From: Cyclobacteriaceae bacterium | GTDB lineage: Bacteria > Bacteroidota > Bacteroidia > Cytophagales > Cyclobacteriaceae | Length of the DNA: 64,000 nucleotides | Assembly (NCBI GenBank): GCA_040079965.1 | Contig: JBEBJH010000001.1 | Coordinates: 3,862-67,861 of the forward strand | Direction of reading: 5' to 3' | Shown: positions 1 to 64,000 of the stretch, piece after piece | How positions within the stretch are numbered: the stretch's first letter is position 1 | Layout of the letters: each line of letters starts with the position of its first letter | Notes under the pieces: generated by a model | Seen by the model: only the letters and a program-made list of their open reading frames with translations | The model's database searches: none | Told to the model about the DNA's origin: nothing | Position numbers and translations under genes: made by a program

Positions 1-236
1 TAAATCCGGTCTATTACATTTTTTCCACTTGAGGTGTGCGAAATATATTTATCGGATTGATAGTAAAGGGCAATCGAATTTTGATCTGGCCTTGGACTTG
101 TGGCTACAAAATGACATTGTTCACACTGCTGAAGAGAAAAATCACCTTGTGTTACTGTGTAGTCTCTTGCAATCATTAAAGGCTTAAGATGATCAGATGA
201 ACAGATCGGACAAACCTGAACAGTTTCTAAAGTCAT
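1..236 (-). CDS. Class I SAM-dependent methyltransferase with N-terminal Cys-rich region (partial, runs off window start)
   Basis: Not in the ORF track. Manual translation from ATG at 236 gives MTLETVQVCPICSSDHLKPLMIARDYTVTQGDFSLQQCEQCHFVATSPRPDQNSIALYYQSDKYISH (two CxxC, 'YY.S..YISH'). The start overlaps the mnmG stop (TAATG). The methyltransferase domain itself lies outside the window, so the call rests on this N-terminal pattern and context. Confidence 0.7.
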   Translation of the reverse strand, partial: MTLETVQVCPICSSDHLKPLMIARDYTVTQGDFSLQQCEQCHFVATSPRPDQNSIALYYQSDKYISHTSSGKNVIDRI

Positions 237-2098
237 TATTTGCCTAGATAGACGGTTAGTATGGAAACATCAGCAGGTGACACTCCGCTTATGCGAGACA
301 TTTGTCCAATAGTTTCAGGTCGGATCCTTTTTAATTTCTCCCTAGCTTCCGAGGAAAGTGCCTTCACCCGATCGTAGTCGAAATCAGCTTTGATTTTATA
401 ATCTTCAAGTCCTTCTATTTTCTCTGCTAATTTTTGCTCGCGATCAATGTACGATTCATACTTCAGGTTGATTTCAACTTGTTGTAAAACCTCTTCTGAG
501 AATGCATTTAATTTGACCCGAATCGCTGCGTCAATTTTTTTCAATTCGTTCATTCCTATTTGTGGCCTTCTCAATAAACTTACCACAGGAATTTTCTCTG
601 AGATTGCGGCTGTACTTAATTGATTTAATTCTTCATTCACAACCTCTGGCACTACGCGCATATCTTTTAGTTCTTTAGAGAGACGTGCAATATCATTTTT
701 CTTATCGATCACTTTTCCTAATCGATCATCGCTGGCTAAGCCAAGTTTATGACCTAGTTCAGTAAGACGGATATCTGCATTATCCTGACGAAGTAAAATC
801 CGGTACTCAGCTCTTGAAGTAAACATCCGATAGGGCTCTTGTGTGCCTTTATTCACCAGGTCATCAATGAGCACCCCGATATATGCTTCAGATCTTTTAA
901 GTACGAAGGGATCTTTTTCATGCACTTTGTTGTGCGCATTTATGCCGGCCATTAGTCCCTGGCATGCCGCTTCTTCATAACCGGTTGTTCCATTGATTTG
1001 ACCTGCAAAGTACAGATTATCAATTAGTTGTGTCTCTAAACTCATTTTTAGTTGTGTGGGCGGAAAGTAATCGTATTCGATCGCATACCCGGGTCGGAAC
1101 ATTTTGGCATTTTCAAATCCGGGAATCTTCCTCAGTGCTTGGTACTGAATATTTTCTGGAAGAGAAGTTGAGAAACCATTAACGTAAATCTCAATCGTGT
1201 TCCACCCTTCCGGTTCTACAAATATCTGGTGGCGTTCACGCTCGGCAAACCGATTTATTTTATCCTCAATTGAGGGACAGTATCTTGGTCCCAAGCCCTT
1301 AATCCGGCCTTGGAACATGGGTGATTGATCAAAACCTTTTTCTAATTCTTTATGAACAGAATCATTGGTATAGGTTATCCAGCAGCTCAGTTGTTTTTCC
1401 AAAGGCTTTGTGTCGGTGTAGGAGAATTTGCTCGGATTCTCGTCTCCCGGCTGTTCTTCCATTACTTTATAATTAAGGGACCGCCCATCTATTCTTGGAG
1501 GGGTTCCGGTTTTCATTCGACCAGATTCAAAACCAAGTTGTACCAATTGTTCAGTCAATCCACTAGCTGCTTTTTCGGCAGCTCTTCCTCCCCCAAAACT
1601 CTTTTCGCCAATGTGAATTTTTCCGTTAAGGAATGTGCCATTGGTAAGAACCACGGACCTTCCTTTTATTTCTAATCCTAGGGCGGTTTTTATGCCGACC
1701 ACTTTTTTGTCCTTTACCAGTAACCCAGTAGCCATTTCTTGCCAAAAGTCAACATTATTCGTGTTCTCAAGGGCAAGTCTCCATTCCTCGGCAAATCGCA
1801 TCCTGTCATTCTGGGTTCGTGGACTCCACATAGCCGGCCCCTTGGATAGGTTTAGCATCCTGAATTGAATCATTGACTTGTCCGATATTATTCCAGAATA
1901 GCCACCCAATGCATCAATTTCCCGAACAATCTGGCCTTTAGCCACTCCACCCATAGCTGGATTGCAAGACATCTGGGCAATAGTATTCATGTTCATTGTT
2001 ACAAGAAGAACCTTTGAACCCATATTGGCAGCGGCAGCAGCAGCTTCACACCCGGAATGTCCGGCACCAACAACTATTACATCATATTCAGGAAACAT
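236..2098 (-). CDS. mnmG: tRNA uridine-5-carboxymethylaminomethyl(34) synthesis enzyme MnmG (GidA)
   Basis: FAD motif VVGAGHSGCEAA, SCNPAMGGVAKG, GPRYCPSIEDK, GQINGTTGYEEAA, RAEYRILLRQDNAD. Start moved to ATG 2098 (MFPEY). Confidence 0.97.
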   Translation of the reverse strand: MFPEYDVIVVGAGHSGCEAAAAAANMGSKVLLVTMNMNTIAQMSCNPAMGGVAKGQIVREIDALGGYSGIISDKSMIQFRMLNLSKGPAMWSPRTQNDRMRFAEEWRLALENTNNVDFWQEMATGLLVKDKKVVGIKTALGLEIKGRSVVLTNGTFLNGKIHIGEKSFGGGRAAEKAASGLTEQLVQLGFESGRMKTGTPPRIDGRSLNYKVMEEQPGDENPSKFSYTDTKPLEKQLSCWITYTNDSVHKELEKGFDQSPMFQGRIKGLGPRYCPSIEDKINRFAERERHQIFVEPEGWNTIEIYVNGFSTSLPENIQYQALRKIPGFENAKMFRPGYAIEYDYFPPTQLKMSLETQLIDNLYFAGQINGTTGYEEAACQGLMAGINAHNKVHEKDPFVLKRSEAYIGVLIDDLVNKGTQEPYRMFTSRAEYRILLRQDNADIRLTELGHKLGLASDDRLGKVIDKKNDIARLSKELKDMRVVPEVVNEELNQLSTAAISEKIPVVSLLRRPQIGMNELKKIDAAIRVKLNAFSEEVLQQVEINLKYESYIDREQKLAEKIEGLEDYKIKADFDYDRVKALSSEAREKLKRIRPETIGQMSRISGVSPADVSILTVYLGK

Positions 2099-2111
2099 GT
2101 CATGTTTAGTT

Positions 2112-2127
2112 TGTTCCACGTGAAACA
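2112..2127. promoter_or_regulatory. parS site 1 (ParB binding)
   Basis: TGTTCCACGTGAAACA matches the canonical parS consensus TGTTNCACGTGAAACA. Confidence 0.92.
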
Positions 2128-2156
2128 ATCAAAATCCAACCCTCAGGCAAAAATTA

Positions 2157-2172
2157 TGTTTCACGTGAAACA
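2157..2172. promoter_or_regulatory. parS site 2 (ParB binding)
   Basis: TGTTTCACGTGAAACA, a perfect 16-bp palindrome. Confidence 0.93.
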
Positions 2173-2200
2173 TAAAATTCACTCCCTAATCGTAGTCTTA

Positions 2201-2216
2201 AGTTCCACGTGAAACT
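2201..2216. promoter_or_regulatory. parS site 3 (ParB binding)
   Basis: AGTTCCACGTGAAACT keeps the parS core; the outer bases changed but still pair (A/T). Confidence 0.85.
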
Positions 2217-2638
2217 TATTTGCGCAAAGATAGGCAAGCTTCTTCTTTTTTGCGCATTTGGGCCACTTCAGCTGGCTTCTTGTCTTTGTAGCCCATAAGA
2301 TGAAGAACCCCGTGAATAATCACTCTATGCAACTCTTCATCGAAGCGCACCTTGAATTTGTCAGCATTATCAAGGACCCGTTCTATGCTGATATAGATTT
2401 CAGCCTCAATAATTCCTTTTTGGGTTGAGTTATCAAAAGTGATTATATCTGTAAGTGTGTTATGTCTTAAAAAATCCTTGTTAAGATTAAGAAGGTACTT
2501 GTCGGTACAAAAGATGTAGTTGACTTCGGAGAGGTGCTTTCTTTCTTTAGTAATTACTTTTTTAATCCAAGCGGAGGTCTTTCTTGGGTGTTGAAGAGAA
2601 AAATCAGTGTCTTCTGAAAAGAACCGAATTGAACCCAT
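2216..2638 (-). CDS. ybeY: rRNA maturation endoribonuclease YbeY
   Basis: TDIITFD and the HxxxHxxxxxH-type zinc motif IIHGVLHLMGYKD (preceded by ELHRV). Confidence 0.95.
   Translation of the reverse strand: MGSIRFFSEDTDFSLQHPRKTSAWIKKVITKERKHLSEVNYIFCTDKYLLNLNKDFLRHNTLTDIITFDNSTQKGIIEAEIYISIERVLDNADKFKVRFDEELHRVIIHGVLHLMGYKDKKPAEVAQMRKKEEACLSLRK
2225..2232 (-). promoter_or_regulatory. Bacteroidota -7 promoter element upstream of mnmG
   Basis: TATCTTTG on the minus strand (consensus TAnnTTTG), inside the 3' end of ybeY. Confidence 0.55.
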
Positions 2639-3048
2639 TATTCCATATAAAAACTGAGCTCAACCACTTTTCCTTGATCAGAGAAGTCAACCTCATCAGC
2701 AAGGTGTTTCATTAAAAAAATTCCCCGACCACCAGGTTTATCAAGGTTTTCAGGAGATGTTGGATCAGGCAGGTTATGAAAATCAAACCCATGCCCCTCA
2801 TCTTCAACCCTAAATTTTATCAATCCTTCTTCAAGAGAAAGGGCCAATGAAACGTTCTTTCCAGAGTCGCCATTATTGCCATGTCTTATCGCATTGTTGA
2901 CCGCTTCGGTTACGGCAATCATAATGTTTCCGTAGATATCATCATTCAAATGATATTTCTCCTTAGCGTTGTCGATGAAGCTTTCAATCATCCTGATGTT
3001 TTCCGAAAGGGAAGGGATTTCTATACGAATGTTCTTCATGCCAGCCAA
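2638..3048 (-). CDS. RsbW-like anti-sigma / Ser-Thr kinase ATP-binding protein (HATPase_c)
   Basis: N-box AVTEAVNNAIRHG, VEDEGHGFD, GGRGIFLMKHLAD. Confidence 0.85.
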   Translation of the reverse strand: MAGMKNIRIEIPSLSENIRMIESFIDNAKEKYHLNDDIYGNIMIAVTEAVNNAIRHGNNGDSGKNVSLALSLEEGLIKFRVEDEGHGFDFHNLPDPTSPENLDKPGGRGIFLMKHLADEVDFSDQGKVVELSFYME

Positions 3049-3049
3049 C

Positions 3050-6000
3050 TCAGTTTATTTCCTTGGTTTTAATTCGTTTAAAATATTCCCCAACCTCCTG
3101 CTTATAGTAAGGATATAGCTTAGGAGGTACGGTCTTCAGCAATTCTACTTCTTTTTCCTTTAATCTTAAATATTCTTCAAAAGCTCGCGGAATTTCATTG
3201 GTATAGTCCTTGGCCGTTTCACCTTTTCGCTCTTCATCGAGATCCTGTTCACGCATTGATTTCTCTGTTTCTAATAGTCGGGTAAGAATCTCTTTCTGAC
3301 GCTTGATGGTTTGTTCGGTGATCTGCTTATTAACTAAATCCATCTCAGTTTGTTCCATTTTACCAGGCAAATCTCCGCCCGGCATTTTACCCCCCTCCTG
3401 TTTCATCTTCTCCTGCATCTCCTGAAGCGCCCTTCGAATACGCTCTTGTTCAGCTGCCATTTTTGCAAACTCCTCCGAAAGTTGTCGCCCGCTCTTTCCG
3501 CCTTTACGGATCTCTTCCATCTGCTGATTCAACTGCTCTTGTAATTTTCCTAAGCTTGGCTTATTGCCGGATTTTTTCTTGCCCTTACCAGGCATAGCAT
3601 TAGCCATCATATTCATCATCATCTCAAAATGATCGTTCAACATAAGCGCAAGATTGTTGATGCTGGTCATTGACAATTGCATCTCTGTACTGGCGTTTGC
3701 CTTACGTCTTTCTTTAATATTACCTACCGCTTTTTCGATATGGTCATTTAGTTCTCCCACTTCACGGGTTACTACCGAACCCATGAATGGATCCTTTTTG
3801 GAAAGAGATAACAAGCTGTCTTCCAGTACCTTAGCATCATCTTTCAGTTTGAGTTGGTTTTGTGAAAGATTAACATACTTAGGGTCTGTTTGCTGGATGG
3901 GCGCAAACTCTTTCATTAGATTTTCCTGATCGAACGATAATTTTATTAAACCATGGATGATCTGTCGTAGGCTCTCCAGATTCTGCTGATCCATTTCCAT
4001 CTCCATCGAGTTTTGCATACCCTCCATCTGCTGCTGCATTTCTTTCATCTTCGAAATAGCCTTCTTTTGCTTTTCGGTTGACTTCTTTGGCTCACCTTTT
4101 TCAAGAGACTCTTTACTTTCCTGCTGAGATTGCTCTACCTCCTCCTGTTTTTCCTCATCAGCGGTTTCCTCAGATTTATTTAACTCTTCACCCAACTTGT
4201 CTAACTCATCAAGTTGTTTTTTAAAATCTTCAAATTCACTTTTTAATTGTTCTTGTTCTTTTGCCAGATCTTCCGGACTGGATTTTTGTTCATCCCCACG
4301 TTGGCTGTCTTTGGATTTTTCATCCTGATCCTTGGCGTCCTTCTTTTCACTCTTATCACCCTTCTTCTCTCCGGTTAGCTCTTCTGTTTTATCGAGTAAC
4401 TCTTCTTGCTTTTCTGTTTGTGCTTTCAATTCATCAATGGCTTGCTCAAGTTTATAATCGTACTGTAGTTGCTTAAATAACTCAAGGGTTCGTTCCAACT
4501 CCTTCTCCAGATTGATCTCATTGCGATCCATCTTGTCTAGCATTTTTTGGATTTGATTTACATCGGCATTCTCCTGCAACAATTTTTCCAGTTCACGGAA
4601 TTGCTTTTTGGTTTCTTCATCCAGCAATTGATCCATTAACTTTTGAATCTGTTCTGATTTCTCCCGGATTCGCTCGCTTTCTTCCGAGAAGGAGTCTTTC
4701 TTCTGCTCTAACAAAGCATTTTCTTTTTGAAGAGTCTGGATTGCCTGATCCAATTTTTCTTTTTGTTTGATCAAGTCCTCAAGCATTTTTTTATCCTGCC
4801 AGTCCAGAGTTTGCTTGCCCCTTAATTTTTCCTGAGCATCATCAATTGATTGCTGAAGATCTTTCGCCTTTTGTAGGCTTTGATCAATTTTATTTTCAGT
4901 TGATCGCTGCGACTTCGCAATTTCAGTTTTGAGTTCCGCTTCACTGGGCAGACTAAAAATATAGTTTGAACTTCGGGTGGATTTGCGGCCATTCACACCA
5001 TCGTTATCCCACACCTGCAGGTGATACATAAGTCTATCACCTGGCTGCAAATCAAGTGAGTCAATTTTCCATTGATAATAAAAGTTTTGTTGTTGCTGAT
5101 TGGCGGCAATTGCAATGGCCTTGATTTTGCCCTGTGATTCTTTGGTTCCCTTAATGATTTGGTAGTTTAACGTAAGACCCGTAACCCCATAGTCATCATT
5201 TACAGATCCGCCCAATAGTATTGATTTGAAGAGCACTGAATCCTGGAGATTGTCGACCACAACTTGTGGATATTGATCTTTGATAACGCGTACAGAATAA
5301 GAGATGCGATCTTTGTTTTTGCTTTGATCATTTTCCAGAACGATTGAATACTCATCCGGATTTCTGAAATCTTTACTAAACGTAAAAACCTCATTATCTA
5401 TAAGTTGCATTTCATTCTCACCCTCTGCGGAAGAAAACATCATGGTCGCTTTTTGAGCGTGAGAAGCTCCTATTTTCCACGTTACTTTAGTGCCTTCAGG
5501 GAGCTCAAGATTTCCAGCATTATTTAATTCCTGAGATTTCAACCCCAAATAAGCCGGATAACTCAACCCAACTTTAAGCTGAGTTAATTCAGGTCTGTTG
5601 ACCAGTTGAATTTTAAATGCATCGGAGAAAAAGCCAGAAGCTTCAAACTGAAAATCAATTTCATTCTGAATATTTTCAAAAGTATAAGTGAACTGCGCAA
5701 GGGAGGAGCTTTCCATTTTCCATCGCTGATCTCCTGAAACAATGTAGACTGAAGCCGGTAAAGCTTCTCCTTCTGTCTTGACGCTCAGGGTAAAATCTTC
5801 ATTGAAAAATGCTATCAGATTTTTATTCTGCACCTGAAACTGAAAAGGTGCTTGAGGCGAAAACTCCTGATTGAATTGGACTATTCGTTTTGTACTCTGC
5901 GTGAAGATCCCAAGGTTTATGATCATCAGGAATAGGATCAGGAAAAGAGGGATGATAAAATACTTCAGGTATTTTTTATTCTCCTTCAGGTCGATGGCCT

Positions 6001-6424
6001 TTTCAAAGGCAATGTCTTGAAGTGATACCGTCTTTTGTGCTATACCCGCATCCAGTAAGGCCGTTCGATTTTGCGCAGATGAGAGTTGAATCAGATTTAA
6101 TAATTTGTCGGAGATATCCGGAAAAAACCGACCAATTAGCCTGGCACTTTCTTCTTTACGCAATCCTTTTTTATAAAGCCACCAGGCGAGAGGTTCTTTT
6201 AGGAATCTGAAAACAGAAAAGGCAACAAGGGCAAAAAAGGATGCGAATATTAAAAAACGACCAGTCTTGCCAAGCCATAAATTATATTCAAGAAGTGAGG
6301 CAATAAGAAAATAGGCGAGCAAAATGGAGAGCGACAGGATGCCTCCACGAATGGCAATATTGAGATAATATCTCCTTGTAAAGGAGTTTAGTTTCTCGTT
6401 GATGCCATTGATCCCCTCACCCAT
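3050..6424 (-). CDS. Large membrane-anchored coiled-coil protein (DUF4175-like)
   Basis: N-terminal TM helices, beta-rich middle (DDYGVT, VWDNDGVNG), long E/K/Q-rich coiled coil, C-terminal PKLYPYYK..V.EYF. Confidence 0.7.
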   Translation of the reverse strand: MGEGINGINEKLNSFTRRYYLNIAIRGGILSLSILLAYFLIASLLEYNLWLGKTGRFLIFASFFALVAFSVFRFLKEPLAWWLYKKGLRKEESARLIGRFFPDISDKLLNLIQLSSAQNRTALLDAGIAQKTVSLQDIAFEKAIDLKENKKYLKYFIIPLFLILFLMIINLGIFTQSTKRIVQFNQEFSPQAPFQFQVQNKNLIAFFNEDFTLSVKTEGEALPASVYIVSGDQRWKMESSSLAQFTYTFENIQNEIDFQFEASGFFSDAFKIQLVNRPELTQLKVGLSYPAYLGLKSQELNNAGNLELPEGTKVTWKIGASHAQKATMMFSSAEGENEMQLIDNEVFTFSKDFRNPDEYSIVLENDQSKNKDRISYSVRVIKDQYPQVVVDNLQDSVLFKSILLGGSVNDDYGVTGLTLNYQIIKGTKESQGKIKAIAIAANQQQQNFYYQWKIDSLDLQPGDRLMYHLQVWDNDGVNGRKSTRSSNYIFSLPSEAELKTEIAKSQRSTENKIDQSLQKAKDLQQSIDDAQEKLRGKQTLDWQDKKMLEDLIKQKEKLDQAIQTLQKENALLEQKKDSFSEESERIREKSEQIQKLMDQLLDEETKKQFRELEKLLQENADVNQIQKMLDKMDRNEINLEKELERTLELFKQLQYDYKLEQAIDELKAQTEKQEELLDKTEELTGEKKGDKSEKKDAKDQDEKSKDSQRGDEQKSSPEDLAKEQEQLKSEFEDFKKQLDELDKLGEELNKSEETADEEKQEEVEQSQQESKESLEKGEPKKSTEKQKKAISKMKEMQQQMEGMQNSMEMEMDQQNLESLRQIIHGLIKLSFDQENLMKEFAPIQQTDPKYVNLSQNQLKLKDDAKVLEDSLLSLSKKDPFMGSVVTREVGELNDHIEKAVGNIKERRKANASTEMQLSMTSINNLALMLNDHFEMMMNMMANAMPGKGKKKSGNKPSLGKLQEQLNQQMEEIRKGGKSGRQLSEEFAKMAAEQERIRRALQEMQEKMKQEGGKMPGGDLPGKMEQTEMDLVNKQITEQTIKRQKEILTRLLETEKSMREQDLDEERKGETAKDYTNEIPRAFEEYLRLKEKEVELLKTVPPKLYPYYKQEVGEYFKRIKTKEIN

Positions 6425-6504
6425 GTTGATCTAAAACGTACTTATGCTAAAGATAGTTTTTTAATCGTACTAAGATAAACTGACCACGCACCAAATCAAA
6501 CAGC

Positions 6505-6885
6505 TCATGGACTGATTTTTGAATCGGGAAAATGCCAATCATACTCTTTTTCGAAATATTCGAGCACGTGCATTTTGAGTAGCTTTTCTTGCTCCAATAA
6601 ATCAAAATGGGGCAACTTCTTTACCAATTTCCAATGAGGCCAGCCTTCAGCATCTAATCCCTCAAGTTCATAGTATCCAGCCAGGCTTAAAACTTTGCAG
6701 ATCGCAATGTGCATCAGATCCTGCTTCTCTTCTTTAGAAAAGAGCTTAGGACCACGCCCAAGTTCTTGCAGGCCGATTACAAAGAGTACCCCATTTAGGT
6801 CTTTGGGCTTCTTTTCAAGAAGCCGCTCTAATTCACTTAATAAGACCTGCCATTTACGCTCCAGGTCCAAATCTCGTTGAAACAT
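6505..6885 (-). CDS. Conserved hypothetical protein
   Basis: 126-aa ORF with normal composition and motifs LFVIGLQELG, LMHIAICKVL, GWPHW. It lies 8 nt downstream of the CMD gene on the same strand. Confidence 0.7.
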   Translation of the reverse strand: MFQRDLDLERKWQVLLSELERLLEKKPKDLNGVLFVIGLQELGRGPKLFSKEEKQDLMHIAICKVLSLAGYYELEGLDAEGWPHWKLVKKLPHFDLLEQEKLLKMHVLEYFEKEYDWHFPDSKISP

Positions 6886-6893
6886 AGATTAGT

Positions 6894-7235
6894 TTAGGAT
6901 TTGGAGAGTTCTTCCCAATACTCAAAAGCTCTTCGAAGGTGAGGTATAACAATCGTACCACCAACTAACGTGGCAACCCCCATTGCTTCGTGTACCTCGG
7001 CCGTTGAAAAGCCGACTTCTTTACATTTGCCCAGATGGTATTTAACACAATCGTCACAGCGTAAAACCAGAGAGCAAGTAAGGCCAATTAGTTCTTTCGA
7101 CTTTACATCCAACGCACCTTCCTGGTAAGCATTGGTATCTAAATTAAAAATGCGCTTGATGATTAGGTTGTCAGCAACCAGAATTTTCTCATTCATTTTG
7201 CCGCGGTATTCATTAAATTGCTCAACGAGTCCCAT
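6894..7235 (-). CDS. Carboxymuconolactone decarboxylase / AhpD-family protein
   Basis: KSKELIGLTCSLVLRCDDCVKYH, the AhpD-like CxxC core motif. Confidence 0.85.
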   Translation of the reverse strand: MGLVEQFNEYRGKMNEKILVADNLIIKRIFNLDTNAYQEGALDVKSKELIGLTCSLVLRCDDCVKYHLGKCKEVGFSTAEVHEAMGVATLVGGTIVIPHLRRAFEYWEELSKS

Positions 7236-7258
7236 ATCCCTGAATTATTTCCTCAAAG

Positions 7259-7987
7259 ATGAGTTCAATTCGGATGAAATCAAATGCAGTAAACTCAGCT
7301 ATTGATGTGTGCCGCGATTTTGTTTCGTTGTTTTATCCTCACTATTGTCTCGGTTGCTCACAAGCCTTATACAAAGGTGAAGAAATCCTGTGCACACGAT
7401 GCATCCGCGATTTGCCCAAGACCGCTTATCATGAGGACGAAAATAACCCGATAAAGTCCAGGTTAATGGGCCGGCTACCGCTTAAGCATGCCTTGGCATT
7501 TCTTAGATTCAGAAAGACTGGCATTGTACAACACTTGCTGCATCAACTAAAATATAATAATCACCCCGAGGTAGGAGTTAAATTGGGTCAGATCTATGGA
7601 AAAGAGTTATTTGATTTTGGAATGGTAAACGAATTTGATCTTATTGTTCCGGTGCCTTTGCATGAAACACGAAAACGAAGAAGAGGGTATAATCAAAGTG
7701 CACGTTTTGCCGAGGGTCTAAGTATGTCTCTGCAGATTCCATGGGATGAATCCATAAGTACCCGAAAAGTCAGTACCACAACTCAAACCCGAAAATCAAA
7801 AGTTGAGCGTTGGGAAAACGTCAAAGATGTTTTTGACATTCAGCAACCTGAGAAAATTCAAGATAGCCGCATCTTGTTGGTTGATGATGTGATGACTACC
7901 GGTGCTACTCTTGAAGCCTGCGGTAAACATTTGATTGAAGCGGGCTGTAAGGAATTAAGTGTAGCTTGTCTTGCAGAGGCGCAATAA
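7259..7987 (+). CDS. ComF-family phosphoribosyltransferase-like protein
   Basis: N-terminal CLGC...CTRC, VPVPLH..R.RRRGYNQS, PRPP-binding LVDDVMTTGATL. Confidence 0.9.
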   Translation: MSSIRMKSNAVNSAIDVCRDFVSLFYPHYCLGCSQALYKGEEILCTRCIRDLPKTAYHEDENNPIKSRLMGRLPLKHALAFLRFRKTGIVQHLLHQLKYNNHPEVGVKLGQIYGKELFDFGMVNEFDLIVPVPLHETRKRRRGYNQSARFAEGLSMSLQIPWDESISTRKVSTTTQTRKSKVERWENVKDVFDIQQPEKIQDSRILLVDDVMTTGATLEACGKHLIEAGCKELSVACLAEAQ

Positions 7988-8016
7988 AAAAACCCTCCGT
8001 TTGGAGGGTTTCTCTT
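7986..8016. terminator. Bidirectional intrinsic terminator between comF-like and gldJ
   Basis: AAACCCTCC-GTTT-GGAGGGTTT, a 9-bp stem with a 4-nt loop, A-tract on the left and T-rich on the right, between convergent genes. Confidence 0.85.
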
Positions 8017-8037
8017 ATAAAAGACTTTCTTAAATTC

Positions 8038-9342
8038 TTAGTAGTTTGAACCGGCACGAATCATTGCGCAACGGAAACCAATAGTTGCTGTGGCAGAGTC
8101 TTCGTCCATAAATCTGCGGGTACCAGGAGACATCCAGTAAGCAACATCTTTCCATGATCCACCTTTATACACTCTAACCTTATCTGAAATCAAAGAGATA
8201 AATCCTTGAGGGTTCTTGGTGTATTCAAATGTGCGCATGTTTTTAGTCGTGCCATCAGGCATCGTTACCGTTGAGTCTTTGGGTGTTTTTGTGTAACGGT
8301 TTCTGTATTCACTATGACTGTCGATGAAGTCATCTCTGCGAATAGGGTTAAGATCATCGAAATCCTGGTGAGAAAGCGGGCGATAAACGTCCATCACCCA
8401 CTCACTTACGTTACCGGCCATGTTGTAAAGACCGTAATCATTAGGAGGATATTCATAGATATAAGAGGTAATCAAGGCGCCATCATTCAACCTTCCGGCA
8501 ATACCAGCATAGTCACCACGACCACGCTTAAAGTTTGCAAGGAATGAACCCATTTGTTTTCCATATGGATTACGTAATGCGTGACCATCCCAAGGGTAAA
8601 TTCTTTGGTGGGTTTGCATCTCGTCTAACCACTGGGTTCCAATCAACGCCTGGGCAGCATATTCCCACTCAGCTTCTGTTGGCAGGCGATAAGCTGGAAT
8701 TACAACGCCCGACTCCAAAGGAATGCGACCAGCACCCGTTTCAGGAGCTGCAATACCAGCTTTTTCAGCAAGGTCTGCATTAACTTTAGCCGTTCTCCAA
8801 CGGGCATATTCATTGGCTTGCTTCCACTTTACCCCCACTACCGGGAAGTAACGGAACCCGGGATATCTTAAATAATGCTCAACATAAGGATCGTTAAAAG
8901 CCAGATTGGAGCGCCAAACCAAGGTATCAGGCAAGGCCAGAGAATAAGCTTTTCCACCATCCACCTTTGTAGAGTCAACAGACAAATGATAAAGATATTC
9001 AAGCCAGTGAATGTTGGCGATTTCTGTCTCATCCATATAGAAGGAAGCTACTGATACAGTTCTTTCAACGTTGTCTCTGAAAGACATCACATCTTCTTCG
9101 AGAGAACCTAAAACGGTGCGACCACCTTCAATTAATACCATGTTCGGGGCATCGGGCTGTGAGTTATACTCCATTACAGGAAAACCCTCTGCGGCATCTC
9201 GGGTATACGCCAAACCCGTAGCCGTACTAAGCTGACCAGGGTTTTGAGCAGTGGGCTTGCCCCCTTTATTGCCGAATAATGAACAGGAGCTAATGATAGC
9301 CGATAGCGCAACTAAGAACAGGAGTGACTTGAAATACTTCAT
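8038..9342 (-). CDS. gldJ: Gliding motility lipoprotein GldJ (FGE/SUMF1-domain)
   Basis: Lipobox ISSC, SFYMDETEIAN, PVVGVKW.QA, RLPTEAEWEYAA, GLYNMAGNVSEW, KGGSW. The 'EEDVM...WLEYL' pattern and stand-alone position favour GldJ over GldK. Start refined to ATG 9342. Confidence 0.75.
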   Translation of the reverse strand: MKYFKSLLFLVALSAIISSCSLFGNKGGKPTAQNPGQLSTATGLAYTRDAAEGFPVMEYNSQPDAPNMVLIEGGRTVLGSLEEDVMSFRDNVERTVSVASFYMDETEIANIHWLEYLYHLSVDSTKVDGGKAYSLALPDTLVWRSNLAFNDPYVEHYLRYPGFRYFPVVGVKWKQANEYARWRTAKVNADLAEKAGIAAPETGAGRIPLESGVVIPAYRLPTEAEWEYAAQALIGTQWLDEMQTHQRIYPWDGHALRNPYGKQMGSFLANFKRGRGDYAGIAGRLNDGALITSYIYEYPPNDYGLYNMAGNVSEWVMDVYRPLSHQDFDDLNPIRRDDFIDSHSEYRNRYTKTPKDSTVTMPDGTTKNMRTFEYTKNPQGFISLISDKVRVYKGGSWKDVAYWMSPGTRRFMDEDSATATIGFRCAMIRAGSNY

Positions 9343-9600
9343 TTGCTTTTGGTTATACATAAAAGTAACCGCTAATATAAATAGATAAATCAATGTTTTC
9401 CAAAGGGTAGCGTTTTTTTGGTAAATCCTTAATCGAAGGTTTTGAACCGGAACCGGTTGCTTAACGCTGGAAATCAGGCATTAGTATTCAATTCCAAAAT
9501 GGGATTAATATTCCAATCATGGGCCGAAGAAAGTAGCGAAAATGAATAATTTACAAAATCTGCAGGTTGGTACAGCTTTTTCACTTAGAGGGCTAACAAA

Positions 9601-9864
9601 ATGACCAAACCCATGATTTCCATTGAAGATTTTAAGTTAGCCTCCTTTGAAAAGAAGTGTGATCTCATCACCCGCGATACTGATTTTATTGCGTCTAGAA
9701 CGATGGATGCGGTAAAAGTTTACCTCTACCACACCGGGGAGTTTTTTATCGAGGTTTATTACTCAGTCAGATTTAAGAGAGTTCTGCGAATCCAGGCTTT
9801 TACCGAGGTGGACTTCCTTGAGCCTTATACGGTTGAAGTCTCGCTTGCAGATTTAATGGTATAG
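9601..9864 (+). CDS. Small hypothetical protein (87 aa)
   Basis: ATG in an A-rich context and a globular-looking sequence (LYHTGEFFIEVYYS). The 3' end overlaps the convergent mfd by 40 nt. Confidence 0.6.
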   Translation: MTKPMISIEDFKLASFEKKCDLITRDTDFIASRTMDAVKVYLYHTGEFFIEVYYSVRFKRVLRIQAFTEVDFLEPYTVEVSLADLMV

Positions 9865-12800
9865 GAAGCCAGAGGCATAAGAATTTCAATGGCCGTATCC
9901 ACAGATGGAATTGATTCAATGGTGAGAATTAATTTGCCCGCACTTTCTTTCATACGGCAACGCTTGGGGTGGCCTTGAACGAATGTCAAAATCTTTCCAA
10001 AAATATCGGATTTGAAATATTCATCATTTCCGGAGATGAAATAGCCTCTTAATTTTTCATTCTTAAGACTGAGCTTCTCAAAACCAAGAGCCTCACCAAT
10101 CCATCGAAGCCGAACGGAGTTGATCAATTGCTCGACCGAATCGGGCAAAATTCCAAAGCGATCTTTGAGCGAGTCTCTGAAACCCATTAAACCTTTTTCA
10201 TCTTTAATATTATCCAGTGTGGCGTAGAGTTGCAGGCGCTCGCTGGTGTTGTTGATATAGGTATCAGGAATTAATATTTCAAGATCGGTTTCAATAGTAC
10301 AGTCTAATACAATTAGTTTCGCTTTGGCAGAAAGTTCTTCCGCAAACAATTCCTTGAATTCGGTTTCCTTTAGTTCCTGAATGGCATCATCCAAAATCTT
10401 GTGATAGGTGTCAAATCCTAAATCTGTAATGAACCCGGTTTGTTCTGCACCCAATAAATTGCCAGCACCCCGAATGTCAAGATCACGCATAGCGACTTTA
10501 AATCCATCACCCAATTCAGAAAATTCTTCCAGTGCAGCGAGCCGCTTTCGCGAATCTGATGACAAGACGGAGCTAGGCGGGGTGAGCAAATAGCAAAATG
10601 CTTTTTTGTTGGAACGCCCAACGCGTCCGCGCATCTGATGCAAATCACTTAAGCCAAACATATTGGCCTGGTTAATTATTATAGTGTTGGCGTTTGGAAT
10701 GTCCAGTCCGGACTCAATAATATTTGTTGAAACCAGCACATCGTATTCACCCTCGATAAACTTGACCATTACTTTTTCCAGTTTGTCGCCATCCATTTGG
10801 CCATGGGCAATGCCGATACGGGCATCAGGCACTAACTTAAAAATGGAATTAGCCATCTGTTCAATATCGTGTACACGATTATGAACAAAGAAAACCTGGC
10901 CTCCCCTTCGAAGCTCCGTACTTACGGCATCTCTGATGATGCTCTCATCAAAAGTGTGTAGTTCGGTAGTAACGGGCTGGCGGTTAGGAGGTGGAGTTGA
11001 GATAATACTTAAGTCGCGGGCGCCCATTAATGAAAAGTGAAGCGTGCGCGGGATTGGAGTGGCTGTAAGCGTCAGCACATCCACATTAACCTTAAGTTCT
11101 TTTAGACGATCTTTTACTTTCACACCAAACTTTTGCTCTTCATCAATCACCAGAAGGCCCAGGTCCTTAAACTCTACATCCTTGCTAACCACCCGATGGG
11201 TTCCTATGATGATGTTTATGTTGCCTAGCTTAACCTCTTTAATGATCTCCTTGATCTCCTTATCCGTTTTGAATCGCGATACATAGTCGATCTTCACGGG
11301 CATGGTTGAAAGGCGTTCCGAAAATGTGCGGTAGTGCTGCATAGCCAAAATAGTAGTAGGCACCAGAATAGCAACCTGCTTTCCTTCTGTTGTTGCTTTG
11401 AATGCAGCGCGAATAGCAACCTCAGTTTTTCCGAAACCGACATCTCCACATACTAACCGATCCATTGGGTGCGGCTGTTGCATATCCCGCTTTACATCTT
11501 CTGTGGCTTTGGCCTGATCCGGTGTGTCCTCATAAATAAACGAAGACTCAAGTTCGGCCTGAAGAAATCCGTCTTCCTGAAATGCATAGCCTGGTGCGCC
11601 TTTCCGTTTTGCATAAAGTTCAATCAGCTCTTTGGCTATGTCTTTTACTTTCTTTTTCGCCTTGGCTTTCTTACTGTCCCACTCTCCGCTGCCAAGTTTA
11701 CTGATTGAAGGGGGCGTTCCATCTTTACCGGAGTATTTTGAAATCTTATGAAGGGCATGAATGCTTACAGTAAGTAAATCATCGTCTCTAAATACCAGAC
11801 GAATAGCCTCCTGTTCTTTACCATCTACAAATTTCTTTTCCAGGCCCGCGAACTTGCCAATTCCATAATCGATATGAGTAACAAAATCTCCGGGTTGTAG
11901 CGTTTGTAATTCCCGGAAGGTTAAGGCTTTTGATTTTGAAAATTTTTCTTTGTGCCGGTAACGATAAAAACGTTCAAAGATCTGGTGATCCGTATAGCAC
12001 ACCAACTTTTGTGTATGGTCGACAAATCCCTCCCTTAAGGAAAACTCCAGCGACTGAAACTTGATTTCAGGATGAATCTCTTCAAAAATTCCATGTAGCC
12101 GTTCTACTTGTCTTGGTTGCTCGGTAGAAATGAAGTTACCGTAGCCTTGTTCCTGATGTTCGAGTAGGTTAGCAGCAAGCAATTCAAAATTCTTATTGAA
12201 CGATGGCTGCGCGGAAGAACTAAATTCATAAACGTGGCGGGCCTCGAACAAGAATTTGGATCCAAATTCAATACATGGTAACTCCTTAAGGCTTTTGATA
12301 ATGTTCTCGCCTGTATTAAAAAGCTGAATGGGCTCCAGAACAACTTTTGTATTGCCGCTCTCGCGGAGGATTTTATCAAACGAGGCGCTGGCCTTTTCAA
12401 AGCATTTTTCAACGATATCCCTTATAAGCTCCACATCTTTAAGCCAGATTCTGGTTGATGGAGAAATAAAATCGAAAAAAGATTGTCGTTCTTCATGAAC
12501 TAAACGCGTTTGCACGTTTGGCATCAGGTTTATCTTTTCAATAGTTTCTACAGAAAGCTGCGAACCCGGGTCAAAACTTCGAATACTGTCAACTTCGTCT
12601 CCAGATAATTCAATACGGTAGGGAAGTTCGTGAGCAAAAGAAAAGACATCAATGATACCTCCGCGTATGGCAAACTGGCCGGCTTCGAAAACAAAATCTG
12701 TTTTTTCAAAGTCGTAGCTATGAAGAAACTCTTCCAGAAAACTCCGGTCGAGTATCTCACCTTTTTTGATGAGGAACGTGTTTGTGGCGAGGGATTTCTT

Positions 12801-13205
12801 ATTGATTACTTTTTCTGAAATCGCTTCGGGGTAACTGACAATTACATTTCCTTCAGGATGGTTACTTAGGTGGTTGAGGACCTCGGAGCGCATCAGAATA
12901 TTTGCGTTCTCGATTTCATCGTACTCATAGGGCCGCTTGTACGACATTGGGAAAAAGAGAACTTCTTTTTCTCCTAACAGATGCTGAAGATCATTAAGTA
13001 GGTAGGAGGCTTCTTCCTTGTCTTTCGCAATGAGCAGGTGTGATGCCCGAATGCTTTTGAAAACTGCAGAAAATACTACCGAGTCCAAACTTCCATGCAA
13101 ACCTTTTAATCGGATATTGGTATGTGCAGACGTACGAATCCCCTCGGCCAGCGTCTGTACCAGGCTGTCCGCACGATAAATAGAAAGAAAATCGTGCGCC
13201 TTCAC
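9825..13205 (-). CDS. mfd: Transcription-repair coupling factor Mfd
   Basis: UvrB-like N-terminus ([13 protein letters not shown]), RID ([11 protein letters not shown]), [30 protein letters not shown] motif [12 protein letters not shown]. Confidence 0.97.
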
Positions 13206-13227
13206 ACCAACAGGTAAAAATAGGTCG

Positions 13228-13235
13228 CAAATATA
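13228..13235 (-). promoter_or_regulatory. -7 promoter element for mfd
   Basis: TATATTTG on the minus strand, 22 nt upstream of the GTG start. Confidence 0.6.
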
Positions 13236-13330
13236 CCATTACGCTTATAATTTAAACCTTGTTTAATAGCCCAATTGAAAATGTTTTGAAAAACCGACCA
13301 AAGACTAAGCTTGGTAGTACTTAGTAAGTT

Positions 13331-13338
13331 TAACTTTG
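13331..13338 (+). promoter_or_regulatory. -7 promoter element for the small membrane protein/redoxin pair
   Basis: TAACTTTG, 5 nt before ATG 13344. Confidence 0.55.
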
Positions 13339-13343
13339 TTGCG

Positions 13344-13535
13344 ATGTATTACGTGCAGTTGTTATTTCTTCTGATCAGCCTGACTTCATTTCTCTTTATG
13401 ATTCTGGGCCTGATTAAACCATGGATTATGCTTTGGTGGGAAGATGTGCAGAATCGGAAAAAAGTAATTCAACTATACGGAACCTCAGGTTTATTGTTTT
13501 TAATCATTTATTTCGTGTTGAAAATTTTTGTTTAG
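13344..13535 (+). CDS. Small two-TM membrane protein (63 aa)
   Basis: Two hydrophobic segments flank KPWIMLWWEDVQNRKK. The stop is 2 nt before the next ATG. Confidence 0.6.
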   Translation: MYYVQLLFLLISLTSFLFMILGLIKPWIMLWWEDVQNRKKVIQLYGTSGLLFLIIYFVLKIFV

Positions 13536-13537
13536 CC

Positions 13538-14026
13538 ATGATCAGAAGATTGTTAATTCTTTTGCCTTTAATTTTTGCTTTATCGCAGTGCAACAAACCA
13601 GAGAAGAAAGCTCCGGTTGCCAGGAAAGAAATAAACGAGTTTCCTTACCTGACCTTCAATACTCTGGATGGCTCGACAGCTACAACGCGGGATTTGCCGG
13701 GTGCCTCCATACTTATTTTATTCAACGCAGACTGCGATCATTGTCAGCGCGAAGCAAAGTCCATTCAGGAAAAACTGAATTCTTTCAAAGGATACACATT
13801 ACAGTTTATAGCATCGGACCCAGTTGAAATAATTCAAAAATTTTCCCGTGACTATCAATTGGACAATCAACCTAATGTTCGGTTTGGAAGAGCCGAGGGC
13901 GTAGATGTGTACACTAATTTTGGCTCTATACCCACACCTTCAATTTATATTTACTCTAAGGAAAAGAGATTTGTAAAATCATTTCTGGGCGAAACCCCAG
14001 TGGATGAGATTATCAATTTCTTATAG
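13538..14026 (+). CDS. Thioredoxin-fold (redoxin/TlpA-like) lipoprotein
   Basis: Signal peptide ending LSQC, LILFNADCDHCQ (CxxC), cis-Pro motif IPTPSIY. Start refined to ATG 13538. Confidence 0.75.
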   Translation: MIRRLLILLPLIFALSQCNKPEKKAPVARKEINEFPYLTFNTLDGSTATTRDLPGASILILFNADCDHCQREAKSIQEKLNSFKGYTLQFIASDPVEIIQKFSRDYQLDNQPNVRFGRAEGVDVYTNFGSIPTPSIYIYSKEKRFVKSFLGETPVDEIINFL

Positions 14027-15239
14027 CACCAGAGCATAATGCCAGGTGTTTCTTTTGCTGTGTCGAAAAGCCAATCAGAAATTTATTGCCCCCATCAAAC
14101 AGCTTTAATTTCTTTTTGAGCTCTTCTGGCTTGAGCGGATAATTCCTTGTCATCACATTTACCTGGTGATTGGACAAAAGTTGGTTTAATTCTTTTGAAT
14201 CCGGATCGAGGACCTCAATTCGAAATGTTCTGCCCGGAAAATCATTAACTAATTTGCTGGCAGTATACAGATGCGTGTTGGGAGCAAGTTTGGTAAGTTG
14301 AAACTTTTGAGAGATCAATTTAAAAGCCCCGGATTTCAATATTGCTGAGTTGGGCTCGTATATAAATTCTAAAGGTTCGCCCAATTGAACGGTAGCACAC
14401 TTCTCTTCTTCAAGAGAAAATACAAAAGCAGATTTAACATTTCCTTCCCGGGTGAGATCAGCAGCTTCAATTGCCACTTCTCCCGAATAATCTTTCTCTG
14501 CAAGATAAAGCAGCTCCTTACACTCGTTATCAACAGAAACCACAAACACCTTCTTAACGTGAAGTATTTCGCGCAAGCCCTGTTGAATATCTAAAAGCGG
14601 GGAAGTCTTGACCAAAAGGAAAGGGCACTTCTCAAAAATCTTCTCTTGAAGTTTAGAAATGTCAGGTGAGCAATCGGCTAGTTTAAACACTTTACGTGAT
14701 TGCTGATCTCTCCGGCTGGGATCGAGAAACACAAGATCTACGTGTTGATTGTATGAATCGATAAATTCCTGAGCAGAGGTGTTGTGGTGTATTATGGAGC
14801 TTGCACCCAATGTTTGGTGGTTGTGTTGTGCAATTTCAAACAAGTCTTCATTAGGTTCAACATAATGAGCAGGATCAAACATTTGTGAAAAGTAGAAACT
14901 GTCTATGCCAAATCCGCCCGTTAAATCAATTAGAGCCAAGTCATTTTTATTGGGGAACAATGACCTGGCAATCTTGACCTTGTAAAGAGCTGCGGCTTCC
15001 GAGGATGACTGTTCAAGATTAACTGAAGGTGGATAAATAACGCCCTTTGTTTTGTACCAGGTTGGTAATTTGATTTTTGATTTTCGTCTTCCGGTCAGTT
15101 GCTGAGCGATCTGTGAAGCAGGTAATCCCAAGACCTCATTATGCTTTAATACTAAACTTCTTTCATCGTCACCCTCATGACTAAAGATGTAATCCTGCAC
15201 TTCGGGTTGAGCGATGCGCGAAAGATAATTTGTTGGCAT
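14013..15239 (-). CDS. Class I SAM-dependent (RNA) methyltransferase with THUMP-like C-terminus
   Basis: EQSSSE, IDLTGGFGIDS, LDPSRR, VKTSPLLD, YEPNSAILKSG. Confidence 0.8.
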   Translation of the reverse strand: MPTNYLSRIAQPEVQDYIFSHEGDDERSLVLKHNEVLGLPASQIAQQLTGRRKSKIKLPTWYKTKGVIYPPSVNLEQSSSEAAALYKVKIARSLFPNKNDLALIDLTGGFGIDSFYFSQMFDPAHYVEPNEDLFEIAQHNHQTLGASSIIHHNTSAQEFIDSYNQHVDLVFLDPSRRDQQSRKVFKLADCSPDISKLQEKIFEKCPFLLVKTSPLLDIQQGLREILHVKKVFVVSVDNECKELLYLAEKDYSGEVAIEAADLTREGNVKSAFVFSLEEEKCATVQLGEPLEFIYEPNSAILKSGAFKLISQKFQLTKLAPNTHLYTASKLVNDFPGRTFRIEVLDPDSKELNQLLSNHQVNVMTRNYPLKPEELKKKLKLFDGGNKFLIGFSTQQKKHLALCSGAIRN

Positions 15240-15277
15240 GAAGGCAAAGTTGCAAATTCGCGCGGTATTTTAATTGA

Positions 15278-16462
15278 ATGAGAAAGTCCCCACTGTTTGT
15301 TTTATTTATAACCATTTTCATTGATATGCTGGGGTTTGGAATCATCATTCCAATCTTACCCATCTTCACGAAGGAACTAGGAGCCCAGGACTATCAGATT
15401 GGATTAATCGCCATGATCTATCCGATCATGAATTTTTTCTTTGCCCCCCTTTGGGGAACACTCAGTGATCGCCATGGACGTAGGCCTATTATTTTAGTTA
15501 GCGTATTTATTACAGGCCTTGCTTATCTGGTATTTGCCCAGGTAAACGGATTGATTATTTTATTTCTTTCGAGAATGTTGTCCGGAATTGGCTCGGCTAA
15601 CATTTCGGTTGCCCAGGCATACATAGCTGATGTCACGACTCCACATGAACGCACAAAGACTCTTGGTTTTTTAGGTGCAGCCTTTGGAATAGGTTTCATT
15701 ATCGGACCTACGTTGGGTGGTTATCTAAAGAGTATTTCAGCACCTGGTCAGGTTGACTGGGTAGGCTATGTTACCGCAAGTATGTCGTTTGTCAATTTGG
15801 GATTAGCGTACTTTTTGCTTCCGGAATCCATGAAGAAAAAACGGGCCGATGCTCCCTTTAATTTCAAAGTTGTAACCGGAATTGTAACCGAATTAAAAAA
15901 GCCTTCCATCCGTGAGTTATTGTTGATCAATTTCATTTTCATTGCTGCGTTTATGCTCATGCAGATGGCGTGCTCGCTGATGTGGAAGGAAGTTGATGGC
16001 CTTAATGATAAGCAAATTGGATATGTGTTTGCCTTTACCGGGTTGGCAACAGCGATTGTTCAGGGAGCATTGGTAGGCCGGATGGTAAAATGGATTGGCG
16101 AAAGGAAGATGCTGACCTATGGAATCTTCTTTATGATTGCAGGGCTCGTGATGCTGCCATTGGTCGGGGAGTCTTACTTTATTCCTTTTGAGCTAGTGGG
16201 CCTTGCATTGATTGCGATGGCAAATGGGTGTCTTACACCGAGCATTACATCTATGATTTCAAAATATGCTGATCCCAAAGACGTGGGTCAGGTGCTTGGG
16301 GTCAATCAATCGTTTGGCTCCTTAGCCCGAGCAGCCGGCATGGGATTAAGTGGATTTCTTTATGGAATGAATTTTCATGTTCCATTTTTTGCCGGAGCCT
16401 TCCTAATGGCAATATGCTTTTGGTTGGCAAATACATTTTCAAAAATTCCAACTCAGTCTTGA
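15278..16462 (+). CDS. MFS transporter (DHA1/TetA-like family)
   Basis: 12 TM segments, motif A GTLSDRHGRRP, motif C GIGFIIGPTLGG. Confidence 0.9.
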   Translation: MRKSPLFVLFITIFIDMLGFGIIIPILPIFTKELGAQDYQIGLIAMIYPIMNFFFAPLWGTLSDRHGRRPIILVSVFITGLAYLVFAQVNGLIILFLSRMLSGIGSANISVAQAYIADVTTPHERTKTLGFLGAAFGIGFIIGPTLGGYLKSISAPGQVDWVGYVTASMSFVNLGLAYFLLPESMKKKRADAPFNFKVVTGIVTELKKPSIRELLLINFIFIAAFMLMQMACSLMWKEVDGLNDKQIGYVFAFTGLATAIVQGALVGRMVKWIGERKMLTYGIFFMIAGLVMLPLVGESYFIPFELVGLALIAMANGCLTPSITSMISKYADPKDVGQVLGVNQSFGSLARAAGMGLSGFLYGMNFHVPFFAGAFLMAICFWLANTFSKIPTQS

Positions 16463-17118
16463 ATCGAAGATTTAGGAAGCTTCACTAAAGACCAATAGAT
16501 ATTTCTGAGGTAAGCGATTAAACCAAGTCCTTGAGCCACCAACAGAACCGGGTCGTGACGATAGATTCCATAAATTACGACCATCACGGAAGCAAATGCA
16601 CTGATCACCCAAAAGCCTAAAGGCAAAATTGATTCATTTACTTTCTCGGAGTGATACCATTGATACAGATATCGAAAATTAAGAAGCAATTGGCCGATTG
16701 TGCCTATGATGATAAAAAGATCCGTGAAATCTGCTTTGCTGAAAATCTGATCAAAAGTTTCAGGAGAAAATAATCCAACCCATAAAAGAAGCAGCGGTGG
16801 AAGAGGAAAAATTATGATCCTCAATACGAGTGGAAGCTTAATCCAGAATCCTTTTAGCTGAAGATTACGGATGTAGATATAAAACGAAATGGTTTGTCCG
16901 AAGAGGATTACGAAATCATGTCGGAGGATACCATAGATCAGAAATAGGAACGATCCACAGATACTAAAAATCCAAAATAGGGTGGGAGATACAACCTTGC
17001 CCTCTCGTTCAGATTTTATCCATTGAATAATTGTACGGGCACCAAACAACGATTGGGCAAAGAAACCAAGTCCATAAATGAGAAGATCTTGCCACGAAAG
17101 TTGTCTGATAGACTCCAC
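16453..17118 (-). CDS. Lipid-A-disaccharide synthase N-terminal (LAB_N) domain membrane protein
   Basis: Two internal repeats, FGARTIIQWIKSE...PTLFW and FRYLYQWYHSE...PLGFW, each followed by YGI.RHD.V. Confidence 0.8.
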   Translation of the reverse strand: MESIRQLSWQDLLIYGLGFFAQSLFGARTIIQWIKSEREGKVVSPTLFWIFSICGSFLFLIYGILRHDFVILFGQTISFYIYIRNLQLKGFWIKLPLVLRIIIFPLPPLLLLWVGLFSPETFDQIFSKADFTDLFIIIGTIGQLLLNFRYLYQWYHSEKVNESILPLGFWVISAFASVMVVIYGIYRHDPVLLVAQGLGLIAYLRNIYWSLVKLPKSSIQD

Positions 17119-17159
17119 CCAGGTTACAGGTTAAGGATATGATTTCTTTTTGCTCTGGA

Positions 17160-18335
17160 TTATTCCTCCACCTTATTTTTCATAGTCATCAGAAGATTGT
17201 AAGCCCCTTTAACGACAACTTTTTTATCGACCAAACTCTCACCAGAAACAATTTCGATAAATCCATTTTCAAAAACACCAGTCTTAACTTCATGAATGGA
17301 GTAAGCCGCATCACGTTCAGTCAGGAAAATGTACTGATTGTTTTGAAAGCGGACAATGGCCTCTTCCGGCAGAGCATAGACACTAGTGTTTTTGATTTCA
17401 ATCTCAGCATTCATGTACATCCCTGGCACGAGGGTCTTATCGTAATTTTCAAAATGAGAGTGAACCTCGGTGCTTCTTTCCGCTGATAGATTTTTTCCGA
17501 TGAGAATAATCTCGCATTCATGTCTTTTATCGGGTTGACTATTCGTGTAAGCAAATAACTTTTGGCCGATTGAGAGCTTGCTCAGGTCTTTTTCAAAAAT
17601 CGTCACTGCAAGGTGTATGTCTGACGGGTTGATCAGTTCAAACAGCACTTCACTGGGCTGGGTGAACTTGCCAATATTTACATTCACCTTCGAAACATAT
17701 CCATCAATAGGCGAATAGATATTGATGCTTTTTGAAATCCTATTTTCATCCAGCTTGTCAGGATTTATCCCAATGAGTTCAAGGCGTTCGGCCAGCGACT
17801 TCACATTGATTTTTTCAGTTGCGTAATCAACTTCCGTTTGTTGAAAAACCTTGTCGCTGCTGGCCTTGCTTTGATTCAGTTCTTTCTGTCGATTGTATTC
17901 ATTAGCCGTAAAACTCAGCCGCGCTTTGGCGGTCAAATAGTCTTGCTGTAACTGAATATACTGTTGGTCTTCCATAACTGCAATTACCTCGCCTTTATTT
18001 AGATGCATACCCGGAAGCAGTTTGGTAGACTTAAGGTAGCCCCCCATGGGTACACTTACTGAAATCATATTTTGTGGAGGTACATCAACTCGTCCGTTTA
18101 CCTTCAGCACACTCGATATTGACTTTTGTTCAATTTTACCGAGTACAATCCCGGCATTTTTAAGTTGGGCCGGAGATAGAGTAACAGAATTTTCTACATG
18201 TGTGGAATCAGCACTATCAGTCGTCTCGTTTTTTGAGCCGCATGAGATGACGGACGCCAGAGTACAAATCGCAAGAAGGGACCTTATCATGTAACGGGAT
18301 TTTGTAATCGGATATGTCTGAAGGATATTTTTCAT
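17160..18335 (-). CDS. RND efflux periplasmic adaptor (CzcB/CusB-like), copy 1
   Basis: Lipobox VISC, lipoyl halves (VSVPMGGY..., IYSPIDGYV), YIQLQQDYL, LVPGMYM.AEI. Confidence 0.9.
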   Translation of the reverse strand: MKNILQTYPITKSRYMIRSLLAICTLASVISCGSKNETTDSADSTHVENSVTLSPAQLKNAGIVLGKIEQKSISSVLKVNGRVDVPPQNMISVSVPMGGYLKSTKLLPGMHLNKGEVIAVMEDQQYIQLQQDYLTAKARLSFTANEYNRQKELNQSKASSDKVFQQTEVDYATEKINVKSLAERLELIGINPDKLDENRISKSINIYSPIDGYVSKVNVNIGKFTQPSEVLFELINPSDIHLAVTIFEKDLSKLSIGQKLFAYTNSQPDKRHECEIILIGKNLSAERSTEVHSHFENYDKTLVPGMYMNAEIEIKNTSVYALPEEAIVRFQNNQYIFLTERDAAYSIHEVKTGVFENGFIEIVSGESLVDKKVVVKGAYNLLMTMKNKVEE

Positions 18336-18433
18336 GTGTTAATTTTTATTTTTTAAGGTTCGGTCACATGGAATTCGCATATTAACATACCCTTGGGGAT
18401 AACGATCTTTATGCTCATTTCATGAAGGATATC

Positions 18434-21400
18434 TTATTTATAAATGAAATAATTGAGTTGAATAATGCTTTCGTTGAGATTGTTCACCGCAATCAAATAT
18501 TCGTTTCGAAGGGAGATGGCCTGGTTGGTAAGCATCACCCACTCTAAGTAGTTGATTCCGCCATTCGCAAATTGTTTATTGGCGGTGTCAGTAATTAGCG
18601 TTGCGTTTGTTAAACCGGTTTGTTCATAATAATCAACTGACCTGGCGAAGTTGAGGTATTGTGTAATGGCCCTTTGATATTCGGTATTGAACTGTTGCAA
18701 GCCAGCCAGGTAGTTTGTTTCGGTTATTTTCTGAATGGATTTGGAGGCGTTGATTTTAGCTCTTTGCGAGCCGTAGAACAGAGGTATTCCAAGACCAATC
18801 TGACCTGACTGAAACCGGGCTGAACCACCATATGAGATATTGTCCGCACCGGTACCTCGCATCGACATGTTGTTATAGGCAAACGTGAGATCGGGCAGTA
18901 GTTTGGATTTTTCCAATTTAGTGTTCCTGATTGAGATCTGTTTCTGTTGTTGTAACCATTGAATGGCAGGATGTAGTGAGAGGGTGGGCGAATCAATTGT
19001 TTCAATTCTACTCATTTTAAAATCATCTTCTTGCGGCACCAGTAATGTGGTTGTATTTAATAAAAGTTGAAACTGTGCCTTCAATAATTCAAGATCAGCC
19101 TTCAGTTGGTTGAGTTGCAAACCGATTTGTCCTCGCTGTGTTTCGGCTGTAGTCTTTTCAAGAATATTAGTCTCCCCTACAGCAAATCTTAAATTGGCCT
19201 TCTTCAGAAACTCGCTGTATAAACTATCATTTTGCTGTAACAATTTTCGCTTTTGCTCCAGATAGGTAAGCATATAATAGACCTGTGATACCTGCCGCTT
19301 GAGTTCAACTTCTTTTATGGCTACGTTCAACATACTGCTTCTCCACTCTTCTCGTAACACAGACTTTTGATTCGAATAAACGGAAGGGAAATTGATATTC
19401 TGGTTAATTACAAATCGATTATCAGAGAAGCTACTATTGATCTGACCGTACTCACCGATTACCATTGTCTGAGGTAAGTTCGCACCTGATTTGATCAGCT
19501 GATTTTGATATTCCGCTTTTAATCGTTCGTTCTTAACCAATAAATTATTGACCAATGCAGTATCAATGGCCGCCTGTATAGTAATTGGTGTTTGTGCATT
19601 TGCTCCTGAAACTGAGGCGGTCAGCAGAGCAAACACTAATAAAACAGCTAGGGGCATCATTCTTTTTTTCTTTCCGAGTTTAGTTTCAAATATGATATAT
19701 AACACAGGCAGAACAAATAAAGTAAGTAGCGTGGCGATCAGTAAACCCCCGATTACAACGGTGGCCAATGGTCGCTGAACTTCAGCACCGGCACCAGTGC
19801 TCAAGGCCATGGGTAAAAAGCCTAAGGATGCAACCAAGGCTGTCATGAGTACGGGGCGTAACCTGAGTTTTGTTCCAGATATCACAATATGGTAGAGGTT
19901 GAATTGTCCCTCTGCCTTCAAGCGATTAAATTCGGCAACCAAAACAATTCCATTCAGTACAGCCACACCAAACAAAGCGATAAACCCAACCCCGGCACTT
20001 ATACTAAACGGCATGCCTCGCGTTGCGAGAGCAAAAATTCCCCCGATTGCAGAAAGTGGAATAGCAGAATAAATCAGTAAGCCATGTTTGACGGATTTAA
20101 ATGCAAAGTACAGCATAACGAAAATCAATAGCAGCGATACTGGAACGGCAATGCTCAGTCGTTTCTTGGCGGCATTTAAATTCTCAAATGCTCCACCATA
20201 GGTTACATAATACCCCACCGGAAAATTTATTTGAGCATCTACCTTTTGCTGTAGCTCAGTCACTATAGTTTGCACATCGCGGCCACGCACATTAAAGCCA
20301 ATGATGATCCTGCGTTTGGCATCCTCACGCTGAATTTGATTAGGACCTTCTTTAATTTCAACTTCGGCTAATTGATTTAAGGGAATTTGATTTCCCTGTG
20401 GAGACGGGATTAATAAATTCTGAACGTCACTGATATTTTTGCGCTGCTCACCGACCATGCGCACAACCAGGTCAAATCTCTTCTCCTCTTCATACACTTG
20501 ACCAGTGCTTTGCCCGGCAAATGCGGTATTGACAATTCTATTGATTTCAGAAATATTCAAACCGTATTGAGCGATTGCAGCCCTATTATATTTTATAACG
20601 ATTTGAGGCATGCCACCCACAGCTTCCACGTATAAGTTGGCACTTCCTTCTACGGTATTTATCACATTGCCTAACTTGTTAGCATAGTGCGCAAGGGTAT
20701 CCAGGTTTTCTCCAAAGATTTTGCAAACCACATCCTGTCTTGCCCCGGTCATCAACTCATTGAAACGCATTTGCACCGGATACTGAAAACCAAACGTAAC
20801 TCCGGGAACAGCTTCCAAAGCTTTTCCCATTTTCTCAGCAAGTTCATTAAAGGTGGTAGCTGAAGTCCACTCGCTTTTGTCTTTCAGGATTACCATCATA
20901 TCACTGGCTTCGATAGGCATCGGGTCGGTGGGCACTTCACCGCTTCCTGTTTTGCCAACTACCTTTATTACTTCCGGAAAATTTTCCAAGAGTATTTTTT
21001 CACCCTTCAGCGTAGCGTCAACAGAAACACTGAGATTACTTCCTGTGAGCACCCGAGTGTCAACGGCAAAGTCCCCCTCTTCCAATGCAGGGATAAATTC
21101 ACCTCCAAGAAAAGAAAGAGTAATGAGGGCACTAATGAATAATGCAATAACGGTAAGCACTACCGTTTTAGGAAAGCCCAGCACTTTTTTCAGGGCGGCT
21201 TCATAAAGGCGTTCAATTTTTTCCATCATTCTATCAGAAATGTTTTTCGAGTGTTTCACTTTTTTACTTAGAAAAACGGAGCTCATCATGGGAATGTAGG
21301 TGAGCGAAAGGATGAAGGCACCCAGTAAGGCAAAGGCAACGGTTTGAGCCATGGGCTTAAACATTTTTCCTTCAATGCCCTGTAAGCTGAAGATAGGAAG

Positions 21401-22789
21401 GTATACAATCAGGATTATGATTTGACCAAACACAGCACTGTTCATCATCCTTCCTGCCGAGTGGATTACTTCACCGTCCATTTCGTTTTGATTGATCGCA
21501 TTAAGCGACTTGAACTTTTGGCCATGGGCCAACTGATGCATGACAGCCTCCACAATAATCACGGCCCCATCGACAATCAACCCAAAATCTAAAGCTCCCA
21601 GACTCATCAGATTTCCGCTTACGCCAAACAGGTTCATCATGATTACAGCAAAAAGCATGGCTAGCGGAATAACCGATGCTACTAAAAACCCAGCACGAAA
21701 GTTTCCGAGGAATAAGACCAGAACAAATACCACAATCAAAGCTCCCTCCATTAAATTTTTCTCAACGGTGCCAATTGCCTGGCTTACCATTTTAGTTCTA
21801 TCAAGAAAGGGTTCGATTTCTACGCCCTCTGGTAAAATCTTCTTGATTTGCTCGATTTTAGCTTTGACATCTTTAATAACAAGACTGCTATTGGCGCCTT
21901 TCAACATCATCACCACCGCACCGGCTACTTCACCTTCACCATTGTAGGTCATCGCTCCATAGCGAATGGCACTGCCTATTCTCACCTCGGCTACATCTTT
22001 GATGAATAACGGAGTTCCATTCTCCGTGTTTTTGACCGCGATATTGTTGATATCAGCTAGATTGCCAATCAATCCTTCGCTTCGAATGTATAGCACAGTT
22101 GCTTGTCGCTCAATGTAAGCACCTCCGGTATTTTGGTTGTTATTCTCCAGGGCACTGAACACATCGCTAACGGTAAGTCCGTATGACTTCAGTTTATTTG
22201 GGTCAATGGCTATCTCGTACTGTTTCAGTTTACCCCCAAAACTGCTGACATCTGCCACACCAGAAACTCTCAAAAGTTGTCTTCTTACGATCCAATCCTG
22301 AATCGTGCGTAACTCAGTAATATCGTACCGACCTTCATATCCCTTTTTCGGCCTCACAACATATTGATAGATTTCGCCCAGCCCTGTTGTAACGGGTGCC
22401 AAAACAGGCACACCTAAACCCTTTGGAAGTTGATCTTTGACAATCTGTAAGCGTTCGGTTACTTGTTGACGAGCCCAGTAAACATCGGTGTCATCATCGA
22501 ATACGATCGTTACCAGCGACAATCCGAATCGCGAAAAACTCCGGATTTCAAGAAGACCATGAATGTTGCTGTTTACCTGTTCGATCGGGAACGTGATAAG
22601 ACGTTCAATATCTGCTGCACCTAATGATGGAACAATGGTGATTACCTGTACCTGGTTATTGGTAATATCAGGCACGGCATCAATCGGCAGCCGGGTGAAT
22701 TCATAGCTACCATAGCCAATGAGTCCAATCACCAACAGCCCAATGATTAATTTCTGCCTTACTGAAAATTCTATGATTTTATTTAACAT
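18434..22789 (-). CDS. CzcA/CusA-family heavy-metal RND pump fused to a C-terminal TolC/OEP domain, copy 1
   Basis: PIDAVPDITNNQVQV, GALDFGLIVDGAVIIVE (proton-relay D/D/E), RLRPVLMTALVASLGFLPMA. These are followed by a signal-like segment (..ANAQ) and about 385 aa of OEP-like helices. Confidence 0.93.
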   Translation of the reverse strand: MLNKIIEFSVRQKLIIGLLVIGLIGYGSYEFTRLPIDAVPDITNNQVQVITIVPSLGAADIERLITFPIEQVNSNIHGLLEIRSFSRFGLSLVTIVFDDDTDVYWARQQVTERLQIVKDQLPKGLGVPVLAPVTTGLGEIYQYVVRPKKGYEGRYDITELRTIQDWIVRRQLLRVSGVADVSSFGGKLKQYEIAIDPNKLKSYGLTVSDVFSALENNNQNTGGAYIERQATVLYIRSEGLIGNLADINNIAVKNTENGTPLFIKDVAEVRIGSAIRYGAMTYNGEGEVAGAVVMMLKGANSSLVIKDVKAKIEQIKKILPEGVEIEPFLDRTKMVSQAIGTVEKNLMEGALIVVFVLVLFLGNFRAGFLVASVIPLAMLFAVIMMNLFGVSGNLMSLGALDFGLIVDGAVIIVEAVMHQLAHGQKFKSLNAINQNEMDGEVIHSAGRMMNSAVFGQIIILIVYLPIFSLQGIEGKMFKPMAQTVAFALLGAFILSLTYIPMMSSVFLSKKVKHSKNISDRMMEKIERLYEAALKKVLGFPKTVVLTVIALFISALITLSFLGGEFIPALEEGDFAVDTRVLTGSNLSVSVDATLKGEKILLENFPEVIKVVGKTGSGEVPTDPMPIEASDMMVILKDKSEWTSATTFNELAEKMGKALEAVPGVTFGFQYPVQMRFNELMTGARQDVVCKIFGENLDTLAHYANKLGNVINTVEGSANLYVEAVGGMPQIVIKYNRAAIAQYGLNISEINRIVNTAFAGQSTGQVYEEEKRFDLVVRMVGEQRKNISDVQNLLIPSPQGNQIPLNQLAEVEIKEGPNQIQREDAKRRIIIGFNVRGRDVQTIVTELQQKVDAQINFPVGYYVTYGGAFENLNAAKKRLSIAVPVSLLLIFVMLYFAFKSVKHGLLIYSAIPLSAIGGIFALATRGMPFSISAGVGFIALFGVAVLNGIVLVAEFNRLKAEGQFNLYHIVISGTKLRLRPVLMTALVASLGFLPMALSTGAGAEVQRPLATVVIGGLLIATLLTLFVLPVLYIIFETKLGKKKRMMPLAVLLVFALLTASVSGANAQTPITIQAAIDTALVNNLLVKNERLKAEYQNQLIKSGANLPQTMVIGEYGQINSSFSDNRFVINQNINFPSVYSNQKSVLREEWRSSMLNVAIKEVELKRQVSQVYYMLTYLEQKRKLLQQNDSLYSEFLKKANLRFAVGETNILEKTTAETQRGQIGLQLNQLKADLELLKAQFQLLLNTTTLLVPQEDDFKMSRIETIDSPTLSLHPAIQWLQQQKQISIRNTKLEKSKLLPDLTFAYNNMSMRGTGADNISYGGSARFQSGQIGLGIPLFYGSQRAKINASKSIQKITETNYLAGLQQFNTEYQRAITQYLNFARSVDYYEQTGLTNATLITDTANKQFANGGINYLEWVMLTNQAISLRNEYLIAVNNLNESIIQLNYFIYK

Positions 22790-22973
22790 CGCTTTTTTAA
22801 TATAGATCAGAACGGACTTTATTGAGGTATTCTATTCATCTAATTTTTTATTTTTTTTGGCTTGATTAGATAACCAAATCAAACCACATGCAATCGTAGA
22901 TCCAACTTAGAACGCAATTGAAATCCCAATATGAACAGGTCGGGACAAAAGAACCTAATGTGGCTTTGAGGTA

Positions 22974-23378
22974 TTAAAGAATTCGGGGCGGTTGCCAAAC
23001 AGACTGACTAAACTCTGAAGAAAAGGCGGAGTGGTAAAAATTGGAATATGTAACTACTGATTCTAATGATACGATTTCCGGTGCTTTGAATAAGGGTAAT
23101 ACTATGACTGTGTGGGTAAATGTGCAATCTGTGGCTTTAAAAGGCAGACCTTGATGCTCTTCATGTTCTTCTTGATCGTGCTGAGCAGCCCCTGAGCCGT
23201 AGTGAAGGTTTAAAAAATCAATAAAGGAAACATCAGCGGTTTTGGTCTTATGTAGTTGAAAATGTTCAATTAGCTTCGGTAACTTTACAAAATCGTGCAA
23301 ATCTAGCATGCTACCCAACAGGGTTACATTAATTAGCAGGATTCCAATTGCCTTGTGAATTGACACGAGATGAAACAT
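22974..23378 (-). CDS. His-rich small protein ending in WQPPRIL; putative metal-responsive leader, copy 1
   Basis: N-terminal hydrophobic segment and motifs LIEHFQLH, DFLNLHYG, HDQEEHEEHQGLPFK, CTFTH, SVWQPPR. Paralogous to 28107-28505. Confidence 0.75.
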   Translation of the reverse strand: MFHLVSIHKAIGILLINVTLLGSMLDLHDFVKLPKLIEHFQLHKTKTADVSFIDFLNLHYGSGAAQHDQEEHEEHQGLPFKATDCTFTHTVIVLPLFKAPEIVSLESVVTYSNFYHSAFSSEFSQSVWQPPRIL

Positions 23379-23539
23379 TTAGCAGCGTAAAATAAAAAAG
23401 AAAATCTGAATAGATTCTGAATGAACTATTTAAAAGGCTTAAAATAGGGTGAAAACCAAAGTAAGCTCACTTCAATGGCTCTAGCTTTTTGAATTGTGTG
23501 GAGATCGACCATTTTGGATTAAATTTTTTCTTGCCAAAA

Positions 23540-24661
23540 TTACTCTTGAGTAGATTTCATTTTCATCAACAAGCTATAAGCGTTTTTGACAACCAGCTTT
23601 TGAGTAATCAAAACGTTTTTAAGTTCTGTAAAGCCATTGTTCGTCATCCCGATTTCAACAGGATACATGGTAAACACCCCCGTTGATTTTTCTATAAAGA
23701 CGTAGTATTTATTTTCCCAGCTTACAATGGCATCCTCAGGCACAGAAATTACTTCACTGTTTCTAAGCTCAATTTCCGCGGTAATGAACATGCCAGGGAG
23801 AAGTGCCCAATCAGCATTTTCCAGATCGCAGTGTATTTCGCTGGTTCGCTCGTCATTCAGACTTTTGTTAATAAGGTGGACACGCGCGGTATAATTTTTT
23901 TGAGGCTGAGCGTTGGAGTAGACGTTTACCTTTTGACCAAGAGCAATCAACGCCATATCTTTTTCGAAAGCAGTGAGGCTAACATGTAACTTGCTTTCAT
24001 CCACCAGCAAAAGCAAAACATCGGTAGGACTGACGTACTTTCCAACATTGACATAGATACCGGCTACGTAACCGTTGATAGGAGCGCGCAGAGTCACCGA
24101 TCCGGATAATGAAGTTTCATCCAACAGATCAGGATTGATATTGATTAGTTTTAATTTCTCATACAGCGCCTTCGTTAAAATTTTCTGACCCATGTAATCG
24201 CTGCTTGCCTGTTGAAAGGTTTTATCACTGGTAGATTTATCAGCATTTAAATCACGCTGTCGCAGGAAATCTTTAGTAAGAAATTCCAATTTGCTCTTAG
24301 CCATCAGGTAGTCTTGTTGTAGTTGGATGTACTGAGGGTCTTCCATGACAATCAGCATGTCGCCTTGTTTTACGCGAGTTCCTGGCAGGAGATTCATTTT
24401 TTTAATGTACCCACCGAACGGATTGCTAACGGATATCTTATTGGCAGGAGGAACTTCAATCACGCCATTTAAGCGAATGGCAGTGCTCATGTCTTTTTGT
24501 TGTGGTTGGCCTATTACAATCTCAGCATTTTTTATTTGCTCTTGGGTTAGCTGAACAATATTATTTTCAGTGCCAGTTGTTGCTGTATCGGTTTGCGCGG
24601 CTTCTTTTTTACAGGAGAACAAAAGCAAGCCCAAGCTGAATACAAATGCAATTCTTTTCAT
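23540..24661 (-). CDS. RND efflux periplasmic adaptor (CzcB/CusB-like), copy 2
   Basis: Lipobox LLFSC. Paralog of 17160-18335 (YIQLQQDYL, LLPGMFI.AEI). Start refined to ATG 24661. Confidence 0.88.
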   Translation of the reverse strand: MKRIAFVFSLGLLLFSCKKEAAQTDTATTGTENNIVQLTQEQIKNAEIVIGQPQQKDMSTAIRLNGVIEVPPANKISVSNPFGGYIKKMNLLPGTRVKQGDMLIVMEDPQYIQLQQDYLMAKSKLEFLTKDFLRQRDLNADKSTSDKTFQQASSDYMGQKILTKALYEKLKLININPDLLDETSLSGSVTLRAPINGYVAGIYVNVGKYVSPTDVLLLLVDESKLHVSLTAFEKDMALIALGQKVNVYSNAQPQKNYTARVHLINKSLNDERTSEIHCDLENADWALLPGMFITAEIELRNSEVISVPEDAIVSWENKYYVFIEKSTGVFTMYPVEIGMTNNGFTELKNVLITQKLVVKNAYSLLMKMKSTQE

Positions 24662-27600
24662 TTGAGAATTTTTTAAACAATTCGATTTGAAAACCATTTC
24701 GTTGTGCTGTTGAATAATGTTGAAATATGCTGCCCGGATTTTGGATGGAGAGGTTATTCGCAAAGGGCTCACCTGCTTTATATGTCGAAATTTTTTCCTG
24801 TGCTTTCGATGATGCTACATGAAGAACTACAAGAGCCAAAACTAAAATAGCAACAGCTGTTTTTGGTAACGCAAATCTTTTTTCCAGCATGGTATAAAGT
24901 ACGGGTAGTATAAAAAGAGTGAGCATGGTGGAGATAATCAATCCGCCAATTACAACAGTTGCCAGCGGCTTTTGCACTTCTGCACCCGCCCCCTGACTAA
25001 TGGCCATTGGGATAAAACCAAGCGCAGGAACAAATGCCGTCATAAGGATGGCGCGCAATTTTGATTTGGTGGCATGAATAACGATGCGTTCTGTATCGGT
25101 CCAGCCTTCACTTTTTAGCAGATTAAATTGAGAAACCAATAAAATTCCATTCAGTACCGCCACACCAAACAATGCAATAAAACCGACACCCGCTGATATA
25201 CTGAAAGGCATATCGCGGATCCAAAGGGAAAATATGCCACCCATGGCAGAAAGCGGAATAGCAGTATAGATGAGCAATCCTTGTTTGATTGATCCAAAAG
25301 CAAAATAGAGCATGAGAAAAATAAGAAGCAGGGCGATTGGAAGAACAATGGTCAATCGCGCCTTGGCTGCATTGAGGTTTTCAAACGCTCCGCCATATTT
25401 AATGGTATAACTTGGAGGAAGCTTTAAACTCTTTGAAACTTTGTCCTGCAATTCAGTTACAATAGATTGAACGTCACGCCCACGAACGTTGAAGCCCACA
25501 ATAATTCTTCTCCGTGTATTTTCACGCTGTATTTGATTAGGGCCAACAATCTCTTCGATGTTGGCCACCTGATATAATGGCACCTGAGTACCGTTGTCAA
25601 TGGGGATCAAAAGATTTTGAATGTCTTTGACATTTCTTCTCGATTCGTTTTCAAGACGCACCACAAGATCGAAGCGTTTTTCGCCTTCATATACAAGCCC
25701 GGCACTTTGTCCGGCAAAGGCGGTATTTACGGTGTTGTTAATGTCACGCACGTTAAGTCCATACATGGCCATTGCTTCGCGGTTGTAGGTGATAACAACT
25801 TGTGGCATACCCGTTACCGTCTCCACATATAGATTAATCGCACCATCAACGGTTGAGATTAGCTCACCAAGCTTTTTGGAATATCGTGCAAGCGTATCCA
25901 GATCTTCACCGAAAATTTTACAAACTACATCCTGCCGCGCACCGGTCATGAGTTCGTTGAAGCGCATTTGAACCGGAAATTGAAACCCGAAACTTACGCC
26001 TGGAATATCTTCCAGTTCTTTGCCCATTTTTTCTGCGAGCTCATCGAACGAGGAGGCCGAAACCCATTCACTTTTATCCTTTAGTATCACCATCATATCG
26101 CTTGCCTCCAGTGGCATGGGGTCTAGGGGAATTTCAGAGCTTCCGATTTTTGTGACCACTTTTTCAACTTCCGGAAAACGGTCCAGTAAAATTTTTGCTG
26201 ACTTCTGCGTGGTATTTATCGTGTTGGTAAGACTGCTTCCTGTAAGCAATCGCGTGTCGATTGCAAAGTCACCTTCTTCCAATTCAGGAATAAATTCACC
26301 ACCCATGTTCAAAAGCACGAAGACTGAAACAGCAAATAAGCTTAACGTAGTAGCAATCGCTGTCTTTGGAAACGTGAGAACTTTATGAAGGAGCGGTTGA
26401 TATTTTCTTTCCACCCACGCCATCATTTTATCAGCCACTGTTTTTGCGTGACTTATTTTTTTGTTAAGAAACAGTGAACTCATCATGGGCACATAGGTAA
26501 CGGAAAGAATGAAGGCGCCTAAAATGGCAAACGCAACCGTAAAAGCCATCGGCTTAAACATTTTACCTTCTATACCTTCAAGAGAAAGAATGGGGATGTA
26601 GACAATGAGGATGATGATCTGACTGAAGACAGCAGACTTGATCATTGAGACCGTTGAATGCTCAACTTCCTGATTCATTTCTTGTTGAGTGAGCACGCCT
26701 ACTTTTGCAAAATGTTGAGAGTGCGTAAACCGATGAAGAATAGCCTCTACGACAATTACGGATCCGTCTACAATCAGCCCAAAATCAATAGCACCAAGGC
26801 TCATCAGGTTGCCGCCAATTCCAAACCGGTTCATTAGTATTATAGCGAAAAGCATGGAGAGCGGTATCACTGAGGAAACAATCAGTCCGGCCCGCAGATT
26901 TCCTAAGAAGAAGACCAACACAAAGACTACAATGAGTGCGCCTTCTATAAGATTTGTTTTAACGGTATTAATGGCATTGTTTACCATCTTGGTCCTGTCG
27001 AGGAAGGCTTCAATCATGACTCCTTCAGGAAGGGATTGTTGTATCTCAGCAATTTTTGCTTTTACATTTTTTATTACTGCCGATGAGTTTTCGCCTTTCA
27101 GCATCATCACAACAGCGCCCGCTACCTCACCCTGATCGTTATAAGTCATGGCACCGTATCGTGTTGCATAGCCAAGACCAACCAAAGCAACATCCCTCAT
27201 GAGCACAGGCATGCCATTGGCTAATTTCCTCACAACAATTTTTTCGATATCCGGAATTCCTTTGGTGAGTCCTTCTGTGCGAATGTAAAGTACTGTTGGC
27301 CCCTTTTCGATGTAGGCACCCCCCGTATTTTCATTATTATTTTCAAGTGCCAGGAAAACATCAGCAATCGTTACCCCATACGCCTTCAATTGTTCTGTTC
27401 GCACCGCGATTTCATATTGCTTGAGTTGACCACCAAAGCTGCTCACATCGGCTACACCGGGAGTGCCCAGCAGTTGCCTTCTTATCGTCCAGTCCTGAAT
27501 TGTGCGCAGCGACATGGCATTATACCGGTGCTCATAACCGGGCTTGGCCCGCACTACATATTGATAGATTTCTCCCAGACCCGTAGTAACAGGTGCCATG

Positions 27601-27986
27601 TCAGGAATGCCAATGCTATTCGGAATGGTTTGTTTTACCTGGGCCAGACGCTCACTGATTTGTTGTCTTGCCCAATAGATGTCGACACCATCTTTAAATA
27701 CGACTGTTACCAGTGATAGACCAAAACGTGAAAAGCTTCTGATATTTTTTAGTCCCGGGATATTGCTGCAAGACTGTTCGATAGGAAATGTAATCAAACG
27801 CTCAACATCCGTTGCACCTAATGCAGGCGAGACCGTAATCACCTGCACCTGGTTGTCAGTTATATCGGGAACGGCATCAATGGGCAACTGGGTAACCTCA
27901 TAGCTGCCATAGCTGATGAGTCCAATAACGAACAGACCGATAATTAACTTTTGTTTTACAGAAAATTCTATGATTTTATTTAACAT
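24609..27986 (-). CDS. CzcA/CusA-family RND pump, copy 2, with the TolC domain truncated
   Basis: Complete RND body (GAIDFGLIVDGSVIVVE, KLRAILMTAFVPALGFIPMA). After KAQEKIS only about 20 OEP-like residues remain, then an out-of-frame tail that overlaps the adaptor start. Start refined to ATG 27986. Confidence 0.85.
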   Translation of the reverse strand: MLNKIIEFSVKQKLIIGLFVIGLISYGSYEVTQLPIDAVPDITDNQVQVITVSPALGATDVERLITFPIEQSCSNIPGLKNIRSFSRFGLSLVTVVFKDGVDIYWARQQISERLAQVKQTIPNSIGIPDMAPVTTGLGEIYQYVVRAKPGYEHRYNAMSLRTIQDWTIRRQLLGTPGVADVSSFGGQLKQYEIAVRTEQLKAYGVTIADVFLALENNNENTGGAYIEKGPTVLYIRTEGLTKGIPDIEKIVVRKLANGMPVLMRDVALVGLGYATRYGAMTYNDQGEVAGAVVMMLKGENSSAVIKNVKAKIAEIQQSLPEGVMIEAFLDRTKMVNNAINTVKTNLIEGALIVVFVLVFFLGNLRAGLIVSSVIPLSMLFAIILMNRFGIGGNLMSLGAIDFGLIVDGSVIVVEAILHRFTHSQHFAKVGVLTQQEMNQEVEHSTVSMIKSAVFSQIIILIVYIPILSLEGIEGKMFKPMAFTVAFAILGAFILSVTYVPMMSSLFLNKKISHAKTVADKMMAWVERKYQPLLHKVLTFPKTAIATTLSLFAVSVFVLLNMGGEFIPELEEGDFAIDTRLLTGSSLTNTINTTQKSAKILLDRFPEVEKVVTKIGSSEIPLDPMPLEASDMMVILKDKSEWVSASSFDELAEKMGKELEDIPGVSFGFQFPVQMRFNELMTGARQDVVCKIFGEDLDTLARYSKKLGELISTVDGAINLYVETVTGMPQVVITYNREAMAMYGLNVRDINNTVNTAFAGQSAGLVYEGEKRFDLVVRLENESRRNVKDIQNLLIPIDNGTQVPLYQVANIEEIVGPNQIQRENTRRRIIVGFNVRGRDVQSIVTELQDKVSKSLKLPPSYTIKYGGAFENLNAAKARLTIVLPIALLLIFLMLYFAFGSIKQGLLIYTAIPLSAMGGIFSLWIRDMPFSISAGVGFIALFGVAVLNGILLVSQFNLLKSEGWTDTERIVIHATKSKLRAILMTAFVPALGFIPMAISQGAGAEVQKPLATVVIGGLIISTMLTLFILPVLYTMLEKRFALPKTAVAILVLALVVLHVASSKAQEKISTYKAGEPFANNLSIQNPGSIFQHYSTAQRNGFQIELFKKFSNEKNCICIQLGLAFVLL
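24662..24803 (-). pseudogene. Remnant of the internally deleted TolC/OEP domain of CzcA copy 2
   Basis: One frame reads QEKISTYKAGEPFANNLSIQN (copy 1: QTPITIQAAIDTALVNNLLVKN). Another frame reads IRAAYFNIIQQHNEMVFKSNCL (copy 1 C-terminus: LRNEYLIAVNNLNESIIQLNYF). Confidence 0.65.
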
Positions 27987-28106
27987 CGCTACTGACTTTA
28001 CAGTTACTGGGATCGCTGTTTTTGGCAACATCCAGGGAAGCAAACAGAAGAGGATCGAAAATGAACAGGCGTGGTTAACGTTCAATAACCTGTTGCATCC
28101 CAAATT

Positions 28107-28505
28107 TTAATTTCGTGGAGGTTGCCAGATAGACTCACTAAACCCAGTGTAGAAATTTGACTGATAGAAATTTGAATAGGATCTGTAAAAATTGATGGAG
28201 GTTATTTCGCAAGCATTGACATTTGAAATGACACTAAGGATATGAGAAAAAGTACAAGTGCTTGATTTAAACGGAAGGTTCTGATGTTTGCCGCGTTCAT
28301 CCTGATCATGCTGATTAGCCTGACGGCCATAGTGTAAGCTTAAGAAATCGACTAAAGAAAAATTGGACACCCTATTAAGGTGTTCGTGATAATGTTCAAT
28401 AAGTATAGGCATCTTCACCACACTATGTAAATCCACTATACTACCCATTAGAGTTAGCGACAATAGCAGAATGCTTGTGGATTTAGTCATATATAAAAAT
28501 ACCAT
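28107..28505 (-). CDS. His-rich small protein ending in WQPPRN; putative metal-responsive leader, copy 2
   Basis: Motifs LIEHYHEH, DFLSLHYG, HDQDERGKHQNLPFK, CTFSH, SIWQPPR. Directly upstream of CzcA copy 2. Confidence 0.75.
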   Translation of the reverse strand: MVFLYMTKSTSILLLSLTLMGSIVDLHSVVKMPILIEHYHEHLNRVSNFSLVDFLSLHYGRQANQHDQDERGKHQNLPFKSSTCTFSHILSVISNVNACEITSINFYRSYSNFYQSNFYTGFSESIWQPPRN

Positions 28506-28558
28506 GCTCTGGTAACTTAAAATATGATTTATATCACCCGGGCAATTGATTAGACAAC

Positions 28559-29611
28559 CTAAAACAAGGAGAGATTCCCGCCTTTGCGGAATTTTGTTAA
28601 GTCATAAGCAGGCATCTGCCTTCCTGAAAAGTACTTCTTCTTAGAGACTCGATATAATTGATGAATAGCATCAGCAATGTTTCCTTCTCCTGACATTCGC
28701 CTGCCGAATTGTGAATCGTTTACATTGCCACCATGAAAAGAGCAGATCTGGTTCCAAACCTTATCAAACCGATCCGGAAAATTCTTGCGCAGCCAGTCCT
28801 CAAAAATTTTGCCAATAGAGCCATTGAGTCGAACAACCGTCATGCCAGCAGCCAGCGCTCCATGATCGGAGGCTGCTTTTAAAACATGAGGTATTTCATG
28901 ATGATTCAGGCCAGGAATAATTGGGGCATTCATCACGCCTACGGGTACACCGGCCTTCGAAAGTTCCTCAATCGTTTTTAATCGTTTCAGCGAACTGGCA
29001 GTGCGCGGTTCAAGAATTCGTCTTAGCGATTCGTCTAATGTGGTTATTGAAATGAATACCTGCACCAGGTTATCAGAGGCCAGGTCTTTCAACAGATCAA
29101 GATCGCGAAGTATTAAGCTATTCTTGGTGATCATTCCTACGGGGTGACGATAGGTGGCAAACACCCTCAACAGATTTCGGGTGATTTCAAATTTTTTCTC
29201 TTGCGGTTGATAGCAATCTGTGTTGCCGCTGAGCATAATAGGTATTGCATTCCAGTTTTTGTTAAGCAGGTGTTTTTCGAGTAGTGCCGGAGCATTTTTC
29301 TTTACAATGATCTTGCTTTCAAAATCTAACCCGGCACTAAAGCCATAGTATTCATGTGTGTTTCGTGCATAGCAATAAATGCATCCATGTTCGCAGCCTT
29401 GATATGGGTTCATGGAATACATCATACTTAAATCGGGGCTGTCTACTTTATTCACAATCTTTTTCGGAGTTTCGAAAAAGATTTGCGTGGTGGGCGATTC
29501 CAGCAAGGGCTCATCAAGACCTTCGATATGATCGGTGACATACTGAGATTTTAGAAACCGGTTTTCGGTTTTTATCTGGGCCCCACGACCTTTGAAATAA
29601 GATTCATCCAT
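28559..29611 (-). CDS. PA0069/Rv2578c-family radical SAM protein (SplB-like, COG1533)
   Basis: SMNPYQGCEHGCIYCYAR (CxxxCxxC), SGNTDCYQP, ITKNSLILRDLD, LEPRT, APIIPGLN. Confidence 0.9.
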   Translation of the reverse strand: MDESYFKGRGAQIKTENRFLKSQYVTDHIEGLDEPLLESPTTQIFFETPKKIVNKVDSPDLSMMYSMNPYQGCEHGCIYCYARNTHEYYGFSAGLDFESKIIVKKNAPALLEKHLLNKNWNAIPIMLSGNTDCYQPQEKKFEITRNLLRVFATYRHPVGMITKNSLILRDLDLLKDLASDNLVQVFISITTLDESLRRILEPRTASSLKRLKTIEELSKAGVPVGVMNAPIIPGLNHHEIPHVLKAASDHGALAAGMTVVRLNGSIGKIFEDWLRKNFPDRFDKVWNQICSFHGGNVNDSQFGRRMSGEGNIADAIHQLYRVSKKKYFSGRQMPAYDLTKFRKGGNLSLF

Positions 29612-29621
29612 AAAACAATAA

Positions 29622-29638
29622 TACTAATTAATTTAGTA
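29622..29638. promoter_or_regulatory. Palindromic operator TACTAA-N5-TTAGTA (candidate Bacteroidota SOS box)
   Basis: Perfect 6-bp inverted repeat with a 5-nt spacer, filling the 32-nt gap between divergent start codons. Confidence 0.65.
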
Positions 29639-29643
29639 AAACA

Positions 29644-30525
29644 TTGATCAGATACCAAAAAACAACTATTTCTGAGTTGAAAAGCGAAATAATTGAGCAA
29701 TCAGGGGTCAGGCTTTTGATAAAAAGAGAGTATCAAAACCATCCCATGGTGTCGGGCAATAAATGGTGGAAGCTCAAATACAATCTGGAGGAGGCATTAA
29801 AAGCCGGACAAACTACTTTGCTCACGTTTGGGGGAACCTACTCGAATCACATTTACGCAACCGCTGCAGCTGCGCATGAGTTGGGTTTGAAATCTATTGG
29901 AATTATTCGGGGTGAAGGAACGCTTCCATTAAACTCCACCCTTTCATTCGCGAAAGCGAGAGGTATGCTACTTCATTACATTTCGCGTGAAGCATACAGA
30001 AACAAGACAGAAGCGTCATTCATGGAACAATTCCATAATCAGTTTGGGGATTTTTATCTGATCCCGGAAGGAGGAACGAATGAACTTGCTGTGAAGGGTT
30101 GTGCAGAGTTTGCAAAGCAACTAAGCGCTGAGGTTGCTTTTGATTATATCTGTTTACCGGTGGGAACGGGCGGAACGATAGCAGGAATAATTGAAAGTCT
30201 GGATGAGTCAAAGAAGATCATTGGGTTTCCTGTATTAAAGGGAGCAACATTTCTGGAAGATGAAATCAGAAAATATACCTCAAAAACAAACTGGCAATTA
30301 GTTTTCGATTATCACTTTGGTGGCTATGCAAAAGTGACTAAAGAGCTGAAGGAATTTATGGATCAATTTGAAAAGGAATTCAGCGTACCATTAGATCCGG
30401 TCTATACAGCGAAGATGATGTTTGGAATCATTGATTTGATTAAGAAGAAATTCTTTGAAGCAGGCTCAACGATTTTAGCAATTCATACAGGAGGTCTTCA
30501 GGGAAGTGCAGGCTTTAATTCCTGA
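29644..30525 (+). CDS. PLP-dependent ACC deaminase/D-cysteine desulfhydrase-family protein
   Basis: SGNKWWKLKY (PLP lysine), TFGGTYSNH, IPEGG, VGTGGT, LDPVYTAK, IHTGGLQG. Confidence 0.88.
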   Translation: MIRYQKTTISELKSEIIEQSGVRLLIKREYQNHPMVSGNKWWKLKYNLEEALKAGQTTLLTFGGTYSNHIYATAAAAHELGLKSIGIIRGEGTLPLNSTLSFAKARGMLLHYISREAYRNKTEASFMEQFHNQFGDFYLIPEGGTNELAVKGCAEFAKQLSAEVAFDYICLPVGTGGTIAGIIESLDESKKIIGFPVLKGATFLEDEIRKYTSKTNWQLVFDYHFGGYAKVTKELKEFMDQFEKEFSVPLDPVYTAKMMFGIIDLIKKKFFEAGSTILAIHTGGLQGSAGFNS

Positions 30526-31123
30526 TCACGCCACGCAGCCATGTAAAGATCCTTAATCCTCCACGCTCCTCAGGCAAAGCACCACTTTCGGCAGCAGCCT
30601 TGACTTTTTCTATCGTGTAGAACGCGGTTGGGATTAGTTCTTTCAATTTGTTGAGCAAATCATCTAAACGTTCACGTTCAAGAACCGTAAACACCAACGT
30701 TTCATGGCCATCTGGGCCTTCGGCATTTACTCTAGTGAAACGAAAGTGTTGTGTGTTGAGGTACTGGATGAGTTGGGTAACATCTTTGCGCGTAATAATC
30801 CGCACAATCACTTTTCCGTAAGCAATTCTTTCTTCGATGATCATGCCCACAAAAATTCCGCAAGCAAATCCGGCAGGATAGGCCACATAGCAAAGCCAGT
30901 TATCCAGGTGTTTGAAGATTTCACGAATCACCAACAGCCAGATGAATGCTTCGAAGAATCCGAGTAGTGTTGCAGTCAATCTTCTTCCACCCAACATATA
31001 GATAATGCGAATCGTGTTTATAGAAACATCGCAGATTCGCGCAAGAAAAATAAGCAATGGTAAAATCAGGAAACTGAAAAGATCTGGTGAGAATCCAAGC
31101 GTATCAGTGAAGAATGATTCCAT
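30515..31123 (-). CDS. DUF2179/UPF0316-type membrane protein
   Basis: LIFLARICDVSINTIRI, GFFEAFIWL, YPAGFACG, C-terminal ACT-like domain (AFYTIEKVK). Confidence 0.78.
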   Translation of the reverse strand: MESFFTDTLGFSPDLFSFLILPLLIFLARICDVSINTIRIIYMLGGRRLTATLLGFFEAFIWLLVIREIFKHLDNWLCYVAYPAGFACGIFVGMIIEERIAYGKVIVRIITRKDVTQLIQYLNTQHFRFTRVNAEGPDGHETLVFTVLERERLDDLLNKLKELIPTAFYTIEKVKAAAESGALPEERGGLRIFTWLRGVIRN

Positions 31124-31176
31124 CAGGCAGATAAAATAAGATCATCATATTCAAAATCTGTGAATCAGTGGCCAGC

Positions 31177-32562
31177 TCACTTAAATAAATCTTTAAATAC
31201 TTCTTCCAGTTTGCCAAAGGTCTTCACCGTGATTTTTGCCTTCTTCAGATCCAACGACTTCTGACTGTATTTTGAAATATAGATTTCCTGGAACCCCAGC
31301 TTCTCTGCTTCAGAAATCCTCTGATCAATTCGGTTTACCGCACGAAGCTCACCACCCAACCCTATTTCCGCGGCAAAACATACTTTATCGCTTACGGGAA
31401 TTTCTTCCATCGATGATATGATCGAAATGCATAAAGCAAGATCAATGGCTGGATCCTCAACGTAAATACCCCCGGCCATGTTTACAAACACATCTTGTGT
31501 GCCCATTCGAAAGCCACAGCGTTTTTCAAGTACGGCCAATAGCATATTTAACCGCTTCTGATCAAAACCAGTGGGGGTGCGTTGCGGTGTGCCGTACGAG
31601 GCCGGACTCACCAACGACTGAATTTCAATCAACAAAGGGCGATTGCCTTCGATGGTCGCTCCGATAGTAGCACCACTGAGCAGTCCGTCTTTTTGAGAAA
31701 TTAAAATTTCAGATGGATTAGAAACTTCACGCAAGCCGTTGCCCAACATTTCATAAATGCCAATTTCAGAGGTAGAGCCGAAACGATTTTTAGTGGTGCG
31801 CAGAATGCGATAGGCCAAATGACGATCGCCTTCAAATTGCAACACCGTATCCACCATGTGTTCCAATACTTTGGGTCCTGCCAGCATACCATCTTTGGTG
31901 ATGTGGCCAACCAGAAATACAGGCGTGTTGGTTTCTTTGGCAAACTTCATCAGCTCACCGGCACATTGACGCACCTGGCCAATGCTGCCCGCTGAGGAGT
32001 CGAGCATGTGTGAGTGGAGTGTTTGGATTGAGTCAATGATTACCAGATTAGGCTGCACGGTTTCAATCGCCTGAAAAATATTTTTAGTGCCGGTCTCTGC
32101 CAGCATATAAAAATTCTCATTACTGCCTTGAGGCTTTGTTGAAAGTCGTTCGGCTCGCATTTTTATTTGCTGCTCGCTTTCCTCACCTGACACGTAAAGT
32201 ATTTTAGCTTTCTGAAGCGAAAGTCCGAGTTGAAGCATCAGTGTCGATTTGCCGATGCCGGGTTCGCCACCAATCAGAATCAATGAGCCAGGCACAATAC
32301 CGCCACCCAAAACCCTATTTAACTCTTCGTCAGGTGTAGCGATCCGGATTTCTCCGGTTGATTCAATTTCATTGAGCGTCTTAGGTTTGCTTACTCTGCT
32401 TTTGGTAGAATCTTGTCGCCAGTCATTTCGATCGGTTTCATTTTTTGAAACAACTTCTTCTACAAAGCTATTCCACGACCCGCATGATGGGCACTTCCCA
32501 ATCCACTTGGGCGACTCATAACCACAGCTTTGACAGAAGAAAAGAGTTTTGGATTTGGCCAC
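31177..32562 (-). CDS. radA: DNA repair protein RadA (Sms)
   Basis: Zn finger CQSC...CPSC, Walker A GEPGIGKST, KNRFG motif, Lon-like C-terminus (EIGLGGELR). Confidence 0.97.
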   Translation of the reverse strand: MAKSKTLFFCQSCGYESPKWIGKCPSCGSWNSFVEEVVSKNETDRNDWRQDSTKSRVSKPKTLNEIESTGEIRIATPDEELNRVLGGGIVPGSLILIGGEPGIGKSTLMLQLGLSLQKAKILYVSGEESEQQIKMRAERLSTKPQGSNENFYMLAETGTKNIFQAIETVQPNLVIIDSIQTLHSHMLDSSAGSIGQVRQCAGELMKFAKETNTPVFLVGHITKDGMLAGPKVLEHMVDTVLQFEGDRHLAYRILRTTKNRFGSTSEIGIYEMLGNGLREVSNPSEILISQKDGLLSGATIGATIEGNRPLLIEIQSLVSPASYGTPQRTPTGFDQKRLNMLLAVLEKRCGFRMGTQDVFVNMAGGIYVEDPAIDLALCISIISSMEEIPVSDKVCFAAEIGLGGELRAVNRIDQRISEAEKLGFQEIYISKYSQKSLDLKKAKITVKTFGKLEEVFKDLFK

Positions 32563-32667
32563 GCAGATTTATAAATAAATGGGTTAAAAGTAAGACAATC
32601 TTACATGCTTAATTCTTTTAGCAATTCAAATAATATATTTATTTTCACTTAACCTAAACTCCTCCTT

Positions 32668-34683
32668 ATGAGAAAAGGATTTACGCTCATCATTATTCTT
32701 TTATTTCCAATCATTGGCTATTCTCAGAAACCACCAACGAAATTTGGTGATGTTACTCTGGAAGACATAAAAATGACTCGGTATGACAAGGACTCATCAG
32801 CAGCAGCCGTTGTTTTAGTTGATTATGGGGAATCGATGATCCAATACGATCAATCCAATGGATTTACGTTACAATTTGAGCGGTTAACCAGAATAAAAAT
32901 TCTTACTAAAGATGGTATGGACTGGGCAAATTTTAGTATTCCGCTCTATCATGACGGCTCGGATGACGAAAAGGTAGTTGGGTTAAAAGGGATAACGTAT
33001 AATCTTGAAAACGGGAAAGTAGTAGAAACCAAACTAAAGAATGACGCAATTTTTAAGGAGAAACAGGATGCAAACATAGAAACCACAAAAGTTACTATGC
33101 CCAATGTAAAAGTTGGTTCGGTAATAGAATTAACATATAGTGTGCGATCAGATTTTATTTTCAATTTTCAGGATTGGGAATTTCAAAGCACTATTCCAAC
33201 AGTTTGGAGTGAATATCGTGCAAGGATACCAGAATATTTCCACTATGATAAATACATGCAGGGTTATATCACGCTAGCTGTAAATGAAGAAAACCAAGTT
33301 CCTACAAGCATAACACTTGTTTCTAAGGAAAGAACAGGGCAAAGAACAACCCAAACAACATTTAGTACTGATAAAATAAATCTTCAGGAATACCGATTTC
33401 GTTGGGCGGCTAGAGATATACCAGCATTTAAACCCGAACCATTTATTACCACCTCAATAGATTATATTTCTAAAATCAATTTCGAATTGGCATTCACCCA
33501 ATACCCGAATCAACCCATCAAAAAATATATGGGAAGTTGGGAAGACATTAATAAGCAGTATGCCGAAAGTCCTGAATTTGTTGGGGAGATAACCAGTAAC
33601 GGATTTTTGAAACGCACCGTGGAGGAAGTCACAGCCGGAATGGCAACTCCAGAGGACAAAATTGGAGCCATCACCAACTATATTAAACTAAATGTTGTCT
33701 GGGACGGAACAAGTCGAAAATTTATATCCAGGCCTCTTAAAAAAGTATTGGAAGAAAAAAAAGGAAGCTCGGCTGAAATAAATCTTTTGCTAGCCTCTAT
33801 GTTGGATAAAGCAGACATCAAGGTTTCTCCAGTTCTACTAAGTACCCGCAATCATGGATTTGTTCGTGAGGCCACACCTATTTCATCGCAATTTAATTAT
33901 GTGATTTGTCTTGCGGTGGTTGGGGATAAATCTTTTTTATTGGATGCAACAGAGAGACTTTTACCTACAGGAATGCTTCCAGAGCGATGCTTAAATGGCA
34001 ACGGCTTTGTGGTATCAAAGGATGGTTATCAATGGGTAAAATTGCAGTCCAACACAAAGTCGAGAACCGTTGTAAATGCAGACCTCAAATTGGATGGATC
34101 GGGTGATTTAATAGGGAAGCTTCAAATTGATCGGGGGGGATATGATGCTCTTACAAACCGAAAAAAGTATCAGTCAAAAGACGAAGCAGAATATGTAAAG
34201 GATTTCTTAGCGGGTAGATCATGGGAAGTAACAAAAACGGAAATAGGCAATGTAAAAGATATCAATCAGCCATTGAAAGAGACCTATGAATTGATTATGA
34301 ACGAACATGTTGTTTCAACCCCAGATGCGCTTTACTTTAATCCCTTGCTTATGCATAGAATTGAAGAGAATCCATTTAAACTAGAGACCCGCGAGTATCC
34401 TGTTGATTACAGTAGCGCTTTTGAAAGAATTTACATGTGTAGAATTTCGATGCCAGAGGGTTATCGGGTTGATGAACTTCCCCAACCAAAAGTACTTGCT
34501 CTACCTGCTAATGCCGGGAGATTTACTTATAGCGTTACCCAAGCCGGTAATCTGTTGAATGTTGTCAGCAATTTCCAGATAAACAAAAGCATTTTTACTC
34601 AAGCGGAATATCCAAATCTTCGCGAGTTTTATAATCAGGTAGTGGCTAAGCAGGCTGAGCAAATTGTGTTAAAAAAGAAATGA
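32668..34683 (+). CDS. DUF3857 + transglutaminase-like domain protein (catalytic Cys/His absent)
   Basis: Signal peptide, MPNVKVGSVIE, W.FQ..IP, GSSAEINLLL, FNYVIC, LLDAT. Confidence 0.8.
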   Translation: MRKGFTLIIILLFPIIGYSQKPPTKFGDVTLEDIKMTRYDKDSSAAAVVLVDYGESMIQYDQSNGFTLQFERLTRIKILTKDGMDWANFSIPLYHDGSDDEKVVGLKGITYNLENGKVVETKLKNDAIFKEKQDANIETTKVTMPNVKVGSVIELTYSVRSDFIFNFQDWEFQSTIPTVWSEYRARIPEYFHYDKYMQGYITLAVNEENQVPTSITLVSKERTGQRTTQTTFSTDKINLQEYRFRWAARDIPAFKPEPFITTSIDYISKINFELAFTQYPNQPIKKYMGSWEDINKQYAESPEFVGEITSNGFLKRTVEEVTAGMATPEDKIGAITNYIKLNVVWDGTSRKFISRPLKKVLEEKKGSSAEINLLLASMLDKADIKVSPVLLSTRNHGFVREATPISSQFNYVICLAVVGDKSFLLDATERLLPTGMLPERCLNGNGFVVSKDGYQWVKLQSNTKSRTVVNADLKLDGSGDLIGKLQIDRGGYDALTNRKKYQSKDEAEYVKDFLAGRSWEVTKTEIGNVKDINQPLKETYELIMNEHVVSTPDALYFNPLLMHRIEENPFKLETREYPVDYSSAFERIYMCRISMPEGYRVDELPQPKVLALPANAGRFTYSVTQAGNLLNVVSNFQINKSIFTQAEYPNLREFYNQVVAKQAEQIVLKKK

Positions 34684-36587
34684 GGTTATTATTTTTTTGC
34701 TTCCTTTTGGTTACGCTTCACGTACATGGAGCCGATGAGCCAAAGTATCCGGTGAGTCAGATTTCTGAAGAAATGAGGAAAGGCATGTATGCCGTAATCA
34801 GACACAAAGAAGTGCGCCTGGACATTCAGTCAAAAAACATGTCATCGTATTATATCAAGCAAGCTATTACCATTTTAAATTCAAAAGCTAAAAATTATGC
34901 AATTGTTAGTGTGGGATATGATAAGCTTCGCACGATAAAATTGATGAAAGCAGTTGTTTACGATGCCGCAGGAAAAGAGATTAAGAAACTAAGACAAAGT
35001 GACATAAAAGATGAGAGTGAATATGACGGATTTTCTTTATTGAGTGATAACCGTTCAAAATCAGCCGATCTCAGTCAAGCAACATATCCTTACACGATTG
35101 AATTTGAATTTGAACTACAATTTAGATTCTTATACTCGGCACCTGATTTTTTTCTTTACCGAGATGATGAAATATCCACACAGAACCTGATCTATTCTAT
35201 TAACTATCCGGATGAATTAAAACCGCGTTACAAACTTTTTAAAATAGAAAACCCAACTACGGAAAAGTTAACAGAAGGTAGAAGCAAGATGATGTGGAAG
35301 TTTGAGAATATCATTCCTCAAAAATTTGAAAAGTACTCAACAGATTTTGAAAAGTCAGTGCCGAATATATGTGTGTCGCCTGTTGAGTTTGAATTTGGAG
35401 GTTATCCGGGACGAATGGATACCTGGAAAGATTTTGGGCTTTGGCAAGCTAAATTAAATGAAGGGCGAGCTCTTTTGCCAGAAGAAACAAAGCAGAGAGT
35501 TAAAGAACTTACCAAGGAGGCCAAATCGAGAGAAGATAAGGTCCGTATATTGTATGAATACCTGCAGAATAAAACACGCTATGTAAGCATTCAGTTAGGT
35601 ATTGGTGGCCTGCAGCCCTTCGAGGCAAGAACGGTTGACGAAACAGGCTATGGAGATTGCAAGGCGCTCTCTAATTACATGGTAGCACTTCTTCAGGAAG
35701 TAAATGTCAAAGGTTACTATACAACAATTAAGGCAGGGGCCGGTGAATCAGCGGTTGATCCCGACTTCCCAAGCGATCAGGCTAATCATGTTATTGTCGC
35801 GGTGCCAAACGAATCAGACACCCTCTGGCTTGAATGCACGAGTCAAACTAATCCATTTGATTGGATGGGCAAATTTACTGATGACCGTTATGCTATGATG
35901 GTGACCGAACAGGGGGGTGTACTTGTGAAAACACCATCACACCCCGCAGAAAGAAATATTCAATCACGAGAAGCCGAAGTATTCCTTGATGGTTTAGGGA
36001 ATGCAAAGGCAAAAGTTAAAACCAGGTATCATGGGCTTCAATATGAGAATGACGGGTTAAACTTTGTTATTAACAAGCAGCATGATGAGCAAAAGAAATG
36101 GATTCAGAACACCACGCAGATTCCAAGTTTCGACATAGAAAAATTCTCAATGAAGGATAGTAAAGAGAAGATTCCTTCTGCTGAAGTTGGAGTAGAACTT
36201 ATATTAAGTCGATTAGCCACCGTTAGTGGCAAGAGAATATTTCTTACTCCCAATTTAATGAATCGTTCAACGTATATCCCTGAAAAACTAGAGAAGCGAA
36301 ATACGAACATTGTTTTACGAATGCCCTATATTGATCAGGATATAGTTCGCTATAACTTACCCGAAGAAATTTATCCTGAATTCATTCCAGAAACCATTAC
36401 CCTGAAGTCACGCTTTGGCGAGTATGAATCTAGTTTTAAAGTGGATCAGGGCATTTTAATTTACACGCGCAAGATCAAAATGAACAAAGGTGAGTTCCCT
36501 CCCGATTCTTACAACGAGCTAATAGATTTCTACAAGAGTATCAATAAAGCGGACCATGTAAAGATGGTCTTCATGAATAAAACCTAG
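34680..36587 (+). CDS. DUF3857 + transglutaminase-like domain protein (catalytic Cys/His present)
   Basis: RYVSIQLGIGG.QP, YGDCKALS, ANHVIV, WLECT. The start overlaps the previous stop (ATGA). Confidence 0.82.
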   Translation: MRLLFFCFLLVTLHVHGADEPKYPVSQISEEMRKGMYAVIRHKEVRLDIQSKNMSSYYIKQAITILNSKAKNYAIVSVGYDKLRTIKLMKAVVYDAAGKEIKKLRQSDIKDESEYDGFSLLSDNRSKSADLSQATYPYTIEFEFELQFRFLYSAPDFFLYRDDEISTQNLIYSINYPDELKPRYKLFKIENPTTEKLTEGRSKMMWKFENIIPQKFEKYSTDFEKSVPNICVSPVEFEFGGYPGRMDTWKDFGLWQAKLNEGRALLPEETKQRVKELTKEAKSREDKVRILYEYLQNKTRYVSIQLGIGGLQPFEARTVDETGYGDCKALSNYMVALLQEVNVKGYYTTIKAGAGESAVDPDFPSDQANHVIVAVPNESDTLWLECTSQTNPFDWMGKFTDDRYAMMVTEQGGVLVKTPSHPAERNIQSREAEVFLDGLGNAKAKVKTRYHGLQYENDGLNFVINKQHDEQKKWIQNTTQIPSFDIEKFSMKDSKEKIPSAEVGVELILSRLATVSGKRIFLTPNLMNRSTYIPEKLEKRNTNIVLRMPYIDQDIVRYNLPEEIYPEFIPETITLKSRFGEYESSFKVDQGILIYTRKIKMNKGEFPPDSYNELIDFYKSINKADHVKMVFMNKT

Positions 36588-36590
36588 ACC

Positions 36591-37397
36591 TTACTTAATA
36601 GGAGAATTTGTCTCTTTGGCCATAACATAATGGACGAGTTTATCTGCCATGGAGGGCCACCATTTGTTAAGCCAAACGGCCAGCCTACCCTGACCTGTAA
36701 GCACCAGCGTTCGCTTTCGTTTTAATACAGCTTTATAGATATGATGAGCACACTCCTCGGCTGTCATCATTTTTTCTTCAGTGCGGGGCGACTCCCCTTG
36801 TTCATGGCCATCTTTGGTTAACGCATGCTTGCGAATATTGGAGGCTGTAAAACCCGGGCAAGCTGTGAGCACATGAACACCGGTATCCAAATGCTCATTT
36901 CTCAATACTCCTAAAAATCCATTTAACGCAAACTTTGATGATGAGTAACCAGTCCGGCCCGGCAACCCCACAAAGCCTGCAATGGAAGAGATCCCAACAA
37001 CAGATCCTTTGTTTCTGGTAATTTCGGGTAAGCAGTATTTGGTGGCATACAATGCCCCAAAAAAATTGGTATCCATTACTTTTCTTACTACTTCCAGATC
37101 AACTTCGGAAAATAATGCCCGCATAGAAATACCCGCATTGTTAATCAGAATATCGATCCTTGCATAAAGGCGAAGGGCTTCCTCGGCCATTGCTTTATTG
37201 TCCTGCTCTTTGCTAACATCAGCCTGAAAAGCATGAATGATTATTTTTCGATTTTGAAGTTCGCTTACGGTTTCCTCTAACAATTGCTTGTTGCGTCCTG
37301 TAATCAGAATCTTTGAACCCTTAGCTCCAAACTCTTCTGCAAGAGCCCGGCCAATTCCGGAAGAGCCGCCCGTAATAATGACTACTTTATCTTTCAT
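36591..37397 (-). CDS. Short-chain dehydrogenase/reductase
   Basis: TGGSSGIG, NNAG, YSSSK. Start refined to ATG 37397. Confidence 0.92.
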   Translation of the reverse strand: MKDKVVIITGGSSGIGRALAEEFGAKGSKILITGRNKQLLEETVSELQNRKIIIHAFQADVSKEQDNKAMAEEALRLYARIDILINNAGISMRALFSEVDLEVVRKVMDTNFFGALYATKYCLPEITRNKGSVVGISSIAGFVGLPGRTGYSSSKFALNGFLGVLRNEHLDTGVHVLTACPGFTASNIRKHALTKDGHEQGESPRTEEKMMTAEECAHHIYKAVLKRKRTLVLTGQGRLAVWLNKWWPSMADKLVHYVMAKETNSPIK

Positions 37398-37434
37398 GAT
37401 AGAATGTGCGGTAAAAGTAATCAAAACATTGTTT

Positions 37435-37442
37435 TATTTTTG
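37435..37442 (+). promoter_or_regulatory. -7 promoter element for the acyltransferase
   Basis: TATTTTTG, 5 nt before ATG 37448. Confidence 0.5.
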
Positions 37443-37447
37443 CGGAC

Positions 37448-38299
37448 ATGTTTGTCCTTAGGTGGCTTTCCCGTCTTCCTTTCCCGGTACTTTACGCTTT
37501 TTCAGATTTTTTGTTCTTTGTTAGTTACTACTTGATTGGCTATCGAAAGGCGCTGGTACGAAGGAACCTCCTGAATTCCTTCAATGAGAAATCTGAAGCG
37601 GAGATTAAACGCATTCAAAAGGATTTCTATCATAATCTGTGCGACTATGCAGTTGAAACCATAAAACTTCTGTCAATTACCCCTGAAGAATTGAAGCGAA
37701 GACTCGTTTATAAGAACCCCGAAATTGTGAAGCAGTTCTCGGACAAGAACCAATCGATTCTCTTGCTTACATCACATCAGTTTAACTGGGAATGGCTACT
37801 TGCCTCGGGTTGCTTGTATTTACCGTTGGGTGTTGATTTTGTATACCAAACGCAGAGTAACAAAACCTTTAATGAGTTTTCATTATTGAGTCGAACTCGA
37901 TTTGGAGCCTTTCCTGTTGAGCGCTCGCAGGTGGGTCGGGAGGCAATTAAGCGAAAGGATGTGCTCCGTGGAATTGCCGTTATTGCCGATCAGTTTCCGG
38001 GTCACTTTCATAACAAAAAATACTGGACTCAATTTCTCAATCAAAATACAGCGTTCTTTTTAGGGCTCGGTCAATTGGCATTTTTGACTCAGTATCCCGC
38101 TGTCTTTTTTGGTGTAAAGAAAATTAAACGTGGCTATTATGAGGCCGAAGGTTTTGTGGTATCACAACCGCCTTATGAAAGAGAAAGTCAACAAATTGTA
38201 GAGGATTATATTCAGGCCACTGAACGGATTATTAAACAACAACCCGCTGGTTGGCTTTGGTCGCACAATCGCTGGAAAACACAAACGGAATCTGATTAG
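37448..38299 (+). CDS. Lipid A biosynthesis (LpxL/HtrB-like) acyltransferase
   Basis: SHQFNWE catalytic motif, IADQ, FLNQNTAF, W.WSHNRWK. Confidence 0.85.
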   Translation: MFVLRWLSRLPFPVLYAFSDFLFFVSYYLIGYRKALVRRNLLNSFNEKSEAEIKRIQKDFYHNLCDYAVETIKLLSITPEELKRRLVYKNPEIVKQFSDKNQSILLLTSHQFNWEWLLASGCLYLPLGVDFVYQTQSNKTFNEFSLLSRTRFGAFPVERSQVGREAIKRKDVLRGIAVIADQFPGHFHNKKYWTQFLNQNTAFFLGLGQLAFLTQYPAVFFGVKKIKRGYYEAEGFVVSQPPYERESQQIVEDYIQATERIIKQQPAGWLWSHNRWKTQTESD

Positions 38300-41244
38300 T
38301 TGAGCAGCATCTCAATGTCCTCTCTTGAGAGAGATTTGATTACATTCTCTTCACTCTGAACCAGATTTTCAGAAAGTTTCAATTTATGTTTTTGCAGGGT
38401 GAGGATTTTTTCTTCTACAGAGTTGCGCGTAATAAATTTATAGCTGAACACTTTTTTCTTTTGACCTATGCGATGCGCCCGGTCCGTTGCCTGCGCTTCA
38501 ACTGCCGGATTCCACCAGGGATCCAGAATGAATACATAGTCGGCTTCGGTAAGATTTAATCCTAAACCACCGGCTTTGATGGAAATTAAAAAAACCTTCA
38601 GGTTTTGATCTTTATTAAATCTTTCGACCTGTTCTTTCCGATCATTGCTGGAACCATCTAAATAAGCAAACGGAATTTTTCGCCCCTTCAACATCTCCTT
38701 AATGATTTCAAGATGCTTAACAAATTGACTGAACACAAGAACCTTGTGGCCTTCCAGTAGTGCATTTTCCAGCATATGCGAAACGTCTTCCAATTTACCA
38801 GAATCACCCTCATAGCGAGGGTCAATCATTTTAGGATGATTTGAAAGCTGGCGCAACTTGGTTAAGCCTTCAAGAATCATCATACGAGTATTGTTGATGC
38901 CTTCCTTATCAATCAGGTCAAGAATTTTGTGGCGATAAAAGGATTTTGCTTCCTCATACTTCTTTTCCTGCTCTACCGTCATGTTTGTATAGTAGATATT
39001 TTCTACTTTTTCAGGAAGATCGGTCGCTACCTGCGACTTAAGCCTTCGCAACATAAAAGGTTTAATGATGGAGTTCAGTTTTTTCACTTTCACTTCATCA
39101 TGTCTCTTTTCAATCGGTACCTGGAATTCATTCTTGAAAAAAGTTTGGCCGCCAAGTAACCCTGGATTAATGAAAGTCATTTGAGACCATAAATCAAGAG
39201 TAGTATTTTCGAGCGGAGTACCAGTAAGCGTTAGCTTGTATCGCGACTTAAGCTCAATTACCGCTTTGGCAATGTTGCTGCTTGGGTTTTTTATTACCTG
39301 CGATTCGTCAAGGATGATATAGTTGAAATAGAACTTCTGAAATAATTCGACATCCAAACGCGTGATACCATAGGAAGTAAGCACTACATCATATTTACTG
39401 AAACGACTAATGTCCTTATTACGAAGCGTACCGGTGTAGGTTAAAATCTTTAATTCAGGAGTAAATTTGCTTGCTTCCATTTCCCAGTTATAAATCAGGG
39501 AAGTTGGCATGATCAATAAAGAGGTTCCGGCATTACCTCTTTCCTTTTCGGCTTGAAGCAAGGCCAATGTTTGAACAGTCTTTCCAAGGCCCATGTCATC
39601 GGCCAAGCAGCCACCCAAATGAAATTCATTGAGAAAACGCAGCCAGTTATAACCGGCTTTTTGATAGGGACGTAGTGTACCAACAAATTTTTCTGGAAGG
39701 GGATAATCCTTAATGCCACTGAATGATTGAAGGTTGCGTAGGCGCTCGCTCATGTGAACCTTTGCCAGGTTGCCTTCTTCAAGCTCCCGAAGCAGATTGA
39801 TATGATGTTTCTTTAAAACGGGTTTCTCATGGTCCCCGTGAGTCTCGCTCATCGCGAATAAGTCACCATATTTTATTAGCCACGCCTCAGGAATGATGGC
39901 GATTTCTCCATTGGGCAGTTTGAACTCTACTTTCTTTTTTAGGATAAGTTTTCGGAGTTCTTTAAAAGAGATTTCATATTCACCGAAGCGAATCTTGGCA
40001 TGGATATCAAACCAGTCAATGTTTTCTTTTACCTCCAGTTCTATTATTGCCTTGCCAACAAAATATTTTTTATCGCGATTGTCGGGTTGACTTACTTCAA
40101 AGCCGAGGTTAAGCAGGTTTACCCGATTTTCGTTGAGCCATGAGAAGGCATGAGCTTTGTCAACGGCTGTACGAAATCCCCGCAAGGGCAACCCTAATTT
40201 GATGAGAGTTTGAGCGTATTTTTTTTCAGTATCCGTGTTTCTCTTTACCCTGTGAAAGACGTAATCATTTTCCTTTTTCTCAACAGTAACGCTTACAGGT
40301 CCGAAAGCGTCTCCGCGAAAGCGATGCTTTCCGTATTTGAAGGAAAGGTCAAAGACAATTTTGCCGGCTTCGTCATTGCTTATACCTTCTTCAGGTCCAG
40401 TGGCACCAAATAAGGAAGGAACCTCCTTGGAACTCGCAGGAGGTAGTTCAGATATTGTAAGTAGTGGATGGGGATCGTATTCGTTTTTGTTGATTTCAAA
40501 TCCAAAGGCTTCAATATCATCGAAGGAAGCAATCAGGGGTGCAACAAATCGATTATAATATGTCTCTTCCAGATTCTTAGGAATAACTACGTGCTTCTTA
40601 CTTAAAAAAGGAAGTAGCTTTTTACCATCTACTGTCTTTTCGAAACCATAGAGTTTTCCATTAAGCACCATCCAGGCGGGTTGTTTGCAGATCAGATAGG
40701 CGCTTGGGTTTGGAATATCTATTCGCTTGCCTTCGTAAGTTATGGTTGGGTAGTAATTGGTATTTTCCTCGCTCCTGCGAAAATGAAACTGGATGCTTGC
40801 CCGCTTTTCAAGCACATCCACTTTGCGCCAGGTGGGCTCGCCATCGTTGCCCATTTCGAAAAGCATTTTACCTTTCATTTTTTCCAACACCGCAGCCCTT
40901 CGCTTTTCCATAAATGCTTCAATCTGCTCTTGCAGAAGTTCATCGCCTTTGTCTTTCTTAAAAACTTTGCTGAAGAACTCATCGGGCTTCATAATTTTCT
41001 TAGAAAAATGTCTGAGCACAGCATCCTGGCTCATGCTATCCATCATTTCTATTAATTCAAAATCGCGATCATCAAGCCCCTTAGAAAATTCGCGCGCGTT
41101 TTTATGAGAAATGTTTTGATGTTGGTAGGTGAGCTTGCCTTTTTCGTCCAGATGCACGATGAATGATTCAAAAATATAGCCCAGATACTCGTGCTGATAC
41201 AGCGAGTAGATGATTTGAAAAGGCTGGGCTGCCGAGACTTTCAT
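38296..41244 (-). CDS. SNF2-family helicase/ATPase
   Basis: LRPYQ, LADDMGLGKT, ILDESQ, LTGTPLEN, KVLVFSQF, GLGLNLT, DPWWNPA, RAHRIGQ. Confidence 0.93.
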   Translation of the reverse strand: MKVSAAQPFQIIYSLYQHEYLGYIFESFIVHLDEKGKLTYQHQNISHKNAREFSKGLDDRDFELIEMMDSMSQDAVLRHFSKKIMKPDEFFSKVFKKDKGDELLQEQIEAFMEKRRAAVLEKMKGKMLFEMGNDGEPTWRKVDVLEKRASIQFHFRRSEENTNYYPTITYEGKRIDIPNPSAYLICKQPAWMVLNGKLYGFEKTVDGKKLLPFLSKKHVVIPKNLEETYYNRFVAPLIASFDDIEAFGFEINKNEYDPHPLLTISELPPASSKEVPSLFGATGPEEGISNDEAGKIVFDLSFKYGKHRFRGDAFGPVSVTVEKKENDYVFHRVKRNTDTEKKYAQTLIKLGLPLRGFRTAVDKAHAFSWLNENRVNLLNLGFEVSQPDNRDKKYFVGKAIIELEVKENIDWFDIHAKIRFGEYEISFKELRKLILKKKVEFKLPNGEIAIIPEAWLIKYGDLFAMSETHGDHEKPVLKKHHINLLRELEEGNLAKVHMSERLRNLQSFSGIKDYPLPEKFVGTLRPYQKAGYNWLRFLNEFHLGGCLADDMGLGKTVQTLALLQAEKERGNAGTSLLIMPTSLIYNWEMEASKFTPELKILTYTGTLRNKDISRFSKYDVVLTSYGITRLDVELFQKFYFNYIILDESQVIKNPSSNIAKAVIELKSRYKLTLTGTPLENTTLDLWSQMTFINPGLLGGQTFFKNEFQVPIEKRHDEVKVKKLNSIIKPFMLRRLKSQVATDLPEKVENIYYTNMTVEQEKKYEEAKSFYRHKILDLIDKEGINNTRMMILEGLTKLRQLSNHPKMIDPRYEGDSGKLEDVSHMLENALLEGHKVLVFSQFVKHLEIIKEMLKGRKIPFAYLDGSSNDRKEQVERFNKDQNLKVFLISIKAGGLGLNLTEADYVFILDPWWNPAVEAQATDRAHRIGQKKKVFSYKFITRNSVEEKILTLQKHKLKLSENLVQSEENVIKSLSREDIEMLLN

Positions 41245-41412
41245 GGCTATGGTTTACCTTAACTACTGGTTCGATAAGATGCCCCTGATTTTCAAAAGAA
41301 TTCTAATAGGCTCATTTTTGGCACTTTACAGAATAAGCAGAATTGCAAATTAGGCAATTTTGGCCAATAAATATTGGAAATATAACCTCAAATCATGCTT
41401 GATAATTACATC

Positions 41413-42636
41413 CTACAGGGACTCGATTGAGTAGGATCGGGCTGCCAGGCGGGCCGGGTAAAAGGAAACAAGTATGGTAATGAAAATAATTACCCCAGAT
41501 GTTAGTACAAAGTCAGCTAGCCGCATTTTAACCGGGTAGTTTGAGACAATGGCATTTTCCATACCCATTCCCACCAATCCAAAGGTATCCTGCAACCAAC
41601 AAATCACTCCCCCTAGCACCAGTCCGGCAATTGCTCCGATAAAAGCAATCAATGCTCCTTCACTAAGAAAGATTTTCCGTATCAGATGGTCGTGGCTGCC
41701 CAGTGCAAACAGTATGGAAATGTCTTTTTTCTTGTCAAGCGCCAGCATCATAAGGGAAAAGAAAATATTTATGGATGCTACGAGCACAAGGAGCGTTAAG
41801 GCAACGAACGTAAAAAGTTTTTCAATTTTTAGCAGACGATACAGATCCTTGTGCTGTTCTTCGTTGGTAAGCACATTGAAATTTTCACCTAACGCATCGC
41901 TAATCTTTTGTTGAACCCTTTTCAAATCTGATTCCTTATCAGTTTGAATTTCCAATGAGGTCCTTTTGTTGCCATAATTGAGCAAATCTTGAGCAAACTG
42001 CAGGGGGACGAAAATGTAGTTTTCATCGTAGTTCTTTTCGATAGAGAAAACACCCCCCGGTTCAATGGATTTGCGGGCATATAACTGCGATGGATCTAGC
42101 GAGGAAGACTTCATGTTTTTAATGTAGAATACCTGAAGGGGAAAAAGATTTTCGCTTACCCCAACAGATAAAGCATATTGCACCCCACGACCAATGATGG
42201 CATAGTCAATACTGTTTTCTTTTAACACAAGCCGCCCATCAGCCAGATGGTCATCCAATCGGTGTTGATCTATGAAATTATCGCTAACCCCCTTCATCGT
42301 TACAACCATATCCGCATCCCGATAACGAACATAGGCATAGTCCTCAATTACCTCGGTAACAATCCTTACGCCTTGGATAGCTTGAATTTTTGCAATGAAC
42401 TCAGGGGTTACTTCAAAGGACTTTCCTTTCTTAAGTTCAATTTTTATTTCCGGATCAAACGAAGAGTAAAGGGAACGCAGCAATCCTTCCAGGCCATTGA
42501 AAACAGAAAGCACGATGATTAATGCGGCTGTTGAAAAGGCAATGCCAATCATGGAAAGCAGCGAAATGATATTGATGAAATTCTTCTTTCTTTTTGAAAG
42601 AAAATATCGTCTGGCTATGAAGAGGGAGAGATTCAA
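41413..42636 (-). CDS. LolC/E-like (FtsX-family) ABC transporter permease
   Basis: IARRYFLS, LSVFNG, MacB-like periplasmic loop, KKKDISIL.ALG, YPARLA. Confidence 0.85.
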   Translation of the reverse strand: MNLSLFIARRYFLSKRKKNFINIISLLSMIGIAFSTAALIIVLSVFNGLEGLLRSLYSSFDPEIKIELKKGKSFEVTPEFIAKIQAIQGVRIVTEVIEDYAYVRYRDADMVVTMKGVSDNFIDQHRLDDHLADGRLVLKENSIDYAIIGRGVQYALSVGVSENLFPLQVFYIKNMKSSSLDPSQLYARKSIEPGGVFSIEKNYDENYIFVPLQFAQDLLNYGNKRTSLEIQTDKESDLKRVQQKISDALGENFNVLTNEEQHKDLYRLLKIEKLFTFVALTLLVLVASINIFFSLMMLALDKKKDISILFALGSHDHLIRKIFLSEGALIAFIGAIAGLVLGGVICWLQDTFGLVGMGMENAIVSNYPVKMRLADFVLTSGVIIFITILVSFYPARLAARSYSIESL

Positions 42637-42668
42637 ATGAAAGTTAAAATAGTTAGAAAGTTTGACGG

Positions 42669-43040
42669 CTACTCATCTTTGCTTTCTTTGGGTATGTGTA
42701 GGTTCTTAATCAGATCTTCCATGCGTTGTGCATTCTCTTCAATTTCGTCAATGAAAAAGACGAGGGCTGGTATAATCCGGGCTTGATTACGGATACGATC
42801 GCCCAACGCTTTTCTGATTTCACTTTTATGCGATTCGATATTGGCCAAAACAGCTTTTTTGTCTTTGGCGAGCGTCATGCTTAAATAGACTTTAGCCACA
42901 CTCAAATCAGGACTCATCCTAACATCAGCAATGGTTATAAATACATTTCCAATAATCCCTCTCTTATCTTTAAGAAAAATGTCGCTTAATTCTTTCAGAA
43001 TCAACTTGCTGTACTTCTGTTGTCTCACGGTGCCACTCAT
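42669..43040 (-). CDS. rbfA: 30S ribosome-binding factor RbfA
   Basis: RQQKYSKLI, VRMSPDLSVAKVYLS, IPALVFFID. Confidence 0.92.
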   Translation of the reverse strand: MSGTVRQQKYSKLILKELSDIFLKDKRGIIGNVFITIADVRMSPDLSVAKVYLSMTLAKDKKAVLANIESHKSEIRKALGDRIRNQARIIPALVFFIDEIEENAQRMEDLIKNLHIPKESKDE

Positions 43041-43044
43041 AGCG

Positions 43045-43052
43045 CAAAGATA
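43045..43052 (-). promoter_or_regulatory. -7 promoter element for rbfA
   Basis: TATCTTTG on the minus strand, 4 nt before the ATG. Confidence 0.6.
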
Positions 43053-43129
43053 CTAAGATAAGCTGCCACATTTTATATTGGCAAAGACTGTCAACTTTTT
43101 TATTTTATTTGCGCAACAATTAAACGCCT

Positions 43130-44524
43130 GTGTTGCTTCGAATTTTTCGTGTTAATGATCCTTATCGGCTTTTGGGCATATTAATGCTGCTCGTTCTTGT
43201 AGGCCTTGCCCTGTTCTTGGACCCGGTAGGCATTACCCTAAATGAATTAAGAAGTATCGTTTTGGGGGAGTTGCTAAATGATGGAAAAAGTCTCTATAGT
43301 CAACTAATGACCAGCACGCCCCCATTTGCTTCCTGGTTTTCCGGCTGGGTTGACTTGCTTTTTGGCAGATCGCTCACAGCGCGGCATATCTTGTCGTTGC
43401 TAATTATTTTTTTCCAGGGAGCTTTCTTTGCGATACTCCTAATCAACAATAAAGCTCAGAATGAAAGCACCTATTTGCCGGCATTAATCTTTGGAGTGCT
43501 CTGCTTTTTTTCTTTTGACATGCTCTCCCTTTCGGGGGAGCTTCTGGGCAGCACATTCCTGCTATTTGCCTTGAATAATCTTTTCAAGGAGGTGGAATTC
43601 AGAATTCAACAGGATAGCATTTTACTTAATCTGGGGATATATCTTGGAATAGCCTCCCTCATCGTATTTAGCTATTCAGTTTTTTTGCCTGGCACATTGA
43701 TTATTCTCCTCCTCTTCACCCGTCTAACTATACGCAAGGCGCTGATCTTAATTTTTGGGTTTTTATTGCCTCATGCATTGCTGGCAGCAGTTTATTTTGC
43801 GAGAGGAGATTTCAGTTCTCTTTGGTATAATTTTTATATGGGTAATGAGTGGATGAGCAGTAATCTCATCAGCCTTTCATCCATGGTCTATCTCTCATTT
43901 ATCCCGATTACTTATTTTATCTTTTCTCTTGTCATGCTTAACCGTGATGCACGACTAACCAAATATCAGTCTCAGCTTTTACAAATCATGTTCGTTTGGT
44001 TATTGATTGCCATCGCAGAAATAATTTTATCAGGCAAGATGAGCCCATCACGGGTTATCACGTTTGCTCCTCCACTAGCCTACTTCACAAGCCATTACTT
44101 TTTGTTGATCTCGAGAAAGTGGATTGGAGAACTGATGATTTGGCTGTTTATCGGTGGAATCTTAATAACCAGTTATCTGGCGCGTTATCAAAAAATTGGA
44201 GTCATTGACTATAACAACCTATTCCCTGCAAAGTCAGCATATTCCAACCAGATTAAAGGTAAGCGGGTATTGGTTCTTGGCACAGACTGGGGCCTGTATG
44301 AGTCAAATCAAATGGCTTCGCACTTCTATGATTGGCAACTTGCCGAACAAGTATTTACAAAACCTGACTACTTTGAAAACGTAGTCAAAGTTGATCAATC
44401 ATTTATTCAGGATTCCCCTGAGATAATTGTAGATAAGAGTAATCTAATGGTAAAAATGATGGAGCGAATTCCCCGCCTCAGGCAAGATTACACAAAACAG
44501 GGTGACTTATACATTCGCAATTGA
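43130..44524 (+). CDS. Multi-pass membrane protein (DUF6427-like, GT-C-like topology)
   Basis: About 10 hydrophobic helices and a soluble C-terminal domain. The family assignment is tentative. Confidence 0.6.
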   Translation: MLLRIFRVNDPYRLLGILMLLVLVGLALFLDPVGITLNELRSIVLGELLNDGKSLYSQLMTSTPPFASWFSGWVDLLFGRSLTARHILSLLIIFFQGAFFAILLINNKAQNESTYLPALIFGVLCFFSFDMLSLSGELLGSTFLLFALNNLFKEVEFRIQQDSILLNLGIYLGIASLIVFSYSVFLPGTLIILLLFTRLTIRKALILIFGFLLPHALLAAVYFARGDFSSLWYNFYMGNEWMSSNLISLSSMVYLSFIPITYFIFSLVMLNRDARLTKYQSQLLQIMFVWLLIAIAEIILSGKMSPSRVITFAPPLAYFTSHYFLLISRKWIGELMIWLFIGGILITSYLARYQKIGVIDYNNLFPAKSAYSNQIKGKRVLVLGTDWGLYESNQMASHFYDWQLAEQVFTKPDYFENVVKVDQSFIQDSPEIIVDKSNLMVKMMERIPRLRQDYTKQGDLYIRN

Positions 44525-44572
44525 ATGTGTTAATTTGATAACTTAGTATCGATTTAAATCGTATTAGTACGC

Positions 44573-45118
44573 ATGCGGCTGCTGATTCTTATTTTGTTTT
44601 GGTCTACGCTTTTATACTCCTGCAAGGAGATCACTTTTCGGGAGCCACAACCCGCGGGCATTGCCCCCTTAAGAGAGGTGCCTTCAGCTATAAGAGGCCC
44701 ATACGCTACCAGGGATAAGGCTACCGGAGAAACTGGAGATACACTGATCATTGAATCCTGGGGCTACCATTTTAAAGACAAGGAAGACAAGGATTGGCTT
44801 GGGAAAGGGAAGCTCAGCGATACCCTGGTGGTGAAGTTTTACGAAAACTATTACTTCGTAAATTTTAAAGAGGGAGATCAATGGGTACTTCGATTAATAA
44901 AGGAAAAATCTCCAGGCGTTCTCGAATTTATGTCGATTGACATTCAGGATGATTCGAAGCGTAAAGAGATGCTTCGAAAAATCTCAAGGAAAGTTCCTAT
45001 TAAGGAAATTGATCGTAACGATGATACCTTTTATCAGATCAACCCCACTCCTGCACAATTAATGGGGTTAATCAAGGACGGGTTCTTTACAGGAATTGAG
45101 CTGAGAAAGATAAAATAA
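44573..45118 (+). CDS. Hypothetical lipoprotein
   Basis: Lipobox LYSC followed by F.EPQP and a beta-rich body. Confidence 0.7.
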   Translation: MRLLILILFWSTLLYSCKEITFREPQPAGIAPLREVPSAIRGPYATRDKATGETGDTLIIESWGYHFKDKEDKDWLGKGKLSDTLVVKFYENYYFVNFKEGDQWVLRLIKEKSPGVLEFMSIDIQDDSKRKEMLRKISRKVPIKEIDRNDDTFYQINPTPAQLMGLIKDGFFTGIELRKIK

Positions 45119-45151
45119 TAGAGCCCGTGAGGCCCTATTAAAATTTAAGCA

Positions 45152-48139
45152 TTAATTCTTTTTCTTCTTTTTCAACAGGTTTTGCAATTTATCTTCCAGC
45201 ACTTTTTGTGTCTCTTGTTTTACATCAGTTTTGGTTGAATCTTTTGGCACAACCTCGCCAGCCTTGGTAGTATCTTTTTTAGGATTCAGCAAATTATCAA
45301 GGGCTTCTTCTGGCTTTTTCCCTCCCAAAACATCCTGAATAGCTTGCTTGCCCTTTTCTTCAGCGGCAGCAGTTACAGCTTCTTTTACCTGAGCCTGTTG
45401 TTCTTGCGTCATGAGCGTGGTCTTGGGGTCATTGTAGGTACCGCCAAGTCCAATCGTTACAGGAATTTCGGATGTCGGATTGTTAGCGCCCGTAGTTTGA
45501 TTGACAAAGCCCTGCAATTGCGAACCAAGTTTTCCGGCAGGAACATTCATCTTTAACATATAAGCAATTGACCCATCAAGCCCCGTGCTTCCGCTGATAT
45601 TAGCTAGGTAATCACCAAACTTTACATTAAACGGTTTAACACTTAAGCGCCCGTCTTTTATGGCTGCTGACATAAGCACATCTTTCAATGTTACTTTATC
45701 GGCATCATCCAGCTTTGTTAGCGATGTAACACCCGAAATCAGTTTTGATTGAGTCAGGGCAGCCTGCGCTATTTTGATTAACCCATTTCCATTTACGGTG
45801 CTCATCTTCGGCATCATGTCCTGGCCCAATTCACCACTCATTCTAAAATCGGTACCAAAATTTCCGGTCACGAGGCCCGCAATAGGAGCATACGTTTTTA
45901 CAATAGAAAATGAACTGGCTGCCTGTTGGATTGATAGATGTTCGACTTTAAGTCCAAAATCGTAAAGCGGGTGTTTAATGTCTTTTGTATTGTAAGTTCC
46001 ATTAACAACAAAGGCGCCCCCCAGCAAGTTGAACTTTATACCATCCAGATTAGCGACCCCGTCTTTTACAATAATATCACCCACTGCATCAGTAATGGTG
46101 AAGTCCATCATCTTTGCAGTTTTAATATTAGAATGAAGCAGGAAGTCAATATTTTCAGGAACCGGGATAACTCCGACTGAAGCTGTGTCTAAAGAGGAGG
46201 TTGTCTCTTCGGTTTCAGTCATGAATTCATTGAGATCTAAAAGAATTGAATTAAAATTCAGAGTGCCTTTTATGGTTTCGTTGGGACCAAACAGGTAGCC
46301 AATATAATTGTTGATAGCTCCTGTTACTTCGAAATCACTTTTACCAATCGTGCCGGTTGTATTTTTCAATTCAATTTTCTTAGGATCAAACACAGCCTCT
46401 GATTGACTAATCGTAACAGCATAGGGAAGATCTTTCGAATTGTATTTGAAATCTTTCAGGGAAGCCGTTCCGCTGGTAGGTAATCGATCATATCGGCTGG
46501 TTTCCAGATCGGAATATTTTCCCTTGGTTTGAATATCAGCTTTTACCTTTCCGGCTAGGGTCATGCCTTCTACAGGGAATATTCTGGTGATTTTCTCAAG
46601 ATCAATTCCCCCATTTGCTTTAACGTCCCAGGTATAATCATCCAGGTTTTGGAGAACCAGGTCAGCTTTAAATTTTTCACCATCCATCAACATGCTAAAA
46701 TCCTTTACAGTGATCAATGTTTCGGCCATTTTGCCACTTGAATTCTGGACAGAAGAATTGAAATGCAGATCTTCAAGAGGTAATGGAAACTCTGATGATT
46801 TTACATAGCCGTCTGCCAACGACATGGATGCATTAATGGCAGGAATGATTTTTTTCAAGCTATCATACACACCTTTAGCTGAGGCGTTGATGGAAAAGAG
46901 ACCTTTCATTTCAAGGCCTTCCAGGGGAAACATCTTACCCAGTTCAGCCAGATTAAGAGAAGCTTTTAAATTACCATCCATGCGGTAATCCTTTAGGTTC
47001 TCGATCAACAAGCGCGCATCCACAGGATTAGCTCCAAAATCCAAATGGAGTTTTTTCAGGTCTACAACCGTGTTTTCAATCACTCCGGTTTTATTATCCA
47101 CCAATAAATCCATGTTGATATTAGAAATTGCAGTAGGTAAATCGGGGTATTTGAACATTGCTTCATTTACATTCAAAGCCAGGTTGAATGCCGGCATTTG
47201 AGTATCGCTATAGGTTCCTTTTGCAGAACCGGCAAAAGACAAATCGCCCTTAGTCTCAATACTTCCAAAGTCTTTAGTATAAATTCCCGGAACGAGGGAC
47301 AATAAACTCTTAAATGTATTCTCTGGGCTTTTGAATTGAAGATCCATGCCATAGTCATTCTCATTCATTTTAAACCATCCAGAGGCACTCATCGCAAAGT
47401 CATTGAGCTTGGTCGTATTGTCTTTAAAAGTATAACGTGTGTATTCTTCGCTTATCCCCAGCGTAGCATCTATTTGAGCACGTTTGTTTGTCAGATATTC
47501 AACGCCATCATAAGCAACGGTCATTGAATCGGCCACGGTGTTAGTTTTGAGATCAAACTCCTTTTCATTGAAATCTCCACTCCCGGAATGATTTAATCCG
47601 CGCAGCGAAGTATAAAATGGGATAGACTGATCATCATAGATAAGTTGACCACCTATAATTGCCCAATGATCAATCCCAAAAGAAAATGAACCCGACTCTC
47701 CAGCGGCAACGCTAACGGTATCAGCAGAAGGATAGGTAATGTCATAATTTGCACGGCCATCCTTTAATACCTTTATCGTGATCTGGGGCTTAACCAGCGA
47801 GATGCCCTTTAATCTAAGTTGATCCCCAAATAACAGATCCTTAAGGTTTACCTCAACCGCTAATTCCTCAACCACAAAGAGAGGAACTCCTTCAAACGGG
47901 GCTCTGTTAAATACACCTAACTCTTTAACCTCAATAGTAAGATTCGGAAAATTTCTGAATAGGGTGAGATCAAAATTATTAACGTCAAAAAGTACGTCAG
48001 CATTTACGCTTTTAGCAATTTCTTTATCGATGGCAGCCTTTATGTCGTCTTTGAACACAACCGGAATAATAAAGGCGGCCGCTACTAAAATGATTATAAA
48101 CACACCCAGACCGATAAGAACCTTCTTCACGATTTTCAT
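45152..48139 (-). CDS. AsmA-family protein
   Basis: Single N-terminal TM, F.NF..., DGRANYDI, repeated beta-groove segments, AsmA-like C-terminus. Start refined to ATG 48139. Confidence 0.82.
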   Translation of the reverse strand: MKIVKKVLIGLGVFIIILVAAAFIIPVVFKDDIKAAIDKEIAKSVNADVLFDVNNFDLTLFRNFPNLTIEVKELGVFNRAPFEGVPLFVVEELAVEVNLKDLLFGDQLRLKGISLVKPQITIKVLKDGRANYDITYPSADTVSVAAGESGSFSFGIDHWAIIGGQLIYDDQSIPFYTSLRGLNHSGSGDFNEKEFDLKTNTVADSMTVAYDGVEYLTNKRAQIDATLGISEEYTRYTFKDNTTKLNDFAMSASGWFKMNENDYGMDLQFKSPENTFKSLLSLVPGIYTKDFGSIETKGDLSFAGSAKGTYSDTQMPAFNLALNVNEAMFKYPDLPTAISNINMDLLVDNKTGVIENTVVDLKKLHLDFGANPVDARLLIENLKDYRMDGNLKASLNLAELGKMFPLEGLEMKGLFSINASAKGVYDSLKKIIPAINASMSLADGYVKSSEFPLPLEDLHFNSSVQNSSGKMAETLITVKDFSMLMDGEKFKADLVLQNLDDYTWDVKANGGIDLEKITRIFPVEGMTLAGKVKADIQTKGKYSDLETSRYDRLPTSGTASLKDFKYNSKDLPYAVTISQSEAVFDPKKIELKNTTGTIGKSDFEVTGAINNYIGYLFGPNETIKGTLNFNSILLDLNEFMTETEETTSSLDTASVGVIPVPENIDFLLHSNIKTAKMMDFTITDAVGDIIVKDGVANLDGIKFNLLGGAFVVNGTYNTKDIKHPLYDFGLKVEHLSIQQAASSFSIVKTYAPIAGLVTGNFGTDFRMSGELGQDMMPKMSTVNGNGLIKIAQAALTQSKLISGVTSLTKLDDADKVTLKDVLMSAAIKDGRLSVKPFNVKFGDYLANISGSTGLDGSIAYMLKMNVPAGKLGSQLQGFVNQTTGANNPTSEIPVTIGLGGTYNDPKTTLMTQEQQAQVKEAVTAAAEEKGKQAIQDVLGGKKPEEALDNLLNPKKDTTKAGEVVPKDSTKTDVKQETQKVLEDKLQNLLKKKKKN

Positions 48140-48612
48140 AGTAATTTTGATAATTTGAAAGGAATGCAAAATTAGCAAATCCAAAGCCATTCCGGCAGCC
48201 AAATCCGGCAACTAACTTAAACTCATTCAACGAATTGTATCTCAAATTGGTGTCCGAACCTGCGAATCATTAAGTGTATTAATGTGTTCAAGCAAACACT
48301 TTAAATCTAACAGGTGGGTAATGTTAAATAAATTCGAGCCTTCCAAATACGACAAGGTTGCCAAACTATGAAACCAACATATCTCGATCAAAGACTTCTT
48401 GAAATTCATGATGGAACCCTTCAGTGTAGTTTTGTAAGTGAGATCGATTAGTTACAAAGTACATCTTCACTTTTCTAAACAGAGGTAACTGGAACATTAC
48501 TTCGCCTTTCACTCCTCAGAAAGACCATCAAATAAGCTAATTCTGCTGAATTGCCATTTTTTCGATGAAAAACGTGGTTTTTTTGATAAAATCAACGGTT
48601 TGGAAGTTCCTA

Positions 48613-48684
48613 ATGTTAAGTTTATGTTACTGGTAGTTGACTTATGTTACCTGAATGTTAAATTTATGTTATCGAGTTTAACAT
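48613..48684 (+). repeat. Phased ATGTTA direct-repeat array (candidate transcription-factor binding sites)
   Basis: ATGTTA at 48613, 48624, 48644, 48655 and 48666 (spacing 11, 20, 11, 11), plus inverted TAACAT at 48679. Confidence 0.75.
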
Positions 48685-48691
48685 TTGGGTA

Positions 48692-49504
48692 ATGTATCGC
48701 GTGCTTCTCTTGTGCTTTTTGATTGGTCTGCCCCTAACGGGGAGCACTCAGCATAATGGGTTATTGCCAGATCTTCTCAGTAGCCATCCGGCCACGGATC
48801 CTGTGGCGATAACCCATAGAATGAATGTGTTTATATCTACCCTTCGTGAGAAAAGAGCAAGGAATTCTGACAAGGAATTTGTAAGACTGATTTTTCGTGA
48901 ATCATATAGAAAGTTTTTTGATACTTATAAGCCCTATGCTCAGGTTTCAGAAATATTTGAAAGCGGTACCTACGATTGCCTAAGTGCAACCAGTTTACTG
49001 AGTGTGATGTTGGAAGAATTTAATTTTGATTATAAGATCATTGAAACCAACTATCACATTTTTCTTTCAGTAGAAACTGACACGGGCCCTATATTGTTGG
49101 AATCCACCGATCGGTACAACGGAATTGTTTCCGATCCGAAACAAATTGAGCAACGGATTTCAACATATAGAAATAACAAGCTATTTATCAACCCTTCTCA
49201 GTCAGATAAAGATCACTACCAGTACAATTTGAATCTTTATCAGATTGTGCAACCTAACCAACTTCCCGGCCTCCTCTATTTCAACCAGGCAGTAATAGCT
49301 TATAATAATAAAGACCTGGTTAAATGTGCTGCTAAACTAGATCAGGCAAGAAAAATTTATGAATCACAGCGCACTTCTGAGTTTGCCATAATCCTCGTAA
49401 AATCAGTGGTAGACAGCAACCTGAATGAAGAAGAAAAAAAGGACCTGATCAGGCCCTTTGTCAAGTATCTAAGAAATTCAAATTCTGTAATTGCTTCTCG
49501 TTAG
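48692..49504 (+). CDS. Secreted hypothetical protein with a transglutaminase-like (SirB1-like) Cys-His-Glu pattern
   Basis: Signal peptide, GTYDCLSA, NYHIFL, LLESTD, then TPR-like helices (LYFNQAV.AY). Confidence 0.55.
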   Translation: MYRVLLLCFLIGLPLTGSTQHNGLLPDLLSSHPATDPVAITHRMNVFISTLREKRARNSDKEFVRLIFRESYRKFFDTYKPYAQVSEIFESGTYDCLSATSLLSVMLEEFNFDYKIIETNYHIFLSVETDTGPILLESTDRYNGIVSDPKQIEQRISTYRNNKLFINPSQSDKDHYQYNLNLYQIVQPNQLPGLLYFNQAVIAYNNKDLVKCAAKLDQARKIYESQRTSEFAIILVKSVVDSNLNEEEKKDLIRPFVKYLRNSNSVIASR

Positions 49505-50211
49505 TTTTCAAGAACCCGAAGTTCCACTCTTCTGTTTAAGGCATGAGCCTCTTCTGTATTTTCCAAGCTTAGAGGCTGGATACCGCCAAAAGCTTTTGTT
49601 TTAATTTTACTCTTGTTTCCGCCTTTGGATATAAGATACGTCTTCACAGCATTTACGCGATCCTGAGAGAGTTTCATATTTAATTTTGCATCGCCCCGTG
49701 TGTCAGTATGGCCTTCCAACTGAATAACCATGCGCGGATTATTTTTCAACATCAGGGCAACTTCATCCAATTCAGCATAGGAAGAAGGGGCAATCTTTGC
49801 TTTTCCGGCATCAAAGATCAAGTTATCCAGACGCATTACTTTTCCTACTGTATGGGTAGTTTCGGCATTGTTTGCTGCACCTGATGGTAAGTTCAACTCA
49901 ATATCTTTGATAAGTCTTCGCTCGCCATTAGCTTCTGCAGGATCAAGCATATACTTCGAGGGCGCAAAGCCTGCAGCCTCTACAGTTACAGAGTATTTCT
50001 CGCCATCATAAAGTGGAAATGAAAAAGAAATTCCTGAAAGGAAGCCCACTTTACTTCCATAAGGAAGACTCTGATACGAGATGCGAGCAAATACCGGCTC
50101 TTTAGTTACTGCATTTACAATCTTGCCCTGAGCATAAATGAGCGTGTCGGGAGCTTGACCCAAAGCTGTCAAACAACAAGAGAAAAAGAGAAAGAAAGAA
50201 ATAACTCTCAT
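49501..50211 (-). CDS. OmpA-family protein (carboxypeptidase-regulatory-like domain + OmpA_C)
   Basis: IQLEGHTD, NMKLSQDRV.AVK.YL, NRRVE. Confidence 0.88.
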   Translation of the reverse strand: MRVISFFLFFSCCLTALGQAPDTLIYAQGKIVNAVTKEPVFARISYQSLPYGSKVGFLSGISFSFPLYDGEKYSVTVEAAGFAPSKYMLDPAEANGERRLIKDIELNLPSGAANNAETTHTVGKVMRLDNLIFDAGKAKIAPSSYAELDEVALMLKNNPRMVIQLEGHTDTRGDAKLNMKLSQDRVNAVKTYLISKGGNKSKIKTKAFGGIQPLSLENTEEAHALNRRVELRVLEN

Positions 50212-50213
50212 GG

Positions 50214-52244
50214 TTACATCTTTAAGATTTTAAACTCAACTCTGCGATTTTTGCGATTGCCTTCCCTGGTGTTGCTCGTATCAATTAACTGCGTTTCTCC
50301 AAAGAAAGTAGTGGTGATGCGCTCAGCGGCAACTCCCAGTTCGGCCAGGTATCCTGAAACAGATTTTGCTCTTCGTTCCGAAAGCCCCAGGTTATAAGCG
50401 TCCGGGCCAACCGGATCTGTATGTCCGGAAATTTCTACCTGCATGGTAGGGCGTTCCTTCATCAACGTTACAATTCGGTTAAGTTCAGGGAATGACTCCT
50501 TTTTAAGAATTGATTTGTCGAAATCAAAGAAGATGTTGTTCAATGTAATCTTTGCATTCTCTTCAACAAGGGCTACTCCGATAGGTGCCAAGGTGATGTC
50601 CTTCACAGCCACCGCTCCATCCATTGTATAGTTGCGAAGATCTAAATTTTGATTTTCGGAAATATGGTCTTTAGCTTCGGCACGAAACCCATACTGCTGG
50701 CCACCGGGCAAGTGGATTTCATATTCTCCTGTTTCAGGGTTGGAATAAGTTACACCAACCTCTTTTCCATCAGAAAGCCGTTCATAGATAATTTTTGCAC
50801 CTATGGGTTTGCCTGTTTTTGCATCAATAAGTTTCCCTTTAACAATTACAATTGGTTCGGGGGTCATGAACATCGGCATCTTAACCCGGAAGACGTCAGA
50901 ATTATCGGCCGTGATACCGCGGGAATAGTAAGCATACTGACTCGTTGACGGAATGTTGAAAAACAAATCATCCAACTTAGTATTGATTTCGGGGCCCAGA
51001 TTTTCAGGTGAAGACCAGTTGGTCCAGGTGTCATCGAGGCGTTTAGACATGTATACATCGCTACCTCCATAGCCACTAAATCCATTCGATGAGTAGTATA
51101 AGGTTTTATCATCCGAAGCAAGGAATGGAGCAGACTCTTCAGAGACAGTGTTAATAGTTTTGCCGAGGTTAAGAGGTTGAGTCCAGGTTCCATCGTCTTT
51201 TTCAAAGCTTACATAAAGATCTCTTCCACCCTGTGTATCCTCTCGCTCTACGGACATCAGCAGTGACTTTCGTGTGTTGGCTAAAAAGTAGTTGGCCTTC
51301 TCATTGTAGTTGTAATCATTTTCAATTTGGATGGGTTTGGGATCGCTCCAGGTGCCACCAATATTATTACTGATTGAAACCCCGGCAACCATTTTACCCT
51401 TGTCCAGATACTTGTTTCCAAGTAACAAAACCACCGCCTTACCATCGGGTGTTGCGGCTACTGTATTGACAAAATTAGGTTGGTCATTATTGAATTGAGG
51501 CCCTATATTTTTAGCTAAAGACCACTTGCCATCTGACCCGAGTTCAGAATACCAGATGTCTTCTTTGTCGCTGGTGCCGCCTACGTTTTCGGGATGATTC
51601 TTACGACTGAAGTAAAGGGTCTTTCCATCCGGAGAGAGCAACGGGTTGTACTCGCTAAAGTCACTGTTTACATTGGTATCAAGTCTCTCTACTACAAGAC
51701 CTTTGCTAAGAAGTTCAGGTAAATCGATGTTAGCAATAATCGGAATGTGAGAATCAGAAATAGCCACAGCATCCAAAGAAAAGTAATCGGGCAATGCACT
51801 ACCATCAAACTCTAGTTTCACGGCTACCACCTTATAGGTAGTTTTTTCCACAAAGACATTCAACATGCGGCCTTGCAAAGGAACTACCATCGGATTGAAC
51901 GTATGCACGAGGTATTCTTTACCAGCTTCATCGTACAGATAAGCCTTAAAGAGTGCTCCGGGATTATAGGATTCGGCAATGGCAATTTGTTGAATTTGTA
52001 TGGGATTATCATATCCCAATTTTATGAACTCTGTGCGCTTTGGCTTATCGGGTGTCCAGGCGGCTGGATTTTGCCCGCCCGCAGGCAAAACATTTGGTTG
52101 ACCCAAAGCCTGTTGTGCAGAATATTGAATCGGTGTTAGCTCAGAGGAAACTTCAAGTACTTTCGATGCCCATTGAACAGACTGGCCATTTGAGAAGTGG
52201 ATCCCTACCAGAACAAGGCACAGGATTAATAGAATTTTTCTCAT
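50214..52244 (-). CDS. OmpA-family protein with PD40 beta-propeller and an extra N-terminal domain (PorE-like)
   Basis: PD40 repeats (SPDGKTLYFS, ASDDKTLYYSSNG, GYGGSDVY), VEISGHTD, NRRVEF. Confidence 0.85.
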   Translation of the reverse strand: MRKILLILCLVLVGIHFSNGQSVQWASKVLEVSSELTPIQYSAQQALGQPNVLPAGGQNPAAWTPDKPKRTEFIKLGYDNPIQIQQIAIAESYNPGALFKAYLYDEAGKEYLVHTFNPMVVPLQGRMLNVFVEKTTYKVVAVKLEFDGSALPDYFSLDAVAISDSHIPIIANIDLPELLSKGLVVERLDTNVNSDFSEYNPLLSPDGKTLYFSRKNHPENVGGTSDKEDIWYSELGSDGKWSLAKNIGPQFNNDQPNFVNTVAATPDGKAVVLLLGNKYLDKGKMVAGVSISNNIGGTWSDPKPIQIENDYNYNEKANYFLANTRKSLLMSVEREDTQGGRDLYVSFEKDDGTWTQPLNLGKTINTVSEESAPFLASDDKTLYYSSNGFSGYGGSDVYMSKRLDDTWTNWSSPENLGPEINTKLDDLFFNIPSTSQYAYYSRGITADNSDVFRVKMPMFMTPEPIVIVKGKLIDAKTGKPIGAKIIYERLSDGKEVGVTYSNPETGEYEIHLPGGQQYGFRAEAKDHISENQNLDLRNYTMDGAVAVKDITLAPIGVALVEENAKITLNNIFFDFDKSILKKESFPELNRIVTLMKERPTMQVEISGHTDPVGPDAYNLGLSERRAKSVSGYLAELGVAAERITTTFFGETQLIDTSNTREGNRKNRRVEFKILKM

Positions 52245-52383
52245 ATAAAATACGCAGGGTATAGCTAAGCGTTTGGATTAAAGGATAAACATAGCTAAAA
52301 ATTGAAAAAAGGGGAAATAATTACATCAATCAAAGTGATTCTTATTCTAACAGAATTTGATTAAGTAGCTTGTTTTGAGGCAA

Positions 52384-54684
52384 TCACTCCATTGAAGTCT
52401 TATTAAAAAGAAGAAACCCTACATGCAGGAGCACACCAAGTTCGGTTTCGTTGTCATCATAATAATTTACACTTAGACTTATAGGCCCCACAGTAGAATG
52501 AAGCACAAGACCGGCAGTTGCAGCAAAGTAAATTTTTGTAAGATCGCCATTCAATGTCGCTTCCTGATTTTGTGACATCCCAATGGCCTCAAAGGGCTTG
52601 AACAAATATCCTTCTAACCTGAAATCCAGACTTTTTTGAATAGTGAATACATTTCGCCAGCCCCCCGCTATATAATTAAAGGCTCGAAAATTTTGAAGCA
52701 GCAATGTCCTGCTGTCCTGAATGGGGCTAAAAGCGGGAGCATTTATAATTGTGCCCATATAATTGGCGAAGACTGGCTGATTCGACAACACACCTTCGAA
52801 AAAGTACCCCGAACTATAAATTCCCTTTCTGAAATATTGTTCCAAAGATACTTTGGCCCGTACCCATGAGCGATAATTTGATTGGGGCTCCGCAATCAAT
52901 GAAGTGTTGCCGGGCTCGTAGTTTTCAACAACACCGAACCAATCGACCGAAAAAGAATAGGATTTTCCCATTGATGCATATTGCTTTCGGTTAAGCGTAT
53001 TAGAAGTAAAGGCTATTCCTGCGCGACTTCCACTTAGGCGCAATATATCCAGGGTATCCGTGGAGGTCAGGACATCAGTGTTTAAATATTGATCCCGGTT
53101 ATTCAGGTATGAGCCTTCAATTGTCATTTTGTAATTTTTGCCTACTGGAATTCCAAGGGCTACTCCTACTTTCCGATCGATGCGGTAAAGGACAGTTGGT
53201 GAGAAATTTTTTACTACCAAATCATTTCCCTGAAGAAAATCCCACTTGTTAAAAGTAGCAATTGGTTCTAAATAGAATTGACCACGATTGGGGAAATCAA
53301 TCCGAGCTTTTACCTGTGCAGATTTATAAAAATTACCTGTAGAGAAGTTTGCATTGACATGCGTAAGTGTGCGATTAAAGTAATAGTAATTCATTCCCAG
53401 GTAAATGTTACTGATGTTTCGGGTGGCAATAACTCCGCCAAAGTCTACCTGAAAATTATTTTGTGGCCGTTTGGTTAAACCAAAATTGAAGTTTTGCTTC
53501 TCCGCATTAAAAGCAAATCCTGGATAAAGATTATTAAAGTAATCATGGGATACGAGATGGTAAAACCCCGATTTTATTTCGTTGAACGAAATCGGTCGTT
53601 TACCACTGTTGAAAAAGCGATTAATGAATTTTTGCTGATTACGACTGAATCCATCGAACTGAATGTGATCGACCAAAAGTGCACTGCTTTTGTTATTGAA
53701 TTTATTGCGCGCCTCGGCCACCACCTCGCATGTTCTTCGGGCACTTATTTTTTGCTTGATTTCTGCCATCTGCCTCATGGTTTGCAAATAACCGCTGTCA
53801 ATCAAAGCCTGGGCTTTACTAAAATCAAAAGAAGTATAGCGCAATACATTGGGTTGGATATAAACTCCGGACGCGGGAATCGCTGACGGATCAGAATTAT
53901 CAAGGAGCATGTACAACAGCGATCGTGAGATTAGCTTTTCATCTTCTCCATAAGGATATTCTTTATAGATTTTTGAAGATACATTGCTGCCAATTATCAC
54001 ATCCGGAGTAAATTCCTTTAGGGCCACATCCACTGGAAAATTATTATACACGCCACCATCAAAAAGGTATTTTCCATCAATGCGAATCGGATTATAAAAG
54101 AAAGGCACCGTTTGGGTAGCCCGTAAAGCATCGCTAAGAGATCCTTTGGAGAGAATCACCTCGGTTTGCGTAAAGATGTCAGATGCAACAACCCTTAGCG
54201 GAACAAATAAACTATCAAAGTTATTTTCTGCAATGGCCGAAGGCTGTGCGAATTTTTCGGCCAACGCAAAGTTCAGCGACAAGTCATTGACAATAGTGGT
54301 ATTGAGTAGGATTGAAAAGGCTGAATCAAGAGATAAGTTCAGCCGAAGGAAAGACGCATCGTCATCTTTGCGGGCAAAGTAATAATTATGCCCAGCTTCG
54401 AGTTTGCCATTTACCCAAAGTAAAAACTCTTTTGATAGGACAATTTCTTCGATTTGGTTAGGGCTCATACCCGCAGCGTAGCAACCTCCAACGATGCCAC
54501 CCATAGAGGTCCCCGCTATATAGTCAATGGGGATTTCATTTTCCTCCAACGCCTTTAGTACTCCCACATGAGCGATGCCTTTAGCAGCCCCGCCACTCAA
54601 GACCAGACCCACTTTTTGCGTCCAGCCCGGAAGCGCCAGTAATACGAATAGTAGGGTAATACAAAGCCTCTGCATAAAATTCAA
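52384..54684 (-). CDS. Patatin-like phospholipase with C-terminal POTRA/beta-barrel-like region (PlpD-like)
   Basis: LVLSGGAAKG, GTSMG, DGGVYNN. The C-terminus has alternating beta strands ending HVGFLLF. Confidence 0.85.
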   Translation of the reverse strand: MNFMQRLCITLLFVLLALPGWTQKVGLVLSGGAAKGIAHVGVLKALEENEIPIDYIAGTSMGGIVGGCYAAGMSPNQIEEIVLSKEFLLWVNGKLEAGHNYYFARKDDDASFLRLNLSLDSAFSILLNTTIVNDLSLNFALAEKFAQPSAIAENNFDSLFVPLRVVASDIFTQTEVILSKGSLSDALRATQTVPFFYNPIRIDGKYLFDGGVYNNFPVDVALKEFTPDVIIGSNVSSKIYKEYPYGEDEKLISRSLLYMLLDNSDPSAIPASGVYIQPNVLRYTSFDFSKAQALIDSGYLQTMRQMAEIKQKISARRTCEVVAEARNKFNNKSSALLVDHIQFDGFSRNQQKFINRFFNSGKRPISFNEIKSGFYHLVSHDYFNNLYPGFAFNAEKQNFNFGLTKRPQNNFQVDFGGVIATRNISNIYLGMNYYYFNRTLTHVNANFSTGNFYKSAQVKARIDFPNRGQFYLEPIATFNKWDFLQGNDLVVKNFSPTVLYRIDRKVGVALGIPVGKNYKMTIEGSYLNNRDQYLNTDVLTSTDTLDILRLSGSRAGIAFTSNTLNRKQYASMGKSYSFSVDWFGVVENYEPGNTSLIAEPQSNYRSWVRAKVSLEQYFRKGIYSSGYFFEGVLSNQPVFANYMGTIINAPAFSPIQDSRTLLLQNFRAFNYIAGGWRNVFTIQKSLDFRLEGYLFKPFEAIGMSQNQEATLNGDLTKIYFAATAGLVLHSTVGPISLSVNYYDDNETELGVLLHVGFLLFNKTSME

Positions 54685-54763
54685 ACACGGAAAATCCCAA
54701 AGGGACAGCTGTAAGTTACCTTATAAACAAAAAAGTAACAGGAAAATTGCCGGAATAGTGCAA

Positions 54764-56083
54764 TCAGCGAACCGCAACCTCTACTTCTGAAGAATTAGAA
54801 GGAAAGGGAATTAACTCCAGACGTTTTATTATATCCTCTTTCACTCGTTCGAAAGATTGGAAATAGTCGGGTTTCACTGGCTGAGAAGGCGGTAACTCAA
54901 CTTTAAGAGCATCCACCTGCACACCGTTTTTCCAGAAACGATAACATAAATGTGGGCCAGTTGCTAAGCCCGTACTGCCAACATACCCTATCGTTTGTCC
55001 CTGGCGTACCCGCGTGCCGGAAGTAATTCCACTTGCAATTTTTGACATATGCAAATAACCTGTCGTATAAGTGCCATTATGTCTGATCTTTACATAGTTA
55101 CCATTGTTGGTTTTGTATTGAGCCTCTTCTACAATACCATCACCCACTGACCGAATAGGCGTACCCGTGGAAGCCGCAAAGTCGGTACCTAAGTGAGGGC
55201 GAAAAACTTTAACTACAGGATGAAAGCGGTTTTTTGAGTAGCGCGAACTGATACGTGAAAACTCAATGGGATATTTTAGAAGCGCTTTCCGTAAACTGTT
55301 TCCATTTTCGTCAAAATAATCCGGGCCATCTCCCTGATCAAAAGGGAAAGCATAATATCCATTGCTGGAATGCTCGAAATAAACACCGAGAATTCTCCCA
55401 ATGCCTATCGCTTTCTCATCTACCAGATTTTCTTCATAGATCAATTTAAACTGATCGCCTTTTTGTAATCGCTGAAAATCTACTACCCAGGCGAAAATGT
55501 CAACAAACTTATTGGTGAGATCATGTGAAACATTCATCGCCTCGATGGTGTGAGATAAGGTTGATTCTATTCTTCCAGATATCTGCCTTTCCAGGGTATC
55601 AACTTTTCGCTGACAGGCTTCTACCAGCAGCGAATCTCTTAAATGAAATACTACATAGTCGATCGGATTTGGTTCATACACCAACGCACGAATCGTATTT
55701 AAGGAATCGTGTTCTACCAATAACGTGTACTTTTTATGCGCTGAAATCTTTCTGAAATCGTACGTGCTGCGGGGCAATAGATTTAGCTGCTGCAAAACGG
55801 ATGGAGAAACATAGTATCCGGAAAGTAAATCGGTAAACCGCTGATTGCGCTTCACTTCGTCCTCCACAACGTGTAGATTGTTAACGACCATGCCATGCAA
55901 AAATACAGGCAACACGATTTCGCTCTCTACATGATGTGAAGAATCGCTCTCCACAACATAATCACCGGCTGAAGAGAAAAAAGAAGTTTTCGCATCGATC
56001 CAAAAGAAAGCAACCGCAGCGAACACCATTAACACAGCGGCAATTCCTACTTTTTTTGCAATAGCAGATTTGAAAAACATCAT
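54764..56083 (-). CDS. M23-family peptidoglycan DD-endopeptidase (MepM-like)
   Basis: N-terminal TM, RISSRY...RFHPV, HLGTD (HxxxD), GYVGSTGLATGPHLCY. Confidence 0.88.
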   Translation of the reverse strand: MMFFKSAIAKKVGIAAVLMVFAAVAFFWIDAKTSFFSSAGDYVVESDSSHHVESEIVLPVFLHGMVVNNLHVVEDEVKRNQRFTDLLSGYYVSPSVLQQLNLLPRSTYDFRKISAHKKYTLLVEHDSLNTIRALVYEPNPIDYVVFHLRDSLLVEACQRKVDTLERQISGRIESTLSHTIEAMNVSHDLTNKFVDIFAWVVDFQRLQKGDQFKLIYEENLVDEKAIGIGRILGVYFEHSSNGYYAFPFDQGDGPDYFDENGNSLRKALLKYPIEFSRISSRYSKNRFHPVVKVFRPHLGTDFAASTGTPIRSVGDGIVEEAQYKTNNGNYVKIRHNGTYTTGYLHMSKIASGITSGTRVRQGQTIGYVGSTGLATGPHLCYRFWKNGVQVDALKVELPPSQPVKPDYFQSFERVKEDIIKRLELIPFPSNSSEVEVAVR

Positions 56084-56145
56084 GACTTAAAAAATAGTGG
56101 CCCAAATTTGCCACAAGTTTAGTTTAAAAAATGCGCACAACCGAT

Positions 56146-56153
56146 CAAAGATA
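56146..56153 (-). promoter_or_regulatory. -7 promoter element for the M23 peptidase
   Basis: TATCTTTG on the minus strand. Confidence 0.5.
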
Positions 56154-56455
56154 GGAAAAGAGAAGACTAACTTTTATTATTAAGTCAATTCGTAATGATT
56201 ATTGCTTTAACCGTTGGTCAATTTTATCGGTTAAGTCGCGGGGTTTGATCATTGACTTGTAGGCAAGTTTAAAAAATGTTTCAAGGTTTGGTAATAACAG
56301 ACCCCTTACTTATTCTGAGATAAAAGCCTATCCATGCCTGCTAATTGCTGTTGTGTGAGGCTTTTTTGTATCCTCAGCTCCTTCAGTGTTTCCCCAAATA
56401 CAATTTTCAGATTGCCTTTCACCTATTAGGCAATCTATTCGGATAACAAACTCGA

Positions 56456-56486
56456 TTTGCGGGCAATTGCCACATGGTTATATTTG
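56456..56486 (+). promoter_or_regulatory. Complete Bacteroidota housekeeping promoter (-33/-7)
   Basis: TTTG (56456-59), 19-nt spacer, TATATTTG (56479-86), matching the TTTG-N19-21-TAnnTTTG consensus. Confidence 0.68.
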
Positions 56487-56526
56487 ATTACGGAAAGTTT
56501 ATAAGACTTATTGAAGCCAAATTGCC

Positions 56527-56979
56527 ATGAAAAACATTTTTGTTCTTACAATTTTGGTTTTTATAACCTCTGGCACACTCTCCGCCCAAACCCTAAAGTT
56601 TGTTGAGTTAAGCGAAGTTAAAGCCTTTAAGCGAGGTAAAGAGTATAGCATTAAGTGGTCGGGAGGGCAAGCCGATCAAATGATAAAAATCGAACTATAT
56701 AATCATGCAGAAAAAGTTCAAAGCTGGGATGAAACGTTGAATAATGGTGAGCTTGATATCAAATTGAATTCAAAATTAAAGCTAGGCAAAGGTTATAGTT
56801 TCAAAATCTTGGCTGGTGGAGATGTTGTTAGTTCACAAGATTTTCAGATAAAGAGAAAAATACCATTAGCAATAACAATTTCTACAGCAATTATTGTTCC
56901 TACCGTTGTGATTCTTTTTAGTATAAGAGATGAAGGGGGAAAAATAATTGACCCCATACCACCCCCAGTTGGCAATTAG
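56527..56979 (+). CDS. Hypothetical exported protein with a C-terminal TM and Pro-rich tail
   Basis: Signal peptide (LSAQ), Ig-like beta domain, hydrophobic helix, tail IIDPIPPPVGN. Confidence 0.6.
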   Translation: MKNIFVLTILVFITSGTLSAQTLKFVELSEVKAFKRGKEYSIKWSGGQADQMIKIELYNHAEKVQSWDETLNNGELDIKLNSKLKLGKGYSFKILAGGDVVSSQDFQIKRKIPLAITISTAIIVPTVVILFSIRDEGGKIIDPIPPPVGN

Positions 56980-56988
56980 TTACGAAAG

Positions 56989-59022
56989 TTATTTATACAG
57001 CTCCTTGTATTTTTTCTTGCCTGCATCCAAAAATTGGGCAAACTTTTCTGCATTGAGATTATAACCATAAGGCGATACCAGTACGCGCTCATCTTTGCCG
57101 ACCAATACGTAAAATGGTTGTGCATTATTGTTCAGGTTCGTGATTTGAAGGTCTGCATTTTGTTTGCCAATAGTCTTCTTCACTTTTTTATCATAGGTAG
57201 ATGTGTACCAGTCATTCTCAGGCAATTCGGTTTTGTCATCTACATATAATGCAACGACTACATAATCTGTATTCAATCGTTGAAGCACCTGCGGATCAGA
57301 CCAGACGTTGGCTTCCATCTCGCGACAGTTGGTGCATCCGTGGCCGGTGAAATCAATAAACAAAGGTTTGTCCTGCTGGCGGGCACAGGCCAAGGCCTGA
57401 TCATAATCAAAGTATCCGCTCAAGCCATGCGGCAAGTGGAGGAAGTCAGCATATTTGGGCTCATCACACACACTCCCTGATTTTTCAGCAGCAGTAATAA
57501 CGTTAAAGTCATGCGTGTACATGGGCGGTAAGTAACCTGCCAGGGCTTTGAGTGGCGCACCCCACATGCCCGGTACAAGATAAACGGCAAATACAAAAGC
57601 GATCATGGCCAATGAAATGCGCGGAACACTCACGGTTTTATCTTCCGCATCTTTACCTGTATCGCCAGGCATTCTAAAGCCTTTCATCAGGTAAATTCCA
57701 ATCAAGACAACTATTACTATCCAGATGGCGATGTTGATTTCGCGGTCAAGAATTCCCCAATGGAAAGCCTGGTCAGCAATGCTCAGAAACTTAAACGCAA
57801 GTGCAATCTCTACAAACCCGAGAACCACTTTTACTGTGTTCAACCAGCCGCCTGATTTAGGCAATGATTTCATCCAGTTAGGAAAAATAGCGAACAAGGT
57901 AAAGGGAATTGCGAAAGCGAGGGCGAAGGCAAACATGCCCGCTATTGGCTTCAGAAACTCTCCACCAGCCGATGAAACCAAAATACTTCCTACAATCGGA
58001 CCTGTACAAGAAAAAGATACAAGCACCAGGGTGAATGCCATAAAGAATACTCCCGCCAACCCACCTTTTTCTGCCTGCTGATCAACTTTATTGATAATTG
58101 AACCGGGCAAGGTGATTTCGAACAGTCCCAGAAATGAAAGACCAAAGACAATAAATACTAAAAAGAAAATCAGATTAGGAATCCATTCGGTAGAAAGATG
58201 ATTTGCAGTTTCGGGTCCCATCAAAGGTGCGAGTGCAGCACCAATGAGAGAGTAGATAAGGATGATAAAAAATCCATACATCAATGCCTGAAAGCGAGTG
58301 CCTCTTCCGGTGAAAAAGCTCACCGTCATGGGAATCATTGGAAAAACACACGGAGTAATGAGAGCTGCTAAACCAGCCAGAAAGGAAATCAGTAAAAAGC
58401 CAAGCAATGATTTTCCTGCGGGATCCTCTTTAACCAGTGATGAATCCAGAATCGGGCCTTTTGTTTCTACATTATTGAAAGGATTAATAATAGGAGTCTG
58501 AGCATTGTCAATTGTTGGTATTTTGACTTCCTCATTCTGCTGACCTTGTAAAGATTCACCCGACACCTTCAAGGTAAAGGAAAACTCTTCACCACCCGGC
58601 ACACACTGACCTGTAGTTTCAGTACACACCTGGTAATCGGATTCACCCTTAAGAGAAAGTGATGATGAAAGGATTTTTATTTTCTGTCGGAACTCAGCTG
58701 TCTTCTTGAAAATCTTGACATCGCACTCAAAGATATCATCATACTTATCCACCGGTTTTACCGGCACTAAATTTCCGACTAGCTGGAAGCTTTGATGAGG
58801 TACCAGATTGAAGGAAGTCTTTATGGGGCCATCTTCACAGGGGAATTCGGAAGAATATAAATACCACTCCTTATCAATGATGGCTTTGAAAATAAGGTCA
58901 ATCTCATCACCTGTTTTCGCTTCCTTAACTGAAGTTTCATAGGTCCATTTGGCTGGGGTAAGCACCTGGCCCCAGGTGGAAAGTGAAAGCAAAAAAAGGA
59001 AAGCAATAATCGGTAATCTCAT
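56989..59022 (-). CDS. dsbD: Thiol:disulfide interchange protein DsbD
   Basis: DsbDn (WYLYS, YQVC...QCV), TM Cys motifs TPCVFPMIP and SCTGP, LPKSGGW, thioredoxin FTGHGCTNC. Start refined to ATG 59022. Confidence 0.88.
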   Translation of the reverse strand: MRLPIIAFLFLLSLSTWGQVLTPAKWTYETSVKEAKTGDEIDLIFKAIIDKEWYLYSSEFPCEDGPIKTSFNLVPHQSFQLVGNLVPVKPVDKYDDIFECDVKIFKKTAEFRQKIKILSSSLSLKGESDYQVCTETTGQCVPGGEEFSFTLKVSGESLQGQQNEEVKIPTIDNAQTPIINPFNNVETKGPILDSSLVKEDPAGKSLLGFLLISFLAGLAALITPCVFPMIPMTVSFFTGRGTRFQALMYGFFIILIYSLIGAALAPLMGPETANHLSTEWIPNLIFFLVFIVFGLSFLGLFEITLPGSIINKVDQQAEKGGLAGVFFMAFTLVLVSFSCTGPIVGSILVSSAGGEFLKPIAGMFAFALAFAIPFTLFAIFPNWMKSLPKSGGWLNTVKVVLGFVEIALAFKFLSIADQAFHWGILDREINIAIWIVIVVLIGIYLMKGFRMPGDTGKDAEDKTVSVPRISLAMIAFVFAVYLVPGMWGAPLKALAGYLPPMYTHDFNVITAAEKSGSVCDEPKYADFLHLPHGLSGYFDYDQALACARQQDKPLFIDFTGHGCTNCREMEANVWSDPQVLQRLNTDYVVVALYVDDKTELPENDWYTSTYDKKVKKTIGKQNADLQITNLNNNAQPFYVLVGKDERVLVSPYGYNLNAEKFAQFLDAGKKKYKELYK

Positions 59023-59040
59023 GTCAGGATTAAATTGGAG

Positions 59041-59048
59041 CAAAGGTA
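59041..59048 (-). promoter_or_regulatory. -7 promoter element for dsbD
   Basis: TACCTTTG, 18 nt upstream of ATG 59022. Confidence 0.5.
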
Positions 59049-59129
59049 ACGAAGTGTGCCGCAAGTTTGTTCCTTGATGCCGCTATTCGTTACCCGGTAG
59101 ATAGAATTTAAGAACTCTTTAACAATCTT

Positions 59130-60488
59130 TTACTTCGCGCTATAGTGCTTATAGAACGCAACAATAGTTTCGATGCCTAGCAAAAAGTTTTTAATGCCGT
59201 AATGTTCATTGGGTGAATGAATGGCATCGCTGTCCAGTCCAAACCCCATTAGTACGGTGTCCAAGCCCAATTCTTTTTTAAAAAGAGAAACAATGGGAAT
59301 ACTTCCTCCATCGCGTGTAGGGATAGGTGTTTTGCCCCAGACTTCTTCAAACGCTTTGCTGGCCGCTTTAAATGCCTTTGAATTGGTTGGAGTTACAGCC
59401 GCCTCGCCACCATGCAAGGCTGTGATCTTTACTTTTACCGACTTTGGAGTAATTGATTGAAAATGTTTGGTAAACAATTCTGTGATTTCATGATTGTTCT
59501 GATTTGGCACCAACCGCATAGAGATTTTTGCATAAGCTTTTGATGGCAATACAGTTTTCGCACCTTCCCCGGTATAGCCGCCCCAGATTCCATTTACATC
59601 CAAGGTTGGGCGAGTACCCGTACGCTCTAATGTGGTGTAGCCTTTTTCTCCACGAATGTCTTCAATGTCAAGCTCCTTCTTGTATTCATCAAGATTAAAA
59701 GGTGCTTTGTTAAGCGCTTCCCGATCGGAAGCAGAAAGCTCAGCAACCTTATCATAAAAACCAGGTATAGTTACACGTCCATTCTCATCGTGGAGCGATG
59801 CAATCATCTTGCTCAACACGTTGGCTGGGTTTGCCACGGCACCACCATACACTCCAGAGTGCAAATCCCGATTAGGACCAGTTACTTCTACTTCCATATA
59901 ACTTAATCCGCGCAATCCCACAGTAATCGAGGGAGTATCTAAGGAGATGATCGAAGTATCTGAAATCAGAATTACATCAGCTTTCAGCTTGTTCTTATTT
60001 TCCTTAATAAAAGTGCCGAGGTTATCCGAACCAACCTCTTCCTCCCCCTCAATCATGAACTTGAGATTGCACGAAAGTTGTTTAAGTTTCATCATCGCCT
60101 CAAAGGCTTTGATGTGCATATAAAACTGGCCTTTGTCATCGCAGGATCCGCGCGCGAAAATCTTTCCGTCTTTTACCACGGGCTCAAAAGGAGGGGAGTT
60201 CCATAAGTTGAGCGGATCGGGCGGTTGTACATCATAATGGCCATATACCAATACTGTGGGCAACGTAGGATTAATCACTTTTTCACCATAAACGATTGGG
60301 TGGCCTGCAGTTTCGCAAAGTTCTACGGTATCGGCACCGGCATCTTTTAATTTCTTTACTACATATTCGGCTGCCTTGCGCACATCGCCCTTATGCCGGC
60401 TGTCAGCACTTACCGATGGAATGCGGAGTAATTCAAAAAGTTCGTCTAAAAAACGTTGTTGATTGGACTGAATATATTCTTTGATCAT
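59130..60488 (-). CDS. M20-family dipeptidase
   Basis: YGHYDVQP, RGSCDDKG, EGEEEVGS, DLHSG, GGSIP, IHSPNE. Confidence 0.92.
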   Translation of the reverse strand: MIKEYIQSNQQRFLDELFELLRIPSVSADSRHKGDVRKAAEYVVKKLKDAGADTVELCETAGHPIVYGEKVINPTLPTVLVYGHYDVQPPDPLNLWNSPPFEPVVKDGKIFARGSCDDKGQFYMHIKAFEAMMKLKQLSCNLKFMIEGEEEVGSDNLGTFIKENKNKLKADVILISDTSIISLDTPSITVGLRGLSYMEVEVTGPNRDLHSGVYGGAVANPANVLSKMIASLHDENGRVTIPGFYDKVAELSASDREALNKAPFNLDEYKKELDIEDIRGEKGYTTLERTGTRPTLDVNGIWGGYTGEGAKTVLPSKAYAKISMRLVPNQNNHEITELFTKHFQSITPKSVKVKITALHGGEAAVTPTNSKAFKAASKAFEEVWGKTPIPTRDGGSIPIVSLFKKELGLDTVLMGFGLDSDAIHSPNEHYGIKNFLLGIETIVAFYKHYSAK

Positions 60489-60607
60489 GAGGTAGAAATT
60501 TTAGTCACGCAAGGTAAGATTTTCTTTTGTTGGCAGAGCCGGATCGTAACCATTAACTTTTCATTTGACCGCACTACTTTCTTGTCGTATAAGAGCTAAA
60601 TTACTTC

Positions 60608-61183
60608 ATGACCGCACAGGTTGAGCAGGAGGTTATCCGAAAAGCAATGGCCGGTAACACCGATGCCTTTCGGGTTATTGTGGATCACTATCAGTCTTTT
60701 GCCTATGCCGTTTCGTTTCGTTTTCTGTGCCAGGCCGAAGAAGCGGAGGACATAGTTCAGGAAGCTTTTATCCGGCTTTGGAAAAACATGCATAAATACC
60801 GCCCTGAAATAAAACTAAGTACATGGCTTTACAGGATTATAACGAACCTCTGTCTGGACTTTTTAAAATCAACGTATGCCAAACAGCAGAAAAATCTTAG
60901 AGATGTACAGACGGAATACATGCTGAAATCGAATGACAGAGCTGACGCAGAACTTAATGCTAAAGAATTGAACGAACAGATTCAGCACGCGGCAGCAGAA
61001 TTGACACCCAAACAAAAGGCTGTTTTTATATTACGCGATCTGGAGGGATTGCCCGTGGAGGAAGTATGTAGCATCCTATCGATGTCGCCCGGGAATGTGA
61101 AAAGCAACCTTTACTACGCACGGCAACACGTGAACACGAGATTAAAGAAGTATTATCAAATGGATAAAATCACCATCCTATGA
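60608..61183 (+). CDS. ECF-type RNA polymerase sigma factor
   Basis: Region 2 AEDIVQEAFIRLW...TWLYRI..N; region 4 FILRDLEGL...ILSMSPGNVKSNLYYAR. Confidence 0.92.
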   Translation: MTAQVEQEVIRKAMAGNTDAFRVIVDHYQSFAYAVSFRFLCQAEEAEDIVQEAFIRLWKNMHKYRPEIKLSTWLYRIITNLCLDFLKSTYAKQQKNLRDVQTEYMLKSNDRADAELNAKELNEQIQHAAAELTPKQKAVFILRDLEGLPVEEVCSILSMSPGNVKSNLYYARQHVNTRLKKYYQMDKITIL

Positions 61184-61701
61184 AATGTAAAGAGTTTGAA
61201 GAGGGAATTTATCTCTACGAGGAGTTGACGGGTTCTGAAAAAGCTTTAGTTGATAATCATCGAAGTCATTGTGAAGCCTGTAACAAATTAGCGGAGCAGG
61301 TAATTCAGTCGGGAATACTCATAAAAAGAGCGGGCTTGCTAAAAACGGAGGCGAAAAATCCACATCAGCTTACACTTCGTATCATGAATTCAATAGCAAA
61401 GGAAAAGGAGGTGAGTGTATTAGATTATTTGGCCTCTTATTTCGATAATCTTTTTATACGCTATGCGTTCGGCATGGCTTCCTTGTTGTTGGTTGTCTTC
61501 TTTTTGTATGAGCAACAATCAATTGATCGCGTTGACCCAATAACTAAAATCACCAACACCGAAGTCAAACCGGGCCCTGTTTTAGACATGAATGTATTTC
61601 TAAATCATTATCGCAATCAAAGAGTGAAAAAGGACCCGGTGCCAATTTCAAAATATGCGTATTACAAATCAGTTCGGTCTTTAAAAACTTATAACCAGTA
61701 A
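61180..61701 (+). CDS. Zinc-binding anti-sigma factor (ZAS)
   Basis: HRSHCEAC (HxxxCxxC), a single TM, and a start overlapping the sigma stop (ATGA). Confidence 0.8.
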   Translation: MKCKEFEEGIYLYEELTGSEKALVDNHRSHCEACNKLAEQVIQSGILIKRAGLLKTEAKNPHQLTLRIMNSIAKEKEVSVLDYLASYFDNLFIRYAFGMASLLLVVFFLYEQQSIDRVDPITKITNTEVKPGPVLDMNVFLNHYRNQRVKKDPVPISKYAYYKSVRSLKTYNQ

Positions 61702-61704
61702 AAA

Positions 61705-62733
61705 ATGAGATCAATAAATGCATTTCTTTTACTAGCCCTGATTGTGGGCCTTAGCGCCTGCGGGCATAACGTATCAATGGAAACTACAGTACATGAAGAT
61801 GGATCGTTAGATAAAAAGATTGTGCTGGAGACTGAAGACACCACCAAAAATTTTCTGAGTATCAGTGGTGGTAGTGGATGGAAAATGAAGGCCCACCTGA
61901 TCGATTCAGCAAACAATAAAAGTGAATCAAGCAAAAAATGGCGCGTTGGCTTTCAGAAAAACTTTACTTCTTCTGAGGAGGCGAATGCAGAACTAGCCAC
62001 TCCCAGCGACACGCTTTTCAGAGTGAGCAGTACGTTTGATAAGAAGTTCAGATGGTTCTATACTTACGCGTATTATGCGGATACGTATAAGGCGATCAAC
62101 CGCATGGCTCTTCCACCCGATGATTATATAGCACGGGAGGACTATGCCTTTATAGATCGCTTACCAGCAGAAGGACAAACTATTTCAAAGGCCGACAGTT
62201 TTTATCTTTCGGAATTGAATAAGAGGATTTTTGATGTGTATGGTTTGCGTGCCATCTATGAGACTTATTACGAGTTGGATGTGAAATTGATTAAAGAAAG
62301 CGGATTAGAGAATCGATGGATAGATACACTGAATAAGCACAAGGAAAATCTCTATGCGCTGTTAGTTAAACAGCAGGACTTGCCGGATAATTTTATTTAT
62401 AAGACGATGGACAGCCTGGGCATCCCTTTTCCTTTTGATAAAATGGAAAATCGCTATGCTGAACTATACAAGGAAACGGAATCAAAAACCAATTTTATCA
62501 GCCATGCCAGCGAGGGCAAGTACACTCACGTAATCAATATGCCCTGGACGGTTGTTCGTACCAATGCTGATTCAGTTTCAGGCAATCGGCTACAGTGGAA
62601 TCCCCCCTCTGTTAAATTTCTGTTGAAAGACTATACCATGTATGCAGAAGCAAGAAAGGTAAATTTCTGGGCCTTTGGAGTTTCGGCACTTGTGCTGTTT
62701 TTCACAGGATATTTGTTTTGGAGGAGGCGATAA
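61705..62733 (+). CDS. Lipoprotein with a C-terminal TM anchor (LppM/DUF3153-like)
   Basis: Lipobox LSAC, TTVHEDGS, IN/MPWTV..TNA, final hydrophobic helix followed by WRRR. Confidence 0.55.
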   Translation: MRSINAFLLLALIVGLSACGHNVSMETTVHEDGSLDKKIVLETEDTTKNFLSISGGSGWKMKAHLIDSANNKSESSKKWRVGFQKNFTSSEEANAELATPSDTLFRVSSTFDKKFRWFYTYAYYADTYKAINRMALPPDDYIAREDYAFIDRLPAEGQTISKADSFYLSELNKRIFDVYGLRAIYETYYELDVKLIKESGLENRWIDTLNKHKENLYALLVKQQDLPDNFIYKTMDSLGIPFPFDKMENRYAELYKETESKTNFISHASEGKYTHVINMPWTVVRTNADSVSGNRLQWNPPSVKFLLKDYTMYAEARKVNFWAFGVSALVLFFTGYLFWRRR

Positions 62734-64000
62734 TCACCAACTGCTGCTTGCACCTCCACCCCCTGAATCACCGCCACCGTAACTTCCTCCCGAATCGCTG
62801 GAGGATGATGATGACGAATCTGATGAAGTAGAAATCATAGGAATGGTTATAGTACTTCGATCACGTACACCACAGAATTTGCAGGCCATTATTATTTCTT
62901 CTTCACCTGTTGAAGTTGTGGTGGCTTGAGAAAGAGTTGTTGTGCTTTCGGTGTGATAGGCGTAGGTTTTGCATTTCGGACAAGCTTTGAATTCGGTTTT
63001 GTCGCTGAGGTATTGTTCTACAGATGTGGAGTTGCAGGTTGGACACTTCCATACATCATAATCCACCGACTTTAAAGTTTCTTCAAACTGAGATTCCTTT
63101 TTCAGGAATGGATCTTCTGTTGCTTCATCGAGACGATTCATTTTCTTTCCACAGTTATGGCAGTCGCGCGGGGATGTGCGTACCGCCTCCATCTTCTTTT
63201 TGTAAAGACTGATCAGAAAAGCAAAAGGAACCGGGAATAAGATTGCCCACCCTAGCCAGCGATTATTTTCTTTGTAAAAGTTATAAACAGTGTGGTATTC
63301 TCCTTTTGCCATCCATTGGTTCCCTCTTGTAATAACGCGGCTATACTTGCTTAAACTCAGCAAACCAAAATAACCATACAGTCCACCGAAATAAACGTCC
63401 CACCTATGAGCATACGGCAAAATCATAGCAAGAATCATTGGAATAAGATATACCAGAAACAACCATTGCCAGGACGAAATTTTTGCTGAGGGAAGTTTTT
63501 TATCAGGGGCATGCCTGGAGTTTGAGAACCCTCGCTTTCGCTTCACAAAGTAGATGATGAGGCCAATGAAAAACCAGGCAAAAACAATAAGTGTGGAAAT
63601 GGCAGCCTGATCTGAAATATCCAAGGTCTTCTCGACTTCCTTAATTTCTTCAGCATAGGTTGGATTAGTAAGAATATTATTTACCTCTTCAACTCCAGCC
63701 AGGATACCGGCATCAATTTTTCCCTCTTTAAAGAATGGAACCATCTTTTGAGTTTGTATCCGTTTGCAGATGGCATCGGGTAAGGGGCCTTCCAGGCCAA
63801 AGCCTGTATGAAAGCGCACGATTTTCTTGTCTTGCACAAACAAAATCAACAATCCATTGTCTTTATTGGCCCGGCCAATTCCCCACTTAACAAAGAGAGA
63901 TTGTGCAAAGTCCGTTACATCAGCATCGCCAATTGAGTTAAGCATCACAACCGCTACCTGGGCAGTTGTTTTCTTCTCGAGCGAATCAAGAAGTTGGTTG
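62734..64000 (-). CDS. TPM-domain protein with C-terminal CxxC zinc ribbons (partial, start beyond window)
   Basis: The frame stays open to the window end (..LEKKTTAQVAVVML..). WGIG...DNGLLIL, TGFGLEG.LPD, four CxxC, Ser/Gly tail GGGDSGGGGASSSW. Confidence 0.85.
   Translation of the reverse strand, partial: NQLLDSLEKKTTAQVAVVMLNSIGDADVTDFAQSLFVKWGIGRANKDNGLLILFVQDKKIVRFHTGFGLEGPLPDAICKRIQTQKMVPFFKEGKIDAGILAGVEEVNNILTNPTYAEEIKEVEKTLDISDQAAISTLIVFAWFFIGLIIYFVKRKRGFSNSRHAPDKKLPSAKISSWQWLFLVYLIPMILAMILPYAHRWDVYFGGLYGYFGLLSLSKYSRVITRGNQWMAKGEYHTVYNFYKENNRWLGWAILFPVPFAFLISLYKKKMEAVRTSPRDCHNCGKKMNRLDEATEDPFLKKESQFEETLKSVDYDVWKCPTCNSTSVEQYLSDKTEFKACPKCKTYAYHTESTTTLSQATTTSTGEEEIIMACKFCGVRDRSTITIPMISTSSDSSSSSSSDSGGSYGGGDSGGGGASSSW

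Follow-up and report, generated by a model that had tools for sequence, protein, structure and literature searches.

The window, the whole stretch of Cyclobacteriaceae DNA that was analysed (64,000 nucleotides), carries two heavy-metal efflux modules on the minus strand. Each opens with a small ORF (ORF-A or ORF-B), the first cistron of the pump operon; a CusA/CzcA-family pump gene (TIGR00914, E = 0) and a membrane-fusion gene come next, in that order and on the same strand. By coordinate, the features are:

17160–18335, minus strand: module A membrane-fusion (CzcB-type) adaptor
18434–22789, minus strand: module A pump, CusA/CzcA-family RND with a C-terminal fusion to a TolC-like outer-membrane factor, 1451 aa
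22790–22973, minus strand: gap between ORF-A and the module A czcA-OEP gene, 184 nt
22974–23378, minus strand: ORF-A, small leader-like ORF, 134 aa counted from ATG 23378
22983–23000, minus strand: ORF-A codons V127-W-Q-P-P-R132, proposed arrest motif
23540–24661, minus strand: module B membrane-fusion adaptor
24609–27986, minus strand: module B pump, CusA/CzcA-family RND, 1125 aa from ATG 27986
27987–28106, minus strand: gap between ORF-B and the module B czcA gene, 120 nt
28107–28505, minus strand: ORF-B, ORF-A paralog, 132 aa as listed
28113–28130, minus strand: ORF-B codons I126-W-Q-P-P-R131, proposed arrest motif as in ORF-A
28494–28501, minus strand: TATTTTTA, one mismatch away from TAnnTTTG, the −7 box of Bacteroidota, and 3 nt ahead of ATG 28490

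The pumps have the TM4 motifs DFGLIVDGAVIIVEA (module A) and DFGLIVDGSVIVVEA (module B), and an outer-membrane factor gene is absent from module B. The module B adaptor likely starts at ATG 24661, which yields a lipoprotein-type signal (MKRIAFVFSLGLLLFSC), and 161 nt separate it from ORF-A, which lies downstream. A PA0069-family radical SAM gene (28559–29611) is found directly upstream of ORF-B on the same strand.

The small genes and the 5′ end of the pump mRNA

The initial annotation placed an ORF of about 133 aa at the head of each module, and both were recovered there (134 and 132 aa), with starts that we correct. ORF-A probably begins at GTG 23366, giving 130 aa (its first ATG, 23378, is not kept among close relatives), and ORF-B probably begins at its second ATG, 28490 (MTKST...), giving 127 aa; the −7-like box TATTTTTA overlaps the first ATG of ORF-B. 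Judged from their sequences, the two are paralogs (57 of 112 residues identical, 51%; E 9e-45). The motifs previously read in both proteins are all present—LIEH[FY]xxH, DFLxLHYG, HDQ[ED]..HQ[GN]LPFK, CTF[TS]H and S[VI]WQPPR—and the last of these does end one or two residues from the stop. ORF-A has an N-terminal hydrophobic segment, seven histidines (H28, H39, H43, H59, H67, H72 and H75), LPFK at 78–81, C85 and a C-terminal VWQPPRIL, in which R132 is followed by two codons (I, L) and the stop (22974–22976). ORF-B ends in IWQPPRN, with a single codon (N) between R131 and the stop (28107–28109). In the subgroup to which the window proteins belong, a YSNFY aromatic stretch lies upstream of IWQPP.

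An exact TAnnTTTG box ends 4–7 nt before the start of the small ORF at 11 or more of 39 family loci (at least 11/39), and such a box occurs inside the gap between the ORF and czcA at only 5 of 41; the small ORF thus forms the 5′ end of the pump mRNA. The module A gap contains no exact box. Relatives have an exact box at the position of TATTTTTA, implying an mRNA that is leaderless or nearly so. In all 53 readable instances, czcA lies 3′ of the small ORF on the same strand, across a gap of 46–185 nt, with zero overlaps and zero intervening genes; the upstream flank is variable, and this arrangement speaks for a leader function. Homologues had been expected to form a family sitting upstream of metal exporters or TonB receptors: the large family and the exporter were found, whereas no association with TonB-dependent receptors was observed. 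The remark that a local regulator is missing holds more widely than the two modules, as no conserved regulator gene lies nearby in the window or at the other family loci, which likewise speaks for a leader.

A Bacteroidota family with a conserved C-terminal proline motif

The family, a Bacteroidota one without annotation, comprises 2,464 clusters at 50% identity; together with homologues at up to E 1e-80, its size places the observed pattern far beyond chance. Conservation at the protein level, with synonymous codon variation, spans at least four Bacteroidota classes. Members are labelled 'hypothetical protein' in their source records. The Pfam search gave zero matches for the two window proteins, even at E ≤ 10, and zero matches at E ≤ 0.01 for 47 family members (DUF2946/PF11162 included). 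Apart from the weak NF045614 match described below, the family drew no NCBIfam hit either. DUF6660 likewise matched neither set, provided that the Pfam copy includes that model, and no mention of DUF6660 was found in the literature.

Family members are about 125–134 aa long and share one build. A hydrophobic N-terminal 12-aa window (mean Kyte–Doolittle ≥ 1.8) is present in 232 of 236 sequences and is preceded by K or R in 217; the uncharged run has a median of 15 residues, the length of a signal peptide, a point in favour of a leader. The conserved candidates for a metal motif are histidines (H39, H43 and H59; HxxxH, LHY), followed by a variable His/acid-rich stretch and LPFK. The family's single Cys (C85) is semi-conserved, and the CxxC or CxxxC by which CutF-like proteins are recognized is absent. 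AlphaFold predicts helices with pLDDT > 90 over residues 30–70 and no secondary structure over residues 78–134, about 55 C-terminal residues. The spacer between LPFK and QPP is fixed in length (LPF to QPP, 48–51 in 225 of 267 sequences and 46–54 in 250) and is the least conserved stretch in sequence; a semi-conserved Y stands at about −17.

The C-terminus is the most conserved segment: [IV]WQPP[KRQ] averages 3.68 bits per column, compared with 0.92 for the spacer. The expectation that WQPP would be conserved there was borne out, with PP in 277 of 278 sequences (the lone exception is incomplete, so that PP is in effect invariant), QPP in 273 and a W before QPP in 264, followed by K, R or Q. The PP pair falls within 15 residues of the C-terminus, as in CutF-like proteins; exactly three residues follow QPP in 211 of 273 sequences and two in 39 (250/273 together), and these trailing residues are not themselves conserved. 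No C-terminal extension or fusion occurs among the 150 matches listed, which also argues for a leader. Different loci encode the prolines of the motif with different synonymous codons, which places the constraint on the peptide.

Comparison with known leader peptides

CruR (Bp2923 of Bordetella pertussis, DUF2946; PMC9426467) is likewise a small exported ORF at the head of an operon for metal homeostasis, with a spacer of 45 ± 2 aa from metal motif to C-terminal xxPP (LPF to QPP, 48–51 in the window family) and an untranslated gap of 162 nt (120–184 nt in the window); neither system needs a local regulator. They differ in motif (RAPP versus IWQPP), in metal site (CxxC for copper versus candidate His) and in target—an importer that metal turns off, whereas the window's exporters should be turned on—and CruR is proteobacterial, whereas the Bacteroidota family has no Pfam DUF2946 match. 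CutF (Rhodobacter capsulatus, DUF2946; PMC9973294; bioRxiv 10.1101/2025.02.05.636593) also joins a Sec signal and a metal motif to a proline motif at the C-terminus, and its PPPRL terminus resembles PPRIL of ORF-A and PPRN of ORF-B in having R plus one or two residues. As proposed for the window ORFs, metal induces a detoxifying function and the leader has an obligatory place immediately upstream of its target. CutF melts a stem-loop over a Shine–Dalgarno site across a short gap, whereas Bacteroidota lack Shine–Dalgarno sites and the window gaps have no comparable structure. Of the features by which CutF-like proteins are defined, the family has a length below 150 aa with an N-terminal export-like signal, PP near the C-terminus, conserved spacing and a same-strand metal gene within 1000 nt, but not a match to the Pfam DUF2946 profile or a Cys-based metal motif.

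The parallel drawn by the initial annotation is thus closer than it had stated, extending to the distance from motif to stop (3 residues), a constant spacer length of ~48 aa, a long gap and a place at the mRNA 5′ end. The newness that it implied is less than it seemed: CutF-like proteins of Bacteroidota have already been catalogued, with ACR_tran among their downstream neighbours (PMC9973294). His-only CutF-like clusters exist in the same catalogue, but with HupE/UreJ neighbours (PMC9973294).

CzcI (Cupriavidus metallidurans pMOL30; NF045614; CutF-like cluster 20 of PMC9973294) is likewise a small ORF placed immediately before a czc RND operon, and its parts come in the same order: a signal peptide, YCxHE (HYxEH in the family), HLGHHEH (LHYG and the His-rich stretch), PFxDxDCxxCH (LPFKxxDCxxxH), ~40 aa of variable spacer and, near the stop, an invariant Pro-containing motif. 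CzcI differs in containing Cys and in its C-terminal motif, P(D/E)RPQWxxLA versus IWQPP. Homology of the family to DUF2946/CzcI is only hinted at: NF045614 gave one weak match among 47 family members (E 0.0088, far below the cut-off), and aligning the family profile to 32 CzcI sequences with hhalign gave weak similarity (probability 37.8%, E 3.4e-4, 67 columns). CzcI itself scores only E 0.026 against the DUF2946 profile.

The motif also resembles arrest peptides selected in E. coli (Woolstenhulme et al. 2013, as described in PMC7897499 and PMC11669330): FxxYxIWPPP, reportedly little affected by EF-P, and the further stallers RxPP and HGPP, which have the same X-x-P-P shape. The family's I-W-x-P-P matches the FxxYxIWPPP core in the same register, with aromatics upstream as well; it has Q for the first P, and the F and Y positions do not align. 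According to these accounts, all three stallers are synthetic, and E. coli is the only host in which they were tested. TnaC and SecM offer a broader likeness—an ORF at the operon 5′ end, a conserved Trp in the tunnel segment and a stall, adjoining the stop codon or a long spacer, that controls downstream expression through Rho (TnaC) or start-site unmasking (SecM). Their sequences are unrelated to the family, and their cues are a cytoplasmic ligand (TnaC) and export activity (SecM), not metal.

Competing explanations and a proposed route to pump control

The main alternative, which we hold to be possible though on the improbable side, is that the ORFs encode stable exported His-based metal-binding proteins acting in trans, signal-anchored or periplasmic, as a metallochaperone (compare CusF for CusCBA), a pump subunit or a CzcI-like regulator, with IWQPP as a docking peptide on a flexible tether. 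The region of about residues 30–77, predicted helical at pLDDT > 90, and the conserved His with the His/acid-rich stretch suit such a protein, as does a motif order like that of CzcI, a suggested metal-sensing regulator; strict co-occurrence with the pump would fit a dedicated partner too, and a fixed-length tether could account for the conserved spacing. A docking peptide leaves unexplained why the stop falls 2–3 codons after PP behind unconserved trailing residues, and why extended or fused forms are lacking among the 150 matches listed. Nor does a protein acting in trans explain the gene's always-first position, unlike that of cusF, or the ~55 C-terminal residues to which AlphaFold assigns no structure, and no solved structure or fold matching the family was found. 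CutF, of the same build, is undetectable in vivo and active only in cis (PMC9973294; bioRxiv 10.1101/2025.02.05.636593).

Two further explanations carry far less weight. Precursors of a peptide modified by the adjacent PA0069-family radical SAM enzyme (28559–29611) would be suggested by the position of that gene, which immediately precedes ORF-B, and the homologues in loci L001 and L002–L004, on the same strand, but ORF-A has no such neighbour, the homologues in Mucilaginibacter, Ferruginibacter, Chryseobacterium and others follow unrelated upstream genes, and the constant partner is czcA. To our knowledge, PA0069-family enzymes occur widely and are not known to mature peptides, and we consider this explanation very improbable. 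Even less can be said for spurious or non-functional frames in a long 5′ UTR, an idea with nothing in its favour beyond the missing annotation and refuted by the conservation pattern: protein-level conservation, synonymous codon variation and 2,464 clusters.

We favour, at a probability of roughly one half, the reading that ORF-A and ORF-B act in cis as arrest-peptide leaders of the two czc operons, as Bacteroidota counterparts of CutF and CruR. The nascent chain would be exported co-translationally, and with the ribosome at QPP the His region would already lie beyond ribosome and translocon, the spacer filling the exit tunnel. A divalent metal (Zn, Co, Cd or Ni) could then bind the exposed region and alter pulling force or folding, which would change the length of the pause at IWQP-P; the paused ribosome would sit over the stop codon and the beginning of the gap, raising czcA expression. 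PP followed by K, R or Q is, as far as we know, not among the strongest EF-P-dependent stall contexts, which counts against an arrest-peptide leader. The N-terminal half resembles a small folded domain (pLDDT > 90), like that of a stable protein, and this too we count on the opposing side.

The gaps offer mixed indications of how a pause could reach czcA. Across the family they are more structured than shuffled sequences (mean z −1.83, 46% below −2), in favour of a leader, whereas the window gaps show no excess (z −0.30 in module A, −0.79 in module B). The module B gap holds a terminator-like hairpin (28062–28097; dG −6.8, reached by 3% of shuffles) followed by TTTT (28058–28061); a hairpin with a T-tract occurs in the gap at only 5 of 41 loci. 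In a consensus fold of this gap from four relatives, the WQPPR codons pair with 28025–28040 and the czcA AUG lies within a short helix; none emerged across 11 module-A-type gaps. The footprint of a stalled ribosome lowers the predicted cost of opening the czcA start region by 2–7 kcal/mol in 7 loci, a point in favour of a leader. In the window it makes little difference, with gains of 1.4 kcal/mol in module A (0.9 in the control) and 0.2 kcal/mol in module B, and the family-wide test of start unmasking gave p = 0.35. Masking helices comparable to that of CutF are confined to certain lineages, the Lutibacter group among them. No RNA mechanism common to the whole family was found, which weighs against the leader reading, and so does the fact that a partial terminator in the gap also serves operons needing their first gene in excess. 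Downstream coupling probably differs among lineages: in the Lutibacter group and in loci L009 and L007 it would expose a czcA start codon otherwise held in a helix. In the window operons it would more likely block premature termination, whether by Rho, as with CruR, or, for module B, at the T-tract hairpin.

More tentatively, at somewhat less than even odds, IWQPP[KR] may be a natural arrest module in its own right, independent of RAPP and PPP, set in a His-based exported chain and used Bacteroidota-wide, often on a leaderless mRNA, to sense periplasmic divalent metals and switch on HME-RND pumps with no transcription factor in a phylum that lacks Shine–Dalgarno sites; CzcI of Cupriavidus would then be distantly related and operate in like manner through its own C-terminal PPDRPQW. 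Were the ORFs instead trans-acting proteins, the family would be a new kind of periplasmic partner for CzcA pumps, binding metal through His, a useful but ordinary result. If they are leaders, the CutF/CruR principle would extend beyond copper to divalent metals, beyond Cys to His as the basis of metal chemistry and beyond Proteobacteria to a phylum with a different mode of translation start, and a new natural arrest motif would stand near one selected in E. coli. About 2,500 clusters of 'hypothetical protein' would gain a name and a testable function, with CzcI flagged likewise. Most heavy-metal RND pumps of Bacteroidota would then be under nascent-peptide control rather than two-component or MerR/ArsR-type control, which would explain why their operons frequently lack a regulator gene.

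Two leader-like ORFs and their pump operons

The initial annotation had placed a small His-rich ORF in front of each of two efflux modules; both ORFs are real, lie on the minus strand and contain all of the His and C-terminal motifs listed for them. The two (ORF-A and ORF-B) share 57 of 112 aligned residues (E 9e-45). On the minus strand, a PA0069-family radical SAM gene is followed by ORF-B, czcA-B, a membrane-fusion gene, ORF-A, czcA-OEP and a second membrane-fusion gene, which form modules B and A:

28505..28107, minus: ORF-B, 132 aa
27986..24609, minus: czcA-B, TIGR00914 (CusA/CzcA) match, E = 0
23540-24661, minus: adaptor (membrane-fusion) gene, module B
23378..22974, minus: ORF-A, 134 aa
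22789..18434, minus: czcA-OEP fusion, 1451 aa, TIGR00914 (CusA/CzcA) match, E = 0
18335..17160, minus: second membrane-fusion protein gene, module A

Untranslated gaps of 184 nt and 120 nt lie 3′ of ORF-A and ORF-B, respectively. TM4 of both pumps contains DFGLIVDG[AS]VIxVE, which we take to mark the divalent-cation type, not the CusA type, in Nies' classification.

The module-A pump (18434-22789, minus) is a single protein that joins a CzcA RND permease to a TolC-like outer-membrane factor (ACR_tran + OEP). The same fusion occurs in related loci (L005, L007, L009, L010 and L054) from Mucilaginibacter, Ferruginibacter, Chryseobacterium and other Bacteroidota; in other relatives the OEP gene stands apart. 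Module B is without an outer-membrane factor gene, and the C terminus of its 1125-aa CzcA is approximately 85 aa longer than in unfused relatives, an extension that may be the remnant of a fusion. The likely start of the module-B adaptor gene is ATG 24661, which would give the protein a lipoprotein signal and an overlap of approximately 50 nt with the 3′ end of czcA-B. The radical SAM gene lies directly 5′ of ORF-B (28559-29611, minus), as it does at two related loci (L001, 6901-7950; L002, 6842-7894); beyond it are genes for a PLP-dependent enzyme and a DUF5698/DUF2179 protein, with radA beside them in the window only. This gene order is kept in Cytophagales relatives, not in other lineages.

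An unannotated family in Bacteroidota

Neither ORF matched any Pfam or NCBIfam model, permissive thresholds included. A first search gave 32 close homologues of approximately 130 aa each, and their profile retrieved 2,464 clusters at E ≤ 1e-3 from 1.84 billion representative proteins, with 916 family clusters at E ≤ 1e-10. Nearly all family clusters are 110-135 aa long, and the profile match extends to 1-3 residues from the C terminus. Among 47 diverse members there were no Pfam matches, and a single one matched CzcI weakly (E 0.0088). All named sources are Bacteroidota: Cyclobacteriaceae and Ohtaekwangia, from which the window probably originates, are closest, and Chitinophagaceae, Mucilaginibacter, Lutibacter, Psychroflexus, Chryseobacterium and Saprospiraceae are further sources. 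Where the genes are annotated, they are labelled 'hypothetical protein', including a plasmid copy in a cultured Chryseobacterium balustinum strain (KC_1863); Mucilaginibacter auburnensis (L005) is another cultured carrier. On the KC_1863 plasmid (NZ_CP033935.1, 90788-100891; L054/L056), czcA-OEP and an adaptor gene lie downstream of the family member (90788-91168); the module adjoins transposase genes and a P-type ATPase and is therefore able to travel in a mobile metal-resistance cluster. One homologue on a long-read contig of a Flammeovirgaceae MAG (L023:5914-6411) has an apparent frameshift and no IWQPP end, which may reflect an assembly error or a pseudogene. The window sequence comes from drinking-water metagenomes, and no public RNA run holding it was found.

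The N-terminal hydrophobic segment was present in 232 of 236 sequences; its median uncharged run of 15 residues, judged by sequence, suits a signal peptide and would fall short of a typical membrane anchor. In the diverse alignment, a conserved block (TELHELxKLPxLxxHYxEH ... SFxDFLxLHY; 2.41 bits per column), a variable His/acid-rich stretch and LPFK (often with DC; 2.12 bits for LPFK) precede a poorly conserved spacer (0.92 bits) and the C-terminal xIWQPPK, the best-conserved segment of the family (3.68 bits). The expectation that homologues would keep WQPP at the C terminus was borne out, with QPP in 273 of 278 distinct sequences (Q is replaced by E, H or R in four, and one is truncated), W directly before it in 264 and K, R or Q after it. 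Exactly three residues follow QPP in 211 of these sequences and two in 39, and distant Flavobacteriia members retain [FLH]QPP[QK]. Because the Pro codons differ between loci, the constraint acts at the peptide level. In 225 of 267 sequences LPF and QPP lie 48-51 apart, a spacing that varies proportionally less than the length of the His-rich stretch. AlphaFold2, run on a 47-sequence alignment (mean pLDDT 78.7), predicted helices at residues 2-22, 27-30, 33-46, 52-60 and 64-77; pLDDT exceeds 90 over residues 30-70, and residues 78-134 are predicted to lack secondary structure. Searches of the PDB by sequence and by fold returned nothing resembling the family protein.

Promoter position and the intergenic gap

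At all 35 instances (genome loci and the window), the next same-strand gene encodes CzcA (blastp with the czcA-A protein, E = 0), begins 46-185 nt downstream and never overlaps the small ORF. Another 20 metagenome loci were compared, and 18 of them likewise have a CzcA N terminus downstream, as anticipated by the proposal that homologues sit upstream of metal exporters; of the other two, one lies on a contig that stops short and one could not be resolved. On the upstream side the neighbours differ from locus to locus (radical SAM, response regulators, YceI, GldC-like, glycosidase fragments or transposases); no nearby regulator is conserved among the loci compared, in agreement with the earlier view that a local regulator is absent.

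The Bacteroidota -7 element, TAnnTTTG, covers -12 to -5 relative to transcription initiation (PMC6847099). At least 11 of 39 distinct loci (among L001-L053) carry an exact copy whose end lies 4-7 nt ahead of the small-ORF start codon, against a chance expectation well below one; any copy at all occurs in only 5 of 41 intergenic gaps, four of them from one Lutibacter lineage. ORF-B has TATTTTTA at the equivalent position (window 28494-28501), and its start therefore likely moves to the ATG at 28490. Because the -7 box abuts the start codon, the ORF of many members would lie on a leaderless or near-leaderless mRNA. Such mRNAs are rare in Bacteroidota (5.5% in F. psychrophilum), and 87% of leaders in F. 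johnsoniae exceed 10 nt (PMC6847099). With the box before the small ORF and few copies in the gaps, the small ORF and gap would thus form the 5′ leader of the pump mRNA. A scan for sigma-70 promoters and terminators, unsuited to Bacteroidota promoters, gave counts at or below shuffle expectation.

Evidence for a coupling step in the gap RNA is weak and differs between lineages. The folding energy of 41 distinct gaps lies below that of dinucleotide shuffles (mean z -1.83; 46% below -2); the window gaps and their closest relatives are not below shuffles (z -0.30, -0.79 and above 0). In the Lutibacter group (L029:6343-6470, L032:961-1088, L033:6340-6467 and L052:898-1028), the small-ORF stop codon and the czcA start codon are joined in an uninterrupted 9-bp helix (GUAACAUAA / UUAUGUUAC); an inner hairpin has one compensatory change, and the gap holds an exact TAAATTTG box. 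When module B is folded together with three relatives, the consensus has the WQPPR codons base-paired to the middle of the gap and the czcA AUG within a short helix (three compensatory pairs in all), from four sequences, too few to rely on; the module-B-type and Lutibacter-type folds each draw on four sequences and 1-3 compensatory pairs. No consensus structure emerged from 11 module-A-type gaps, and the long unstructured module-A gap would have the appearance expected of a Rho-dependent device like that of CruR.

When a ribosome footprint was forced at PP, opening of the czcA start became cheaper by 5-7 kcal/mol in the Lutibacter group, 5.7 at L009 and 3.1 at L007. Start-codon unmasking was strong in seven loci and overall no different from a control footprint (p = 0.35), and was rejected as a general device. 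So were intrinsic terminators, given a hairpin and T-tract in only 5 of 41 gaps, one of them the module-B gap (28062-28097 plus TTTT). Duplexes of the ORF 3′ end with the czcA start region scored better for native than for partner-swapped pairs (p < 5e-5), a result confounded by per-genome GC content; 8 of 24 loci reached 0.05 against shuffled partners and none against coding-sequence windows. These duplexes were not counted as general evidence. An Rfam scan of 16000-30000 (E ≤ 1) found no riboswitch, only two chance-level eukaryotic snoRNA/snRNA matches.

Known leaders and competing explanations

The family reproduces each architectural feature of CruR and CutF with different residues. CruR (145 aa) has an export signal, a 45-aa spacer whose length holds to 1-2 residues in over 2,000 proteins, and a 162-nt intergenic region with Rho-dependent termination (PMC9426467). 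CutF has a Sec signal, CxxxC and a C-terminal ...GPPPRL, is undetectable in vivo and acts only in cis (PMC9973294; bioRxiv 10.1101/2025.02.05.636593). The I-W-x-P-P of the family is the core of the peptide FxxYxIWPPP, and RxPP and HGPP share its X-x-P-P shape; selection in E. coli yielded these three as elongation stallers, and EF-P reportedly has little effect on the complete WPPP peptide (as cited in PMC7897499, PMC11669330).

The DUF2946 Pfam model matched neither the window proteins nor 47 family members. CzcI of pMOL30 (L055:15176-15523) has its parts in the same order as the family: signal peptide, YCQHE, HLGHHEH, PFVDTDCGVCH, spacer and Pro-containing end. Across 32 CzcI sequences (alignment A6), P(D/E)RPQW is invariant about five residues from the stop, reads PPDRPQW in most members outside Cupriavidus and follows a variable spacer of approximately 40 aa. 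Profile-profile comparison of the family with CzcI (probability 37.8%, E 3.4e-4, 67 columns) is suggestive of kinship, not proof; CzcI itself reached only E 0.026 against DUF2946. A survey of CutF-like proteins places CzcI in cluster 20 and counts 5,334 proteins in list D (19% Bacteroidota) with ACR_tran among downstream neighbours; such His-only clusters as it describes all have HupE/UreJ neighbours (PMC9973294). A search of 509 kb of related loci and of the Chryseobacterium plasmid yielded no DUF6660-like, PP-ended ORFs, and none of the papers that our literature search returned speaks of DUF6660, or of WQPP in such a role.

We consider it roughly an even bet (about 50%) that the ORFs are cis-acting arrest-peptide leaders of the czc operons. 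By analogy with CutF and CruR, a leader of this kind would account for the fixed stop position, the lack of extensions, the first position, the constant gap and the fixed-length spacer. The geometry also fits such a leader: when P130 occupies the peptidyl-transferase centre, the 48 unstructured residues of the spacer would span the tunnel as far as the translocon, leaving the conserved His region already exposed. That the ORFs instead encode trans-acting proteins is a possible reading, held tentatively: it accounts for the predicted folded His region and for co-occurrence with the pump, but does not readily explain a stop codon fixed 2-3 codons after PP with variable trailing residues, the total absence of extended or fused forms among the matches listed, the obligatory first position at the mRNA 5′ end, the constant untranslated gap, or a spacer conserved in length and not in sequence or structure. 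Peptide precursors tied to the radical SAM neighbour are unlikely, since only one lineage shows this gene arrangement; other or mixed roles make up the remainder.

The principle of a metal-sensing leader, as in the arrest-peptide reading that we favour, is known from CutF, CruR and CopL, and Bacteroidota CutF-like proteins are already noted in the earlier survey (PMC9973294). What appears to be new is that a family so large and still unannotated combines His-based motifs with an IWQPP ending of its own, is tied strictly to CzcA-type pumps and would often be expressed from leaderless mRNAs, as the position of the -7 box suggests; its possible bridge to CzcI also appears to be new.

Follow-up and report, generated by a model that had tools for sequence, protein, structure and literature searches.

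Can a metal efflux pump outlive the loss of the outer-membrane channel that was encoded in its own reading frame, and if so, which channel does it use? The question is raised by a 64,000-nt window, the whole stretch of DNA analysed here, from contig JBEBJH010000001.1 (GCA_040079965.1) of a Cyclobacteriaceae bacterium. The window carries two predicted heavy-metal RND efflux operons in tandem, with all genes on the minus strand, in the order small ORF, pump 2, adaptor 2, small ORF, pump 1 with its fused channel, adaptor 1:

28107-28505, minus strand: small ORF of 132 aa upstream of pump 2, listed by its position
24885-27986, minus strand: copy 2, CzcA/CusA-type RND pump body (ACR_tran, TIGR00914, dN/dS)
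23540-24661, minus strand: adaptor 2, periplasmic adaptor lipoprotein starting MKRIAFVFSLGLLLFSC (Pfam HlyD_D23, TIGR01730, dN/dS)
22974-23378, minus strand: counterpart small ORF of 134 aa upstream of pump 1, listed by its position
18434-22789, minus strand: copy 1, fusion of an RND pump and an OEP channel (Pfam ACR_tran, two OEP stretches, TIGR00914)
17160-18335, minus strand: adaptor 1 (Pfam HlyD_D23, TIGR01730)

The 132-aa ORF upstream of pump 2 has no match in a Pfam search, and a small ORF occupies the matching position in L001, L003, L004, L005 and L006. A scan of the cluster found no intrinsic terminator between the two operons. A sigma-70 scan of the cluster, with a consensus that does not cover Bacteroidota promoters, returned fewer promoter-like sites than shuffled sequences.

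Copy 1 is a CzcA-type protein of 1451 aa, in which Pfam assigns residues 5-1034 to ACR_tran and two stretches to OEP (E 1.7e-23); the genome search likewise gives two OEP domain matches at this locus. The mature OEP part follows ..SGANA↓Q and comprises residues 1066-1451, or 386 aa, against the roughly 385 aa after ..ANAQ estimated in an earlier reading of the sequence alone. Two segments of the gene matter for what follows:

19595-19681, minus strand: predicted internal signal peptide of copy 1, KLGKKKRMMPLAVLLVFALLTASVSGANA↓Q
18437-19594, minus strand: OEP part of copy 1 (Pfam OEP)

By sequence both pumps belong to the CusA/CzcA type, with TIGR00914 scores of 1179 bits for copy 1 and 1145 bits for copy 2 at a cut-off of 701, and in both the match to ACR_tran covers profile positions 1-1020 of 1021 (920 bits for copy 2). 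The adaptors score 139.8 bits (adaptor 2) and 135.7 bits (adaptor 1) with TIGR01730, for which the cut-off is 94.9 bits. Adaptor 2 has the features of an RND periplasmic adaptor, namely the TIGR01730 match, the lipoprotein N-terminus MKRIAFVFSLGLLLFSC and, in the alignment, the hairpin. The tip of the hairpin reads as R-x3-L-x6-S in the alignment of both adaptors, a pattern described in the literature as marking the contact between adaptor and channel.

Copy 2 is 1125 aa long, starting at the true ATG at 27986 (MLNKIIEFSV...) and ending at the stop codon at 24609-24611. Pfam finds ACR_tran in it and neither of the two OEP repeats. What is left of the channel lies between the pump body and the adaptor gene:

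24801-24872, minus strand: leftover linker ALPKTAVAILVLALVVLHVASSKA, the former internal signal peptide or 13th helix, ending SKA↓Q; aligns to the signal-peptide linker of fused homologues
24738-24800, minus strand: N-terminal OEP remnant of 21 codons in the pump frame, QEKISTYKAGEPFANNLSIQN (BLASTP to copy 1, profile positions about 41-62)
24739-24742: A-run at the deletion junction, a T-run on the plus strand (DNA alignment)
24671-24742, minus strand: C-terminal OEP remnant, the last helix KIRAAYFNIIQQHNEMVFKSNCLK, in the frame of the adaptor and not of the pump (profile positions 404-427)
24609-24737, minus strand: out-of-frame tail of the pump ORF, PGSIFQHYSTAQRNGFQIELFKKFSNEKNCICIQLGLAFVLL and stop (translation)

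The end of copy 2 reads ..SSKAQEKISTYKAGEPFANNLSIQN, and BLASTP pairs SSKAQEKISTYKAGEPFANNLSIQN with ..ANAQTPITIQAAIDTALVNNLLVKN of copy 1. A profile of 430 positions, built from the linker and OEP of 116 fused homologues, matches the pump frame of copy 2 from position 1 to about 60-66 with 35 bits, and the OEP leftovers correspond to positions of about 41-62 and, out of frame, 404-427. The second of these, the peptide KIRAAYFNIIQQHNEMVFKSNCLK in the adaptor's frame, scores 10.7 bits (E 9e-6 in a small search); none of 3000 random frames of the same window reached this score, the maximum being 5.4. Both remnants are also present in the relatives L001 and L003. The sequence-only reading had proposed that an internal deletion of about 340 codons took out the fused OEP and left both flanks readable, the downstream one being the last OEP helix, and all of this is borne out by BLASTP, the profile, the null test and the remnants in the two relatives. 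The profile positions put the loss at about 342 channel codons, with about 21 N-terminal and about 24 C-terminal OEP codons left.

The two frames meet at ATCCAAAATCC (24736-24746), where the same reading had placed a frame switch at ATCC-AAA-ATCC. The position stands, and the ATCC repeat does not hold as a conserved feature: the relatives read TTTCAAAAAGCC and ATTCAAAAAAGC, and the repeat was rejected as the microhomology of the deletion. A decoding event was also rejected as the cause of the frame change, which is a consequence of the deletion and of later slippage. The 53-nt run of the pump ORF into the adaptor gene was likewise read correctly (24609-24661, with the adaptor ATG at 24659-24661), but it is private to this genome. 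In the DNA alignment the junction A-run, as assembled here, is one base shorter than in L001 and L003, and this accounts for the overlap. In the relatives, with the A-run one base longer, the pump ORF ends with a TAA that precedes the adaptor ATG by about 10-11 nt; the tail of their pumps is read in another frame and has 21 codons fewer.

Since the genome is a draft of 427 contigs (99.8% complete), an assembly or sequencing artefact had to be considered for the short copy 2. Several independent assemblies from other samples, however, carry the same junction with substitutions around it; the MAG GCA_041736555.1, the metagenome JGI 3300005831 and the Logan assembly SRR28170474 share both the junction and the gene order. 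A larger deletion is found in the Logan assembly SRR17068072 (relative L004). The chance that the short copy is an artefact is thus practically nil. Judged from these assemblies, the short form of copy 2 is not an assembly error, the exact length of the A-run being taken as assembled, and the deletion is old and common to a small clade, neither private nor recent.

In a tree of 101 pumps, 92 of them fused and 3 split, the channel-less pumps form a clade with 100% support. It lies within the fused pumps and has a fused clade as its sister group. Apart from fragments at contig ends (L058; L025, which lies inside the clade, is also cut), channel-less pumps are confined to this one clade. Copies 1 and 2 share 67% identity and belong to different major clades of the tree, and copy 2 as a duplicate of copy 1 was rejected on these grounds. 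The nearest complete relatives of copy 2 are fused CzcA-OEP proteins with 76-82% identity. The phylogeny thus shows pump 2 to descend from a fused pump-channel gene of another sub-lineage than that of pump 1.

The sequence-only reading left two fates for such a pump, the borrowing of a channel or decay, and suggested dN/dS on the RND body as a check. Decay would make operon 2 a pseudogene in the making, as its frameshifted tail, which differs among lineages, and the run of the ORF into the adaptor gene might suggest. Against this, dN/dS of the pump 2 body is 0.019-0.037 among channel-less alleles at dS of 0.43-1.19, indicating strong purifying selection and as low as in the intact copy 1 (0.025-0.038), and none of the four alleles has an internal stop or frameshift over about 1035 codons. 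Adaptor 2 is likewise constrained, with dN/dS of 0.053-0.066 overall and 0.036-0.068 in the hairpin. Neutral evolution is limited to the leftover linker, which has a JC divergence of 0.25-0.49, about the synonymous rate, and to the N-terminal OEP remnant with 0.37-0.42. The 81 nt from the junction to the adaptor ATG (24662-24742), which include the C-terminal remnant, are 3-4 times more conserved than neutral, and no RNA structure was found in this conserved remnant (z = +0.34). Decay after a recent transfer from a lineage with a complete gene is argued against by the shared junction. Operon 2 is therefore very improbable as a decaying remnant. It has the gene order of a pump-adaptor operon without a channel gene, and both genes are maintained (dN/dS 0.02-0.07). 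Because strong purifying selection has acted on the pump body and on adaptor 2 in alleles that all postdate the deletion, borrowing is favoured over decay.

The sequence of events is as follows. In the common ancestor of a small uncultured Cyclobacteriaceae clade, a deletion of about 1 kb took about 342 channel codons from pump 2. The linker and the N-terminal remnant then drifted neutrally with small slippage, one slip giving the 53-nt run into the adaptor gene, whereas strong purifying selection continued on the pump body and on adaptor 2, including its channel-docking hairpin. Pump 2 and adaptor 2 would still form a working efflux machine with an outer-membrane channel supplied in trans.

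A further reading is a pump 2 that needs no outer-membrane channel, for example by moving metal into the periplasm only, or one that forms mixed trimers with pump 1. Mixed RND trimers are known for MdtBC, and the two pumps here are adjacent and 67% identical. Operon 2, on the other hand, keeps its own adaptor with the channel-docking hairpin under purifying selection; in a channel-free pump the hairpin would be unnecessary, and both versions are improbable, if a little less so than decay.

If a channel is borrowed, its source has to be found among those encoded in the genome. When relocation of copy 2's own channel elsewhere in the genome was considered, the channel domain of its orthologue matched only the channel of copy 1 (33% identity); the 99.8%-complete genome has no other channel of this subfamily. 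In the relative G121, too, only a copy 1-type channel is matched by the orthologue's channel domain. Every relative keeps the channel of copy 1 beside the channel-less pump.

Pump 2 and adaptor 2 may be functional and yet dock onto an unrelated TolC-family channel from another locus. Genome-wide there are 28 OEP domain matches in about 15 genes, so that about 14 besides copy 1 could serve instead, and in well-studied bacteria several pumps as a rule share one general channel, as with TolC of E. coli (PMC8277102). The hairpin of adaptor 2 shows no re-tuning to channel 1, being 57% identical to that of adaptor 1 and 63-74% to those of the orthologues. The other channels, however, reach no more than 24% identity to the channel type of the pump lineage, and just one of them scored at all, whereas copy 1 supplies the sole member of the same subfamily, retained next door in all relatives. 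An unrelated channel is thus unlikely, although it has far better prospects than either decay or a pump without a channel. Two points also count against copy 1 as the donor: its channel is only about 31-33% identical to that of the pump 2 orthologues, and pump and channel are made 1:1 from the fused gene, so that serving two pumps requires sharing or an excess of channel. On balance, the best explanation is probably a deletion-derived pump 2 that is kept by selection and uses a channel in trans, most likely that of copy 1, the neighbouring gene and the sole source of a channel of this subfamily in the genome.

For the channel of copy 1 to reach another pump, it would have to be released from its precursor. 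At the joint of the fused homologues, Ala occupies position -1 in 108 of 116 and Gln position +1 in 110 of 116. The Bacteroidetes Q-rule describes substrates of signal peptidase I (PMC5837995), and the joint fits it: the n-region is charged and the h-region hydrophobic, the residue at -1 is small, and Gln stands at +1. The predicted site is ANA↓Q in copy 1. In the channel-less lineage the relic site reads SKA↓Q in copy 2, SRT↓Q in L001 and STA↓H in L003, and it is absent in L004. G027, G036 and G064 have separate genes for pump, channel and adaptor, arranged in the same order. It is plausible that the fused protein is cut at the joint and its channel is usable in trans, given the near-invariant Ala↓Gln, the split relatives and the absence of another channel of the subfamily from the genome. 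Signal peptidase I would then cut the pump 1 precursor at the internal Ala↓Gln, releasing the channel for pump 2. The full arrangement, in which the channel, once released, is used both by the pump-adaptor pair of operon 1 and by that of operon 2, is put forward tentatively, at slightly less than an even chance.

The Proteobacterial HME RND systems CzcCBA, CusCBA and ZneCAB have pumps of the same TIGR00914 subfamily, a CzcB-like adaptor and a TolC-family channel. Unlike in these, the ancestral state here has the channel in the frame of the pump behind an internal signal peptide, the order is pump, channel, adaptor, and the channel part is deleted in copy 2. AcrAB-TolC of E. coli and MexXY-OprM of P. 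aeruginosa resemble copy 2 in that the operon consists of pump and adaptor and the channel comes from another locus. Use in trans was demonstrated experimentally for these systems, whereas for operon 2 we infer it from sequence; moreover, copy 2 reached its state secondarily, when a fused gene underwent a deletion, and its presumed donor channel is itself synthesised within the precursor of another pump. Bacteroidota have CzcA-OEP fusions of about 1450 aa, whose annotation reads only ‘CusA/CzcA family’. Copy 1 is typical of them, and copy 2 differs in lacking about 342 of roughly 386 channel residues. Our literature search on these fusions found no description and no experimental study.

Channel borrowing by pumps is well known, so specialists should be only moderately surprised. 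In Bacteroidota, pumps fused to a channel (about 1450 residues) are very frequent, making up 92 of the 101 pumps sampled, and the locus provides comparative evidence on whether the fused halves are cut apart and act separately, as the channel half was deleted and pump and adaptor were kept under strong selection long after (dS up to about 1.2). If the proposed reading is true, covalent 1:1 synthesis of pump and channel would not be needed for function, and the channel-less clade together with the split relatives would be evolutionary proof that the ‘fusion’ is a polyprotein with separately working halves.

The two efflux operons lie on the minus strand, and transcription runs from a 132-aa ORF through pump 2 (copy 2, a channel-less CzcA-type RND pump), adaptor 2, a 134-aa ORF and pump 1 (copy 1, fused to a TolC-like channel, OEP) to adaptor 1, the adaptors being the periplasmic components.

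Genes of the efflux cluster in order of transcription
28107-28505, minus strand, 132-aa ORF, first in transcription order
24609-27986, minus strand, pump 2, counted from the ATG (MLNKIIEFSV) at which all relatives also begin
23540-24661, minus strand, adaptor 2, passes TIGR01730
22974-23378, minus strand, 134-aa ORF between adaptor 2 and pump 1
18434-22789, minus strand, pump 1, 1451 aa
17160-18335, minus strand, adaptor 1, passes TIGR01730

Pump 1 has a Pfam ACR_tran match at residues 5-1034 and two separate OEP matches, and pump 2 matches ACR_tran only. Both exceed the cut-off of 701 bits for TIGR00914, the NCBIfam CusA/CzcA heavy-metal RND family (1179 bits for pump 1 and 1145 bits for pump 2), the family to which the CzcCBA, CusCBA and ZneCAB systems also belong. 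Pumps 1 and 2 share 67% identity, and their alignment does not stop at the final pump helix but reaches the beginning of the channel region. The ORFs at 28107-28505 and 22974-23378, one before each pump, have no Pfam match; relatives carry a small ORF in the equivalent position, as do the loci L005 and L006 ahead of their single fused operon, and this ~130-aa ORF has the look of a fourth, conserved operon component.

The C-terminal part of pump 2 reads ...LEKRFALPKTAVAILVLALVVLHVASSKAQEKISTYKAGEPFANNLSIQN, followed by unrelated residues up to the stop at 24609. A profile of 430 positions, for which the linker (the former internal signal peptide) and channel of 116 fused homologues were used, matches the pump frame from position 1 to about 60-66 with 35 bits, while the peptide KIRAAYFNIIQQHNEMVFKSNCLK in the adaptor frame corresponds to positions 404-427, the last channel helix, with 10.7 bits, a score reached by none of 3000 random translated frames of the window (maximum 5.4 bits). 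The fused channel was thus lost by an internal deletion with both flanks still readable, as the sequence-only reading had proposed, and the profile positions place the loss at ~342 codons, close to its estimate of ~340. The pump and adaptor frames join at ATCCAAAATCC (24736-24746).

This junction is common to the window and to the channel-less loci L001 and L003 of relatives, which differ by substitutions around it in the DNA alignment, and the profile detects both channel remnants in these loci as well. The closest database proteins (93-96% identity; 1105, 1105 and 1048 aa) all lack OEP, while those at 82% identity and below are ~1450 aa long and all contain it. The short form is present in contigs from other samples (Cyclobacteriaceae MAG GCA_041736555.1, JGI metagenome 3300005831, Logan SRR28170474 and SRR17068072), all four of which have the two-operon core in identical gene order; in the two long contigs, from the MAG and SRR17068072, the outer flanks from the upstream radical-SAM gene to the downstream LAB_N gene are kept too. 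With the junction recurring in independent assemblies, the short copy 2 is neither an artefact nor a recent event. Two details of the window turned out to be local: the ATCC...ATCC repeat at the junction is present but not conserved in relatives, and the overlap of the pump 2 ORF with adaptor 2 by 53 nt (24609-24661) is absent in L001 and L003, where the pump frame stops at a TAA ~10-11 nt ahead of the adaptor ATG. The A-run at the junction is one base shorter in the window assembly than in these two loci. The SRR17068072 locus (L004) has a larger deletion, with the pump ending in ...LIEKRITRKGNDLQMV*, no linker helix and only ~45 nt of the C-terminal remnant, and this may be a second, nested event or an independent one.

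Among 101 pumps classified from the fetched loci, 92 have the fusion, and in three more the pump and channel are encoded by neighbouring genes; pumps with no channel occur only in this clade and as two fragments at contig ends. A maximum-likelihood tree built on pump bodies recovers the channel-less pumps as a monophyletic group with 100% support. Its sister group is a fused clade (L005, L006, G055 and L024), and it lies within fused Chitinophaga and Pedobacter pumps, while copy 1 belongs to the other major clade, near another Cyclobacteriaceae pump. These positions indicate that the channel-less state is derived and that copies 1 and 2 are old paralogues rather than tandem duplicates; judging from the tree, copy 2 may have been acquired horizontally. 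In L006 (8442-9538) a complete operon 2 orthologue adjoins phage-integrase-type genes, which fits a mobile operon type. Three MAGs that bear the names Comamonas, Asaia bogorensis and Thermoanaerobaculia also have Bacteroidota-type fused pumps on short contigs (L047, L061, L064), where binning contamination is likelier than cross-phylum transfer.

Comparisons among channel-less alleles span only the time since channel loss. Over this time dN/dS is 0.019-0.037 for the pump 2 body (dS 0.43-1.19), compared with 0.025-0.038 for the intact pump 1, and 0.053-0.066 for the whole of adaptor 2. For the adaptor 2 hairpin, a part known to dock onto the channel (PMC8277102), it is 0.036-0.068. The leftover linker and N-terminal remnant, on the other hand, diverge at about the synonymous rate (JC divergence 0.25-0.49), with small indels between lineages and a lineage-dependent reading frame. 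Operon 2 has therefore been kept as a module, with junk sequence confined to the relic tail; decay of the module, one of two options considered earlier, is rejected on the low values for the pump body and adaptor. Synonymous distances of the window to L001 and L004 are mosaic over 16453-29611, the radical SAM, LAB_N and adaptor 1 genes being nearer to L004, and pumps 2 and 1 nearer to L001 and L003, which suggests homologous recombination between lineages inside the efflux cluster.

The 81 nt from the junction to the adaptor 2 ATG (24662-24742, minus strand), which include the C-terminal remnant, have a JC divergence of 0.08-0.14 against 0.37-0.49 for the adjacent relic, a conservation 3-4 times above the neutral level. 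No single frame is common to the lineages compared, and no stable RNA fold is predicted for the stretch (z = +0.34). In fused orthologues the channel-gene end and the adaptor gene overlap by ATGA; it is plausible that this end doubles as the putative translation-initiation region of the adaptor gene, which could explain why the deletion spared the stretch.

The genome is 99.8% complete and contains ~15 OEP genes. When it was searched with the channel domain of a complete pump 2 orthologue, only the copy 1 channel (33% identity) and one marginal match (24%) were found, and in the relative G121 the equivalent search returned the copy 1 channel as the sole match. The channel-less operon lies directly upstream of the complete one in every relative with a short-form contig, and both adaptors have a well-conserved hairpin with R-x3-L-x6-S at its tip, a pattern which we take to be linked to channel docking. 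The earlier option that pump 2 borrows the channel of copy 1 or another TolC agrees with a maintained module, and relatedness, adjacency and the common hairpin favour the copy 1 channel as the probable partner. The case for it is indirect: the adaptor 2 hairpin is not shifted towards adaptor 1 (57% identity, compared with 63-74% to its orthologues), and another OEP of the genome may serve instead.

Pump-adaptor operons that borrow a channel in trans are well known, AcrAB-TolC and MexXY-OprM being classic cases. Unlike these, copy 2 lost its channel by deletion from a fused gene, and the presumed donor channel is itself made within the polypeptide of a different pump.

The fusion architecture is very common in Bacteroidota, and a literature search found no paper describing it. 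The joint of the fused homologues is a complete signal peptide: it begins rich in Lys/Arg, a hydrophobic core follows, and of 116 sequences 108 have Ala at -1 and 110 have Gln at +1. Bacteroidetes substrates of signal peptidase I show this pattern, known as the Q-rule (PMC5837995). In one genome of the same genus (G027) and in G036 and G064 of the same family, the order of pump, channel and adaptor is kept, but the pump and the channel each have an ORF of their own. These ORFs overlap or abut (L019, L020 and L021, respectively), which indicates that both fusion and fission have occurred within the family. The signal-peptide joint and the naturally split relatives suggest that the pump-channel fusion is a precursor with a predicted cleavage site, which would be cut into two ordinary proteins, and the released channel would then be available to any compatible pump-adaptor pair.

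Follow-up and report, generated by a model that had tools for sequence, protein, structure and literature searches.

A predicted SOS operator of the CTAA-N5-TTAG type at the promoter of a PA0069-family radical SAM gene in a Cytophagales genome

In the DNA of a bacterium of the Cytophagales, a perfect inverted repeat lies in the short gap between two divergent genes, one encoding a radical SAM protein and the other a PLP-dependent enzyme; hence, the question arises whether this palindrome is an operator of the DNA-damage response, and which of the two genes it would control. The stretch analysed, referred to below as the window, comprises 64,000 nt (C28:3862-67861) and belongs to a MAG of the Ohtaekwangia/Chryseolinea group, which is 99.8% complete and consists of 427 contigs. 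The palindrome and the two genes occupy the following positions in the window.

29622-29627, 29628-29632 and 29633-29638: left arm TACTAA, spacer TTAAT and right arm TTAGTA of the operator
29624-29636: core CTAA-TTAAT-TTAG, a CTAA/TTAG dyad with a spacer of exactly 5 nt
28559-29611, minus strand: PA0069-family radical SAM gene ("SplB-like", COG1533), 350 aa, the gene under the operator
29644-30525, plus strand: gene for a PLP-dependent enzyme of the ACC deaminase/D-cysteine desulfhydrase family, 293 aa, with a TTG start

Read from the sequence, the extended palindrome TACTAA-TTAAT-TTAGTA spans 29622-29638 and is separated by 10 nt (29612-29621) from the ATG of the radical SAM gene (29611-29609, minus strand), which places the core 12 nt from this ATG. 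The divergent gap between the two genes covers 29612-29643 and measures 32 nt, because the PLP start was set at the TTG at 29644, where the N-terminus has the same length as in ATG-started relatives. An earlier note on this DNA had described a TACTAA-N5-TTAGTA palindrome 10 nt before the radical SAM ATG in a 32-nt divergent gap, and the coordinates confirm this description. The same note had cited a link between the CTAA-N5-TTAG motif, LexA-like S24 repressors of Bacteroidota and SplB-like genes; this link is correct, since the relevant paper (PMC8565304) gives both the motif and splB (COG1533) as a regulon member. Two groups of CI-like S24 repressors, termed "non-canonical LexA", are described for the Bacteroidetes, and CTAA-N5-TTAG is the motif of one of them (Sanchez-Osuna et al., NAR 2021; PMC8565304).

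Nothing else in the window matches the 6+6 pattern of the palindrome. For the 4+4 core CTAA-N5-TTAG, two occurrences compare with an expectation of 1.15, and the second of them falls inside a 1126-aa ORF. When up to one mismatch is allowed, the 6+6 form is found once, against 0.12 expected, and it also appeared in 11 of 100 shuffles. A scan of 28050-30700 for sigma-70 promoters and terminators performed no better than on shuffled sequence, a type of scan that is ill-suited to Bacteroidota. The window alone is weak evidence; the significance of the palindrome comes from the comparison across species and from the genomic context.

For the comparison across species, 78 species-level orthologous promoters of the radical SAM gene (splB) from public genomes were sampled, the closest of which derive from Cytophagales MAGs labelled Cyclobacteriaceae, Ohtaekwangia, Chryseolinea and Chryseosolibacter. 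Of the 78 promoters, 73 have a perfect core, three a core with one mismatch and two no core at all, and part of this conservation reflects shared ancestry, because the loci are related. In 55 of 76 orthologous loci, the core is located 11-12 nt from the start codon, and among the genomes of the genus and the order a box is present upstream of the orthologue in 24 out of 25 (alignment A2). Most of the 4-5 kb orthologous loci contain this core as their sole CTAA-N5-TTAG. A second box at a distance of 21-22 bp is frequent in more distant relatives, and in some relatives it is situated on the PLP side. When the 54 relatives with the 11-12 nt geometry are anchored on the box, the bases adjoining the core are nearly fixed, with T (53/54) followed by A or G on one side, and T (52/54) and A (54/54) on the other. 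The spacer is A/T-rich yet variable, and the upstream flank is almost uninformative.

In a phylum-wide sample of PA0069 genes, no box was found at splB of L174, a member of the same family but of another genus, or at splB of several other Bacteroidia. Many lineages in this sample possess neither of the two Bacteroidetes boxes; they belong mostly to other classes, and one genome is from the same family. As far as the predicted sites indicate, regulation of splB by the CTAA box is lineage-specific, not universal.

For the genomic context, a 17-nt PWM was built solely from the splB sites of the relatives and then run over the genome. Ten matches reach at least 16 bits, and all of them are intergenic, although only about 8% of the genome is non-coding by a crude ORF call. 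Seven matches reach at least 20 bits, compared with 0-2 in block-shuffled genomes. The matches are distributed as follows.

C28, splB (the operator of the window): 25.6 bits, sharing the top score in the genome
C251: Y-family polymerase/LigT-like/DnaE2-like operon, with the Y-family gene first (IMS domains)
C162: recA, two sites
C99: operon ending in an SRAP peptidase (PF02586)
C344: operon of the S24 repressor
C152 and C89: small genes with no family match; one further site in C17

The bare core behaves differently from the extended motif. With N5, it is the commonest spacer class genome-wide (67 matches against 15-54 for other spacers), which is weak evidence, and its intergenic count of 16 genome-wide is not above that of the other spacers (10-19). 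When the spacer is restricted to A/T, N5 has 10 intergenic matches, compared with 0-5 for other spacer lengths. Enrichment of the bare core was dropped as a line of evidence, because it occurs at chance level in the window and its intergenic count equals that of other spacers; hence, the extended motif captured by the PWM, the identity of the flanking genes and the conservation across species were relied on instead.

Several of the boxed operons contain genes that deserve description in their own right. Three loci (C152:963-1760, C99:10816-11217 and C89:2888-3247) encode proteins of 110-130 aa without a family match, directly behind boxes of 20.6-25.6 bits. In C152, two boxes accompany two tandem paralogues beside an IS3-type transposase, and in C99 the small gene heads the operon that ends in the SRAP peptidase; the small proteins of C99 and C89 look related by eye. 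These small proteins of C152, C99 and C89 are candidate new SOS genes. The SOS-boxed operon C251:13497-18432 encodes a Y-family polymerase, a 2H-phosphoesterase/LigT-like protein and a DnaE2-like polymerase, and the LigT-like gene occupies the slot expected for an imuA/imuB-type partner.

A box of this type calls for a repressor to bind it. Canonical LexA was not found, as PF01726 (LexA_DNA_bind) has no match in the 99.8% complete genome. A profile search returned exactly one Peptidase_S24 gene in the genome, C344:1001-1780, whose product combines HTH_3 (PF01381; residues 8-62, 47.9 bits) with Peptidase_S24 (residues 112-216, 33.4 bits). Over the S24 part, identity reaches 55% (191 bits) with the CTAA-N5-TTAG regulator of Pontibacter actiniarum, which was validated by EMSA, and 54% with the regulator of Chryseolinea soli, but just 38% (88 bits) with a GGA-group regulator of Salegentibacter. 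Furthermore, its KAAAGY, GDSM and VYKRV motifs align with KASAGY, GDSM and VFKRI of WP_025606010, which correspond to the Ala-Gly site and the Ser-Lys dyad. Judged by these alignments, C344:1001-1780 is a non-canonical CI-like LexA of the CTAA group, for which cleavage is predicted. According to PMC8565304, the Pontibacter actiniarum regulator binds CTAA-N5-TTAG in EMSA, and substitutions in the dyad or changes to the spacer abolish the binding.

Upstream of the repressor operon, two boxes are located at C344:666 and C344:717. At least two boxes, usually about 52 bp apart, are present in 23 repressor loci of the genus (L137-L159), and the box positions are maintained throughout the genus. An 88-aa ORF (C344:733-996) with no Pfam match separates the two SOS boxes from the HTH_3/S24 repressor gene; it is kept at the protein level in the three genus relatives examined (L139 1238-1495, L151 1178-1510 and L156 1160-1441), with the consensus M.DFKLKL.SKKL.SGRFQVNFST..YYGYLL.EP.T....KI.RH...ERY..RNL.SL..R..SGRILIFKR. 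The repressor operon probably begins with this ORF.

At splB, the operator stands in a defined position relative to a putative promoter element and to the start codon.

29616-29623, minus strand: sigma-A -7-like box TATTATTG (TA-N3-TTG), sharing 2 bp with the end of the operator

The sigma-A -7 box of Bacteroidota, TAnnTTTG, spans -12 to -5 (PMC9723704). Among the 54 relatives with the 11-12 nt geometry, TA-N3-TTG follows the core directly in 42, and the exact TAnnTTTG is present in none; in the window, TATTATTG departs from TAnnTTTG at the fifth position. The G of the -7-like box is located 4 nt before the radical SAM ATG; therefore, the transcription start is predicted at or next to the A of this ATG (29611), and with this putative start site the radical SAM mRNA would be leaderless. 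Leaderless transcripts make up about 4-5% of mRNAs in the Bacteroidota studied. The geometry recurs at the Y-family polymerase gene (C251:18400-18432), where TTAGTATTATTG is followed by 5 nt and then GTG, and leaderless transcripts are predicted for both splB and the Y-family polymerase gene. The PA0069 genes of L195 and L196, which represent other Bacteroidia with either motif type, have the same geometry as the window, and in L196 two GGA boxes stand just before a TATTTTTG box and the ATG in a leaderless-type arrangement. The order operator, TA-N3-TTG, 3-5 nt and start codon is observed at SOS genes here and in other Bacteroidia, with the CTAA or with the GGA motif.

These elements can be assembled into a mechanism. 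In undamaged cells, a dimer of the only S24 repressor of the genome would bind CTAA-N5-TTAG. The operator would cover about -27 to -11 of the radical SAM promoter, directly upstream of the -7-like box with an overlap of 2 bp; the bound repressor would shut out RNA polymerase, because the operator covers this region and abuts the -7-like box. Once DNA is damaged, RecA filaments would cause the repressor to cleave itself at the Ala-Gly bond, and the freed operator would allow the radical SAM gene to be transcribed, probably as a leaderless mRNA. Simultaneously, recA, the Y-family polymerase/DnaE2 operon, the SRAP peptidase operon and the repressor's own operon would be induced.

Two other readings of the palindrome have to be weighed against this mechanism. 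The palindrome might be bound by another regulator, or it might be a structural promoter element, with no role in the response to DNA damage; in favor of this, the site is rich in A and T, promoter elements share part of it, its TTAG arm is similar to TTTG in the sigma-A -7 box, and the genome shows no enrichment of the bare core. However, the extended motif is also situated at recA, the Y-family polymerase/DnaE2 operon, the SRAP operon and the S24 repressor gene, the repressor of this genome is a member of the group for which EMSA demonstrated binding to precisely this dyad with this spacer, and a generic promoter element would not be confined to about ten sites per genome; a role apart from DNA damage is accordingly rated very improbable. 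That the palindrome is a chance match in A/T-rich intergenic DNA, with no function, would agree with the near-chance count of the core in the window and with the recurrence of the 6+6 form, with up to one mismatch, in the shuffles. The comparative data contradict such a match: 73 of the 78 orthologous promoters keep a perfect core, placed at a constant distance from the start codon, despite divergence of the spacer and the flanks. The probability of a chance match is close to negligible.

The palindrome is very probably a real site, as predicted by comparison, for the binding of the Bacteroidota DNA-damage repressor at the radical SAM promoter. The whole explanation, an operator of the S24-repressor SOS system that controls the radical SAM gene, with predicted binding, cleavage, induction and transcription start, is held with high confidence. 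The earlier note had proposed this SOS-box reading for the radical SAM gene, and the repressor, the co-sited repair genes and the conserved footprint support it. The searches that it had suggested were run, and the genome proved to contain a single HTH_3 and S24 repressor of the CTAA group, with two boxes at its own gene, and the motif upstream of recA, the Y-family polymerase/DnaE2 operon and the SRAP peptidase operon.

The product of the controlled gene scores 484.7 bits against NF033668 (PA0069 family; cut-off 360) and also matches PF04055, and its translation contains the CX3CX2C cluster motif as GCEHGCIYC. The identity of a true spore photoproduct lyase was rejected, as TIGR04070 gives 18.4 bits against a cut-off of 400; hence, "SplB-like" is a label for this protein, not a statement of family membership. 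At its C-terminus, the protein ends in GGNLSLF.

28562-28576, minus strand: NLSLF, encoded by the final five codons of the radical SAM gene and a variant of the beta-clamp-binding pentapeptide QL[SD]LF

The consensus for beta-clamp binding is QL[SD]LF. A C-terminal tail of the xLSLF type is present in nearly all of 80 close orthologues (loci L027-L106), and in most PA0069 proteins sampled across the Bacteroidota (L167-L196), QLxLF or QMxLF is located at the C-terminus or 1-2 residues from it. The NLSLF tail looks like a pentapeptide for binding the beta sliding clamp; if it does bind the clamp, the enzyme would be tethered to it at sites of replication or repair.

Two further genes lie close to the radical SAM gene. 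A 132-aa ORF (28107-28505, minus strand), with a His-rich EHYHEH stretch and no family match, separates the radical SAM gene from a CzcA-like efflux pump gene (24609-28103); its position makes it a probable part of the efflux unit rather than of the SOS unit. In addition, a RadA/Sms-like repair gene (31177-32562, minus strand), with zinc ribbon, KaiC/RecA-like ATPase and Lon-C domains, is situated 1.5 kb from the operator; no CTAA-N5-TTAG box was found near it.

The remaining part of the question concerns the PLP gene on the other side of the operator. The protein matches PF00291 with 79.9 bits and reaches 152 bits against TIGR01275, below the cut-off of 289. If the operator were shared, one dimer would silence both divergent genes, and the PLP enzyme would be damage-inducible and work with the radical SAM enzyme; such an extension of the SOS operator explanation is possible, but it is regarded as unlikely. 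A separate PLP promoter would not fit into the 32-nt gap, a mere 5 nt lie between the PLP start codon and the extended operator, 67 of 78 relatives have the PLP gene divergently next to splB, and the second box found 21-22 bp away lies on the PLP side in some of them. Nevertheless, the distance from the box to the predicted PLP start varies from 2 to 112 nt in the relatives, while that to splB is fixed, and the operator showed no convincing -7 box facing the PLP gene. Ten PLP orthologues without direct adjacency to splB were checked over about 200 nt, and none of them carries a box, even with one mismatch allowed, although in two of the ten (G023 and G021) the separation is not clean, as the PLP gene follows an inserted gene on its own strand that is divergent from the splB box. 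Furthermore, Table S5 of PMC8565304 contains no PLP, deaminase or desulfhydrase gene.

The PLP gene was rejected as an independent member of the regulon, because the ten non-adjacent orthologues are without a box and the box distance varies. The comparison across relatives argues against selection for PLP co-repression, which is geometrically plausible in this genome. The earlier note's suggestion that a bound repressor would also cover the PLP start holds for the geometry of the compact gap, and is weakened by the drift of the box-to-PLP distance and by the boxless orthologues elsewhere. A more elaborate version takes the gap for a compact bidirectional control region, where one dimer silences two near-leaderless genes and the PLP gene is a lineage-specific SOS gene beside a clamp-tethered (NLSLF) radical SAM enzyme; this version is improbable. 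If it were true, a PLP-dependent small-molecule reaction would be linked to the chemistry of the PA0069 family.

The SOS operator reading provides a well-supported annotation for a Cytophagales lineage from soil or water that has not been cultured, covering its SOS repressor, the sequence of the operator and about eight operons as targets, with a PA0069-family enzyme among the predicted damage-induced genes. Possibly more useful are three by-products, namely the predicted leaderless geometry of splB in Bacteroidia, the family-wide clamp-binding-like C-terminus of the PA0069 proteins and the conserved small ORF of the repressor operon.

Compared with the known systems, the closest counterpart is the CTAA-N5-TTAG regulon of the Bacteroidetes (PMC8565304). 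The dyad, the spacer length, the HTH_3 and S24 type of repressor and the autoregulation are the same here, and so are the core targets recA, Y-family polymerase/DnaE2, splB/PA0069 and SRAP. In that paper, splB (COG1533) is named a core regulon gene, and "PA0069 family radical SAM protein" appears 42 times in Table S5, including an entry for Chryseolinea soli with two CTAA boxes. The uncultured Cytophagales MAG of the window was not among the genomes of that study; Chryseolinea soli represents a related genus. In contrast to the two boxes listed for it, the radical SAM gene here has only one box, whose extended arms (T[A/G]CTAA..TTAGTA) are fully conserved and which stands at a fixed 11-12 nt before the start codon, next to a -7-like box; this geometry, with the leaderless transcript that it predicts, was not found in the parts of PMC8565304 consulted. 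Because a 2021 paper had already reported the regulator, its motif and their connection with PA0069, the operator described here is a sound annotation of a published type, not a discovery.

The second LexA-like group of the Bacteroidetes controls a GGA-N5-TCC regulon, which shares the architecture of a dyad separated by 5 nt and also includes PA0069 genes, but its half-sites and its repressor group differ, as reflected in the 38% identity to the repressor here. Bacillus SplB (TIGR04070) has the radical SAM superfamily and the "SplB-like" name in common with the protein of the window, but it is a spore photoproduct lyase, which the window's protein is not (18.4 against 400 bits). In Proteobacteria, Verrucomicrobia and Balneolaeota, LexA-regulated genes named PA0069, Rv2578c or "splB" (cited in PMC8565304) encode the same enzyme family, with the operator directly on the promoter. 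Those phyla utilize a canonical winged-helix LexA with different boxes, whereas the genome here would utilize a CI-like repressor and the CTAA-N5-TTAG motif.
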